From NCBI GenBank assembly GCA_016210925.1, contig JACQTF010000031.1, positions 1 to 51,026 of the forward strand: 51,026 bases of DNA. The letters are read 5' to 3'. The stretch's first letter is position 1. The number at the start of each line of letters is the position of its first letter. The position numbers and the translations under genes are program-made. The DNA comes from Acidobacteriota bacterium (GTDB lineage Bacteria > Acidobacteriota > UBA6911 > JACQTF01). Below the pieces are notes generated by a model. The model was not told the DNA's origin. It saw only the letters and a list, made by a program, of their open reading frames with translations, and made no database searches. Shown here piece by piece: positions 1 to 51,026 of the stretch.

Positions 1-61
1 ACTCCAAAAGAAAGGCCGCGCGCTTGGCGGCCTAATGCCTCGTCACTACGCTGCCCGCCCG

Positions 62-268
62 TCACAGCGTGTCAACAAGGCTACGAACGCCTCGCCCTCC
101 CCGGTTCAGTACGCCGGCGGAAATCATCGTCGTGCTCACATCCTTATGGCCCAGAAGCTCCTGCACAGTCCGGATGGCGTACAGGTCCTCGAACAGGTGC
201 GTGGCGAAGGAGCGGTGCAATGTATGGCAGCTCGCAGGCTTGGCGCCACTGACCGCCGACTCTGTCAT
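62..268 (-). pseudogene. C-terminal remnant of an integron-type tyrosine recombinase (IntI-like)
   Basis: [16 protein letters not shown]...[32 protein letters not shown] matches the IntI C-terminus. HTLRH has become HTLHR, the catalytic Tyr (TTMIY) is Ser, and the N-terminal part is missing. Confidence 0.85.
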
Positions 269-540
269 GCAGCAACTTCGACCGTCGCGTAGAAATCAAG
301 CTGACGCCTCGTTCTACGAGGCGTTACTGCTCGCTGCCGGGGCCGCGGTATGCGGAGACCATCTTCCCGTAGGCCTTGAAGGTGCAGAGCGATGGCTATC
401 TGGATGCGCCGAAGCGTCGCATCGATGGTCTACCCTGTCGCAACACAGCCAGGCAAGTCCGGAACCGACGCACCCCAGTCACTGTCCGGATCCTTGTTAA
501 TTCGCACCAGATATTGAACTTTTCTCGTAACTTTCGTCGC
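265..540 (-). pseudogene. hicB: HicB-family antitoxin with internal stop and lost start codon
   Basis: Manual translation (not in the ORF track): YLVRINKDPDSDWGASVPDLPGCVATG*TIDATLRRIQIAIALHLQGLREDGLRIPRP...VEVAA*. In-frame TAG at 430-432; GCG at 538-540 in the position of a probable GTG start. Confidence 0.85.
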
Positions 541-617
541 TTCAGCCCTGCTTGGCGCATTACGGATGCGAGTGTCCCCTTCGGCATCTCGTCACCCAGG
601 TTGCCACTCGCCAGTGA
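537..617 (-). pseudogene. hicA: C-terminal remnant of a HicA toxin
   Basis: ASGNLGDEMPKGTLASVMRQAGLK resembles the HicA C-terminus (PxGTLxSIxKQAGL) and lies directly upstream of hicB. The N-terminus is absent. Confidence 0.75.
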
Positions 618-659
618 CGGGGCGTTTCAGAGCTAATGTAACGGATTTGGGTACTTGAG

Positions 660-746
660 TCAAACCAGCCGCTGGGACTTGCCCAGGTGCCGGCGGACGT
701 AGTTGAGCATGCCCCCCACCTCCAGAACCTGTTGCAGAAACTCCGG
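660..746 (-). pseudogene. Possible C-terminal remnant of an isopropylmalate dehydratase/homoaconitase small subunit
   Basis: PEFLQQVLEVGGMLNYVRRHL resembles the terminal 'PxFxxxILxxGGLxxYV' helix of LeuD/HacB-type subunits. Confidence 0.45.
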
Positions 747-759
747 TGAGCTCGGGGGC

Positions 760-788
760 TTGACAGCTGCTCGGGGCTTTCTTACGAT
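760..788 (+). promoter_or_regulatory. Sigma-70 promoter, probably leaderless
   Basis: TTGACA(760-765)-N17-TACGAT(783-788); ATG at 796 lies 7 nt further on, with no SD. Confidence 0.7.
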
Positions 789-795
789 GGGAACG

Positions 796-1185
796 ATGAG
801 TACCGCGCAAAAGCGGCCCCGATGGTCCGCCGTTGCGGCCGTTGTGCTGGCGTGGGCCTTCCCGGGCTCCGGACACCTTTTCTTGAAGCGCTGGGGACGC
901 GCCTTGATCTTCTGCGCGTCGGTGGTGGCCCTCTTCGCCCTGGGATTGCAGATGCAGGGCGAATTGTTCTCCGCGAATCGCGCTGATTTTTTCACGCTGC
1001 TGAAATTTGTCGCCGACGTCAGCGTGGGACTTCCCTATTTCGTGGCCCGGCAGGCAGGCTTCGGCGAGGGAAATATCCGGTCCATGACCTACGAGTACGG
1101 CAATACCTTCCTCTACGTCGCCGGCCTGCTCAACCTGCTCATCATCCTGGACGCGTACGATATTGCCGCAGGGAAGAAGGCATAA
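796..1185 (+). CDS. Conserved membrane protein (DUF6677-like)
   Basis: LAWAFPGSGHLFL and YEYGNTFLYVAGLLNLLIILDAYDIA motifs, hydrophobic segments; start chosen from the promoter position. Confidence 0.75.
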   Translation: MSTAQKRPRWSAVAAVVLAWAFPGSGHLFLKRWGRALIFCASVVALFALGLQMQGELFSANRADFFTLLKFVADVSVGLPYFVARQAGFGEGNIRSMTYEYGNTFLYVAGLLNLLIILDAYDIAAGKKA

Positions 1186-1190
1186 TGAAT

Positions 1191-1252
1191 CCCGTTCCTC
1201 GGTTTGCAACTGAAATGAAAATATCCCGAGATCAAGCAAACCGAGGAACGGG
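1191..1252. mobile_element. 62-bp MITE-like IS scar
   Basis: Perfect 17-bp TIR CCCGTTCCTCGGTTTGC (1191-1207 / 1236-1252) flanked by the direct repeat ATGAAT (1185-1190, 1253-1258). Confidence 0.8.
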
Positions 1253-1423
1253 ATGAATCACATCAGCGCGCTGGTGGTCTTTTCCATTGCCGTCGCCGCC
1301 GTCTTCGCGTGCATCGCGAAAGAGACACCCCGGGAGCAGCTTCGGTATTTTCTCTTCCTCCTGGGTGCGCTTGTGGTCTCCTCGCTGGTGGCAGCCTGGA
1401 TCATGTATCCATTTCCTTTTTGA
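1253..1423 (+). CDS. Small 56-aa two-helix membrane protein (absent from the ORF track)
   Basis: MNHISALVVFSIAVAAVFACIAKETPREQLRYFLFLLGALVVSSLVAAWIMYPFPF*; in operon orientation with GAGGA upstream. Confidence 0.8.
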   Translation: MNHISALVVFSIAVAAVFACIAKETPREQLRYFLFLLGALVVSSLVAAWIMYPFPF

Positions 1424-1520
1424 CCTCAATTCGCCCCTGATGTAACGTAGACTTCGTGCCACGGAACCGCGCCCACGGTGTGCTTCACTTCATCGCGAGA
1501 CGTCACGGACGGACCGAGGT

Positions 1521-1907
1521 TTGAGCGCCCTCCTCGCCTGGCTCTGGTACTGGTTTCCCCCTTTGGTTTACATGGCCTTGATTTTCTACCTGTCATCCCT
1601 GTCGGAACCTCCCGTCCCGGGCAAGATTCCCGACTGGGTCCTGCATGCCGCAGAGTACGCGATGCTGGGGGCGCTGGCCTTTCGCGCTATGAACCGCGGC
1701 TTCCTGAATCGATCCAGCATCGCTGTCTCGCTCCTGGCCCTCATCTGGTCTGCCGGGTACGGAGTTACCGATGAAATTCATCAGCTTTACGTGCCCGAGA
1801 GGGAATTTTCCTGGCAGGATCTGGCCGTGGACTTTGCCGGATCTCTCCTTGCAGTGGCTCTCTTGCATTATGTAACATCTTGGAAAAGCGAAAGAAATCC
1901 ACCATGA
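1521..1907 (+). CDS. VanZ family membrane protein
   Basis: IFYLSS, DWVLHAAEYAML and DEIHQLYVPEREFSWQDLAVD motifs. Confidence 0.9.
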   Translation: MSALLAWLWYWFPPLVYMALIFYLSSLSEPPVPGKIPDWVLHAAEYAMLGALAFRAMNRGFLNRSSIAVSLLALIWSAGYGVTDEIHQLYVPEREFSWQDLAVDFAGSLLAVALLHYVTSWKSERNPP

Positions 1908-1998
1908 CCCCGCACCTACCCACGCTATGTAGACGGCAAGCCAACAAAGACTTAGGTACGGGATCAGCACCAGTCATCGGAAGGAGGTAGGTGCGGGG
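1908..1998. mobile_element. 91-bp MITE-like IS scar
   Basis: Perfect 13-bp TIR CCCCGCACCTACC (1908-1920 / 1986-1998) flanked by TGA (1905-1907, 1999-2001). Confidence 0.75.
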
Positions 1999-3059
1999 TG
2001 AAGCGCATCGCCATCATTCCAGGGGACGGAATCGGCATCGATGTGACTCGGGAGGCGGTGAAGGTCCTCCGGACCGTGGGGGAGATCCTGGGCCGGCCCT
2101 TTGAGCTGTTGGAGTTCGACTACGGGGCGGACAAATACTTGCGGGAGGGCATCACCCTCCCGGCGGGTGCCCTGGACGCGTTTCGCAACGAGTTTGACGC
2201 CATCTTCCTTGGCGCCCTGGGCGACCCCCGGGTGCCGGACATGAAGCATGCCTCGGACATCCTGTTCGGGCTCCGTTTCGGCCTGGACCTGTATGTGAAC
2301 CACCGCCCCGTCAAGCTCCTGGATGCCGCCCTGACGCCCCTCAAGGACCGCACCGAAGCCGATGTGAACTTTGTGATTTTTCGGGAGAACACCGAGGGTC
2401 TCTACTCGGGCGTGGGGGGCTTCTTCAAGAAGGACAGCCCCGATGAGGTGGCTACCCAGTTGGATATCAACACCCGCAAGGGGGTCGAACGGATCATCGA
2501 GTACGCGTTCCAGTACGCCGCTGGCCACGGATTGACCCGGGTCACCATGAGCGACAAGAGCAATGCCCTGCGGTACGGGCACGATCTGTGGCAGAGGGTC
2601 TTTCAAGTGGTACGGGCCCGCTATCCCCAGATCGAGGCAAACCACTGGTACATCGATGCCCTCACCATGCAGATGGTGAAGAACCCGGGACAATTTCAGG
2701 TGATCGTGACGTGCAACATGTTCGGCGACATCATCACGGACCTGGGAGCCCAGCTTCAGGGGGGCATGGGTATGGCCGCTTCGGGAAATATCCATCCTCA
2801 GGGGACCTCGATGTTTGAACCCGTCCACGGTTCAGCGCCCAAATATGCAGGCAAGAACGTGGCGAATCCCTTGGGAGCCATCCTGGCCGTCCAGATGATG
2901 CTGGAGCACCTGGGCCTGGCCGAGCCTGCCCGTTGGGTGGAAGAGGCCGTGGTGCAGGCCATCCGTCAAAAGAAGACGACAAGGGATGTCGGGGGCACCC
3001 TGGGGACCCGCCAGGTGGGGGATGCGGTCTGCGAGCTGATCTACTCGGTCGCCTCCTGA
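1998..3059 (+). CDS. leuB: 3-isopropylmalate dehydrogenase (isocitrate/isopropylmalate/tartrate dehydrogenase family)
   Basis: IPGDGIG, FRENTEGLY, NMFGDIITDLGA and FEPVHGSAP motifs; AAGGAGG SD. Confidence 0.85.
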   Translation: MKRIAIIPGDGIGIDVTREAVKVLRTVGEILGRPFELLEFDYGADKYLREGITLPAGALDAFRNEFDAIFLGALGDPRVPDMKHASDILFGLRFGLDLYVNHRPVKLLDAALTPLKDRTEADVNFVIFRENTEGLYSGVGGFFKKDSPDEVATQLDINTRKGVERIIEYAFQYAAGHGLTRVTMSDKSNALRYGHDLWQRVFQVVRARYPQIEANHWYIDALTMQMVKNPGQFQVIVTCNMFGDIITDLGAQLQGGMGMAASGNIHPQGTSMFEPVHGSAPKYAGKNVANPLGAILAVQMMLEHLGLAEPARWVEEAVVQAIRQKKTTRDVGGTLGTRQVGDAVCELIYSVAS

Positions 3060-3065
3060 CACTCC

Positions 3066-3155
3066 GTCATTGGTCAATCGGTCAATCGTCAAAGTGGTCA
3101 AACGTCAACGGGGTTTTCCGATTGACGAATGACGATTGACCGTTGACGATTGACT
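3066..3155. repeat. Palindromic tandem heptamer repeat (GTCAATC arm / GATTGAC arm)
   Basis: About six GTCAAYN-like units followed by about five inverted ATTGACG-like units between leuB and pfkB. Confidence 0.85.
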
Positions 3156-3162
3156 CATTCCA

Positions 3163-4128
3163 ATGCTGAATGCCGCTGGATTCTTCCATACAAGGTTCCC
3201 CGATCATAAGCCCTTTGACGTGGTGGGAATGGGTCTGAACGCAGTGGATCACCTCTGCGTCGTTCCTCGCTACCCGGAGTTCAACACCAAGACCAAGATC
3301 CTGGAATACCAACGTCTGCCGGGAGGCCAGGTGGCCACCGCCCTGGTGACTTGCGCGCGCATGGGGTTGAAGGCCAAATACCTGGGAAAAGTGGGGTCCG
3401 ACGAGCTGGGACGCGTCAGCCTGGAGAGCATCGCGCGGGAGGGGATCGACGTATCCGCCGTGATCCAGGAGCCCGATTCGCTGAACCAGTTTGCGTTCAT
3501 CATCATTGACCGGGAAAGCGGCGAGCGGACCATTCTGTGGGACCGGGACTCGAAGCTTATGTACCGGCCCGGGGAATTGAACAAGGAGGAGGTGTGCGCC
3601 GGCAGAATTCTCCACCTGGATGGCCACGATCTCCCCGCCAGCATCCAGGCGGCCCGCTGGGCGCGGGAAGCGGGAATCCCGACCGTCGCTGACCTGGACC
3701 GGGTCCAGGAGGGGATGGAGGAGCTGTTGGGACTGGTGGACTTCCTGATCTCTTCCGCAAACTTTCCACCCCAATTGACCGGCGAGAAGCGCCTGGAGAA
3801 GGCGTTGCGGGCGGAACGCCAGTTCTGCCCTGGATTTATCGCCGCGACGATGGGCGAAGAAGGCGCCATGGCCCTCGTGGGAGATGATATAATTTATTTT
3901 CCGGCTTTCCGGGTCCGGACCGTGGATACCACGGGAGCCGGCGATGCCTTTCATGGCGCTTTTATTTATGGGCTGCTTCGGGGATGGCCCCTAAAGCGCA
4001 CCATGGTTTTCTCCCATGCCACGGCGGCCCTCAAGTGCATGAAGGTGGGAGCCCGGACCGGGATTCCGGGCCTCCCGCAAGTGGAGCTCTTTCTGAGGGA
4101 GCAAGGGGACACCTGGAAGGAGCCATAG
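3163..4128 (+). CDS. PfkB family carbohydrate kinase
   Basis: GGQVATAL and DTTGAGDAFHG signatures. Confidence 0.92.
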   Translation: MLNAAGFFHTRFPDHKPFDVVGMGLNAVDHLCVVPRYPEFNTKTKILEYQRLPGGQVATALVTCARMGLKAKYLGKVGSDELGRVSLESIAREGIDVSAVIQEPDSLNQFAFIIIDRESGERTILWDRDSKLMYRPGELNKEEVCAGRILHLDGHDLPASIQAARWAREAGIPTVADLDRVQEGMEELLGLVDFLISSANFPPQLTGEKRLEKALRAERQFCPGFIAATMGEEGAMALVGDDIIYFPAFRVRTVDTTGAGDAFHGAFIYGLLRGWPLKRTMVFSHATAALKCMKVGARTGIPGLPQVELFLREQGDTWKEP

Positions 4129-4157
4129 GCGGTCCAGCCACCCATCCTCAAGACAAG

Positions 4158-5543
4158 ATGACCGATACCCCGCGGAGCCTGTTCATCGACGAAGAAAATA
4201 TGGCGCTGGCCACAGACCTCTACCAGCTCACCATGGCCGCCGCCTATTTTCAGAACAGCTGCACCCAGCGGGCTACCTTTGAGATGTTCGTGCGCAAGCT
4301 GCCGGAGCATCGTTCGTTCCTGGTGTCTGCGGGTCAAGAGCAGGTGCTTCACCACCTGCAGCATCTCCGGTTCAGCGGCCCGGTGGTGGATTTTCTGCGC
4401 CGCCATCCCGTGTTCAAGTCGGTTTCACCCGAGTTCTTCGATTTTCTTCTGGAATTTCGTTTTCAGGGCGACGTCTGGGCCATGCCCGAGGGGACCCTGG
4501 TCTTCCCCACGGAACCCATCCTTCGGGTTACAGCTCCCATCATCCAGTCGCAGATCATTGAGACTTACCTCCTGAGCCACATGAATTTCCAGACGAGCAT
4601 CGCCTCCAAGGCGGCCCGGCTATGCCTGGCCGCCGAGGGCAGGGCGGTGGTCGAGTTCGGCTCCCGGAGGGCCCACGGGCCCCAGGCGGCGCTCTTAGCA
4701 GCCCGGGCGGCCTACGTCGGCGGTTGCGCGGGCACCTCCAACGTGCTGGCTGGATACCTGCTGGGGATCCCCATCTACGGCACCATTGCCCATTCGTACG
4801 TCATGTCCTTCGACAGCGAGACGGAGGCCTTTCGCCGTTACTTCAACGTGTTTCCGGAAAACTCGATTTTGCTCGTGGACACGTACGACACCCTGGAAGG
4901 GGTGCAGAAGGCCCTGGACATGAAGGTCAATTTCCGCGGCGTTCGGCTCGACAGTGGCGATCTCCTGGGCTTGAGCCGGAGGAGCCGCCAGTTGCTGGAC
5001 CGGGCCGGCCTGAGAGACGCACTCATCGTAGGCAGCGGCGACCTGAATGAGGAGATCATCTTTGAGTTGACCTCGCACGGAGCGCCCATCGACGTGTTTG
5101 GCGTGGGAACGGAACTGGCCACCTCCAAGGATGCTCCCGCCCTGGGCGGGATCTACAAGCTCGTGGAGGAGCAGAAGGACAGCCAGGCAGTCCCGAAGGC
5201 CAAGTTCAGCAGCGACAAGGCCACGTACGGGGGTGCCAAGCAGGCCTTCCGGGTCAGCGATGAGAGAGGGAAGTTTGTTCGAGATATCTTGGCCCTGGCC
5301 GACGAACAGGCCCCGCGGGGAGGGCAACCCCTCCTGGAGCAGTGCATGGAGGGGGGCGTCCCGGTGGGGAATCGGGGGGACGTCCATGCCACGCGCCGGT
5401 ACGTGGCCGATCAGCTCGGGCGCCTGCCCGGGGCGTACCAGCGCCTCTACAACGCCGAGACCTATCCGGTTCAGAAGAGCCCAAAGCTGGAAGAGGTGAG
5501 GCGGGAGCTGGAAGAGCAATACAGAGGTCAGCCGCGGTCATGA
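4158..5543 (+). CDS. pncB: Nicotinate phosphoribosyltransferase
   Basis: ALATDLYQLTM, EFGSRRAHG, GTIAHSY, LVDTYDT and VRLDSGD motifs. Confidence 0.95.
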   Translation: MTDTPRSLFIDEENMALATDLYQLTMAAAYFQNSCTQRATFEMFVRKLPEHRSFLVSAGQEQVLHHLQHLRFSGPVVDFLRRHPVFKSVSPEFFDFLLEFRFQGDVWAMPEGTLVFPTEPILRVTAPIIQSQIIETYLLSHMNFQTSIASKAARLCLAAEGRAVVEFGSRRAHGPQAALLAARAAYVGGCAGTSNVLAGYLLGIPIYGTIAHSYVMSFDSETEAFRRYFNVFPENSILLVDTYDTLEGVQKALDMKVNFRGVRLDSGDLLGLSRRSRQLLDRAGLRDALIVGSGDLNEEIIFELTSHGAPIDVFGVGTELATSKDAPALGGIYKLVEEQKDSQAVPKAKFSSDKATYGGAKQAFRVSDERGKFVRDILALADEQAPRGGQPLLEQCMEGGVPVGNRGDVHATRRYVADQLGRLPGAYQRLYNAETYPVQKSPKLEEVRRELEEQYRGQPRS

Positions 5544-6139
5544 CACACGGTATGATTTTCTGGGACGTGGATACCCAGTTCGATTTCATGGAACCCGCTG
5601 GCTCCCTCTTCGTAAAGGGAGCACCCGCCATCGTGGAGAACCTGCGGGCGCTCTTTCGGTACGCTCGCGACCACCGGATTCCCATCATTTCCTCCGCCGA
5701 TACCCACGTGGAGGATGATCCGGAGTTTCGAGCATTTCCCCGTCATTGCGTCAAGGGCTCCCCGGGGCAGCAGCGGTTGCCGGTGACCCTGGCGGAAGAC
5801 CACGTGGTGGTGGAGAACAAAAAAGAGGGGCCGGAACTGGAGAAAAAGATCCAGGGCCGCCCCCAGGTGATTGTGGAGAAGCAAGCCATTGATGTGTTCA
5901 CCAACCCGAACATAGATGAAGTGCTGAAGCACTATCCCAAGGACGTGGCCCTGTTCGGTGTGGCGACCGAGCATTGTGTTCGCGCCACCGCTTTGGGCCT
6001 GCGGCGCCGTGGATTTCGGGTCCGGCTGGTGACCGATGCCATTGCAGCCGTGGATGAGCAGCAGGGAAGGAACAGCATCCGAGAGATGGAAGAAGCGGGC
6101 TGCGAGCTGGTCACCACCCGCGAGGTCACGTCGCGGTAA
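5540..6139 (+). CDS. pncA: Nicotinamidase / isochorismatase-family cysteine hydrolase
   Basis: DVDTQFDF, FPRHCV and GVATEHCV motifs; ATGA overlap with pncB. Confidence 0.85.
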   Translation: MTHGMIFWDVDTQFDFMEPAGSLFVKGAPAIVENLRALFRYARDHRIPIISSADTHVEDDPEFRAFPRHCVKGSPGQQRLPVTLAEDHVVVENKKEGPELEKKIQGRPQVIVEKQAIDVFTNPNIDEVLKHYPKDVALFGVATEHCVRATALGLRRRGFRVRLVTDAIAAVDEQQGRNSIREMEEAGCELVTTREVTSR

Positions 6140-6150
6140 TCAGGAGCATC

Positions 6151-7332
6151 GTGCTGGTGCCGTTCCAACCTTTTTCTGCCACGGGTGCGCCACATGACCC
6201 CTGGAAGGGAGACATGACAGGGACGCAGGTGACTTGGGACAAAGTGGTTGGAACGGCACTGGGTCTGTACATCCATATCCCGTTCTGCGAGAAGAAGTGC
6301 TCCTATTGCGACTTTCGCACGGGCAGTTATGAACCGGCCGTGGCGGGCCGTTACGCCCGCGCCCTCGTCCGGGAAGTGGAGACGTTTCGCGCGCGGGGCC
6401 GGCACTCCGCTGACACCGTTTTCTTCGGCGGCGGTACGCCCAGCCTCCTGATCCCTGCCCAACTGGAATCCATCCTCGCGGCTCTCCATGAGGCTTTTGA
6501 AATCTCTGCCGACGTCGAGATCACCCTGGAGGCGAACCCGGGGACCCTGGAGCCGGAAAAGGCACGAGCGTTTCGCTCGCTGGGCGTCAACCGAATCAGC
6601 CTGGGGGTCCAGTCTTTCGACGACGCCGAGCTTCGGCGTTTGCGCCGGACCCACGACTCCGGCGCTGCCCGGCGGGCGGTCTCTTCTCTGCGGCGCGTTG
6701 GCTTCCAGAATTTCAACCTGGACCTCATCCTGGGAGTCCCTGGGCAGACGGACCAGAGCTGGCGCAACAACTTAAAGCAGGTCGCTGAACTGGCGGCCCC
6801 CCATCTCTCCGTGTACATGTTGGAGCTGCATGAGGGCACCCACCTCTTCTCGGATTACCTCCGGGGCACGGCGAATCTGCCCGCGGAAGACCAGGTGGCC
6901 GACTGGTATCTTGAGACGGTGGATTTCCTGACCGGCCTGGGCTACAACCATTATGAGATCTCCAACTTCGCCCTGCCGGGACGGGAGTGCCGTCACAACC
7001 TGAAGTACTGGAATAACGAGGAATACATCGGCTTCGGTCTCAGCAGCCATTCCCACTGGCGCGGTCTTCGCTTTTGGAATGAGCCTGCCCTGTTGCGCTA
7101 CCTGGAAAGGGTGAAAGCAACGGGCGAGGCCGTGGCGGGCAGCGAAGTCGCCCAGCCTTCCGAGCGCATCTTCCTGGGCCTCCGCAAGACAGAGGGCGTC
7201 CCCCTCCGGGAGGTCGAGGGCAGAGTGGAGCGCTTTTTCGAAGCAGGATTGTTGGAGCGCGTTGGAGACCGCGTCCGGCTGACCCGGCGCGGAATCCTGG
7301 TTTCGAACGAAATCTTCGCCCAGCTGGTTTAG
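6151..7332 (+). CDS. hemW: Radical SAM heme chaperone HemW, carrying a 35-codon in-frame insertion at its N-terminus (alternative start ATG 6214)
   Basis: [29 protein letters not shown] and HNLKYW motifs. Confidence 0.92.
6158..6258. mobile_element. 101-bp MITE-like IS scar inside the 5' end of hemW
   Basis: Perfect 13-bp TIR TGCCGTTCCAACC (6158-6170 / 6246-6258) flanked by CTGG (6154-6157, 6259-6262). Confidence 0.8.
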
Positions 7333-7352
7333 TTTTCTCCTCGATCACAACG

Positions 7353-8378
7353 ATGATTGACCTGCGTAGCGACACCGTCACCAAGCCCACTGCCGAAATG
7401 CGCAAGGCCATGGCCGAGGCCGAGGTGGGCGATGACGTGTACCTGGAGGATCCGACGGTCAACCGGTTGCAGGACCGGGTGGCGGAGATGTTCGGCCGGG
7501 AGGCGGCCCTGTTCGTTCCCTCGGGCACCATGGGGAATCAGATCGCTGTCAAGATCCACACGGAGCCTGGCCAGGAAGTCATCACCGAGGAGCGCGGACA
7601 CATTTACAACTACGAAATGGCAGCCATGGCTGCCATTTCAGGGGTCCTGGCCCGGCCGGTGCCGGGCGAGGACGGGATTCTGCGGTGGGAGCAGATCGAG
7701 GCCGCCATCCGCCCTAAGGTTTACTACCGGGCCCAGACCGGATTGATCAGCCTGGAGAACACCCACAATATGGCCGGCGGGTCCGTGTACACCAAGGAGC
7801 AGATGGATGACATCTGCGAGCGGGCCCATGGGCTGGGAATTCCCGTCCACCTGGATGGCGCGCGCATTTTCAACGCCGTCACCGTCCTGGACATTCCGGT
7901 CTCCAGGCTCACGGAGCGTTGCGACTCCATCATGTTTTGCCTGTCGAAAGGCCTGTGCGCGCCGGTGGGCTCTCTCTTGGTGGGAAGCCGGGGCTTTATC
8001 GAGAAGGCCCGCGCAGTTCGGAAGCTGCTGGGAGGCGGGATGCGCCAGGCAGGAGTCCTGGCTGCGGCCGGCCTGGTGGCGCTGGAGAAGATGACGGCCC
8101 GGTTGCGGGAAGACCACGAGAATGCTCGTCTGCTGGCGGAGAAACTGTCGGAGCTGCCGGGCCTGGTGGTGGATCCCAAAAAGGTCCGGACCAACATCCT
8201 CATCGTGGATCTGGCCGAGGGCTGGGACGCGCCCACGCTGGCGGCCCGCCTGAAAGAGCGGGACGTGCTCATCGGGTGGGTCCATCCCCGGCAGGTTCGC
8301 CTGGTGACCCATCACGACGTCAGCCGCAACGATTGTCTCCGCGCCATCGAAATCTTCCGGTCTGTCATGTATCAGTGA
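7353..8378 (+). CDS. ltaE: Low-specificity L-threonine aldolase
   Basis: [30 protein letters not shown] and CLSKGL (PLP lysine) motifs. Confidence 0.95.
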
Positions 8379-8400
8379 AATCAAGGAAATTGATCGCACC

Positions 8401-9540
8401 ATGGATTTTCGTCTGACCGAAGAGCAGGAAATCTTGCGCCGGACGGTGCGGGACTTCGCGGAGAAGGAAATCGCGCCTCACGTGATGGAGTGGGACGAGG
8501 CGCAGAAGTTCCCTCACGAGCTGATTCCCAAGTTGGCGGAACTGGGAATGATGGGTTCCATCTTCCCGCCGGAGTATGGCGGGACAGGCCTTTCCTATGT
8601 GGATTACTGCATGATCGTGGAGGAGCTGGCCCGGGTGGATGGCTCGGTCGGCCTTTCCGTGGCTGCCCACACCTCCCTGTGCAGCAATCACATTTATTCG
8701 TTCGGGACGGCGGAGCAGAAGCAAAAATATCTCGTCCCGCTGGCCTCCGGAGCATGGATCGGCGCCTGGGGTTTGACGGAGCCCGAAGCCGGGAGCGATG
8801 CCGGGGGTACCAAGACCACCGCGGTTCGCGACGGCGAGAGCTGGGTCCTGAACGGGTCGAAGAATTTCATCACCCACGCCTCTTTCGCTGACGTGTACGT
8901 GCTCATGGCGGTCACCGACCGATCTCAGGGAACCGCTGGCATCTCAGCGTTTCTCATCGAAAAGGGAACCGAGGGCCTGGTGGTGGGTAAGAAGGAGAAC
9001 AAGCTGGGGATGCGGGCCAGCGATACCGCGTCGGTTCACCTGCAGGACTGCAGGCTTCCGGCAGACCATCTTCTGGGGAAAGAAGGGGAGGGCTTCAAGA
9101 ATTGCCTTTCGGTCTTGGACGGAGGCCGCATCTCGATCGCCGCTCTGGCGGTGGGCATGGCCCAAGGCGCCCTGGATGCATCCGTCCGCTATGCCAAAGA
9201 GCGGCGCCAGTTCGGGCGGCCCATCAGCGAGTTCCAGGCGATCCAGCAGAAAATCGCCGACCTCACCGTGAAGATCGAGGCGGCCCGCTGGCTGACCTAC
9301 CGTGCGGCTTACCTGAAGGATCGGAACCAGCCGCTCACGAGGGCTGCTTCCATGGCCAAGCTGTACGCGGGTGAGGTGGCCGTTGTGGTCGCTGAACAGG
9401 CGGTCCAGATCCATGGGGGGTACGGCTTCATCAAGGACTACCCGGCTGAGAAGTATTACCGCGACGTGAAGCTCTGCACCATCGGCGAGGGCACCAGCGA
9501 GATCCAGCGCCTGGTGATCGCCCGGCAGTTGTTGAAATGA
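8401..9540 (+). CDS. Acyl-CoA dehydrogenase (short/branched-chain type)
   Basis: [23 protein letters not shown] and [10 protein letters not shown] motifs. Confidence 0.95.
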
Positions 9541-10514
9541 AAAAGTTGCCCCGCGCGCGCAGCGGGCATCCGAACATCCTGGTGGAGGAGGTGCTCAGGG
9601 GTGACCCTCGGGCCGTCGCCCGCGTCATTAGCCAGGTGGAGGATGATACCCAGGCGGCCATCCCTTTGCTGAAGGAACTCTTCTCCCGTACGGGCCGCTC
9701 TCTTGTGATCGGGATCACGGGCCCGCCCGGAGCCGGCAAGAGCACGCTCGTGGATCGCCTGGCGGGACTCTATCGAAAGGAGGACCAGCGCGTAGGAATC
9801 ATCGCGGTGGATCCGACGAGCCCGTTCACGGGCGGCGCCATTCTGGGGGACCGGATCCGCATGCAGGTCCATGCCACGGATCCCGGAGTCTTCATCCGCA
9901 GCATGGCCACTCGCGGTCACCTGGGAGGGCTGGCCAAAGCTACCCAGGACGTGGTCTCGGTGCTGGACGCGGCCGGCTACCAGGTAGTGCTGGTGGAGAC
10001 GGTAGGCGTGGGACAGGACGAGGTGGACATCGTCCGCACCGCGGATGTCTCCGTGGTGGTGCTCATGCCCGATGGCGGGGACGACGTGCAGGCCATGAAG
10101 GCCGGGCTCATGGAGATCGGCGACCTGTTCGTCCTCAACAAGTCCGACAAGGAAGGTGCCGAGCGCTTCGAACGCATCCTGCTGGCCATTCTGGGCGGGG
10201 CATCGCGGAAGGATGGTTGGTCCCCTCGTTTGGTCAAGACGGTCGCCACCCAGGGCGAAGGGGTCGAAGAGGTAAAGGCCCGGATCGAGGAATACCGCCG
10301 CCACCTGCGGGAATCCCCCGCTGCCCGGCAACATGGTGAAGAGCTTGCCCGCGGACGGCTCCTTCAGTTGCTGCGAGATCGCCTCCTGGGTCGGGTCCTG
10401 GAACGGGTCCTGGACGAGGCGACGCTGGAACGCTATAGCCGTAGCCTGGCCGGCCGAGAGAGCGATCCCTATACCATCACGGAACAGATCATGAAGAAGG
10501 CGGGTCTCAAATAG
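9537..10514 (+). CDS. meaB: Methylmalonyl-CoA mutase-associated GTPase
   Basis: [32 protein letters not shown] and ETVGVGQ motifs. Confidence 0.95.
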
Positions 10515-10515
10515 C

Positions 10516-10920
10516 ATGGCTAAGATCAACCATATCGGCATCGCGGTGCGCTCCATCGACCAGGCGCTTCCTTTTTACAAGGATGCGTTGGGATTGGGCG
10601 TGGTGGGCCGGGAAGAAGTGTCTGAGCAGCGGGTTCGCGTGGCCAAGCTCCGAACCGGCGAGAGTGCCATCGAGCTTCTCGAACCGCTGGACCAGGATTC
10701 TCCCATCGCGGCATTCCTCCTCAAGCGCGGGGAAGGCATCCACCACATCGCCCTGGAAGTGGAAAACATCCACGAGGCCTTGAAAGAGTTGCAAGAGAAA
10801 GGCGTCCGGCTGGTGGACCAGCAGCCCAGGATAGGAGCCGACGGTCACCTGATCGCTTTCCTCCACCCTTCTGCCTCCCACGGCGTCCTCATCGAGCTCA
10901 CGCAGAAGGCTAAGCCATAG
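10516..10920 (+). CDS. mce: Methylmalonyl-CoA epimerase
   Basis: HIGIAV, IELLEP, GEGIHHIA and FLHP...GVLIEL motifs; adjacent to meaB. Confidence 0.93.
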   Translation: MAKINHIGIAVRSIDQALPFYKDALGLGVVGREEVSEQRVRVAKLRTGESAIELLEPLDQDSPIAAFLLKRGEGIHHIALEVENIHEALKELQEKGVRLVDQQPRIGADGHLIAFLHPSASHGVLIELTQKAKP

Positions 10921-11103
10921 GGCGTTTCGCGCAAAAACTGGTCCATCCGACGCTCGTCGATTGGGAGTAGCAACTGTTCCTTTGCTCTATTGGACGCTAC
11001 ATAGTCTGGGAAAGAATCTCACGGACAGGAAGTATCGATGCTCATACCCTTGCCGAGAAAGAAGTCGCTGGTATGTCCCGTGCGAAGTTCCCCTCAACGC
11101 CGC

Positions 11104-11215
11104 CTCCGCGCTCCAGATCCCCTCTTGGAACCTCGTGATGTAGAACGCTCGGTGCCGCTGCGCGCCTTTTACACGCACAGCTGCCGCCCGGCGGCCTGGC
11201 AGCCGGGTCCTTCGA
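11104..11215 (-). pseudogene. Possible remnant of a gp49/HigB-like (RelE superfamily) toxin
   Basis: Fragments QAAGRQL and HRAFYITRFQEGIW resemble the 'AGxQL' and 'RVFYIAKFEEAIY' segments of this family; the frame is broken. Confidence 0.35.
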
Positions 11216-11227
11216 GGGCGACAGATG

Positions 11228-11281
11228 TTGACACCCGTCCTCAGAATCGATAGTATACACGTTATACGATATTAGTATCGA
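11228..11281 (+). promoter_or_regulatory. Sigma-70 promoter and palindromic operator of vapBC
   Basis: TTGACA(11228-11233)-N17-TAGTAT(11251-11256); inverted repeat CGATA-ttag-TATCG (11267-11280). Confidence 0.75.
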
Positions 11282-11291
11282 TGGAGGATTC

Positions 11292-11498
11292 ATGGGAACG
11301 GTCACGATCTCGCCGAAGTTCCAGGTGGTCATTCCGAAGGCGATCCGCGAGAAACTCGGCCTGTCTCCCGGGCAAAAGGTCCAGGCGATCGTGTACGGCG
11401 ATCGGATCGAGCTCATTCCCCTGCGCCCCATCAAGGAGATGCGCGGTTTCCTGAAAGGCATCGACACGACCGTTGAGCGCGAGGCGGACCGCTTATGA
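11292..11498 (+). CDS. vapB: AbrB/MazE/SpoVT-type antitoxin
   Basis: VTISPKFQVVIPKAIREKLGL swapped-hairpin motif; GGAGG SD; ATGA overlap with the PIN gene. Confidence 0.92.
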   Translation: MGTVTISPKFQVVIPKAIREKLGLSPGQKVQAIVYGDRIELIPLRPIKEMRGFLKGIDTTVEREADRL

Positions 11499-11872
11499 AC
11501 GTGGTTGACTCGAGCGCGTGGCTCGAATACTTCGCGAACGGTCCCAACGCGTCCTTCTTCGCACCGGCAGTCGAGCGCACGGACGAGCTCTTGGTTCCTT
11601 CGCTGACGCTCTACCAGGTATTCAAACGAGTGCTTCAGCAGCGTGAGGAAGGTGACGCTCTGCAGGCAGTGGCCGTGATGCAGCAGGGCACCGTGGTGGA
11701 CCTCGATGCGCCTCTTGCGCTGAGCGCTGCTCGAATCAGCTTCGAGACGAAGCTGCCCATGGCGGACAGCATTATTCTCGCCACGGCCAGAACGTACCGG
11801 GCAACGGTGTGGACCCAGGACGCCGACTTCAAAGGCCTGCCCGGAGTGCAGTACCGGAAGAGGAAGCCTTGA
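11495..11872 (+). CDS. vapC: PIN-domain toxin
   Basis: VVDSSAWLEY, LPMADSIILATA and WTQDADF motifs. Confidence 0.92.
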   Translation: MNVVDSSAWLEYFANGPNASFFAPAVERTDELLVPSLTLYQVFKRVLQQREEGDALQAVAVMQQGTVVDLDAPLALSAARISFETKLPMADSIILATARTYRATVWTQDADFKGLPGVQYRKRKP

Positions 11873-11962
11873 GGGAGGGCGCGGCCTGACATCGCGCTGA
11901 GCTCGATGGCGTTTGGTGGCTTTTGCAGGCGACTGCCCTCCGTCTGTTACAGTTCAGGGAAA

Positions 11963-12403
11963 CAGGAGGAGGTCAATTTCTGCGATTATGGCATTCAACT
12001 GACGCGGGGATTCAGGGCACTGAAGCTGTGGATGTCCCTCAAAGTTTTTGGATCTGGAGCGTTCCGGCAGTCGATCGAACGAGGGTTGGAGCTTGCTCGA
12101 CTTGCCGAAAATGCGGTCAGGGAATTTTCGGGCTGGGAGGTGGTCACCCCAGCGCAGATGGGTGTGGTGACTTTCCGTTATGCGCCGGTTGGCATGTCCC
12201 CCGACGAAGTGAACGCCCTGAACCGAGATCTGGTGGAGGGGACGATTCGCGAAGGGTTTGCCATGATCAGTTCAACGGAATTGCACGGATGCACCGTACT
12301 CCGGATGTGCCTGATCAACCCGCGCACCACGGAGGAGGATATTCGCCAGACCCTCCAACGCCTCGACCGGCTCGCGCGCCATGCTCCAAGGTGGCCCCCA
12401 TAA
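11963..12403 (+). pseudogene. C-terminal fragment of a group II PLP-dependent (aromatic amino acid type) decarboxylase
   Basis: EVNFCDYGIQLTRGFRALKLWMSL...LRMCLINPRTT; the N-terminal part, including the PLP lysine, is absent. Confidence 0.85.
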
Positions 12404-12538
12404 CCGCGCTGGCAGCGCGGTGGAGGAGAACATGCGCCTCTGAGATGAGAATGATCCTCACTCCCGCCTGCGAGGACTCCATCCATTCTATTTGGAGGGT
12501 TTGGTGGAATGATTGGTCGCAACGGAACCCCAGGGCAT

Positions 12539-12721
12539 TTCAGGATTGAAGACATCCAAGATGCTTTCGGCGCACTTTCGTCTCGCGGTGTGCGGTTTGA
12601 AGGCAAACCGCATCTGATCGCTCGACTGAAAGATCATGACCTGTGGATGGCTTTCTTCCGCGACATCGACAGAAATCTGCTCGCGCTGATGAGCGAAGTG
12701 CCCCGGGCCTCGAAGCCATGA
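12539..12721 (+). pseudogene. C-terminal half of a VOC/glyoxalase family protein
   Basis: FRIEDIQDAFGALSSRGVRFEGKPHLIARLKDHDLWMAFFRD...LLALMSEV; no recognisable N-terminal half; ATGA overlap with the next gene. Confidence 0.8.
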
Positions 12722-13560
12722 AGTTCGGCACATTCGACCTGGACGTCATCTCCGACGGGACCTTCGCGCTGGACGGCGGCGCCATGTTCGGCGTCGTCCC
12801 GAAGGTGTTCTGGCACAAGGTGCTCCCGGCGGACGAGCAAAACCGGGTGCGGCTGGGCTTGAACTGTCTCGTGATCCGCGCCCCGGGCCTGAACGTTCTG
12901 GTGGACACCGGCATCGGCGACAAGTTCGACTCCAAGTACTCGGAGATTTATGCCATACGGCACGAACGCCACTTGCTGGCCGAGCTGAAGAAGCTGGGCC
13001 TGGAGCCACAAGACATCCATCTGGTCGTCAACACGCACCTGCACTTCGACCACGCCGGCGGCAACACGCGAACGCAGGAGGGTGGCCCCGTTCCCACCTT
13101 CCCACGGGCCAAGTACGTCGTGCGGCGGGGCGAGTTGGACTTTGCCAAGAACGCCAATGAGCGCACCCGTGCCAGCTATCTTCCCGAGAACTGGGAGCCC
13201 CTGGAGAAGAGCCGCCAGATCGAGTTCGTTCACGAAAACTGTGACCTCCATCAGGGCATTTCGGTCTTTCTCACGCCCGGCCACCTCCCGTTTCATCAAT
13301 CGGTTCGAATCGAATCGGAAGGCCGCGTCGCCGTGTTCCTGGGAGATCTGATTCCCACCCGCCATCATTTGCCCTTGCCGTGGATCATGGGATATGATGT
13401 CTCTCCTTTGGAGACCCTGGAGACGAAACGTCAGGTACTGCGGCATGCCCTCGAGGAAAATTGGCTGGTGATTTTCGAACACGATCACCAGGTGCCGATG
13501 GCTTCGCTGCGACCAGAAGGTGATAGGCTCGTCGCGGTCCCTGCCTCGGTCCCTTTCTGA
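12718..13560 (+). CDS. MBL-fold metallo-hydrolase (YtnP-like)
   Basis: FALDGGAMFGVVPK and THLHFDHAGG motifs. Confidence 0.92.
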   Translation: MKFGTFDLDVISDGTFALDGGAMFGVVPKVFWHKVLPADEQNRVRLGLNCLVIRAPGLNVLVDTGIGDKFDSKYSEIYAIRHERHLLAELKKLGLEPQDIHLVVNTHLHFDHAGGNTRTQEGGPVPTFPRAKYVVRRGELDFAKNANERTRASYLPENWEPLEKSRQIEFVHENCDLHQGISVFLTPGHLPFHQSVRIESEGRVAVFLGDLIPTRHHLPLPWIMGYDVSPLETLETKRQVLRHALEENWLVIFEHDHQVPMASLRPEGDRLVAVPASVPF

Positions 13561-13572
13561 GTGGAGCGCTCC

Positions 13573-14433
13573 GTGTCAGTGGAGATCGGGATCGTCGGCG
13601 GAAGCGGCCTGTATGAGATGGAAGGCCTGCGGGACGTGGAGGAGCGCCGCCTGCAGACACCCTTTGGAGATCCGTCGGACGCCTACGTGGTCGGCACCCT
13701 GGAAGGGAAACGGGTGGCCTTCCTGGCCCGGCATGGCAGGGGCCATCGGATCCTGCCCACCGAGCTGAATTTTCGCGCCAACATCTATGGCTTCAAAATG
13801 CTGGGGTGCAATCGAATCCTGTCGGCCAGTGCCGTGGGTTCCCTGAAAGTGGAACACAAGCCCACCGACATCCTCTTGCCCGACCAGTTCTTCGATCGGA
13901 CGCGGCAACGGGTTTCCACCTTTTTTGGAAACGGGATCGTGGCCCACATCAGCTTCGCTCACCCCATCTGCCAAAAACTGGCGACTTACGTCTTCAACGC
14001 GGGGCAACGGGAGGGGATCCCGCTCAAGCAGGGCGGCACGTATTTGTGCATGGAGGGCCCTGCTTTCTCCACGAAGGCAGAGTCGAACGTCTATCGTTCC
14101 TGGGGCATGGACGTCATCGGCATGACCAATCTCCAGGAGGCCAAGTTGGCCCGCGAGGCCGAAATCTGCTACGTGACCCTCGCCCTCGTGACGGACTACG
14201 ACTGCTGGTACGAGGAGCACGATAGTGTCACGGTGGAGATGGTGCTCAATTACTTGAATCAGAATAGCGCCAATGCGAAGAGGATCATCCGCCAAGCAGT
14301 TCAACTGATTCCTGAGGACTATGGGTGTGACTGCCACTCTGCATTGAAAAACACGATCCTCACCCCAGTGCGCGAGATCCCCGACGAAACGAAGAAAGAG
14401 CTTGCGCTGTTGATCGGGAAATACGTCCAATAA
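13573..14433 (+). CDS. mtnP: S-methyl-5'-thioadenosine phosphorylase
   Basis: [26 protein letters not shown] and VTDYDCW motifs. Confidence 0.95.
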
Positions 14434-14486
14434 ATCTAGAATCCAGAATCTAAAATTTCATTCGATGGACCATTGACGATTGACGA
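14433..14486. repeat. Two abutting heptamer tandem arrays (AATCYAR-type, then ATTGACG-type)
   Basis: AATCTAG AATCCAG AATCTAA, then ...ggacc ATTGACG ATTGACG, between mtnP and pfkB. Confidence 0.65.
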
Positions 14487-14498
14487 AGGAGGTTTTGG

Positions 14499-15428
14499 GT
14501 GTCCATTCTGGTGGTGGGTTCGGTGGCGTTCGACTCCATCAAGACCCCTTTCGGGGAAGTGGAGGAAGTGATCGGAGGGTCCGCCACCTATTTTTCTTTG
14601 GCGGCCAGTTACTTCAGCGAGGTGAGCGTCGTGGCCGTGGTGGGCGAAGATTTTTCTGAACGCCATCTGGACCTGTTCCGGCTGAAAAACATCGATACCC
14701 GGGGGATGAAGCGCGCCCGAGGCCGCACCTTCCGGTGGAAAGGGGCCTACGGCTACGACCTGAACGAAGCCGAGACGCTGGAAACCCAGTTGAACGTGTT
14801 CGCCAACTTCAAACCGAAGATCCCGGAGGACTATCGGCAAAAGCCGTTCGTGTTCCTGGGAAACATCGATCCGGACCTTCAGCGGGATGTCCTCCGGCAG
14901 GTGCAGTGTCCTCGGCTTGTGGCCTGCGACACGATGAACTATTGGATCCATCACAAGTTGGCCTCGCTGCAACGCACCCTTGGACTCGTGGACATCCTCA
15001 TCATCAACGACGCCGAGGCGCGGCAGCTGACCGCGGAGCCCAATTTGATCAAGGCGGCCCGAAAGATCCGCGATCTGGGGCCCAAGATCCTGGTGATCAA
15101 GAGGGGGGAGTACGGAGCGGTGTTGGTCTCGGGGGACTGCATCTTCACGGCCCCCGCGTATCCTCTGGAGGACGTTTCCGATCCCACCGGAGCCGGCGAT
15201 TCGTTTGCGGGGGGCTTCGTCGGTTACCTGGCCAGCGCCGGAGATCTGTCGGAGAGCTACCTGAAGCGGGCCATAGTCTTCGGTTCGGTGATGGCATCGT
15301 TCAACGTGGAAGAGTTCGGCATCCGGCGCTTGTCCTCCCTCACGTTTCCCCAGATTGTGGAGCGGTTCCAGGCATTTAAGGCCCTGACCCATTTTGAAGA
15401 TCTGAATGTGCAGGCAGCGCGCGTTTGA
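14499..15428 (+). CDS. PfkB family sugar/nucleoside kinase
   Basis: VVGSVAFD, GGSATY and DPTGAGDSFAGG motifs; AAGGAGG SD. Confidence 0.92.
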   Translation: MSILVVGSVAFDSIKTPFGEVEEVIGGSATYFSLAASYFSEVSVVAVVGEDFSERHLDLFRLKNIDTRGMKRARGRTFRWKGAYGYDLNEAETLETQLNVFANFKPKIPEDYRQKPFVFLGNIDPDLQRDVLRQVQCPRLVACDTMNYWIHHKLASLQRTLGLVDILIINDAEARQLTAEPNLIKAARKIRDLGPKILVIKRGEYGAVLVSGDCIFTAPAYPLEDVSDPTGAGDSFAGGFVGYLASAGDLSESYLKRAIVFGSVMASFNVEEFGIRRLSSLTFPQIVERFQAFKALTHFEDLNVQAARV

Positions 15429-16848
15429 GTTCTTCGCGGCCGGGGTCCTGGCGCTTCTTCTGGCGGCGCCCGGACTGGCCCAGCGCTCCGGATCCCACCC
15501 CCGGTCCGATCCTGCCCTGGAATGGTTCAAGAAGGGCGAGGCTCTCATCGGAACCGACAAGGAAAATTCCGACGAACAGGCCGCCTATTTTCAAAAAGCG
15601 GCCCAGCTCAACCCGCAACTGTTTGAAGCCCACTACAACTTGGGGTTGATCCGCGCCCACCAGGACCGCAAGGAGGAAGCCATCGCTCACCTGCAGCGGG
15701 CCATCCAGTTGCGTCCGGAACACGAGGGCAGCCATTTTCTGCTCAGCTCGCTGTACCTTCAGCAGGAAAAGTACGCGGACTCCCTGACGGCGATTGAAAC
15801 CATCCTGAAGGGGCATCCCCGTAGCGCGCGGGCCCTGTTCCGGCGGGCTCTCCTCAAAGATCTTCAAGGTCAGGTGGCCGAGGCCGAGGAAGCTTATCGA
15901 GGGCTGCTGGAGGCGGAGCCGGGCCACGTGGAAGGGCACCTGAACCTGGGCCTGCTGCTGGCGCGAACGGACAAGCCGGAAGCGGCGGTGGGTGAGATGA
16001 AAAAGGCGGCGGAGCTGGACCCGCGCTTGTACCAGGCCCAACTTCAGGTGGGGAACGTCTTGATGGCGTTGAAGCGCTATCCCGAAGCCGAGGCCCACTA
16101 CCGGAAAGCAGCGGGCCTGGAGCCCCAGAAACCGGAAGTCCATTTTCGCCTGGGCGACGCCTCCCTTTACCAGGGGCGCTGGGAGGATGCCCTGGGCGCC
16201 TATCAAGCCGGACTGTTGCTCGATCCCAGCGACCGGGTTGCTCGCTTCCAGCTAGGGTTCGTCTACCGGAAGCTGGGGAAGAACGAGCTGGCGCTGAAGG
16301 AATTCGAGCTCGCGCTGGGCGGTGAACCGACACGGGACGCGGAGGCGCTGTCCCTGATGGGCGACATCCGTGCGGAGATGGGTCAGCCCGACGAGGCGAT
16401 GGATAGCTATCGAAAGGCGTTGGCCCTGGCGCCCGGGGATAAAGAGGTTCATTACAACCTCGGGACGTTGTTGGCGAAGCAGGAACGATGGGAGGAAGCT
16501 GTCGTGGAACTGCAAAGATCCCTGCAGGCGGATCCTGCTTTTGGGGCGGCCTATTTCAACCTGGGAACGGTGTACGAAAAGCAGCAAAAGGACGTCCTGG
16601 CGGTGGATGCCTACGAAAAGTCCATTGAAGCGGGGCTGCAGGACTCACAGTCTCACTTCCGTCTCATGCTGCTCTACGCCAGAGCGGGAGAGAAAGACAA
16701 GTCCCTGGATCACTTGGAAGAGGCCTTGAAGAAAGACCGTGAGAAGTACCTTCCGATCTTGCGAGAAGAACTCAAGAATGTTCGGTCCGATCTGGACAGC
16801 ATTCGGTACACCGAACGTTTCGCCCGCCTCTTGTCCAGTCACCCGTAA
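15406..16848 (+). CDS. Exported tetratricopeptide-repeat protein
   Basis: Signal-peptide-like N-terminus; multiple TPRs (AHYNLG, GHLNLG, VHFRLG, AYFNLG). Confidence 0.88.
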   Translation: MCRQRAFEFFAAGVLALLLAAPGLAQRSGSHPRSDPALEWFKKGEALIGTDKENSDEQAAYFQKAAQLNPQLFEAHYNLGLIRAHQDRKEEAIAHLQRAIQLRPEHEGSHFLLSSLYLQQEKYADSLTAIETILKGHPRSARALFRRALLKDLQGQVAEAEEAYRGLLEAEPGHVEGHLNLGLLLARTDKPEAAVGEMKKAAELDPRLYQAQLQVGNVLMALKRYPEAEAHYRKAAGLEPQKPEVHFRLGDASLYQGRWEDALGAYQAGLLLDPSDRVARFQLGFVYRKLGKNELALKEFELALGGEPTRDAEALSLMGDIRAEMGQPDEAMDSYRKALALAPGDKEVHYNLGTLLAKQERWEEAVVELQRSLQADPAFGAAYFNLGTVYEKQQKDVLAVDAYEKSIEAGLQDSQSHFRLMLLYARAGEKDKSLDHLEEALKKDREKYLPILREELKNVRSDLDSIRYTERFARLLSSHP

Positions 16849-16850
16849 AG

Positions 16851-16879
16851 GACTGGAAGGCTGGAAGACTGGAAGACTG
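16851..16879. repeat. Tandem octamer repeat GACTGGAA (single arm)
   Basis: gactggaa ggctggaa gactggaa gactg between convergent genes; same unit as at 39307. Confidence 0.75.
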
Positions 16880-16890
16880 TCCTCGCCGCT

Positions 16891-17472
16891 TTAGACGGAA
16901 GGGGGCGTTGAAGCGTAAACGACTTCCACGGTAACGTGCCCCTGGTTCCGGAAATTGTGGGGTACGCCGTTGCGGCAGCGGAAACACTCACCTTCCTTGG
17001 CCTTATATTCCTTGCCCTCCACGATCAGCGTCAGGGTTCCCTTGATGACGTAACCCAACATCTCGCCCACGGGCAGCCGCGTGCCCTGCTCGGACAGCAA
17101 CCCTGACTTCGGCTTGATCCGCATGAGCCCGAATTCCATCAGGGAATCCGGCTCTGTGGAGCAGAGGATCTCGATGCACGCGTTTCCGTCGTCGCTGGGA
17201 AAGGGCATGCGATCTTTTTTTGTGAAAATATGTCGCTGCTCCGGTTCCTCCTGTTGTCCGAGCAAGTCGTTGAGCAGAACGCGGTAGACCTGGCTCAAGC
17301 GCGTGAGGGTGTAAATGCCCGGGGTACGGTTCTCATTTTCGATCATGCAGAGAGCGGATTTGCTGACGCCCGCCAGCTTGGACACGTACGCCAGGGTGAA
17401 GTTTCTCTTCTCCCGAAGTTGCTTGAGACGTTTTCCGATATCTTCCAGTCGTTGCGGGGAACTGTCCGGCAT
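16891..17472 (-). CDS. XRE-family HTH-cupin transcriptional regulator
   Basis: N-terminal HTH (IGKRLKQLR...VSKSALCMIE) plus cupin (YVIKGTL...PHNFRN). Confidence 0.9.
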   Translation of the reverse strand: MPDSSPQRLEDIGKRLKQLREKRNFTLAYVSKLAGVSKSALCMIENENRTPGIYTLTRLSQVYRVLLNDLLGQQEEPEQRHIFTKKDRMPFPSDDGNACIEILCSTEPDSLMEFGLMRIKPKSGLLSEQGTRLPVGEMLGYVIKGTLTLIVEGKEYKAKEGECFRCRNGVPHNFRNQGHVTVEVVYASTPPSV

Positions 17473-17580
17473 AATTCCTCGGAGAGGCTGTTATGTGTAT
17501 CACAAGAGAAAAATGAATTCAAGAACCAAAAATGAAAATTTTGAAAATGAAGGTGCGTAAATTTTTTTTATCGTTCGCAC

Positions 17581-18510
17581 TCAATACACCGGGTCGGGAT
17601 CTTCTGGTGGACGAGTTTTCCACCGCCGGTGTCCCCACAGCCAGCACTCGGGATGCTGGCGGATGATTTCTTCCAGAATGCGGGTGAAACGGGCTGTGTT
17701 CTCCACCACGTCGCGTTCCTTGTGGCCGCTCCGCACCAGGGGAACCTCCGGTTGAACGACGATCCGATACTGCTCCCGATCTGGCTCCTTCAGGATATAG
17801 GCGGGGATCACGGCGGCGCCGGTGCGGAGGGCCAGGCGGGTCAGTCCGGTGGTGGTGCAGGCAGACCGGCCGAAAAAAGGCACGAAGACTCCTTCGTTCG
17901 GGGTGCTGTTCTGGTCCACCAGGAATCCTACCGCTTCTCCCCGTTGGAGCGCCGCCAGAATTTTCTTCAGCGAGTCTCTCTTGGGAATGGTGACATTTCC
18001 CGACAGGCAGCGCCTGCGGTCCAGGAAGCGATCCAGATAGGCGTTGTCCAGGGGCCGCACGACAAAGCTCAAGGGATATCCGTGGAGCGCGTGGGCGAAG
18101 GGCATCAGCTCCCAGGGCCCGATGTGGCCGGTGAGAACCAGAATACCTCGCCCCTCCCGCATGGGGCGCAGGATATTCTCCAGGCCCTGATGGTCGTCGT
18201 AGAGGACGTGCTGGCCGATGTTGGACGGTCGCAGCCGAGGAAACCGGCTGACCTCCACGACCAGCCTTCCCATGTTTCGGAACGAACAGCGCGCCACCTT
18301 CCGGCGGCGCCGGCGGTCCCAGTGGGGGAACGCCAGTTCCAGGTTTCGGAGGGCCACGCGGCGGTGGCGGGCATCCAGGAAGAATACCACGTCTGAGATC
18401 CCGTGGGCCACGGCCAGTGCCCAGGGGTGCGAGAGCAGACCCAGGAAGGCCACCACCCACCGGACGGTCATGTAGCCGAGAAAATCCACGAGCTGTTTAC
18501 GGAACGTCAT
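17581..18510 (-). CDS. Lipid A late acyltransferase (LpxL/LPLAT family), copy 2
   Basis: LTGHIGPWE, LVDQN, FVPFFG and WLWGHRRWK motifs. Confidence 0.9.
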   Translation of the reverse strand: MTFRKQLVDFLGYMTVRWVVAFLGLLSHPWALAVAHGISDVVFFLDARHRRVALRNLELAFPHWDRRRRRKVARCSFRNMGRLVVEVSRFPRLRPSNIGQHVLYDDHQGLENILRPMREGRGILVLTGHIGPWELMPFAHALHGYPLSFVVRPLDNAYLDRFLDRRRCLSGNVTIPKRDSLKKILAALQRGEAVGFLVDQNSTPNEGVFVPFFGRSACTTTGLTRLALRTGAAVIPAYILKEPDREQYRIVVQPEVPLVRSGHKERDVVENTARFTRILEEIIRQHPECWLWGHRRWKTRPPEDPDPVY

Positions 18511-19417
18511 AGAGCGGAGCCGGGTCTTCAGGAGGCCGGGATCTCCAACGGCGGTGCACCCAGAGCCACTGTTCCGGATACTGGCGGATGACGGATTCCA
18601 TCTCGGTGGCGAAACGCTGCGTGTTGATCAACACATCGCGAGAGCGGTCCTCGGTCTCCACCAATTCCAGGGCGGCGTGCAACCGAATGCGGTAGTGATC
18701 GCGGTTTCCTTCCCTCACCAGGAAGACGGGTATCACGGCGGCACCTGTCCTTCGCGCCAGGATCGCCACGCTGGAGGACATGGTGGCCCGCTTCCCGAAA
18801 AAATGGACGAAGACCCCTTCCGAAGGGCTCACGTTTTGATCCACCATCATGGAGACGGCCCCTCCGCTGTGCAATCGGGTGAGGATGCTCCGGGCGGAAC
18901 GTTGCTTGGTCACGCCCCGGTTGCCGCATCCGGTGCGGTATCGGGTCAATAACTCCTCCAGGCGACGGTTCCTCAGGGGATTGTTCACGAACAGCAGCGG
19001 ATAACCGTACAGGGACAGGGCATAGGCCAGCAGCTCCCAACATCCGAAGTGGGCCGTCAGATACATGACGCCCCGGCCTGCTGCCAGCGCCCGCTTCAGG
19101 TTCTCCTCTCCATACTGGGGATCGTAGCTGACGAGAGAGGCGATGTTGCCCGGGTGCAGCCGAGGAAAACGCGAGACCTCCACGACCAGGCGTCCCAGAG
19201 TCCGGTAGCTTTTCACGGCGATCCTCCGCCGCTGCTCCGGAGACAGGTCCGGAAACGCAATGTTCAGGTTGGTGTCCGCGATGCGGCGGTGTCTCCCGTC
19301 CAGGCGGAAATAAAGTGCGGCTGCCGATTCCGCGACCCGCAGAGCTGCGTTTCTGGGCAGGAGCCCCAAGGCCCGGAGCAGCACGGCGATCACCAGGTAC
19401 ATGATATAATTTTTCAT
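18497..19417 (-). CDS. Lipid A late acyltransferase (LpxL/LPLAT family), copy 1
   Basis: LTAHFGCWE, MVDQN and WLWVHRRWR motifs. Confidence 0.9.
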   Translation of the reverse strand: MKNYIMYLVIAVLLRALGLLPRNAALRVAESAAALYFRLDGRHRRIADTNLNIAFPDLSPEQRRRIAVKSYRTLGRLVVEVSRFPRLHPGNIASLVSYDPQYGEENLKRALAAGRGVMYLTAHFGCWELLAYALSLYGYPLLFVNNPLRNRRLEELLTRYRTGCGNRGVTKQRSARSILTRLHSGGAVSMMVDQNVSPSEGVFVHFFGKRATMSSSVAILARRTGAAVIPVFLVREGNRDHYRIRLHAALELVETEDRSRDVLINTQRFATEMESVIRQYPEQWLWVHRRWRSRPPEDPAPLYDVP

Positions 19418-19489
19418 GCGACTCTTAGAGCGGGAGCCAGGAACTCCCGCAAGCGCGAACCACAGAAAGATAATTCGTCACTCTAGCAC

Positions 19490-20158
19490 ATGCGCGCAAA
19501 ATTCTGCCACAGCTTCGGTGTGGTCTGTGTGGTCTTTCTAGCGTGCCTGGTGCCCCTGGCAGCGTACAAGATCCGCCGGGTGGAGATCCAGGACCCGCAG
19601 GCGTATCCCTCACACCAGGTGAACGACCGGGTGGCAGTGGCGGCAGATCCGTATCTGACCGACGAGCGAAGCCGTCTGGCATTTGATGTGAAGCACATGA
19701 ACTCCCGGGGCCTGCTACCCATCAACGTGATCATCGACAACCAGACGGAGCGTGCCGTGCTGGTCAACGGGTTGCGGGCCGAGATTCTCGAGAAGCGAGG
19801 CGCCCGGCATGAGTCTGTCAGCTTGAGAGACGTGATGACCCGGGTCTTCGGGAAAGATGGGGAGATGGTTCCTGTTCCAGGGCCGTTCCCCGGGGGTTCA
19901 CGAAGTTCGCGCGTCTCGAGGGAGGCGTCGGAGGATTTCCGCAGCAAGTTCCTGGGCGAAAAGATCGTCGCGCCCGGTGCCCGAGTTTTTGGGTTCTTGT
20001 TCTTCCGGATCCTTGACCCCAGGGTGCTCCAGGGAGCGCGGATCTACCTTCCTGAGGTCCGGATTTATCCCAGCGGGGAGGAGTTGATGTTTTATGAATT
20101 TGACCTGACCCCGGCCTGGGAATATTATGTCAAGGGTAAACCGGGCAAGGGGAACTGA
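19490..20158 (+). CDS. Hypothetical exported protein
   Basis: 222-aa ORF with a signal-peptide-like N-terminus and coding-like composition. Confidence 0.7.
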   Translation: MRAKFCHSFGVVCVVFLACLVPLAAYKIRRVEIQDPQAYPSHQVNDRVAVAADPYLTDERSRLAFDVKHMNSRGLLPINVIIDNQTERAVLVNGLRAEILEKRGARHESVSLRDVMTRVFGKDGEMVPVPGPFPGGSRSSRVSREASEDFRSKFLGEKIVAPGARVFGFLFFRILDPRVLQGARIYLPEVRIYPSGEELMFYEFDLTPAWEYYVKGKPGKGN

Positions 20159-20167
20159 AGTTCTGGT

Positions 20168-20530
20168 GTGGCGCAGGAGTTCCGCATGAAGAAATTGTGG
20201 GAGAGTCGAGGCTATCGCACGCAGTTCCGACGGCTGCTCCAGTTGAGGACCCCGGAAGAGGCAGAGAGTACCCTCCGCCGCCTGGACGCCTTGTACCGCC
20301 GATTCAAGCAACAGCAGGACTTTCAGGGCATGCGCTGCTGCCAGCTCATCGCCCGAGAAGGACAGGACCGTGCCCGGCGGATCGCTAAAAACCGTGCCGT
20401 GTCACCCGCCAAGCGGGCCGAGAAGGCCGAGATCGCCGGATGGTTCGAGCTGTGGCTGAAAGGGCCTGCCTTGTTCCTGGATTGGCTGGAGGTCCGGAAA
20501 AAGTCCGGCGGTTCCGCCCGCACCGTGTAG
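20168..20530 (+). CDS. Hypothetical basic helical protein
   Basis: Follows the previous gene by 9 nt; KRAEKAEIAGWFELWL...LFLDWLEVRK C-terminus. Confidence 0.7.
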   Translation: MAQEFRMKKLWESRGYRTQFRRLLQLRTPEEAESTLRRLDALYRRFKQQQDFQGMRCCQLIAREGQDRARRIAKNRAVSPAKRAEKAEIAGWFELWLKGPALFLDWLEVRKKSGGSARTV

Positions 20531-20589
20531 ATTCCTGATCCGTACCTCCTGCGAATGGTGTTCATGGGCTACGCGATGTTTGTCACCCT

Positions 20590-20865
20590 TGCTCCGGCCT
20601 TGATTATCAGATCAAGCACCACCTGTTTCCCGGATTCAGCCATGTGTACTATCCACGGATGAGCCCCCTGGTCGAGGAGTTCTGCAGGACGCACGGATAT
20701 CCCTACCGCAGACTTTGCTGGGGAGAAGCGGTCGTGGAAGCTTTCCTCGCGTTCCGCACTCCGAAAAGGGTTGAGCAGCGACTGGCCGCCTTGAGGCTTC
20801 GGTGGGACCCCGATCCGTCGATGAGCCAGCCGTGTCCCCATTTCGGGAAGATTCCATTAGGCTGA
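20590..20865 (+). pseudogene. C-terminal fragment of a membrane fatty acid desaturase
   Basis: GLDYQIKHHLFPGFSHVYYPRMSPLVEEFCRTHGYPY is the third His box (QIEHHLFP). An in-frame stop lies at 20536 and the first two His boxes are missing. Confidence 0.85.
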
Positions 20866-21081
20866 GGACCTTGGCTGGTCTCGGCGCAAGTCTTGGGGAG
20901 CGACCCTCACCTTCCGAGTGATCTTGTTCCTGGCGAACGAAGCGAGCCAGGGGCGCAGCCCATTGGCAGAAACGTTATCCTGAGTCACCAACGGCCACGC
21001 CCTATCGACGGATCGGGGTGGGACGGCGCGGGCACGCTGCGCGGTGAAACGGTGGCCGAATCCGGGCAGGTCTGATCGTCG

Positions 21082-21813
21082 TCAGTATCCCACCGCCAAG
21101 CGGTCAGCCAGGAAGGCGGGGAGGTTGGCGCGGCGGATCTTTGCCTGGGCGTTTTCCAGCGGGTACTCCAGCCGGTGAAACTCCATGACCTGCTGGCCGG
21201 TATCCAGCACGCCGAAGGCGGTGCGAGGATTTCCATCCCGGGGCTGTCCCACCGAGCCAGGATTGATCAGATATTTCGTCCCCTCGAGGTCCAGGTGGAT
21301 GACTGCGGAATCGGAGGGCAGTTGGTAGGTCAGGTTTCCGTTCTTTAGCTCAAACACCACGGGGATGTGACTGTGCCCGAAGAGACAGATGGGGGTATCG
21401 AAGAAGCGGAAATTATGCAATGCGACGGGCTCGCTCAGGATGTAATCGTCCTCATCCCGGGGAGAGCCGTGGGAGATGCTGAAGGCGGGCTCCACCTGCA
21501 GCGGCCCCTGGGGCAGGTGGCTGAGGTAATCCCGGTTTTCCTGCGTGAGCTGGTCGCGGGTCCAGAAGGCAGCAGACCGGGCGTGGAAGACGAACTCCTC
21601 GCCCTGGTCCAGGCCACAGGCGACTTTGTCGTGGTTGCCGCGCACCGTCGCGACCGGATCCATCTTTCGCAACAGGTCTACCACTTCATTGGGGTTGGCG
21701 CCGTACCCCACCAGGTCTCCCAGGCACACGGAGCGGTCGTACGCGCGGTACTCGAGGATGGTTTCCAGCGCTTCCAGATTGGAATGGATGTCCGAAAGGA
21801 TCAGATAACGCAT
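21082..21813 (-). CDS. Metallophosphoesterase family protein
   Basis: SDIHSN, GDLVGYG, RGNHD, HGSP, FGHSH and NPGSVGQPRD motifs. Confidence 0.93.
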   Translation of the reverse strand: MRYLILSDIHSNLEALETILEYRAYDRSVCLGDLVGYGANPNEVVDLLRKMDPVATVRGNHDKVACGLDQGEEFVFHARSAAFWTRDQLTQENRDYLSHLPQGPLQVEPAFSISHGSPRDEDDYILSEPVALHNFRFFDTPICLFGHSHIPVVFELKNGNLTYQLPSDSAVIHLDLEGTKYLINPGSVGQPRDGNPRTAFGVLDTGQQVMEFHRLEYPLENAQAKIRRANLPAFLADRLAVGY

Positions 21814-21825
21814 CCGGGAATACCC

Positions 21826-21854
21826 TTGCCGGTCCCCTGACCCTCCACTATAAT
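21826..21854 (+). promoter_or_regulatory. Sigma-70 promoter of the CoA-transferase/thiolase operon
   Basis: TTGCCG(21826-21831)-N17-TATAAT(21849-21854). Confidence 0.7.
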
Positions 21855-21952
21855 CTCGAACTGCTCTGGTGTGCGCCGCAGCGCGAGGGGGACAACCAAC
21901 ATCTTAGCACAGCCCGCCGGAAGTCTCATGCAGAAAGGCAGGAGGGGTGGAA

Positions 21953-22651
21953 ATGAATAAAGTCGTTGCCAGCGCCTTGGAAGCCATCCGGGATATCGAG
22001 GAAGGCTCCACCCTCATGATGGGCGGCTTCGGCTTGTGCGGCATTCCCGAGAACCTGATCGCAGCCCTGCGGGAGAAGGGCACCCGCAACCTGACCGTGA
22101 TCAGCAACAACGCTGGCGTGGATGATTTCGGAATCGGCATCCTGCTCCAGACCCGGCAGGTGAAGAAGATGATCTCCACCTATGTGGGAGAGAACAAGTT
22201 GTTCGAGAAGCTGGCGCTGAGCGGCGAGCTGGAGGTGGAGCTGGTGCCTCAGGGGACATTTGCTGAGCGAATCCGCGCAGCAGGGGTGGGGATCGGGGGT
22301 TTTTATACCCCGACGGGCTTCGGCACCGTGGTGGCTGAAGGAAAGGAGACCCGGGTCCTGAACGGCCGGCCCTACGTGCTGGAACAGCCCCTGCGTGCTG
22401 ACTTCGCCCTGGTGAAGGCCTGGCGGGGTGACGGCTGGGGGAACCTGGTGTATCGAAAGACGGCGCGAAATTTCAACCCGCTGATGGCCATGGCGGCCCG
22501 GACCACCATCGCCGAGGTGGAGGAACTGGTGGAGCTCGGTCGGCTGAACCCCGATGAGGTGCATACGCCGGGCATCTTCGTCCAGCGCGTTTTCCAGGGC
22601 GCGGGCTACGAGAAGCGCATCGAGCGACGGACGGTGAGGAGACGAGGGTAG
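21953..22651 (+). CDS. scoA: 3-oxoacid CoA-transferase subunit A
   Basis: GGFGLCGIPENLI, PQGTFAERIRA and TARNFNP motifs. Confidence 0.92.
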   Translation: MNKVVASALEAIRDIEEGSTLMMGGFGLCGIPENLIAALREKGTRNLTVISNNAGVDDFGIGILLQTRQVKKMISTYVGENKLFEKLALSGELEVELVPQGTFAERIRAAGVGIGGFYTPTGFGTVVAEGKETRVLNGRPYVLEQPLRADFALVKAWRGDGWGNLVYRKTARNFNPLMAMAARTTIAEVEELVELGRLNPDEVHTPGIFVQRVFQGAGYEKRIERRTVRRRG

Positions 22652-22654
22652 TCC

Positions 22655-23311
22655 ATGGATCCCAAGGAGATCATTATCCGGAGGGTGGCGCGGGAGCTGA
22701 AAGACGGCCTCTACGTTAACCTGGGAATCGGCATGCCGACCCTGGTGTCGAACTACATCCCTGCTGGAATGGATGTGATCCTCCACTCGGAGAACGGTCT
22801 CCTGGGGATCGGGCCGTTTCCCTATGAAGGGGAAGAGGACCCGGACTTGATCAACGCAGGCAAGGAAACGGTGACCGAGCTGGCGGGGTCTTCCTACTTC
22901 GACTCGGCGATCTCGTTTGGAATGGTTCGGGGCGGCCACGTGGACCTGACTGTCCTGGGAGGCATGGAGGTATCCGAGAAGGGCGACCTGGCCAACTGGA
23001 TGATCCCCGGCAAAATGGTGAAAGGAATGGGGGGCGCCATGGACCTGGTGGCGGGCGCCAGGCGCGTCATTGTGGCCATGACCCACACGGCCAAGGAGGG
23101 CGAGCCAAAGATTCTGAGACGATGTCGCCTGCCACTGACCGGTGCGGGGGTGGTGGATACCATCGTCACCGAGCTGGCGGTGATAGACGTTATCGACGCA
23201 GGGCTCGTGCTCCGGGAACGAGCGGCCGGGGTCTCCGTGTCGGATGTGCAGGAGAAGACCGAGCCCCGGCTCATCGTGGCCGGCGACCTGAGGACCATGG
23301 AGTTCGCGTGA
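22655..23311 (+). CDS. scoB: 3-oxoacid CoA-transferase subunit B
   Basis: [13 protein letters not shown] (catalytic Glu) and GMGGAMDLV motifs. Confidence 0.92.
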
Positions 23312-23433
23312 TCGGCGAGGCAAGCGGCGCCGTCCTGCCCGGGATCGTGTCACGCTTGCGAGGGAGCTCCGGGGTCGCCGAGCCACCATCGGCCTCGCGT
23401 GGGATTGTGAGAGAATAGAGAGGGAGGTTGAAC

Positions 23434-24615
23434 ATGAAAGAATGCGTCATCGTGAGCGCTGTGCGAACGGCCATCGGGGGCTTCGGGGGCACTCTCAAGG
23501 ACACGCCCGTGACCGAGTTGGGACGCACGGTCATTGCGGAAGCCGTGGCCAGGGCGAGCGTCCAGCCGTCGGAAGTGGATGAAGTGATCATGGGGAACGT
23601 GCTGCAGGCGGGTGCGGGGATGAATCCGGCGCGGCAGGCGGCCATCCAGGCGGGGATCCCGGTGTCCGTCCCTGCCCACACGGTCAACAAGGTGTGCGGC
23701 TCTGGCCTGAAATCCGTGACCCTGGCTGCCCAGGCTGTCATTTCCGGCGACGCGGAGATCGTGGTGGCGGGCGGGATGGAATCCATGAGCGGCGCTCCCT
23801 ATCTGCTTCAAAAGGGGCGCTGGGGCTACCGGCTAGGGCACGGCGATCTCTCGGACTCCATGTTGAGCGAGGGGCTCACGTGCGCCATGGCTCAGGTGCA
23901 CATGGGAGTGACCGCCGAAAACATCGCCGAGAAGTACGGCATCCTGCGGCGAGATCAGGACTGCTTCGCAGCCGAGAGCCAGCGCAAGGCGGAGGCCGCC
24001 ATCAAAGCGGGGAAGTTCCGGCAAGAGATCGTCCCCGTGGTGCTGCCCCAAAAGAAAGGAGAGCCTTTGCAGTTCCAGCAGGACGAACATCCCCGCTTCG
24101 GGACCACCGAGGAAGCCCTGGCAAAGTTGAAGCCGGCATTCAAGAAGGAGGGATCGGTCACTGCTGGAAACGCCTCCGGGATCAACGACGGCGCGTCTGC
24201 CGTCGTCGTGATGCCCGCCGAGCGCGCCAAAGCCCTGGGAATCCCACCCATGGCCAGGATCCTCAGCTACGCTTACACGGGCGTGGAACCTGCCCTCATG
24301 GGAATAGGTCCTGTGCCCGCGGTGCGAAAAGCCCTGCAAAAGGCCGGCATGAACCTGGCGGACATCGACCTGGTCGAGCTGAACGAAGCCTTTGCGGCTC
24401 AGTCCGTGGCCGTGCTGCGGGAGTTGAAGCTGGATTCGGAAAAGGTCAACGTGAACGGCGGTGCCATCGCCCTGGGACACCCCATCGGCGCCAGCGGCGC
24501 CCGCATCCTCACCACTTTGCTCCATGCCCTGCGGGACCGCAACGGGACCACGGGCCTGGCGTCCCTCTGCATCGGGGGCGGGCAGGGCATCGCCATGATC
24601 GTGGAGCGCGTGTAA
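23434..24615 (+). CDS. Acetyl-CoA C-acetyltransferase (thiolase)
   Basis: [20 protein letters not shown] and CIGGGQG motifs. Confidence 0.95.
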
Positions 24616-24617
24616 GA

Positions 24618-24920
24618 ATGCTGCGACGCCTGGTGGTCATCGCACTGCAAGATCCCAAGGAAAATTACTGGGGACGCCTGGAGGAGATCACCCCGGCCGG
24701 CGTTTGGATTCGGGGCCTGAACGTCGAGACCTTCGAGGACTGGGTGCGCCAGGTGAGCAACGGCAACGCGGGCCTCGGGTGGTTCACTACCTTCTTCCCC
24801 ATGAACCGGATCCTTCGAATGACGCTGGATGAGACCGTGGGGGCGGTGCCTTCCTTTGCGGCCCGCTTCGAGCAGGAGGTGGGAAGAAAGGTGGAAGACT
24901 TTTTGGGGGCGGGAAACTGA
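24618..24920 (+). CDS. Hypothetical protein (possible small beta-barrel)
   Basis: MLRRLVVIALQDPKENYWGRL...TTFFPMNRILRM; ATG 2 nt after the thiolase stop. The longer ORF in the track is a frame extension. Confidence 0.75.
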   Translation: MLRRLVVIALQDPKENYWGRLEEITPAGVWIRGLNVETFEDWVRQVSNGNAGLGWFTTFFPMNRILRMTLDETVGAVPSFAARFEQEVGRKVEDFLGAGN

Positions 24921-24929
24921 AACGCTACC

Positions 24930-25586
24930 ATGGTCAAAGCGGTTGTTTTCGACGCTTACGGTACCTTGTTCGACATCGGTTCGCTGGCTGGCGCTTGCGC
25001 CGCGGTGACGCCAGAGACACAATCCTTTTGCGATCTCTGGCGCCAGAAACAATTGGAGTACACCTTTCTGGTGACGGTGCTGGGGCGCTACCGGGACTTC
25101 TGGCAGATCACCTCCCACGCTCTCAGCTTCGCCTTGAAAAAGCACGACGTGAAGATCGGCGCCTCGGAGAAGCAGCGCCTGCTGGAATCGTACCTGACGC
25201 TTCCGTCATATGACCACACGGAACCCACGCTCCAGCGGCTGGAGCCGTTCAGGCTGGCGATTCTTTCCAATGGAACTCCGGCCATGCTGGGGGCGGTCGT
25301 CCGGCACAACAACCTCACCGGCTACTTTTCCCACGTGCTCAGCGCCGATCGGGTTCGCCTGTACAAACCGCACCCGGAAGTTTACCGGCTTGCGGTCGAC
25401 GCCCTCGGTGTGCAGGCTGCGGACGTTTTGTTTATCTCCTCGAATTCTTTCGACGTGGTGGGCGCTGGCAGCTTTGGCTTCCGGGTCGCATGGATCAACC
25501 GGTCCCGCGCTCCCTTGGATGAGCTGGGAATCCGTCCGGACCACGAGTTGCAGTCCCTGGTGGATCTCCCCGCGCTGATCGCATAG
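24930..25586 (+). CDS. Haloacid dehalogenase type II
   Basis: VFDAYGTLFD, WRQKQLEY, LSNG, YKP and SSNSFD motifs. Confidence 0.92.
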   Translation: MVKAVVFDAYGTLFDIGSLAGACAAVTPETQSFCDLWRQKQLEYTFLVTVLGRYRDFWQITSHALSFALKKHDVKIGASEKQRLLESYLTLPSYDHTEPTLQRLEPFRLAILSNGTPAMLGAVVRHNNLTGYFSHVLSADRVRLYKPHPEVYRLAVDALGVQAADVLFISSNSFDVVGAGSFGFRVAWINRSRAPLDELGIRPDHELQSLVDLPALIA

Positions 25587-25797
25587 GTCGGGCTACCGAC
25601 TGCAACTGGTTGCCGGAGAGCGTTGGGCCCCTCCCCCGCTGTCAATGCTCAGGTGGCGTCGAGGCGGAGGTTCCGCGTGCCGCTGAAGCGTTGTAGGGGT
25701 TGCCGATGAAAATCGTGGTTTTGCCTGTGTCGATGGGAGCAGGCTATCCTGCAGCGGTCTCTTGCGTCAGGCTTATGTACTCGTACGTGCTGGGCTC

Positions 25798-25827
25798 TTG
25801 ACTTTTTCTTCTTCCATCTGCTAATCT
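25798..25827 (+). promoter_or_regulatory. Sigma-70 promoter of the TA pair
   Basis: TTGACT(25798-25803)-N18-TAATCT(25822-25827) with an extended TG. Confidence 0.6.
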
Positions 25828-25875
25828 GATTGTATGAAAAGCAGAACGACCCATCTTTGATCCAGGAGGGACCTT

Positions 25876-26133
25876 GTGCTTATCAGCAAGCTCGGCCAAC
25901 GCCGGCAGGTCGTCATCCCCAAAGAAATCTGTGACCAAGTCGGCCTCGAAGAGGGAGACTTTGTCGAGGTGAGTACCCGTAAAGGCGCGGTGTTCATCAA
26001 GCCCAAGAAGTTGGTTGACCCTGGTGATACCTTAACGCCAGAAGAGGAAAAGATCGTTGAGCAAGGTTTCCGGCAGCTCAAACGGGGTGAGTATGTGACC
26101 TGGGAACGCCTAAGAGATGAGCTGGGCCTATAG
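25876..26133 (+). CDS. AbrB/MazE/SpoVT-type antitoxin
   Basis: KLGQRRQVVIPKEICDQVGLEEGDFVEV; AGGAGG SD. Confidence 0.88.
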   Translation: MLISKLGQRRQVVIPKEICDQVGLEEGDFVEVSTRKGAVFIKPKKLVDPGDTLTPEEEKIVEQGFRQLKRGEYVTWERLRDELGL

Positions 26134-26383
26134 GTTTTCCACCAGCGCCGCCAAGCAGTTTCGTCGCCTACCCAGAGATCGTCAGGAACAATTAAGCCGG
26201 GCCATTGAAGAGATGGGAGAAGATCCTTTAAAGGGCGATGTCCTGCCCGTCAAAAGCGGTAAGTTCAAAGGGGCCCTCCGAAAGCGGGTGGGACCCTATC
26301 GTATTATTTTTTCCCTCGCTGGCTCGCAACGCTTGATTGAGGTCGCAGCGATTCTGCACAGGACCGAGAAAACCTACAAATAG
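26117..26383 (+). CDS. RelE/ParE family toxin
   Basis: AAKQFRRL, LRKRVGPYRIIF and ILHRTEKTY motifs; overlaps the antitoxin. Confidence 0.88.
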   Translation: MSWAYRFSTSAAKQFRRLPRDRQEQLSRAIEEMGEDPLKGDVLPVKSGKFKGALRKRVGPYRIIFSLAGSQRLIEVAAILHRTEKTYK

Positions 26384-26468
26384 CCTTGAGTGGACCCCGC
26401 CTTTACTTGCTCGCCCTGCCCAACGGGGAGTTTGGGGTGTTTCGAACAACCGACCTGGGAGTTTCAGA

Positions 26469-27674
26469 TCAGGATTTTTTCAGCAGGCCCTGGATCTGCT
26501 GCGGCAACCCGAACAGGTTGATGAAACCCTCGGCGTCCTTGGGATTGTAGGCGCCCATGGTGAAGGACGCCAGATCCGCTCGGAAGAGGGAGTAGGGGGA
26601 GTTCCTTGCTGCCACGATGGCGTTTCCCTTGTAGAGCTTCAATCGAACCGTTCCCGTGACGTTTTGCTGCGTCACATTCACGAAGGCGTCCAGGGCTTCC
26701 CTCAGCGGCGTGTACCACTGGCCATAGTACACCAGCTCCGCGTAACGGGCCGCGACCAGGGCTTTGTAGTGAGTCGTGTCCCGGTCCAAGCAAAGGGCCT
26801 CGAGCTCCCGGTGGGCAGCCATGAGCAGTGTGCCTCCCGGCGTTTCGTACACGCCCCGAGATTTCATTCCAACCAGGCGGTTCTCCACGACGTCCGCGCG
26901 CCCGATGCCGTGGGTGCCTCCCAGCCGGTTGAGCTCCTGCACCAACGCCACCGGCTCCCTCCTCTTGCCATTCAAGGAAGTGGGGATACCCTTTTCAAAG
27001 CCGATCTCGATGTAAGCCGGCCTGCCCGGCGCTTTCTCGGGACTGCGGGTCAGAACGAAGAGGGACTCCTCGGGCTCCCAGTTGGGATCCTCCAGCGGTC
27101 CGCCTTCATGGCTGATGTGCCAGAGGTTCCGGTCCCTGCTGAACAGGCTCTTGCGGGAAGCCGTCACCGGAACACGGTGCTTGCGAGCGTACGCCAGCGC
27201 ATCCTCCCTGGAAAGGATGTCCCATTCCCGCCAGGGAGCGATCACCCGCAGCTCCGGAGCAAGACTCTTGTAAGCAAGCTCGAATCGTACCTGGTCGTTG
27301 CCCTTGCCGGTGCAGCCGTGGGCCACGGCATCCGCCTTCTCTTTGCGCGCGATCTCCACCTGGCGCCGGGCCAGCAGGGGCCGGGCAAAGGAGGTGCCCA
27401 ACAGGTACTTGTGCTCGTACACGGCGCCGGCCTTCAGGGTGGGGAAAATGAAATCGGTGACGAACTCGCGTCGGAGGTCCTCGATGTAGACCTTACTCGC
27501 CCCGGTCTTCAGGGCCTTTTCCCGGAGGCCCTCCAGTTCTGCGCCCTGGCCCACATCGCCGGCCATGGCAATGACCTGGCATCCGTAGCGTTCCTTCAAC
27601 CAGGGGATGATGATGGAGGTGTCCAGCCCGCCGCTGTAAGCGAGCACGACTTTGCGCATTGCGTCGGTACCCAT
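26469..27674 (-). CDS. argG: Argininosuccinate synthase
   Basis: [24 protein letters not shown] and [11 protein letters not shown] motifs. Confidence 0.97.
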
Positions 27675-27724
27675 GGACAAACGTCGATTTTATCACCAGC
27701 AGGCCCCATCGCACACGGGTAAAG

Positions 27725-27762
27725 ATGCTCCGGTATGCTCCGGTACTCCGGTATGCTCCGGG
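27725..27762. repeat. Tandem decamer repeat ATGCTCCGGT (about 4 units)
   Basis: atgctccggt atgctccggt actccggt atgctccggg upstream of argG. Confidence 0.8.
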
Positions 27763-27906
27763 GCTCTGGGGTGCACGACAGTAAAGTGGTCTCCTATCCC
27801 GAAGCGGCGTAGTTTTCGCAGTACTGCTCGAACTCGCCATCACGGCGGCACTGCGGAGGTTTAACACCGCTTGCTTGTGCTCCCGGATCGGACCACCGCA
27901 TACTGG

Positions 27907-27952
27907 CTTCTCTTTTCGCGCGATCTCCACCTGGCGCCAGGCCAGCAGGGGC
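27907..27952 (-). repeat. 46-bp copy of an internal argG segment (27336-27381)
   Basis: 44/46 identical, same orientation. Confidence 0.9.
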
Positions 27953-28132
27953 GAAGCCGATCATGCGCGGAGGACCATCCACCAGGTGACGGTGTGGTAT
28001 CCTGCGCTTGATCTTCGGAAGTACCAGCGCTCAGGAACTATCAGGGGAGGAAAGAAACGAAAACCTGAACCGCCACGGGAAGGGAACATCCCAATCGCGT
28101 GGTGTCAAAGACTAGGGAATGAGGACGAAACC

Positions 28133-30667
28133 ATGCTCATTGAAGAACAGATTGCAGAGCGCCGGCAGCGCGCCCGGAAGGAGAAGTTCGAGATCCAAAC
28201 TCGAAGCCGAGACATCTTCGCGGACTATCAGGTCTTTTCCGCGTCTTCCAAGCGAATGTATCGTGTGGCCCTACGCGGGCTTGGGCTGTTTGACAACTAT
28301 TGCGGGTGCCCGGACTTTGCGGTGAACACACTGGGCACCTGCAAGCATATCGAAGCGGCACTGTTGCATGTGCGGCGCCGGTTCGGGGGCAACGTGGAAC
28401 GAGCGCGATACAAGCGCACCCACACAACCATCTACCTGGATTACGGGGATCCCATGAGCGTTCGGATCGCGCTGCCTCCGAACGTCTCGCCCGAGCTGGG
28501 CGCCTTGAAGAGCGAATTCTTCGACGCGGCGGGCGTTCTGCGCGGGGACCGGATGGGCCGTTTCGCTTCGGCCATCGGGCGCCTTCGGGGCCTGGACGAG
28601 AAGGTGGTCGTCTATGGAGACGCTTTGGAGTGGATCGAACGGGAGCTAGAAACGGCTGAGGGCCTGGCCTTCGAATCCGCTCAATTGCGGTTGCTGGAGC
28701 AAGGCAAGCTGCCTCTGAATGGCCTCCTCAAAGCCCCGCTGTACCCATTCCAGATGCGCGGAGTGCTTTTCGCCGCCTGCCGGGGCCGGACGGTGCTGGC
28801 CGACGACATGGGACTGGGCAAGACCATCCAGGCCATCGGTGCTGCGGAGCTCCTGGCCAGGCGACGGGGAATCAGCCGGGTGCTCGTCATCTGTCCGGCC
28901 TCAGTGAAGCACCAGTGGCTGGCTGAGATTGGGCGCTTCTGCAGCCGGACAGCGGCCGTGATCGACGGCACGCCGGAAAAGCGCAAGGCTCTCTATGCCT
29001 CCACGGCGTTCTTCAAGATCGTCAACTACGAGCTGGTACTCCGGGACCTCGATCACGTAGCCGGAATTTCGCCGGACCTGATCATCCTGGACGAGGCTCA
29101 GCGAATCCGCAACTGGGAGACGGCCACTGCCAGGACGATCAAACTCCTGCGGAGCCGCTACGCCCTCGTTCTCACAGGGACACCCCTGGAGAACAAGCTC
29201 GAAGAGCTTTACTCAGTGGTGCAGTTTGTGGACGGGAGGCGGCTCGGACCGGTATTCCGTTTTCTCGAGGAGCACCGAGAGATCAATGAGCACGGCAAAC
29301 TGGTGGGGTACCGCAACCTGGATCAGGTCAGGGAGAAGCTGGTGCCGATCCTGCTGCGCCGCCGGCGGGACCAGGTGCTGAAAGATCTGCCGCCGCGCAC
29401 GGACAAGATCTTTCGCGTCTCCATGACAGCCGAGCAGGCCTCCTACTACGGCGACCAGCAACTGGTGGTGGCGGCGCTCGTGCGGAAGTTCGAACGGCAG
29501 GGATGGTTGTCCTTGCTGGATCAGCAGCGCTTGCTCTGCGCCATTCAAAACATGCGGATGATCTGCGACTCCACGTTTTTGTTTGACAAAGAGACCCGGG
29601 TCTCGCCCAAATTGGAGGAGTTCCGCGAGATCATCCGCGACCTCGTGGCAGAGGAAGAGCGCAAGGTGGTGGTCTTCAGCGAGTGGGAAAGGATGACCTT
29701 CCTTGTGGGGGAACTGCTGGATGAAATGAAGATAGGCCACGTGTCGCTGCACGGGGCCATACCATCCCGCCGGCGAAGCAAGCTCATTTCCCAATTCTGG
29801 GATGATCCGAAGATCAAGGTCTTTCTCTCCACCGATGCGGGTGGAGTGGGAATTAATTTGCAGGTGGCATCCGCTGTGATCAACATGGAACCGCCGTGGA
29901 ACCCGGCTCGCCTGGAGCAGCGCATCGCCCGAGTCCACCGGATGGGCCAATCGCAGCCTGTGCTGGCGGTTCACTTGTGGACGGAGAACAGCATTGAGGA
30001 GCGCGTTTGGGAAACCATCCGGCTGAAGAAGGCCCTGTTCAGCGGGCTGTTTGATGGCACCGCTTCGGAAGTGAGCTTTAAGAAACTGGGTCGGAGGCCG
30101 ATGATGGAAACATTGAAGGAGATCCTTTCCGAAGCGCCGCCTGACCAGGCTGGCGCTGAGCTGCGGCGACAAGAGCGAGCGCCCCAAAAGCCGGGTGAGG
30201 TCCTTGCGAGGAAGGCGCTCCCGCCGCAGCCTGCTCCCCCGGACGCGGCGACGCGGGCTGTGGGAATGCTCTTGGAAGCAGGCTTGAAATGGCTGGAGAA
30301 TTTGGCCAAGCCGGCCGAGACGGGATCCCCGGAAAGGGTTCCCCTCGCGGTCCAGCCGGGTCCACCGCGGGTGAGGCAGAAGGGACGTGGGCTTCCGCCG
30401 GCACAGCCGCGCACGCTGGCGGAGACTATTGAAGACGCGGTTTCGACGCTGGTCAAGGAAGATCCTGTGTCCCGCGTGCCCACGTTGAACCTCGCCTTGC
30501 CTCCCTCTTTGACGGCGGAGCGAATCGCCCAGACCATGGCCGGCGCCCTATCCCGGATCATGGGCAGGCGACACACAAAAGGACCGACCCGAGGAACGCC
30601 TCTCGGGTCCGGGCCGGGAAAGCCACCAGCTCCTTCAGCTAACGTGGTGAAAGGGAACCGGGGTTAG
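28133..30667 (+). CDS. SWIM zinc finger-SNF2 family helicase/ATPase
   Basis: CGCPDF...TCKH (SWIM), LADDMGLGKT, LDEAQ, LTGTP and QRIARVHRMGQ motifs; Pro-rich C-terminal extension. Confidence 0.92.
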   Translation: MLIEEQIAERRQRARKEKFEIQTRSRDIFADYQVFSASSKRMYRVALRGLGLFDNYCGCPDFAVNTLGTCKHIEAALLHVRRRFGGNVERARYKRTHTTIYLDYGDPMSVRIALPPNVSPELGALKSEFFDAAGVLRGDRMGRFASAIGRLRGLDEKVVVYGDALEWIERELETAEGLAFESAQLRLLEQGKLPLNGLLKAPLYPFQMRGVLFAACRGRTVLADDMGLGKTIQAIGAAELLARRRGISRVLVICPASVKHQWLAEIGRFCSRTAAVIDGTPEKRKALYASTAFFKIVNYELVLRDLDHVAGISPDLIILDEAQRIRNWETATARTIKLLRSRYALVLTGTPLENKLEELYSVVQFVDGRRLGPVFRFLEEHREINEHGKLVGYRNLDQVREKLVPILLRRRRDQVLKDLPPRTDKIFRVSMTAEQASYYGDQQLVVAALVRKFERQGWLSLLDQQRLLCAIQNMRMICDSTFLFDKETRVSPKLEEFREIIRDLVAEEERKVVVFSEWERMTFLVGELLDEMKIGHVSLHGAIPSRRRSKLISQFWDDPKIKVFLSTDAGGVGINLQVASAVINMEPPWNPARLEQRIARVHRMGQSQPVLAVHLWTENSIEERVWETIRLKKALFSGLFDGTASEVSFKKLGRRPMMETLKEILSEAPPDQAGAELRRQERAPQKPGEVLARKALPPQPAPPDAATRAVGMLLEAGLKWLENLAKPAETGSPERVPLAVQPGPPRVRQKGRGLPPAQPRTLAETIEDAVSTLVKEDPVSRVPTLNLALPPSLTAERIAQTMAGALSRIMGRRHTKGPTRGTPLGSGPGKPPAPSANVVKGNRG

Positions 30668-31662
30668 GCGACCGATCCGATGACCTGTCCCTTGCAGAGT
30701 TTTTCGACTCGGAAGGAGAGTCTTTCTTCGTCCGCGGTGATGTGGATGGCCTGGTTGCGGTCCAATCCCTGCTCGGCGACCAGCTTGGCGAGCGGGAATT
30801 CCAGGAGCTGACGCAGGGCGCGTCGCAGGGGCCTGGCACCATAGCGAACGTTCGATCCGCGCCGGATCAGGAATCGCTTGGCCTGCTCGTCGATGACGGT
30901 GCCGATCCCCACCATGGCCAGCCGTGCACGGGTGTCCAGGAGGAATTTGTTGAGAATCGCCATCAGGTGCTCTTCCTTCAGCCGGTTGAACGTGATGATT
31001 TCATCCACGCGGTTGAGGAATTCCGGGCTGAAGAAATTCCCCACGGCGTTCATGCACGTGGACTGGATCTTCACGTCAGCGCTGTCGAAAGGGAGGGAGC
31101 ATATTTTCTGACCCGGGGGATGGAATCCGACCACCCCCTTGTTGATGTCGTCTACTTCTTTCGCGCAGACGTTGCTGGTCATGATGAGGAAACAGTTGGT
31201 GAAGTCCAGGTGGACGCCGGCGCCGGTGGTCATCTCGCCCCGCTCCAGGACCTGCAGCAGAAGGTCGAAGAAGGTGCGATCGGCCTTCTCCAGCTCTTCA
31301 AAGATGATGATGGTGAAGCGCTTGGCCAGCTTCTCGGGAGTGATGAAAGGAGGGTGCTCGTGGCCCACATAGCCCGGGGGGGCACCCACGAGCTTTGCCA
31401 CGTCGTGAGGGTTCTGGAATTCGGTGCAATTGATGGCCAGCACTTCCTTTTCATCGCCGTGGAGCGCTTTGGCCAGCGAACGCCCCAATTGGCTCTTGCC
31501 GGTCCCCGTCGGTCCTAGAAACAGGAAGGTTCCCAGTGGTCGCTGTGGGTCGCAAATGCCCAGGTCGGCAATGACAACGGCCTGCACCAAGGCCTCCACG
31601 GCCTTCTCCTGGCCGATCACCTCTTTTCGGAGTTGTTCCCTCAACTCGTTCGCTTTGATCAT
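30664..31662 (-). CDS. Stand-alone Clp-type AAA+ ATPase (D2 module only)
   Basis: VIGQEKAV, GPTGTGKS, GAPPGYVG, PEFLNRVD and YGARPLRR motifs; GGAGGG SD before ATG 31662 (an upstream start at 31719 is possible). Confidence 0.88.
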   Translation of the reverse strand: MIKANELREQLRKEVIGQEKAVEALVQAVVIADLGICDPQRPLGTFLFLGPTGTGKSQLGRSLAKALHGDEKEVLAINCTEFQNPHDVAKLVGAPPGYVGHEHPPFITPEKLAKRFTIIIFEELEKADRTFFDLLLQVLERGEMTTGAGVHLDFTNCFLIMTSNVCAKEVDDINKGVVGFHPPGQKICSLPFDSADVKIQSTCMNAVGNFFSPEFLNRVDEIITFNRLKEEHLMAILNKFLLDTRARLAMVGIGTVIDEQAKRFLIRRGSNVRYGARPLRRALRQLLEFPLAKLVAEQGLDRNQAIHITADEERLSFRVEKLCKGQVIGSVA

Positions 31663-31769
31663 GGCTCCCTCCGTGAGCAGCGGGACCGGTGCCACGCCCT
31701 TGTGAGAAAGAGAACGCATGTTGTAAAAAGTTACCTCCCGTTGAATCTCCAACCTCCCTTAGAACCTTA

Positions 31770-31786
31770 AGCAAGAACGATTCCAA
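31770..31786 (-). promoter_or_regulatory. Putative sigma-54 (-24/-12) promoter
   Basis: Minus strand reads TTGGAATCGTTCTTGCT, i.e. GG-N10-GC, upstream of the AAA+ gene. Confidence 0.6.
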
Positions 31787-31907
31787 TCTGGCCCATCTTT
31801 TATTGGAGAGGAGTATCAGTAAAAAGCGCCGATCCATCAACGGTTAGGGGGTAGCGCTTGGGCCTCACCATTGTTTCAAGCTGTTCACAACCTAACCCAG
31901 GGGGAAT

Positions 31908-32165
31908 GGAATGTGTTCTTTTGAGCGTTTCATTGCTGTGCAAGAAAACCTTACCGAAACCCCGGCCCGCCGAGGGGCTCGCGCACCGCGGATCAGGCGC
32001 GCTCTCAAGAGTGCAGACAGCTCTCCCCGTGCGAGAGGCTGAGGCGGCTGAACCTCGGCTGAACCAGGTAGTGCGCTAAGAGCGCACTACCCTGAACCAC
32101 TTGGATTTGAAATTCTGGGAGGGAATGTGTTAATTTGTGCGTTTCATTGCAATGCAACAAAGCCT
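31908..32165. repeat. Pair of 44-bp imperfect direct repeats (31908-31951, 32122-32165)
   Basis: 37/44 identical, ungapped; each contains a TTGC-N3-GCAA palindrome. Confidence 0.85.
32067..32091. mobile_element. 25-bp minimal TIR scar
   Basis: GGTAGTGCGCT-aag-AGCGCACTACC flanked exactly by the 8-bp direct repeat CTGAACCA (32059-32066, 32092-32099). Confidence 0.7.
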
Positions 32166-32173
32166 GTCGAAGC

Positions 32174-32344
32174 GTCCATCCCAGGCGATCTGTTCCCGAG
32201 GTTCGCAGGACAGCGTTGATCAAGGAGGGTACCCGGGTCATCGGAGAGGTAGCCATCGGCTCCCCATCGGGCGTGTGGTTTCAGGTGGACCTTCTGGGTG
32301 ACGTTCACGCCTCGGGCCTCGGGGAGTTCACCCACAACCGGGGA
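32174..32344 (+). pseudogene. Degenerate N-terminal remnant of a gamma-carbonic anhydrase family (hexapeptide repeat) protein
   Basis: PEVRRTALIKEGTRVIGEVAIGSPSGVWFQVDLLGDVH resembles 'AxVIGDVxIGxxSSVWFxxVLRGDV'. Confidence 0.7.
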
Positions 32345-32388
32345 CGGATCCCTGTTGCACGTCGCCCCGGGTGCCCATGCATTTCAAC

Positions 32389-33684
32389 ATGATTAAGGCG
32401 ATCCGGGGAACGCGGGACATCCTGCCACTTGAAGTCCGAGAGTGGCAACAGGTGGAGGATGCCGCCCGGGAAATCTTCGAACTTTACGCCTACCAGGAGA
32501 TCCGCACGCCGCTCTTCGAGGAGACGGAGCTCTTCGCCAGGAGCATCGGCCAGGAGACCGACATTGTGGCCAAGGAGATGTACTCGTTCCGGGACCGGGG
32601 TGACGTCAGCCTCAGCCTCCGCCCGGAAGGGACCGCCTCCGTCGTCCGGGCCTACATCGAACACCATCTGGACCGGCAAGTCGGCCCGGTGGCCAAGCTC
32701 TACTACATGGGTCCCATGTTCCGCTACGAGCGTCCGCAGAAGGGCCGCTACCGCCAGTTTCATCAGATCGGCGCCGAGGTTCTGGGGTCGGAGCAGCCCA
32801 CGGTCGAAGCCGAGGTCATAGAGATGTTGTTCCTGCTGCTGGATCGCCTGAAGGTTCCCAGCGCTCAATTGCTGATCAACTCCCTGGGGGACGCTGTTTG
32901 CCGGCCCGGGTACCTGGCCTCGTTGAAAGAGTCCGTCGGCGGGCAGCTGGACAAGTTTTGTCCTGACTGCCAGCGCCGTGCCCAGACCAATCCTCTCCGG
33001 GTGTTGGATTGCAAGAACGAATCCTGTCAGCCCCTGATCGCCCGGCTGCCCTCGGTGCTGGACGCGCTATGCTCTCCCTGCCGGGACCATTTCGACCGCT
33101 TTCGCGCTTCCCTGGAGGACCGGGGCCTCCCGTATGCGTTGCAGCCCCGTTTGGTCCGAGGACTCGATTACTACGTCCGGACCACGTTCGAGATCGTCAG
33201 CGGAGAACTGGGGGCCCAGAACGCCCTGGTGGGAGGCGGACGCTACGATGGGCTCTCCGAGCTGCTGGGCGGTCCGCCGGTGCAGGGTTTCGGCTTCGCC
33301 CTGGGACTGGAGCGGTTTGTGTTGGTGCTTCCCGAGTCGGTGACGGAATCTTTGAAGGAAGGGCCCGACGTATTTCTCGCCCCTCTGGGAGACGAGGCCC
33401 ACCGTTACTGCACCGGGCTGGCGACGCGGCTCCGGCGGAGGGGAATCGCGTGCGACCTGGACTACGAGCCGGGCCGCACCCTCAGGAGCCAGATGAAGCA
33501 CGCGGATCGAGTGCGGGCACGGTACGTGCTGATCATCGGAGAGCGCGAATTGGGCTCGGGCCAGTTCACCTTGCGACGCATGTCAGACGGCTGGCAGGAG
33601 CCCATTTCGGAGGAAGGGCTCTTCGCCCATTTCGGGCCGGTGGCCGGTGCGACCGCGCCAACGAATTTCTCCCCCACGGCGTAA
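32389..33684 (+). CDS. hisS: Histidine--tRNA ligase
   Basis: RGTRDILP, LRPEGTA, FRYERPQKGRYRQF, LVRGLDYY and GGRYD motifs. Confidence 0.97.
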   Translation: MIKAIRGTRDILPLEVREWQQVEDAAREIFELYAYQEIRTPLFEETELFARSIGQETDIVAKEMYSFRDRGDVSLSLRPEGTASVVRAYIEHHLDRQVGPVAKLYYMGPMFRYERPQKGRYRQFHQIGAEVLGSEQPTVEAEVIEMLFLLLDRLKVPSAQLLINSLGDAVCRPGYLASLKESVGGQLDKFCPDCQRRAQTNPLRVLDCKNESCQPLIARLPSVLDALCSPCRDHFDRFRASLEDRGLPYALQPRLVRGLDYYVRTTFEIVSGELGAQNALVGGGRYDGLSELLGGPPVQGFGFALGLERFVLVLPESVTESLKEGPDVFLAPLGDEAHRYCTGLATRLRRRGIACDLDYEPGRTLRSQMKHADRVRARYVLIIGERELGSGQFTLRRMSDGWQEPISEEGLFAHFGPVAGATAPTNFSPTA

Positions 33685-33718
33685 ATTTGAGTCCGCGGCG
33701 GGCCCCCCTGTTGAAGTG

Positions 33719-35497
33719 ATGGAACTGGATTCATTGGGCAACTTGCAACGCACCGACAGTTGCGGCGCCCTCACCCTGAAGGACGTGGGGCGTTCGGTCA
33801 CCCTCATGGGGTGGGTGGATGTGCGCCGCGACCTGGGCAACCTCATCTTCGTGGACCTTCGGGACCGGGAAGGAATCACCCAGGTGGTTTTCAAACAGGA
33901 TGTTTCCGGCGAAGCGCACGCCCGGGCCAAGGAACTCCGATCCGAGTACGTGGCTGCGGTCGAAGGTCAGGTGGTGGCCCGCGCCCTCGAGACGGTCAAT
34001 CCCGCCCTCTCCACCGGGGAGGTCGAAGTGCAGGCCCGTCGGTTGTGGATCCTGAACGACGCCCAGACACCTCCTTTCCAGGTCTCCGATGCTGCGAAGG
34101 CTTCCGAGGACATCCGGCTGAAATACCGTTTTCTGGACCTCCGGCGGCCCAAGATGCAGCGCACATTCCGGCTGCGCCACCAGGCGATGCTGGAGATCCG
34201 CACCTATCTGGACTCCAAGGGATTCCTGGAAATCGAGACGCCCATTTTGACCAAATCCACCCCCGAAGGCGCCCGAGACTACCTGGTGCCCAGCCGGGTG
34301 CAACCGGAACGCTTTTACGCCCTCCCCCAGTCTCCGCAATTGTTCAAGCAGATCCTCATGATGTCGGGCTTCGACAAGTACTTCCAGATCGTACGCTGTT
34401 TCCGGGACGAGGACCTGCGGGCGGATCGGCAGCCCGAGTTCACCCAGGTGGATTTGGAGATGTCGTTTGTGCAGCCCGACCAGATCTTCACCCTCATCGA
34501 GCCCCTGCTGCAGCGTGTCTTTCGGCTCGTGGGCACGGAGGTCCCTCTGCCCTTTCCGCGCCTCACCTACGATGAGGCCCTGCGGCGGTTCGGTAGCGAC
34601 AAGCCAGACCTGCGCTTCTCGGTGGAGCTGCAAGATCTCTCGCCCCTTTTCAAGGATTCGGAATTTCGGGTCTTCCGCTCCATCGTGGAGGAGGGGGGCG
34701 TGGCGAAAGCCATCGCCGCCCCCGGAGGCGCGAAATACTCTCGAAGAGAGCTGGAGATTTTCGCGGACGTGGTCAAGCAATTGGGCGCGACAGGGCTGGC
34801 CTGGATCAAGGCGGCGGACGGCGAGATCTCCTCGTCCCTTCCCAAGGTCGTGTTGGAAACACGGCTGCGCCAGATGCTTTCTGCGTGCGGCGCCGCCCAG
34901 GGTGATCTCCTCCTGGTGGTCGCCGGTGCTCCCAAAGTGGTTGCCGAGTCCTTGGGCGCGCTGCGTGTCCACCTGAGCAAACAGGAGCAATGGGCCGATC
35001 CCAGGGCGTTCCAGTTCCTGTGGGTCACGGATTTTCCGCTCTTCGAGTGGAGCGAGGAGGAGAACCGCTACGTCTCCTGCAATCATCCTTTCACGGCGCC
35101 GGTGGAGCAAGACCTGGATCGCCTCGAGTCTGATCCTGCCCGGGTGAAATCCAAAGCGTATGATGTCGTCTTGAACGGAACGGAGATCGGCGGCGGTTCC
35201 ATCCGAATCCATCGGTCGGACCTGCAACAAAGGGTCTTTCGTGCCCTCGGGATCAGTGACGAAGAAGCCGAGCGCCGCTTCGGGTTCTTCCTGGAAGCTT
35301 TGAAGTACGGAACGCCCCCCCACGGCGGGATCGCCCTGGGCCTGGACCGGATCATCATGCTCATGGCCGGCGAATCGTCCATCCGCGACGTCATCGCCTT
35401 TCCCAAGACCGCGCGGGGCACGGACCTGATGACCGAGTCTCCCGCGGAGGTCTCTCCCGAGCAGCTCCGCGAGCTGAAGATTCGCTTCGAGAAATAA
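33719..35497 (+). CDS. aspS: Aspartate--tRNA ligase
   Basis: STPEGARDYLVPSR, FRDEDLRADRQPEF and PPHGGIALGLDR motifs. Confidence 0.97.
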   Translation: MELDSLGNLQRTDSCGALTLKDVGRSVTLMGWVDVRRDLGNLIFVDLRDREGITQVVFKQDVSGEAHARAKELRSEYVAAVEGQVVARALETVNPALSTGEVEVQARRLWILNDAQTPPFQVSDAAKASEDIRLKYRFLDLRRPKMQRTFRLRHQAMLEIRTYLDSKGFLEIETPILTKSTPEGARDYLVPSRVQPERFYALPQSPQLFKQILMMSGFDKYFQIVRCFRDEDLRADRQPEFTQVDLEMSFVQPDQIFTLIEPLLQRVFRLVGTEVPLPFPRLTYDEALRRFGSDKPDLRFSVELQDLSPLFKDSEFRVFRSIVEEGGVAKAIAAPGGAKYSRRELEIFADVVKQLGATGLAWIKAADGEISSSLPKVVLETRLRQMLSACGAAQGDLLLVVAGAPKVVAESLGALRVHLSKQEQWADPRAFQFLWVTDFPLFEWSEEENRYVSCNHPFTAPVEQDLDRLESDPARVKSKAYDVVLNGTEIGGGSIRIHRSDLQQRVFRALGISDEEAERRFGFFLEALKYGTPPHGGIALGLDRIIMLMAGESSIRDVIAFPKTARGTDLMTESPAEVSPEQLRELKIRFEK

Positions 35498-35597
35498 ACC
35501 TGAAACGAAGGCAGCCATGGCGCAAGTCGAAGTTTTGGGCCTTCAATTTCAGTGATCGGATTTCCTCGAACAACACAACTCGGATCTTGTCGGCTTC

Positions 35598-35606
35598 TGC
35601 TATGAT
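35598..35606 (+). promoter_or_regulatory. Extended -10 promoter element of mutL
   Basis: TGcTATGAT ending 11 nt before the ATG; no SD. Confidence 0.5.
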
Positions 35607-35617
35607 AAGTCCAACGC

Positions 35618-37480
35618 ATGGGGAAGATCCGGGTATTGCCTGAAGAGCTGGCGAATCAGATCGCGGCGGGGGAAGTGGTGGAACGCCCGGCGTCGGTGGT
35701 CAAGGAGCTGTTGGAGAACTCCCTGGATGCTGGCGCGTCCCGGTTGGTGGTGGAGGTGGAGGCGGGCGGCAGGGATTTGGTGCGAGTGCAGGATGACGGC
35801 TGTGGCATGAGCCGGGAGGACGCGGAGCTTGCTTTCGCGCACCATGCGACCAGCAAGATTGCCAGCGCCGATGACCTGCTTCGGATCTCCACCCTGGGTT
35901 TCCGGGGAGAAGCCCTTCCTTCCATTGCCTCGGTTTCCAGGCTCACGTTGCGAACGGTGGATGGCGCTGCGTCCGGGCAAGAGCGGGTAGGCGTTCAGGT
36001 GGAGATCCACGGGGGCCGCTCCTGCCAGGTTCGAGAGATCGCTTGGGCCGCGGGCACCGAGGTCGTGGCCAGGGATTTGTTTTACAACGTGCCCGCCCGG
36101 CGGAAATTTTTGAAGGCGGTCTCCACCGAGCTCAACCATGTGGGCCGGCTGGTGACGCACTACGCGCTGGCGTTTCCCGAGAAGAGCTTCGGGCTCTTTC
36201 ACCAGGGGCTGGAGGTCTTCGCCGTCAGCCCGGTCTCCTCGCTCCCGGAGCGGGTGTACCAGCTTTTCGGCGGGGAGTATGTGCAGAACCTGGTGGAAGT
36301 CCGGCGCGAGTTCGGACGGCTGCGGTTGTCCGGCTACGCGTCGCTGCCCCACGAGCAGCGGACCAACACCTACTCGCAGTTTTTTTTCGTCAACCGGCGC
36401 ATGGTGAGGGACAAGGTCATTACCCACGCTGTGAGCTCCGCGTACAAGGCTGTGCTGCCTTCGGGCATCTACCCGGTGGCGCTGCTGTTCCTGGAAGTCC
36501 CGCCGGAGGAAGTGGACGTGAACGTGCACCCCTCGAAGATCGAGATCCGGTTCCGCGACCAGCGAATGATCCACGACTTGATCCGCTCCGCCTTGGAGGA
36601 AGCCATGATCCAAGGCAGGAAACCGATCCCGAAGTTCGTTCCCTCGTGGCGAGGGGCGCCGTCTGCGGAGGAGGAAGCGGAGCCCGGCCCGGAACCGCCG
36701 TCGCCGTTGGCGGAATCAGTCCAGACGGGCCTCCACTCTGATTTCAACCAGGTGCCCGGCTGGCCGGCCGTGGAACTGCCCCGCAGCTCCGGCCCGGCTC
36801 CTCTGGCCTCGTGGGCCGGCGCATCGGCCCATCGCCCGCGACCCGGCCGCACCTGCGGCGTGGAGACCCTGCAGGCGGAGTTCCTGCCCTCGGACACCTG
36901 GGACTCCAACCTTCGCCCTCTGGGACAATTCAGGGAGAGCTTCATCGTGGCCACCGACCACCTGGGGCTGCTGATCGTGGACCAGCACGTGGCCCACGAA
37001 CGGATCCTGTACGAGCGGGCCTTGGACGGCATGCAGCAATCCCGCGTCCCAGCCCAGCGCCTGCTGCTCCCGTTGACGTTCGACCTGCCTCCGTCGCAGC
37101 GCGTCCTCCTGGAGCGCATTCTCCCGGAGCTGGATACCAATGGCTTCGAAGTGGAGCTGTTCGGAGGGTCCACAGTGGCCGTCCGGGCCGTGCCAGCCGT
37201 GGCCTCGGAATGCGACGCCAGGCTCCTGGTCAACGAGATCCTGGAGGGACTGGAGAGGGAGCAGCGCGATATGGACCTGGCCACCGTCCGCGAGCGGGTT
37301 GCCACCAGCGTCGCCTGCCATGCTGCCATCAAGGTGAACATGCCCCTGACCCGGGAAAAGATGCAGTGGTTGCTGGACGAGTTGATGCGTTGCAGGGTTC
37401 ACACCCTGTGCCCCCATGGCCGGCCCATCATCCTGCGGTACGAGTTTCGTGATATCCTGCGGAACTTCAGGAGAATTTGA
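35618..37480 (+). CDS. mutL: DNA mismatch repair endonuclease MutL
   Basis: NQIAAGEVVERP, GFRGEAL, DQHVAHER, ACH and CPHGRP motifs. Confidence 0.97.
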   Translation: MGKIRVLPEELANQIAAGEVVERPASVVKELLENSLDAGASRLVVEVEAGGRDLVRVQDDGCGMSREDAELAFAHHATSKIASADDLLRISTLGFRGEALPSIASVSRLTLRTVDGAASGQERVGVQVEIHGGRSCQVREIAWAAGTEVVARDLFYNVPARRKFLKAVSTELNHVGRLVTHYALAFPEKSFGLFHQGLEVFAVSPVSSLPERVYQLFGGEYVQNLVEVRREFGRLRLSGYASLPHEQRTNTYSQFFFVNRRMVRDKVITHAVSSAYKAVLPSGIYPVALLFLEVPPEEVDVNVHPSKIEIRFRDQRMIHDLIRSALEEAMIQGRKPIPKFVPSWRGAPSAEEEAEPGPEPPSPLAESVQTGLHSDFNQVPGWPAVELPRSSGPAPLASWAGASAHRPRPGRTCGVETLQAEFLPSDTWDSNLRPLGQFRESFIVATDHLGLLIVDQHVAHERILYERALDGMQQSRVPAQRLLLPLTFDLPPSQRVLLERILPELDTNGFEVELFGGSTVAVRAVPAVASECDARLLVNEILEGLEREQRDMDLATVRERVATSVACHAAIKVNMPLTREKMQWLLDELMRCRVHTLCPHGRPIILRYEFRDILRNFRRI

Positions 37481-37535
37481 TCCGGAACCAGGGGTCTCCG
37501 GGGCAGGGTCGTTTTATTTCTCAGGAGCCAGTGCT

Positions 37536-39305
37536 GTGCAACGAGCCGGACTCATCTTGCTTTTGGCTCTCTGGCAGGGCGGAAACACCCTCTCACAGCC
37601 AGACCCGATCCGCAATTATTTGTTCCATCGCCATTTCGCGGAAGGGTGCCATTTCCTCATGGAAGGCCAGCTCCATCAAGCTTCGGTCACGCTGCGCCGC
37701 GCCCTTCGGTACGGATCGCAAGCGGAGAACGGCTCGGTCCTCCACGTGCTGGGGATGATTTCGCTGGACCAGGGCAAGGTCTCTGAGGCCCGGGCGCAGC
37801 TCGAGAAGGCTTTGCGGTTGAATCCCTCCCGGACGGAAGTGCTGCTCCACCTCAGTTATGTCCACTACCGGCTCGGCGAACTGGGCTTGGCGCTCCAGTG
37901 TTTGGATCGCCTCCTGGAGAAGGAACCTGATCATCCCCAGGCACGACACAGCCGGAGCGCAATCCAGCAAGCTCATTCCAGCGGGGGCAAAACCACGCCG
38001 CCCGGGCGGGGCCTGGCTTTTCAGGCGGGAGTGACGGCGCCTGCTTTCTCACCCGGTCTCGAGGGTCCCATGTTCCTCCGCAGCGGCACCCTCAGCGGCG
38101 TGGTCCGTGATGAAGGGGCCCGGCCGGTGGCGGGAGCCTCCCTGGTGGTGACAGACCTGCGGGGAGAGGAGCACCACGCGACGCGGACGGAAGCGGACGG
38201 GCGGTACAGCGTGACTGGACTGGATCTCAGGGGGCACTATAACGTCTTTCTCTCTTCCCCCGGCTATGAGACTCGGGCTTTTCGCCTCCTGAAACCCTAC
38301 CCGGTGCTCTTCCTGTTCAATCACGAATGGAACCTGCGGAGTGCCCGCTTGCCCGTGATAGGAGACTACCTGGATCCGAGAGCCGTTCCCGCTGAGCCAC
38401 ACCGATTCCGCTTCGTCGTGGACGCGATGCTCGTGAACCTGGGGATCTCGGTCCTGGACGGCAGAGGCAGAACGGTTTTCGGCCTCGGCCAGGAAAACTT
38501 CCAGGTGCTGGAGGATGGGCTGCGGCAGGAGGTGCGCTTCTTCGAGAGCGAGAACGCCCCCTTGAGGGTGGGCATTCTCCTGGATACCAGCGGGAGCATG
38601 ACCGGAGGGAAACTGGAGAAGGCCAAGGCGGCGGTGGAGGCTTTGGTCAAGAGCTTCCGGGCCCAGGATCAGGTCTTCCTCCTGACCTTCCACGATCGTG
38701 TAGAGGCCTTGTCCGAATTCACCCCCGATTTCGACTCCCTCAGGGACCGAATGTTGCAGCTCCGGGCCGACGGAAACACGTCTCTGTATGACGCCCTCAA
38801 GGAAGGTTTGGACAGGTTCCGGAACGTGGCGGCGGACTCGGTCTCCGGCCTGAGTCGAAATGCCCTGATCCTGGTGACCGACGGCCGGGATGTCGGCAGC
38901 CGGCGCAACCTGGACCAGGTGCTGGCGGAGATCCAGCGCAGCTCCGTTCCCATCTTCGCCATCGGGCTCTACGACCTGCCGGAGATCATCAACTATTTGC
39001 ACTACTACCGGATCAACCCCCTGTTCGGTCAACTGCCCCACAATCCCTTGAAAATCCTGCAGCGCCTGGCCTCGGTCTCCGGAGGCCTGGCATTTTTCCC
39101 GGACAAAGCTCAGCAGGTGGAGGAGATCTTTCGCTTGATTCTGGGCCAGTTGCGCAGCCAGTACAACCTGGCCTATGTCCCTCGAAACCGGGAGCGGGAC
39201 GGACGCTTTCGCAGGATCGACATCCAGGTGATCAACGAACAGGGCCAGACCCAACCCTACTTCGTTGCCGGACGGGAAGGCTACGTCCTCCCGTCCTATC
39301 CCTAA
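37536..39305 (+). CDS. Exported TPR + carboxypeptidase-regulatory-like + VWA domain protein
   Basis: Signal-like N-terminus, TPRs, GTLSGVVRDE...TEADGRY beta-sandwich, LDTSGSM MIDAS, LVTDG and QYNLAY; start approximate. Confidence 0.85.
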   Translation: MQRAGLILLLALWQGGNTLSQPDPIRNYLFHRHFAEGCHFLMEGQLHQASVTLRRALRYGSQAENGSVLHVLGMISLDQGKVSEARAQLEKALRLNPSRTEVLLHLSYVHYRLGELGLALQCLDRLLEKEPDHPQARHSRSAIQQAHSSGGKTTPPGRGLAFQAGVTAPAFSPGLEGPMFLRSGTLSGVVRDEGARPVAGASLVVTDLRGEEHHATRTEADGRYSVTGLDLRGHYNVFLSSPGYETRAFRLLKPYPVLFLFNHEWNLRSARLPVIGDYLDPRAVPAEPHRFRFVVDAMLVNLGISVLDGRGRTVFGLGQENFQVLEDGLRQEVRFFESENAPLRVGILLDTSGSMTGGKLEKAKAAVEALVKSFRAQDQVFLLTFHDRVEALSEFTPDFDSLRDRMLQLRADGNTSLYDALKEGLDRFRNVAADSVSGLSRNALILVTDGRDVGSRRNLDQVLAEIQRSSVPIFAIGLYDLPEIINYLHYYRINPLFGQLPHNPLKILQRLASVSGGLAFFPDKAQQVEEIFRLILGQLRSQYNLAYVPRNRERDGRFRRIDIQVINEQGQTQPYFVAGREGYVLPSYP

Positions 39306-39306
39306 G

Positions 39307-39365
39307 AACTGGAAGGATGGAAGACTGGAAGACTGATCTTCCATTCTTCCAACCTCCCAGTCTTC
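39307..39365. repeat. Palindromic tandem octamer repeat (GACTGGAA / TTCCAGTC arms)
   Basis: Fills the gap between two convergent stop codons; can fold into a long hairpin. Confidence 0.8.
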
Positions 39366-41473
39366 TACGTGGCTCCCGGGGATAAACATCCCCCTCCCTC
39401 CAATAGCTTGGTAAATGCCTCGGCGGGCACGGGCCGGCTGATCACGTAGCCCAGTATCTCGTCGCACTTTTGGGAACGCAAGAATGCCAGTTGTTCTTCC
39501 GTTTCCACGCCCTCGGCAATCACCTTCAAGGCAAGGCTGTGGGCCATGGCGATGATGGCGGTGGTAAGCGCCGCATCATCCGCGTCGTTGGTAATATCCC
39601 GGATAAACGACTGGTCGATTTTTAGCGTCGTGATCGGGAATCGCTTCAAAGAGCCCAGCGAGGAATAACCGGTGCCAAAGTCATCGATCGAGATTTGAAT
39701 CCCCATGGCACTCAATTCATTCAAGGTCGTCAGGCTGAAGTCGATGTCTTTCATGGCGAGGGTCTCGGTGATCTCCAGTTCGAGAGTGTGGGCAGCCATG
39801 CCCGTTTCCCCCAGCACTCTTTGGATCAAGTCCAGCAGGTTGCGGTGCTGAAACTGGCGAGCCGAAAAATTGACCATGACCCGCAGTTGGGAATGCCCCG
39901 CCGCTTGCCAGGCTTTGTTCTGGGCGCAGGCGGTTCGCAAGAGCCATTCGCCAAGGGTGATGATCAGCCCGGTTTCTTCCGCCAGCGGAATGAACTCCGC
40001 GGGACAAACGAGGCCGCGTTGCGGATGGTGCCAGCGGGCCAGGGCTTCCACGCCGGTGATCTGGCTGCTGAGCAACGAGACAATGGGCTGGTAGTGAATC
40101 CGAAACTCCTGACGCTCAAAGGCTCGGCGCAGGTCGGCCTCGAGCTGTAAGAGGGCGACGGCGCGGGCGTGCATCCCTCTGTCAAACAGGGCATGGCGGG
40201 CCTTGCCCAGCGCCTTGGCACGATACATGGCCATGTCGGCATCGCGCAGAAGGTCCTCGGGCCAGTCATAGCCTGGGACACTGAGGGCGATTCCGATGCT
40301 GGCGGTGGTGAACACCTCGTGCCCGTTCAGATTGAAAGGCGTGGCCAGCTCGTTTTGGATCCGGTCGGCGACGCGTGTGGCTTCACTGACGTCTTTGATG
40401 TTGTCCAGAAGCATGGTGAATTCGTCACCACCCAGGCGGGCGACCGTATCTCCGGGCCGCAAGCACGCCTCCAGCCTTCGAGCGATAGCGATCAGCAGTT
40501 GATCGCCGAACATGTGCCCGAGGCTATCGTTGATGACTTTGAAGCGGTCGAGGTCCAGGAAAAGGACGGCGCACAAATAATCCTGACGCCGTTTTGCGCG
40601 TCCGATCAACAGTCCCAGCCGGTCGATGAACAGGGCCCGGTTGGGAAGGCCCGTCAGCGCGTCGTGGAGCGCATCGTGCAGGAGTTGTTCCTCGGCCGCC
40701 CGGCGGACAGTGATGTCGGTCTGGGACCCGGCCATGCGGTAGGCGTTCCCCGCTGCGTTCCGAACCGCAAGCCCGCGGCTGAGCATCCACCGATAGGTTC
40801 CGTCCTTGTGCAACACGCGATGCTCGTTTTCGAAGTGGGAAGTCAGCCCTGCGAGATGGGCTTCGATTTCCTTCTTCAGCCGCTCCAGGTCCTCGGGATG
40901 AAGCCGGCTGAACCATTCGTCAGGGCTGTTTCCAATCTCGTTCTCCTCGCAGCCCAGCATGAATTTCCACCGGGGCGAAAAATGGACTTCATTGGTTTTC
41001 AAATTCCAGTCCCACAGCCCTTCGTGGGTGCCCCGAACAGCCAGCGCATAGCGCTCCTCGCTTTCCTGCAGTGCTTCCTGGGTCTGGGCTCGCTCGATGG
41101 AGTACCGGATGGCGCGCACCAGCAAGTTGCGATCCACCTGTCCCTTGACGAGATAGTCGTGCGCGCCCTTCTGCATGGCCCTGACGGCCAGGTTCTCATC
41201 GTCGAGACCCGTGAGCACCACGATGGGCACGCCGGGCGCTTGCGCGTGGGTCTGGACGACCGTCTCCAGCCCGCGGCTGTCCGGCAGCGAGAGATCCAAC
41301 AGGATCGCGTCGATGCCGCCTGCCGCCAGTTGCTCCAGCCCGGCCGAGAGCCGGTCGGCGCGCTCCAGTTCGAAGGTCAGGCTGACCGAGCTGATCGCCA
41401 GCATTTCCTGGATCAATCGAGCGTCGTCGCGGTTGCCCTCGATCAGCAAGACTCTGATTCGTTCACCGTTCAT
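39365..41473 (-). CDS. REC-PAS-GGDEF-EAL c-di-GMP signalling protein
   Basis: LLDLSLPD receiver, PAS3 (LWDWN...HPED), RLGGDEF, VEALAR and DDFGTGYSS motifs. Confidence 0.95.
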   Translation of the reverse strand: MNGERIRVLLIEGNRDDARLIQEMLAISSVSLTFELERADRLSAGLEQLAAGGIDAILLDLSLPDSRGLETVVQTHAQAPGVPIVVLTGLDDENLAVRAMQKGAHDYLVKGQVDRNLLVRAIRYSIERAQTQEALQESEERYALAVRGTHEGLWDWNLKTNEVHFSPRWKFMLGCEENEIGNSPDEWFSRLHPEDLERLKKEIEAHLAGLTSHFENEHRVLHKDGTYRWMLSRGLAVRNAAGNAYRMAGSQTDITVRRAAEEQLLHDALHDALTGLPNRALFIDRLGLLIGRAKRRQDYLCAVLFLDLDRFKVINDSLGHMFGDQLLIAIARRLEACLRPGDTVARLGGDEFTMLLDNIKDVSEATRVADRIQNELATPFNLNGHEVFTTASIGIALSVPGYDWPEDLLRDADMAMYRAKALGKARHALFDRGMHARAVALLQLEADLRRAFERQEFRIHYQPIVSLLSSQITGVEALARWHHPQRGLVCPAEFIPLAEETGLIITLGEWLLRTACAQNKAWQAAGHSQLRVMVNFSARQFQHRNLLDLIQRVLGETGMAAHTLELEITETLAMKDIDFSLTTLNELSAMGIQISIDDFGTGYSSLGSLKRFPITTLKIDQSFIRDITNDADDAALTTAIIAMAHSLALKVIAEGVETEEQLAFLRSQKCDEILGYVISRPVPAEAFTKLLEGGGCLSPGAT

Positions 41474-41661
41474 TCTGGGGCCGCAGCTTTCAAATATTCA
41501 TGCCCTATAAGGTAGCAACCAACCATCTCTCACCTTAAGATATTCCGATTCGCTTTGCAACCGATTCAGGAACTTCAGTCTGGAAAGGGATGGCACCTCC
41601 GACAGGCTTCGGTTCATTCCTCCCGCCTTGCAATTCCTCACCTGCCGATTAAAATGGACGG

Positions 41662-43143
41662 GTGGATCGAAAGACGTGGATCATCGTGGTGGCCGTGGAT
41701 CTGGCCATGCTGCTGGGGGCCGTGGATGCCACCATCGTTGGCACCGCCATGCCCACCGTGATCTCCAGCTTGGGTGGGATGAGTTTGTACAGCTGGGTCT
41801 TCTCGGTGTACGTTCTGGCCTCGACGACCGCGATCCCCATCTTCGGGAAGTTGTCGGACCTGTATGGACGCCGTGCCCTCTTTTTGATCGGGATCGGCAC
41901 GTTCGTAGGGGCATCGGCCTTGTGCGGGACGGCCACCTCCATGACCCAGCTCATCGCATTCCGGGCTCTGCAGGGCATCGGGGCGGGCGGTATCTTCTCC
42001 AACGCCATTGCCATCTTCGGCGTGATCTTTCCGCCCCACCAGCGTGGCAAGATGCAGGCGTTGATCTCAGCGGTATGGGGATTGGCCAGCATCGTGGGCC
42101 CCGTGACCGGCGGTTTCATCGTGGATCACTGGGGCTGGCGGTGGACCTTTTACATCAGTGTCCCGATCGGCCTGGCCGCCGCCCTGATGGTGATGGCGGC
42201 CCTTCCCGAGAGTCGCGGTGCGGCCCGGGCCGGTTTGGATTTCGGTGGCATCCTGGCCTTGTGCACGGCGGTCATCACGCTGCTGTTCGGCTTCCTCTAC
42301 TCCGGGGAGGGGCACTCGCTTCTGTCCGTGCCCGTGCTGGGACTTTTTGCAGCTTCGGGGCTGGCGTCGGCGTGGTTCGTGCGGCAGGAAAAGCGAAGCA
42401 AGGAGCCCATCCTGCCTTCGGAATTTTTCTCCAACCGGCTCTTCTCCGTTTTCGCAGGACTCAGTCTGCTCTCCGGTGCCGCTATGTTCGGGGCGATCGT
42501 TTTCGTTCCCCTCTTCGTGCAGGGGGTCCTGGGCGGCTCGGCCACCACCGCAGGTTCCGTCCTGACACCCATGAGCCTGGGATGGGTCTCCGGAAGCCTG
42601 GTGGGAGGGAGGCTGGTGTACCGGGCGGGGCCGCGCCGCATGGTGCTGGCTGGGATGGTGCTCATGTCGGCGGCCTACCTCTTGCTGGCCCAGGTGGGTG
42701 CCGGCGCGTCCTACTTTGCGGTGACCTTCCACGTGTTCGTCCTGGGTGCGGGCATGGGAGTGGTCACGGTGAGCATCGTGGTGGGGATTCAGAACAACGT
42801 GGGCATCCACAGCATGGGCTCCGCCAGCTCAGTGCCGGTGCTGTTTCGCAACGTGGGCGCCAGCATCGGAATGGCCTTGATGGGCAGCCTGTTCACTGGA
42901 AGGATGATGCAACGGGGGTCGGGAAATCCTGAGCCCGGGCTGCGGTTCCCGGACCCGAAGCTCCTGCTGGACCCGGTTCAGCGGGGCCTGATGGAGCCGG
43001 AGGTGTTGTGGTCCATGCGCGTCACCATGGCCAGCGCGTTGGAGGCGGCATTCTGGCTAGGCTTTGCCCTGGCGCTGGTGGGCGTCGTGCTCAGCCTCTG
43101 GATCCCGCCGCAGAGAACCGAAACCCCAAAACCTGAAACCTGA
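41662..43143 (+). CDS. MFS multidrug-type transporter (DHA2, 14-TM)
   Basis: DATIVGTAMP, GKLSDLYGRR and FRALQGIGAG motifs. Confidence 0.92.
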   Translation: MDRKTWIIVVAVDLAMLLGAVDATIVGTAMPTVISSLGGMSLYSWVFSVYVLASTTAIPIFGKLSDLYGRRALFLIGIGTFVGASALCGTATSMTQLIAFRALQGIGAGGIFSNAIAIFGVIFPPHQRGKMQALISAVWGLASIVGPVTGGFIVDHWGWRWTFYISVPIGLAAALMVMAALPESRGAARAGLDFGGILALCTAVITLLFGFLYSGEGHSLLSVPVLGLFAASGLASAWFVRQEKRSKEPILPSEFFSNRLFSVFAGLSLLSGAAMFGAIVFVPLFVQGVLGGSATTAGSVLTPMSLGWVSGSLVGGRLVYRAGPRRMVLAGMVLMSAAYLLLAQVGAGASYFAVTFHVFVLGAGMGVVTVSIVVGIQNNVGIHSMGSASSVPVLFRNVGASIGMALMGSLFTGRMMQRGSGNPEPGLRFPDPKLLLDPVQRGLMEPEVLWSMRVTMASALEAAFWLGFALALVGVVLSLWIPPQRTETPKPET

Positions 43144-43206
43144 AACCTAAAACTCGAAAGCCATCCGATCGTTTTAGGTTTCAGGTTTTAAAGTTTTAGG
43201 TTTTTC
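43115..43206. repeat. Palindromic tandem heptamer repeat (AAACCTG / CAGGTTT arms)
   Basis: The arms overlap the stop codons of both convergent genes. Confidence 0.8.
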
Positions 43207-44311
43207 TTAGTGCTTCACCGATGCGCCGCAGCCCTTCTCGGATGAGCGCCTCATCCACCGAGAACGAGAGCCTCAGGTATCCTTCCCCCTCCGTTCCGAA
43301 TGCAGAACCCGGCACCGTGATGACTCCGTGGGCAAGCAACCGCTCTGCCAGCGCCAGCGATGTTCCGAATTTTCCAACGTCGGCAAAAGCGTAGAACGCC
43401 CCCTCCGGCGGCAGGCATGCCAAACCCAGGGCTGCCAGCCCTTCGAGCATGCAGCGGCGCCGGTCGGCCAGTTGCTGACGGATCTCGGCTCGCGCTGACT
43501 CTCCTTCCTGCGTGAAGGCTTGCACGGCGGCTTTTTGCGACACGGCGGGAGCGCAGGTGGTGACGTACTGGTGAAGGACCGTCATGCGGCGGATCGTCTC
43601 CGGCTCCCCGCAAGCCCAACCCAGGCGCCAGCCGGTCATGCACATGCTCTTGGACAATCCCGAGATCACCAGCCCCTCCACAGACCCTTCGGACAGGGAA
43701 GGCGGCCTGTCGCCGTAATACAATTCCCGGTAAATTTCGTCCGAGAGGATGAACAGACCATGAGCTGTGGCCAGGCTCGCCACCTCTCGCAGGGCGGATG
43801 ACGAGAGGCACTGGCCCGTGGGATTCGAAGGGCTGTTGAGGATGATCCCGCGCGTGCGGGGCGTCACGGCGCGGGCGACTTCGTCCGCGTGCAGGGCAAA
43901 GCCAGCGTCCGCTGCCAGCCGGTACGGCACCGGTTGCCCGCCGGCGAGCCGCACGACGACCGGGTAGGCGACAAACCCCGGATTGGGTATCAGGACTTCA
44001 TCGCCGGGCTCCACCAGGGCCAGGAGCGAAAGGAAAAGCGCTTCCTGCGAGCCGGTGGTGATGCAGACCCGCTCCGGATCCTCGCTTCCGTACGACAGCG
44101 CCACCCGTCGGCGCAGTTCGGCCAGGCCCGCGTTGGGAGTGTAGCCGTTTCGCTCTTGCTCAATGACACGCACCGCCTCTGCCCGGATGACCTCGGGCGG
44201 GAACAGGTCGGGCTCGCCGAGTCCCAGGTTGATGGCGTCCGGGGGAGCCTTGTCATAGAGCTCCCGGATCACGGATTTCTGGATGCCGGAGATGCGCGAA
44301 GAGAATCTCAT
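43196..44311 (-). CDS. Class I/II PLP-dependent aminotransferase
   Basis: NLGLGEPD, NSPSNPTG, SDEIY and SKSMCMTGWRLG motifs. Confidence 0.93.
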   Translation of the reverse strand: MRFSSRISGIQKSVIRELYDKAPPDAINLGLGEPDLFPPEVIRAEAVRVIEQERNGYTPNAGLAELRRRVALSYGSEDPERVCITTGSQEALFLSLLALVEPGDEVLIPNPGFVAYPVVVRLAGGQPVPYRLAADAGFALHADEVARAVTPRTRGIILNSPSNPTGQCLSSSALREVASLATAHGLFILSDEIYRELYYGDRPPSLSEGSVEGLVISGLSKSMCMTGWRLGWACGEPETIRRMTVLHQYVTTCAPAVSQKAAVQAFTQEGESARAEIRQQLADRRRCMLEGLAALGLACLPPEGAFYAFADVGKFGTSLALAERLLAHGVITVPGSAFGTEGEGYLRLSFSVDEALIREGLRRIGEALRKT

Positions 44312-44345
44312 GGGATCCGATGCAGGGGCGAGCTCGACGGACGGG

Positions 44346-45176
44346 TCAGCGCAGGAGCTCCTCGAGCTGAAGGGAAGCGTCGGTCTTTTCGTCCCTGTAT
44401 TTCACGATGACAGGCGTGTAAAGGGACAACCCCTGCGCTCGTCCCCAGGGGTGGGAAATGGAACGGCTTCCGGGTACGACGACGGCGCCTTCGGGGATTT
44501 CCAGGGGTCCGTCCGGGGGCTTTCGATAGATGTTCTCGCGGACGACGTCGTAGACCGGAGTCGAGCCCGTGAGAATGGTGCCGGCGCCCAGTACCGCCCG
44601 GCGACGGACCAGCACACCCTCATAGAGTCCGCAGTTGCCCCCCACCACCACTTCATCCTCGATGATCACGGGGATGGTGCCCACCGGTTCCAGGACGCCG
44701 CCCACCTGGCACCCGGCGCTGAGGTGAACCTTCTTTCCGATCTGGGCGCACGATCCCACCAGGACGTGGGAGTCCACCATGGTTCCTTCGTCCACGTACG
44801 CTCCCACATTGATGTACATGGGGGGCATGCAGGTAACATGCTTTGCCACGTAGCAGCCGTCCCGGATGGAAGAGCCCCCAGGCACCACCCGGACCTGGTC
44901 CTCCAGGCCGATCCGCTTCAGAGGATACGTGTCCTTGTCATAGAAGATGAGCCCGTGATCCGCCGACATGTCGCTCGGCACTCCCAGCCGAAAGCCCAAC
45001 AGAATCCCCTTCTTGACCCACGGGTGGACCACCCAGCGGTCGCCGATTTTCTCCGCAGCCCGCACCGTGCCTGCGTTCAGTTGCTCCTTCAGCCGGTGGA
45101 AAACCTGCCGTGCCTCGGCACCCAGTTGTTCCAGGGGGCGGTCAAACAGTTCTTCGATCTGTTCCCGCAAGCTCAT
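44346..45176 (-). CDS. dapD: Tetrahydrodipicolinate N-succinyltransferase
   Basis: WVKKGILLGF, VGSCAQIG and GGVLEP motifs. Confidence 0.95.
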   Translation of the reverse strand: MSLREQIEELFDRPLEQLGAEARQVFHRLKEQLNAGTVRAAEKIGDRWVVHPWVKKGILLGFRLGVPSDMSADHGLIFYDKDTYPLKRIGLEDQVRVVPGGSSIRDGCYVAKHVTCMPPMYINVGAYVDEGTMVDSHVLVGSCAQIGKKVHLSAGCQVGGVLEPVGTIPVIIEDEVVVGGNCGLYEGVLVRRRAVLGAGTILTGSTPVYDVVRENIYRKPPDGPLEIPEGAVVVPGSRSISHPWGRAQGLSLYTPVIVKYRDEKTDASLQLEELLR

Positions 45177-46213
45177 AAGGATTCGCTTTCAAGAATCCCG
45201 GGTTCTTCCCGGACCTGCAATTCAACCTGGAGCAATCTGATGGCAAGCCTCCTGTAAAGTTCGACTGCTCTGTGGAGCTCAGCCTTCGCGATCTTTTCCC
45301 CGTCGGTGTGGGCGTCGCGAATGGAGCCGGGACCGAGCAACAAGGGCTTTCCCCAGCCGGTCAGATAAGGAATATCCGTGGTAAAGGCCACGACCGACGA
45401 GGCGAACCCGTCCAACGTGGCCAGCAGTGCGGGTGGCACGTCCTGAAGAACCTGAATCTTCACACGGTCCCCCACCTGATCGGAAAGCGACCGGAGCAGC
45501 CCGCTGGTATTCTCCACGGTGCGAAAAAGAATCTCGGCGCGAGCGCTCGCGGGTACCACGTTGGCACGAACGCCGCCCTCCAGGACGCCCACGTTCCAGG
45601 TGGTCCGCCCCAGGAGCGGGTGCTGGGGCAGGGGCAGGGCTCGAAGCGCGACCAAGGCGTCGATCAGCTTCTCGATGGCGGACTCTCCCTCCTCGGGGTA
45701 GGCGGAGTGGGCCGCCCGACCTCGGGCGAGTAACTCGACGCGAAGGGCTCCCTTGCAGCCGCGCACCAGCCTGTTCTCGGTGGGCTCGCCGTTGATCAGG
45801 TACTTTGCGCGGACACCGAGCTGGCCCGCTGCTCGGGCACCGGCGCTTCCTTGTTCCTCGCCCACGACGTACAACAAGGCGACGCGCCGCCGGAGTTCCG
45901 GCGCCAGGCCAGCGGCGGCTACTACCTGCGCCGCAATCGCCCCCTTGGCGTCGCAGGCTCCCCGGCCGTAAATGAACTGCTCGTCCTCGCGGGAAGGGAT
46001 GAAAGGAGGCACCGTGTCCAGGTGGGAGGACAAGACGACCTCCGGCGTCCCTTCGGCCGCGAAAACGTTGAACCTGCCAGGCCGGGCCTCCTGCAGCCGT
46101 ACCGGAAAGCCAGCGGACGCGAGGGCGTCTGCCAAAAAGTGCGCGACAGGACCCTCCCCGCCGGTGATGGACTCGATGTCCACCAGCGCCCGCGTCAACT
46201 TTTCCACGTCCAT
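45173..46213 (-). CDS. M20 family deacylase (ArgE/DapE-like)
   Basis: SHLDTVP, GRGACDAKG, VGEE, GEPT and AHT motifs. Confidence 0.92.
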   Translation of the reverse strand: MDVEKLTRALVDIESITGGEGPVAHFLADALASAGFPVRLQEARPGRFNVFAAEGTPEVVLSSHLDTVPPFIPSREDEQFIYGRGACDAKGAIAAQVVAAAGLAPELRRRVALLYVVGEEQGSAGARAAGQLGVRAKYLINGEPTENRLVRGCKGALRVELLARGRAAHSAYPEEGESAIEKLIDALVALRALPLPQHPLLGRTTWNVGVLEGGVRANVVPASARAEILFRTVENTSGLLRSLSDQVGDRVKIQVLQDVPPALLATLDGFASSVVAFTTDIPYLTGWGKPLLLGPGSIRDAHTDGEKIAKAELHRAVELYRRLAIRLLQVELQVREEPGILESESL

Positions 46214-46264
46214 GGCGTTCCCCAAAAAGCCGACGCCGGTGGCCGTGGGCCACCCTGGAGATTT

Positions 46265-47191
46265 TCAGGCGAGGGATTCTTTGGCGGCGGCTTCCGCGAC
46301 GGCTCCCATCCGGCGAAATTTCTCGTACCGGAGGCGACTGCGCTCCTCCGGGTCCAACCGGGAGACCTCCGCCAGGTGACGCTGCAAGGCTTCGTCCACG
46401 GTCTTTGCCGCGGTGGCATGGTCCGTGTGGGCTCCGTCGCCGGTCTCGGGGAGCACCTCATCAATGAGGCCGAACTCGTACAGGTAATCCGGGGTGAGCT
46501 TGAGGGCGCGGGCCGCCTCCTCCGCATGTTCCTGATCCTTCCAGAGGATGGCGGAACAGCTCTCGGGAGAGATGACCGAGTAGACGGAGTTCTCCAGCAT
46601 CAGGATCCGATCGCCCACGCCAATCCCCAAGGCCCCACCGCTCCCGCCTTCACCCAGCACCACGCAGACGATGGGGACCCGCAGCCGGGCCATCTCGCGC
46701 AGGTTGTACGCGATGGCTTCTGCCTGGCCCCGCTCCTCGGCACCGATACCCGGGTAAGCTCCCGGCGTGTCGATCAAGGTGATGACGGGACGCTGGAACT
46801 TCTCCGCGAATTTCATGATCCGAAGCGCCTTCCGGTACCCTTCGGGCTGGGCCATGCCATAGTTTCGCAACAGACGCTCCTTCATGTTGCGCCCTTTCTG
46901 CTGGCCCACCACTGCCACGGGTTCGCCATGGAAGAGTGCCATGCCCGCGACGATGGCGGGGTCGTCCCCGAAGCGCCGATCGCCGTGGATCTCGGAAAAA
47001 TGGGTGAAGAGCCGCTCCACGTAGTCCAGGGTGTAGGGACGGAGCTCGTGACGGCTCAGGCGGACCCGCTCCCAGGGAGTGAGCCGGCTGCCCATGCGCT
47101 TGCGCAACTCGTGGACCTGCTTCTTGACATCTTCCAGATCCACGGTGTCGGGATCGCTTCCGGGCGGCAGGCGGGATGGGTCGTCGGTCAT
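46265..47191 (-). CDS. accA: Acetyl-CoA carboxylase carboxyltransferase alpha
   Basis: HGDR, PEGYRKALR, DTPGAYPG and GEGGSGGA motifs. Confidence 0.97.
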   Translation of the reverse strand: MTDDPSRLPPGSDPDTVDLEDVKKQVHELRKRMGSRLTPWERVRLSRHELRPYTLDYVERLFTHFSEIHGDRRFGDDPAIVAGMALFHGEPVAVVGQQKGRNMKERLLRNYGMAQPEGYRKALRIMKFAEKFQRPVITLIDTPGAYPGIGAEERGQAEAIAYNLREMARLRVPIVCVVLGEGGSGGALGIGVGDRILMLENSVYSVISPESCSAILWKDQEHAEEAARALKLTPDYLYEFGLIDEVLPETGDGAHTDHATAAKTVDEALQRHLAEVSRLDPEERSRLRYEKFRRMGAVAEAAAKESLA

Positions 47192-47200
47192 ATCAGGAAC

Positions 47201-47264
47201 GTCATTCGTCAATCGTCCAACGTCAATCGCTCGACGATTGACCAATGACCATTGACGATTGACC
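47201..47264. repeat. Palindromic tandem heptamer repeat (GTCAATC / GATTGAC), same family as at 3066
   Basis: gtcattc gtcaatc gtccaac gtcaatc ... attgacc aatgacc attgacg attgacc between dnaE and accA. Confidence 0.85.
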
Positions 47265-47268
47265 AGCA

Positions 47269-50200
47269 CTAGAACGGTACGTCCTGAGCCTCAGGGCTTG
47301 AGACTATCACAGAAAGGCCGGAAGACAAGCCCTCAATTGCGGCCAGCAAATCGGGCCCGTACCCGACCTTGAGGGGGGGAGTGGGTTCCAGGCGAATCCA
47401 GCTGCCGTCGGGCTGACGCAGTTCGAAGCGCACCCCGGTGGCTCCGGGATAGTTCCGGAGCAGGTCATACAGGGCGCTGGCGGTCTCGCGGGAAGTGAGG
47501 TTCAGGTCCACCCGTACCAGGAGGTGCTGGGGGGGAAGTGACCGGGCTTCCCCCAAGGGGATCACGTCGCTGGCCAGAAGGCGAATCCGGGCGTCCTCTT
47601 CCACCTCGCACCGTCCCTTCACCAACACGGGAGCGTTGGCCTTGAGGGCCTGCCAGCACTTTTCGAAGACGGTGGGAAAGACCACGACCTCCGCGGTTCC
47701 GGCCAGGTCCTCCAGGGTGAATACTGCCATCTGATCGCCCCGCTTGGTTCGGAGACGCCGCGAGGCGGTCACCAGTCCTGCAACGGTCACCTCGGAGCCG
47801 GACTGCTTTTCTCCCAAGTCGTCCAGCCGCTCAGCTCCCAGTTGTCGGATGGTGTCCAGGTGGGGATGGAGAGGATGGCCGGTCACGTAAAATCCCACGG
47901 TCTCCCTCTCGTGAGCGAGCCGCTGGAACTCGGTCCAGTCCTCCACGTCGGGCAGCTCCTCCCGCGCCGAGGGAGCGGGGAAGGCAGTGGTGCCGAAGAG
48001 GCCTTGTTGGCCGGTGAGGCGGTCCCGCTGGGCTTTCTGGCCGTGCTCCATGGCTTTGTCGATGACGGCGAAGAGTTGAGCGCGACGGTAACCCAGGGAA
48101 TCGAAGGCCCCGGCTTTGATCAGACTCTCCAGGACCCGCTTGTTCACCAGGCGGAGGTCCACCTTCTCGCAAAACTGAAACAGGGAATCGAAGCGGCCCA
48201 CCTCCTGGCGAGAGGCCAGGACGGACTTGATCGCCGCCTCACCCACGTTCTTGATGGCGGCCAGCCCGAAGCGGACGGCGGACCCCGCGGCCTGGAAGTG
48301 CAGGCTCCCGTCGTTGATGTCCGGGGGCAGGATGGGAATCCCCATCTCCTTGCACTCGCTCAGATGGCGCACCATCTTGTCGGGTTTGTCCATCTCGCAG
48401 GTCAGGAGAGCCGCCATGAAAGGCACCGGATAGTGGGTTTTCAGGTAAGCGGTCTGGAAGGAGATCAGGGCGTAGGCCGTGCTGTGAGACTTATTGAACC
48501 CGTAGCCCGCGAATCGCTCCATGAGGTCGAAGATCCGCTTCGCCTTCTTCTCCGGGATCCGGTTTTTCCTGGCACCCGCCAGGAATTTTTCCCTCTGGGC
48601 CTGCATCACCTCGGGCTTCTTCTTGCCCATGGCCCGGCGCAGCAGGTCCGCTTCCCCCAAGGTGAAGTCCCCCAATTTGGACGCAATCTGCATCACCTGC
48701 TCCTGGTACACGATGACGCCGTAAGTTTCCGCCAGAATCTCCTGGAGTTCCGGCAGCTCGTACGAGACCTGGATTTCGCCGTGCTTGCGCTGGATGAACT
48801 CCTCGATCATGCCCCCCTGGATGGGGCCTGGCCGGTAGAGGGCATTCAGCGCGATCAGCTCCTCGAACTTGGTGGGCTTGAATTTTCGCAGGATCTCCCG
48901 CATGCCCGAGCTCTCGAACTGGAACACGCCCGTGGTGCGCCCCTCCGAGAAGAGGCGATAGGTCTCGGGGTCGTCCAGGGGAAGGTTCTCCAGATCGATG
49001 GCCGTGGCCAGTTGCTCCCGGATCTGCCGGACGGCCTCCTCGATGACGGTGAGGGTGGCCAGTCCCAGGAAATCCATCTTCAGCAGCCCGATCTCCTCCA
49101 GGTCCGTCATGGCATACTGGGTGGTGATTTCGTCCTTGTTGGTCTGGTAGAGAGGAACCAGCTCCATCAAAGGGCGAGGCGCAATGACCACTCCGGCGGC
49201 GTGGGTGGAGGCATGGCGCGCCAGGCCTTCCAGCTTCTTCGCTACCTGGAGGAGCTGGTCTACCTTGGGATCCTGACGCGCTTCCTGCAACTGCGGAACC
49301 GTTGCCAGGGCCTTGTCAATGGTGGCGTCCAGAGTGTTGGGGATCAATTTCGCGATCCGGTCCACCTCGTTGTAAGGGATGTTCAGGCCGCGCCCGGCAT
49401 CCCGGATGACCCCCCGGGCTGCCATGGTGCCGAAGGTGATGATTTGGCATACGTTCTCGCGGCCGTACTTGCGGGTCACGTACTCGATCACCTCGCCCCG
49501 GCGGTTCATGCAGAAGTCGATGTCGATGTCCGGCGGCGTGATCCGTTCCGGATTCAAAAAGCGTTCGAACAGCAGGCCGTACCTCAGAGGATCGATGTCG
49601 GTGATCCTCAGGCAGTAAGAGACGAGGCTGCCGGCAGCGGAGCCCCGGCCTGGGCCCACAGGGATGGCCCGTTCCTGGGCGTAGCGGATGAAATCCCACA
49701 CGATGAGGAAGTAGCTGGAGAACTGGGTCTCCTTGATGATGGCGATTTCCTGTTCCAGGCGCGCGCGGTAGGCTTCCAGGGGTTGCCCTAGCCTATTCTG
49801 GGACGCCAGCCGCTTCAGCTGGAGCGCGCGCTCCTCGAATCCCTCCCGAACGATCTTCTCGAAGTACGAATCGGCCGTGTGGCCGGCCGGGACGTCGAAC
49901 TGGGGCAGATGCAGCCGCGACTTGTCGATCTCGAAGTGGCAGCGGGAGGCGATCTCGGCGGTGCGTTCCACGGCCCCCGGTATCTCGCGGAACACGGCGG
50001 CCATCTCATTGTCCGTCTTGAAGTAAAACTGGCCGCCCGGGTACCGCATCCGATTCGGGTCCTCCACCGTCTTGCCGGTCTGGATGCACAACAGGACATC
50101 GTGGGCGGGTGCGTCCTCGGCGGTCAGGTAGTGAACATCGTTGGTGGCCACCAGGGGAATGCCCGTGCGGCGCGAGATTTCTCTCAGGCCGGGATGGGTC

Positions 50201-50754
50201 TTCTTCTGGGCGTCCAGGCCGTGGTCCTGGATCTCCAGGAAAAAATTGTCCCTGCCCAGGATCTCCCGGAGCTCGCACGCAGCCGCCTCCGCCCCGGGCA
50301 GATCGTCCTTCAAGAGGTTGCTGCACACGGCCCCCTTCAAGCACGCGGACAAGGCCATCAGGCCGCGACTGTGGGCGGACAGCAGCTCCTTGTCAATCCG
50401 GGGCTTGTAGTAGAAACCCTCCAGGTAGCCCTTCGAGACCAGCTGGATCAGGTTTCGATACCCTTCCTGTGTTTCGACGAGCAGGATCAGGTGATTGGAG
50501 TTGTCGCTGCCGCCGCTCTTTTTGTGACGGCTGTCCCTGGCCACGTAGATCTCGCAACCCAGGAGCGGCTGGATGCCCCGCTTGGTTGCGGCGTTGTAAA
50601 ACTCGACGGCTCCGAACAGGTTGCCATGGTCGGTCATGGCCAGAGCGTGCATCTCCCGCTGCACGGCCAGATCCAACAGCTGGTCGATCTTGCAGGCGCC
50701 GTCCAGGAGGCTGTAGTCGGTGTGCAGATGCAGGTGAACGAACTTGCCGCTCAT
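47269..50754 (-). CDS. dnaE: DNA polymerase III alpha subunit
   Basis: HLHLHTDYSLLDG, GRGSAAGS, PDIDID, KMDFLGL and YGFNKSHS motifs; normal length. Confidence 0.98.
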   Translation of the reverse strand: MSGKFVHLHLHTDYSLLDGACKIDQLLDLAVQREMHALAMTDHGNLFGAVEFYNAATKRGIQPLLGCEIYVARDSRHKKSGGSDNSNHLILLVETQEGYRNLIQLVSKGYLEGFYYKPRIDKELLSAHSRGLMALSACLKGAVCSNLLKDDLPGAEAAACELREILGRDNFFLEIQDHGLDAQKKTHPGLREISRRTGIPLVATNDVHYLTAEDAPAHDVLLCIQTGKTVEDPNRMRYPGGQFYFKTDNEMAAVFREIPGAVERTAEIASRCHFEIDKSRLHLPQFDVPAGHTADSYFEKIVREGFEERALQLKRLASQNRLGQPLEAYRARLEQEIAIIKETQFSSYFLIVWDFIRYAQERAIPVGPGRGSAAGSLVSYCLRITDIDPLRYGLLFERFLNPERITPPDIDIDFCMNRRGEVIEYVTRKYGRENVCQIITFGTMAARGVIRDAGRGLNIPYNEVDRIAKLIPNTLDATIDKALATVPQLQEARQDPKVDQLLQVAKKLEGLARHASTHAAGVVIAPRPLMELVPLYQTNKDEITTQYAMTDLEEIGLLKMDFLGLATLTVIEEAVRQIREQLATAIDLENLPLDDPETYRLFSEGRTTGVFQFESSGMREILRKFKPTKFEELIALNALYRPGPIQGGMIEEFIQRKHGEIQVSYELPELQEILAETYGVIVYQEQVMQIASKLGDFTLGEADLLRRAMGKKKPEVMQAQREKFLAGARKNRIPEKKAKRIFDLMERFAGYGFNKSHSTAYALISFQTAYLKTHYPVPFMAALLTCEMDKPDKMVRHLSECKEMGIPILPPDINDGSLHFQAAGSAVRFGLAAIKNVGEAAIKSVLASRQEVGRFDSLFQFCEKVDLRLVNKRVLESLIKAGAFDSLGYRRAQLFAVIDKAMEHGQKAQRDRLTGQQGLFGTTAFPAPSAREELPDVEDWTEFQRLAHERETVGFYVTGHPLHPHLDTIRQLGAERLDDLGEKQSGSEVTVAGLVTASRRLRTKRGDQMAVFTLEDLAGTAEVVVFPTVFEKCWQALKANAPVLVKGRCEVEEDARIRLLASDVIPLGEARSLPPQHLLVRVDLNLTSRETASALYDLLRNYPGATGVRFELRQPDGSWIRLEPTPPLKVGYGPDLLAAIEGLSSGLSVIVSSPEAQDVPF

Positions 50755-50771
50755 GTGCGTAGGAGCCTAGC

Positions 50772-50812
50772 ACAGGAATTGCGAATTAGGAATCAGGAAT
50801 TAACCTGAATTC
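50772..50812. repeat. Tandem heptamer repeat (YAGGAAT-type)
   Basis: caggaat tgcgaat taggaat caggaat upstream of dnaE. Confidence 0.6.
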
Positions 50813-50924
50813 GGCGCCAAGAATGGTTGGAGCACCATCCGATCCATGCGCCTCAGGGTATCCCAGAAGCCCGCTGGGGCAATGTGCGGTCTCCGTTTAG
50901 GGAATCTTGTTTTCTTGAATCTCC

Positions 50925-51026
50925 CTATCGTTTCCCTAACGACTCAAGCAGGCTGCGAAGGGTTTGGTAAACATCCCGGCGATGGCCCACGTGATAGATC
51001 TCCACAAAAGACTCTCCCTCGTTTAG
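50925..51026 (-). CDS. C-terminus of a RelE/ParE family toxin (runs off the window edge)
   Basis: Manual translation LNEGESFVEIYHVGHRRDVYQTLRSLLESLGKR*; GHRRDVY is the typical RelE C-terminal motif. Confidence 0.8.
   Translation of the reverse strand, partial: LNEGESFVEIYHVGHRRDVYQTLRSLLESLGKR

Follow-up and report, generated by a model that had tools for sequence, protein, structure and literature searches.

The stretch of DNA analyzed here (the window, 51,026 nucleotides) belongs to the 3.3 Mb genome of an uncultured groundwater bacterium (Acidobacteriota bacterium), a metagenome bin of 240 contigs that is 90% complete. Other hairpin repeats are abundant across this genome. Within the window, one row of genes on the same strand carries three short elements, E1, E2 and E3. 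The features concerned are the following:

703 to 1185, forward strand: DUF6677 membrane-protein gene (Pfam PF20382, E 5.7e-34)
1185 to 1256, forward strand: frame of 23 aa that begins at the old ATG, crosses E1 and ends with a TGA overlapping ATG 1253 (ATGA)
1190 to 1253: E1, a MITE-like orphan of 64 bp; TGAA duplication at 1186-1189 and 1254-1257
1253 to 1423, forward strand: conserved 56-aa membrane ORF (MNHISAL...YPFPF), with homologues in synteny
1521 to 1907, forward strand: VanZ-like gene (Pfam PF04892)
1904 to 1990, forward strand: frame of 28 aa that begins at the old ATG (part of ATGA), crosses E2 and ends with a TAG in the right arm of E2
1908 to 1998: E2, 91 bp, from the CCCCGCACCTAC MITE family; TGA duplication at 1905-1907 and 1999-2001
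1998 to 3059, forward strand: isocitrate/isopropylmalate-dehydrogenase-family gene (Pfam PF00180)
6151 to 7332, forward strand: radical-SAM HemW/HemN-like gene, old GTG start at 6151, Pfam Radical_SAM from residue 40
6158 to 6258: E3, 101 bp, from the TGCCGTTCCAAC MITE family; CTGG duplication at 6154-6157 and 6259-6262

The first-pass annotation placed these genes in one operon. The shared strand agrees with this, promoter-like and terminator-like matches among the window genes did not exceed the level of shuffled sequence, and a single operon carrying E1 to E3 is plausible. No Rfam family matched in the window.

At the first junction, the TAA stop of the DUF6677 gene (1183-1185) appears, from homologues, to have shared bases with the original ATG of the gene that follows (TAATG). 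E1 has a perfect inverted repeat of 19 nt (1189-1207 and 1236-1254) with ATGAAT on either side, and could also be delimited as 62 bp (1191-1252) with ATGAAT as the duplication; the 64-bp reading with a TGAA duplication uses E3-type borders. Excision together with one duplication gives TAATGAATCAC. The last A of E1 and the duplicated TG form ATG 1253, and an SD-like GAGGA in the right arm lies 5 nt upstream of it. The predicted RNA fold of E1 has an energy of −36.4 kcal/mol (z −8.2). In relatives, too, a small ORF directly follows the DUF6677 gene on its 3' side: homologues of the 56-aa ORF, for which a Pfam search matched no family, adjoined that gene in all 10 of the syntenic metagenome loci that were examined, and in 3 of these 10 the border was an ATGA overlap.

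At the second junction, the TGA stop of the VanZ-like gene (1905-1907) doubles as the left-hand repeat of the E2 duplication. The inverted repeat is perfect over 14 nt (1907-1920 and 1986-1999), the RNA fold has an energy of −39.6 kcal/mol (z −3.0), and excision with one duplication gives CACCATGAAGCGC. The GTG start of the dehydrogenase-family gene consists of the last G of E2 and the TG of the duplication, with SD-like GGAGG and AGGTG upstream of GTG 1998, AGGTG at 4 nt from it. This start agrees with the N-terminus of the protein family: residues 4-344 of the product align with positions 2-348 of the PF00180 profile, and the orthologue in G001, which has an ATG start and reads MKRIAVIPGDG, begins at the same residue.

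At the third junction, the arms of E3 (6157-6181 and 6235-6259) are 25 nt long and 84% complementary, perfect in the outer ~15 nt, and the RNA fold has an energy of −53.1 kcal/mol (z −2.6). Excision with one duplication gives GTGCTGGGTCTGTAC. Element plus duplication amount to 105 nt, in frame and free of stops, following codon 2 of the hemW-like gene. An alternative in-frame ATG lies at 6214 within E3, with an SD-like GGAAGGGAG upstream. Homologues have 3-5 residues N-terminal to YIHIPFC, for example MIGLYVHIPFC in L013, in agreement with the N-terminus predicted for the ancestral gene. Either the present protein carries 35 extra residues or its translation now starts at the ATG inside E3. 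Homologues and Pfam profiles place the probable ancestral starts at all three junctions.

The inverted repeats, duplications, restored junctions and SD-like motif beside each element, as well as the 23-aa, 28-aa and 105-nt reading frames, had been described in the first-pass annotation, and all of them were confirmed here. The elements, 62-101 bp long and devoid of a transposase gene, also bear out its assignment to mobile DNA: inverted repeats and target-site duplications support classification of E1 to E3 as MITEs, with E1 as a single-copy orphan. Its view of the three as unrelated, on the other hand, was wrong. E2 and E3 belong to abundant families, and the first nine end bases of E1, TCCCGTTCC, are identical to the ends of E3 variants at C105:2184 and C2:19449. 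E1 itself occurs once in the genome and is absent from all 136 other genomes of the class that we searched.

A search for the ends of E2 retrieved 65 pairs genome-wide at ≤1 mismatch and 79 at ≤2 mismatches, the latter number including a few probable false pairs (C112:5269, C65:2961 and C21:17492, with poor ends and without duplication). Of the 79 copies, 50 lie between perfect direct repeats at least 3 nt long (range 3-6 nt); these comprise 17 different words, among them TGA (22), TGG (5), TGGA, TGAA and CCAG (3 each). The target can be summarized as TG-R, the sole additional signal being a mild excess of A at −1 and +3. Copies mostly measure 56-62 or 98-107 bp. Their arms are non-palindromic, and the right arm, read directly, closes two of its frames with stops (TAG and TGA) and holds a start in the third. 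The ends are far better conserved than the interiors, which is partly due to how the copies were found; the interior of the window copy differs from that of the other copies. Hairpins with the same 16-nt arms were seen singly and without duplications in seven MAGs of other phyla.

The E3 family consists of 36 pairs, about 17 of them with a common conserved interior, mostly of 98-104 bp. Duplications were found in 24 of the 36 copies and are CTAG-like (CTAG 9, CCAG 8). Over all families, sizes range from 57 to 130 bp, and subfamilies share common ends. Throughout the genome, perfect arms of 13 nt or longer combined with a duplication of 3 nt or longer occurred in just 61 cases, nearly all from three families.

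Such arm and duplication statistics lie far past chance. The bin is fragmented into its 240 contigs and some contigs from other runs break at the E3 arms, as might be expected if the elements had arisen in assembly, yet independent contigs, from other samples and from another study, run uninterrupted across E1, E2 and E3. We therefore regard chance or an assembly artefact of the metagenome bin as exceedingly improbable. Every contig from other samples that we compared carries the elements, and the contigs of the other study, about 96% identical, contain E1 and E2 without gaps. No empty E1, E2 or E3 site was seen among relatives, of which the best same-class orthologue shared just 69% and the best metagenome relative 75% of amino acids.

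We also considered that the elements might not be transposons at all but structured RNA or DNA motifs, such as REP-like hairpins spread by a tyrosine transposase, attenuators or RNA-stability elements, with incidental flanking repeats. The richness of the genome in other hairpin repeats, the presence of Y1_Tnp genes and the duplication-free hairpins in the seven MAGs would be compatible with this. The Y1_Tnp genes, however, are not flanked by E-family ends, the arms are not themselves palindromes, the window is devoid of Rfam matches, and the perfect direct repeats in 50 of the 79 E2 copies vary from copy to copy. Taken together, a non-transposon origin seems very unlikely. The search for a transposase with matching ends in this genome, an assembly of 90% completeness in a setting where repeats often remain unassembled, gave no candidate. 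The lone DDE_Tnp_1 insertion sequence, on contig C213, has ends that differ from those of the elements. Among five further transposase families searched by profile, PF13359, PF13586, PF13612 and PF00665 gave zero matches, and the one match was an IS630-like DDE_3 gene on C185, within 1.5 kb of which no E-family end motif was detected. Solo element ends had no distant partner end in the genome.

The enrichment of the E2 family at stop/start junctions is real and strong. Where a copy is flanked by TGA, that TGA is the called stop of a gene in 25 of 30 cases (null 0.109, p 7e-20). The null was derived by counting every TGA that lies outside coding sequence (1,571 stops versus 12,881 intergenic), so that with 25 copies at stops and 5 elsewhere a stop-codon TGA is favored about 40-fold over an intergenic one. 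In 20 of the 79 copies the last G of the element and the duplicated TG make up the called start of the next gene, as called by a simple custom gene caller that rewards SD-like motifs and could be biased toward the junction GTG. These 20 represent 29% of the 70 non-coding copies (null 0.07, p 4e-8), as the first-pass annotation would have predicted with its proposal of start-codon enrichment. Stop or start codons together account for 34 of the 70 (null 0.11, p 9e-15), and stop-side copies also bear the next start in 12 of 26 cases (null 0.118, p 1.4e-5). Pfam profile positions 1-7 fell within the first 7 residues in 12 of the 19 products scanned; the other 7 were without such support. Upon excision in silico, 26 of 55 tandem gaps shrank to ≤20 nt, 10 of them to 4-nt overlaps. 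The E3 family behaves in a parallel manner, with 11 of its 14 CTAG-flanked copies at a TAG stop (null 0.32, p 5e-4).

E2 copies are also oriented. Of 36 tandem copies, 27 have the purine-rich arm downstream (p 0.004); among 42 short copies, in-gene ones included, 33 are oriented along the gene; and same-strand junctions make up 55 of 65 for E2, compared with 21 of 38 in the E5 family (Fisher p 0.002). Four in-gene insertions are in frame, adding 63, 108, 63 and 66 nt. A start codon survives at 15 of 20 left junctions (ATG 9, GTG 2, TTG 4). The frames that run from these old starts into the element are open in 10 of 15 cases and stop early within it in 5, so read-through of the element is not a general rule. 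Since the background open share in copies off starts is about 0.60-0.65 (p 0.31), the enrichment in open-frame traversal suggested previously did not materialize.

One could take these observations to mean that stop/start overlaps are an active target of the E2 family, perhaps also of E1, or that positive selection retains the elements there as a built-in coupling or tuning hairpin, which would conceal the following gene's ribosome site until a ribosome arrives from upstream. The ~40-fold excess at TGA stops, the start-codon matches, the orientation along the gene direction, the stops in two frames and start in the third of the right arm, and the well-kept ends are all in favor of such an adapted junction. 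Survival alone does not readily account for the ~40-fold excess, so a degree of targeting or of positive selection may be required. Several points nevertheless weaken the hypothesis: of the 79 copies, 36 occupy other intergenic positions and 9 are within genes, the target motif does not extend past TG-R save for the A excess, the conservation of the ends in part reflects the search, open frames are not enriched, and targeting could be mimicked if the elements favored GC-rich, coding-like flanks and insertions within genes were lethal. We consider this explanation unlikely. A further version, in which the E2 family (and E1 as its parallel) is a border-adapted transposon lineage whose transposase prefers stop/start junctions and whose end constitutes a portable translational-coupling cassette, strikes us as possible but doubtful; the parts of the cassette may be the SD-like AGGTG, the 4-nt spacer, the terminal G joining the duplicated TG and the stops in the two other frames.

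We favor, with good but not full confidence, the simpler explanation that E1 to E3 are lineage-specific non-autonomous DNA transposons (MITEs) that came to lie on gene borders through target preference and low harm. The E2 and E3 families were probably moved by DDE transposases producing duplications of 3-5 bp (TG-R) and 4 bp (CTAG-like). The preferred targets would coincide with stops (TGA, or the TAG contained in CTAG) as well as with the TG that forms part of starts, and insertions at borders would do little harm; targeting and survival may each contribute to the location of the elements. The left copy of the duplication would preserve the upstream stop, while the final base of the element (a G for E2, an A for E1) and the duplicated TG would provide a start codon in the old frame, with the SD-like motif of the right arm at a working distance in E1 and E2. 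In the mRNA, for which the predicted folds are stable, the arms are expected to pair and to bury both motif and start codon. A ribosome terminating at the upstream stop, or reading in from the old ATG, might then open the stem, and the downstream gene would stay translationally coupled.

Transposon insertion in tight operons is usually considered polar and harmful. The E2 family suggests a simple way round polarity, as the duplication keeps the stop and the last base plus duplication remakes a start. If the rebuilt starts are used, this would explain how small mobile elements colonize the densest parts of a compact genome, supply an annotation rule for true starts beside such repeats and offer about 20 natural hairpin-gated junctions for the study of translational coupling. 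If the coupling-cassette reading is true, such elements could furthermore rewire expression ratios within operons.

Known systems that resemble the elements include bacterial MITEs of IS5-like or PIF/Harbinger-like DDE descent, which are likewise short, without a transposase gene, bounded by inverted repeats, present in many copies and flanked by target duplications. Duplications of 3 bp T-N-A and 4 bp CTAG are, we presume, typical of IS5/Harbinger, which would link E2 and E3 to them: the E3 family has CTAG and CCAG, and TGA makes up 22 of the 50 E2 duplications. The E2 target, however, is TG-R rather than strict T-N-A, TGG and words of 4-5 bp occur as well so that the duplication spans 3-5 bp, and a parent insertion sequence was not found. 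REP, BIME and REPIN sequences, associated with RAYT, are GC-rich intergenic hairpins often located just past stop codons. REPs are not known to produce a target duplication, and each unit is an imperfect palindrome; the variable duplications and non-palindromic arms set the present elements apart from them.

The claim of an undescribed class in the first-pass annotation was overstated, since the build of the elements is ordinary and stop-supplying small repeats are in print, as far as the accessible parts of these papers tell. Pneumococcal BOX elements lie at the extreme 3' end in 36 of 58 overlapping CDSs, the repeat encoding the stop (PMC3049150), and QMITE1/2 of Coxiella overlap genes by 1-50 bp, some supplying the stop alone (PMC5896051). 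The likeness is in small repeats that overlap gene 3' ends and supply or adjoin the stop. In our case, however, the stop is the duplicated target, and rebuilding of the next gene's start and ribosome site is undescribed in those sections of the BOX and QMITE reports. We found no description of a MITE rebuilding a start codon in the literature searched, with subscription journals and supplementary files outside its scope, nor any work pairing MITEs with translational coupling. The terms 'start codon', 'stop codon', 'Shine-Dalgarno' and 'ribosome binding' are absent from the text of a 2024 review as far as it was open to a term search (PMC10969869).

According to the accessible portion of the same review, Rickettsia palindromic elements (RPE) are palindromic, mobile and inserted in frame within protein genes (PMC10969869). 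E3 in the hemW-like gene and the four in-frame E2 copies resemble them in behavior. RPE are ~150 bp long and mostly gene-internal, whereas E2 copies within genes are a minority (9 of 79) and the family mainly occupies gene borders. Chunjie, a MITE found in Geobacter uraniireducens, is given in that portion as 178-235 bp (PMC10969869), compared with 62-101 bp here. For the start codon, a parallel is REP2 of Neisseria, a dispersed repeat which, in the available part of its description, carries a ribosome-binding site and start codon directly 5' of genes (Delihas 2011, PMC3184786). REP2, as described there, is without terminal inverted repeats and brings a promoter (PMC3184786), whereas the start provided by E2 and E1 would need the duplicated target to be complete.

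The three short inverted-repeat elements at gene starts (E1, E2 and E3) lie in a same-strand gene run that extends from 703 to about 10,900 and includes:

703-1185, DUF6677 membrane protein
1253-1423, conserved membrane ORF of 56 aa
1521-1907, VanZ-like gene
1998-3059, isocitrate/isopropylmalate-dehydrogenase-family enzyme
3163-4128, PfkB kinase
4158-5543, nicotinate phosphoribosyltransferase
5552-6139, isochorismatase-family protein
6151-7332, radical-SAM HemW/HemN-like protein, followed by further genes

The host bin is metagenome-derived (3.32 Mb, 240 contigs, 61% GC). No Rfam family was detected in the window, and a promoter and terminator scan of it gave matches at the level of shuffled sequence. 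The window was also present in groundwater metagenomes, where 13 runs gave a match, all recorded as DNA; no RNA dataset containing it was among the runs listed.

Direct reading of the sequence confirmed all three elements as described in the first-pass annotation. E1 has perfect arms of 19 nt with ATGAAT on each side, E2 (1908-1998) has perfect arms of 14 nt with TGA on each side, and E3 (6158-6258) has an outer arm that is perfect over about 15 bases, with CTGG on each side. In-silico removal gave TAATG for E1, ATGA for E2 and GTG-CTG-GGT-CTG-TAC for E3, as had been claimed; the predicted empty junctions read TAATGAATCAC, CACCATGAAGCGC and GTGCTGGGTCTGTAC, respectively. As RNA, the hairpins fold with −36.4 (E1, z −8.2), −39.6 (E2, z −3.0) and −53.1 kcal/mol (E3, z −2.6). 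Through the duplicated target the upstream stop stays intact, and the last element base together with the duplicated TG re-forms a start codon in the old frame, a G yielding GTG for E2 and an A yielding ATG for E1. An SD-like motif sits in the right arm of these two elements, 4-5 nt from the re-formed start. For E3 there are two options for the HemW-like protein: 35 additional residues behind Met-Leu, or a start at ATG 6214 within the element, a codon with GGAAGGGAG just before it.

The elements are MITEs (transposable elements of the miniature inverted-repeat type, without a transposase gene of their own), and E2 and E3 belong to large families. Pairs of E2 ends (CCCCGCACCTAC...GTAGGTGCGGGG) occurred 65 times in the genome at ≤1 mismatch and 79 times at ≤2 mismatches, most copies measuring 56-62 bp or 98-107 bp. 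In 50 of the 79 copies, the element is flanked by a perfect repeat of at least 3 nt (TGA 22, TGG 5, TGGA 3, TGAA 3, CCAG 3, plus others), and this variation of the repeated word from copy to copy is a hallmark of cut-and-paste transposition. Within E2, several subfamilies have common ends and different insides, the interior of the window copy being unique. The E3 end (TGCCGTTCCAAC) gave 36 pairs spanning about 100 bp, the interior being well conserved in about 17 of them, and duplications that included CTAG (9) and CCAG (8); here, too, the window copy has its own interior. E1 exists as one copy in the genome. Its first nine end bases, TCCCGTTCC, are those of the E3 variants C105:2184 and C2:19449, and under E3-type borders its duplication becomes TGAA, 4 bp; the description of the three elements as unrelated therefore fails. 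A third family, E5, totals 41 copies and is represented in the window by the one at 20808-21018; it has ends CCCCGATCCGTC and variable duplications of 4-6 bp, and is more evenly distributed over intergenic types than E2. A de novo scan of the genome for perfect arms of at least 13 nt with a duplication of at least 3 nt returned 61 elements, of which at least 44 fell into the E2, E3 and E5 families and 5 were periodic hairpins, with E1 among the few orphans. In-frame E2 copies were also seen within called protein genes at C36:6552, C190:1006, C230:15582 and C235:4296, where element plus duplication measure 63, 108, 63 and 66 nt, respectively.

E1 and the E2 and E3 families are lineage-specific. 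The E3 and E1 patterns were absent from all 136 other genomes of the class, and a search of 185,579 species with the E2 pattern returned only 7 single-copy hairpins, all without duplications and with no parent element among them. These seven hairpins, found in MAGs of Verrucomicrobiota, Saccharibacteria, Cloacimonadota, Phycisphaerae and Planctomycetota, all have the 12-nt E2 ends and lack a target duplication; the arms continue as CCCCGCACCTACTTTG in five of them, and two have the right flank TAAGGGTGAA in common.

The placement of the E2 family across the genome was evaluated with our own start-trimming gene caller and target-word censuses. The enrichment at stop and start codons that the first-pass annotation had suggested was borne out, with 34 of 70 copies at a start or stop against 11% expected (p = 9e-15). 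A called gene terminated at the flanking TGA in 25 of 30 TGA-flanked copies (p = 7e-20), the null of 0.109 being derived from 1,571 stop TGAs and 12,881 intergenic TGAs. In 20 of the 79 copies, the right arm's terminal G and the duplicated TG formed the GTG called as the start of the next gene; among non-coding sites with the family's target word, TG-R, a start-codon TG is expected in 7% and was observed in 20 of 70 (p = 4e-8). Of the 26 stop-side copies, 12 had the start of the following gene as well as the stop, compared with 11.8% for all TGA stops of the genome (p = 1.4e-5). Same-strand junctions held 55 of 65 intergenic E2 copies and 21 of 38 E5 copies (Fisher p = 0.002). With the elements excised in silico, 26 of these 55 tandem gaps were ≤20 nt, 10 with a 4-nt overlap, whereas 29.5% of all tandem gaps of the genome are ≤20 nt. 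E3 used the TAG of its duplication as a stop in 11 of 14 CTAG-flanked copies (null 0.32, p = 5e-4).

Judged from the predicted products, the E2 junctions are credible starts. Of 19 downstream products scanned, 12 had Pfam profile positions 1-7 aligned within the first 7 residues, the other 7 having no such support; examples are RmlD_sub_bind (product 1-279 to profile 1-285), Formyl_trans_N (3-182 to 1-181), NTPase_1 (2-163 to 1-166) and HTH_1 (3-62 to 1-60). The left junction retains a start codon in 15 of the 20 junction copies, that is, copies with the next gene's start at their right end (ATG 9, GTG 2, TTG 4).

The enrichment of E2 may come from the transposase's choice of target, from the survival of insertions that do no harm, or from positive selection. 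Survival alone strains to account for the roughly 40-fold excess of stop-codon over intergenic TGAs. In short E2 copies, one inner arm is rich in purines (GAAAAGAAGG, beside the right end), and it faces downstream in 27 of 36 same-strand copies (p = 0.004), or 33 of 42 when the in-gene copies, six of six oriented like the gene, are included. Since symmetric ends should insert both ways round, this bias points to a filter linked to gene direction. Where GC skew and gene direction are in conflict, E2 orientation went with the gene in 7 of 8 cases, although contig skew is a poor replication proxy; at contig level it is confounded with the coding strand and does not distinguish between transcription and replication.

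The reading frames of 23 aa and 28 aa and the in-frame insertion of 35 codons reported for the three elements are all present. An open frame through each element as a special feature, however, was at background (p = 0.31). Among the 15 E2 junction copies with a valid old start, the ancestral start codon left of the element, 10 read through to the right arm and 5 met an early stop; the 10 frames ended at the arm TAG (6), at the duplication TGA (2) or in an in-frame fusion (2). The share of open frames in copies off starts is 60-65%, and stops in two frames with a start in the third are a fixed sequence property of the right arm. The observation in the first-pass annotation was real and its interpretation is supported in part, without the unrelated origins and the meaningful open frames.

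The likeliest mechanism is as follows. The rebuilt junction starts would be in use, and pairing of the arms may mask them. The stem could then be opened by a ribosome that terminates at the adjacent stop or enters from the old ATG, and this opening would keep the two genes coupled.

No empty site was seen directly in relatives, the nearest genomes compared being of the same class only, with a best orthologue at 69% aa identity; the best metagenome relative reached 75%. Contigs from further samples, among them a strain of another study with roughly 96% identity, spanned E1 and E2 gap-free, and among the 15 contig joints listed of 35 none coincided with an element border. At 1920-1986 (E2) or 6176-6245 (E3), some contigs from runs X2 and X4 fit both arms and have 31 or 26 different letters in between; these may represent further copies of the family or alleles whose interior has been exchanged. 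In distant loci the VanZ-to-dehydrogenase gap is about 40-640 nt with no ATGA overlap, and this difference speaks neither for nor against an E2 empty site at the DNA level. Indirectly, the predicted ancestral N-termini of all three genes fit their homologues. For E2, the dehydrogenase orthologue in another genome starts with ATG (MKRIAVIPGDG) at the same point as the (G)TG-KRIAIIPGDG of the window. For E3, the HemW-like homologues of three metagenome loci (MIGLYVHIPFC, MKAGIYIHIPFC, MMPGVYIHIPFC) agree with the predicted N-terminus. For E1, all 10 syntenic loci examined have the 56-aa ORF behind the DUF6677 gene, 3 of them with an ATGA overlap, and N-termini such as MKNHFTL and MDHFTAM are similar to the MNHISAL of the window.

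A parent transposase with E-family ends was not found in the bin, which is 90% complete and of a kind in which repeats often stay unassembled. Profile searches of the bin with PF13359, PF13586, PF13612 and PF00665 gave no match. The sole DDE_Tnp_1 element of the genome, an insertion sequence of 1,631 bp with a 469-aa ORF (C213:138-1768, on a contig of 2.8 kb), was rejected as parent, its ends CTAGGAGTCTGTCGGA being unrelated to those of the MITEs. An IS630-like gene and three Y1_Tnp matches were likewise discarded, as E-family ends do not flank them. Two Y1_Tnp genes (IS200/RAYT-like, about 176-180 aa) lie at C26:7136-7663 and C82:1264-1803; about 530 bp from one of them, a hairpin at C26:6608 (TCCCGTTCCACG...GGAAACGGGA) opens like the E1 and E3 ends.

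Other repeats were observed alongside the MITEs. Inverted arrays of GTCAATC-like heptamers form hairpins at 3060-3160, 47201-47263 and 14463-14484, one of which occupies the space that separates the dehydrogenase gene from the PfkB gene (RNA fold −44.2 kcal/mol, z −4.7), and have relatives on many contigs of the genome. Inverted AAACCTG heptamer arrays (43121-43203) represent the genome's commonest inverted-repeat type, with over 150 candidates that are perfect repeats, most of them lacking a target duplication. A metagenome relative carries an ATGACAA heptamer run just upstream of its HemW-like gene (L015:1640-1700), so intergenic heptamer repeats may be common in this group.

Repeats that interact with coding sequence have been described in other bacteria. 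BOX repeats (PMC3049150) and QMITEs (PMC5896051) overlap gene 3' ends and provide the stop, palindromic sequences insert in frame in Rickettsia (review, PMC10969869), and Neisseria REP2 carries a ribosome site and an ATG (PMC3184786). In the open-access literature searched, we found no report of a MITE rebuilding a start codon from its end and the duplication, nor of a MITE family in which one copy in four lies on a start codon. In their build the elements correspond to ordinary bacterial MITEs, and their duplication types presumably resemble those of IS5 and Harbinger relatives.
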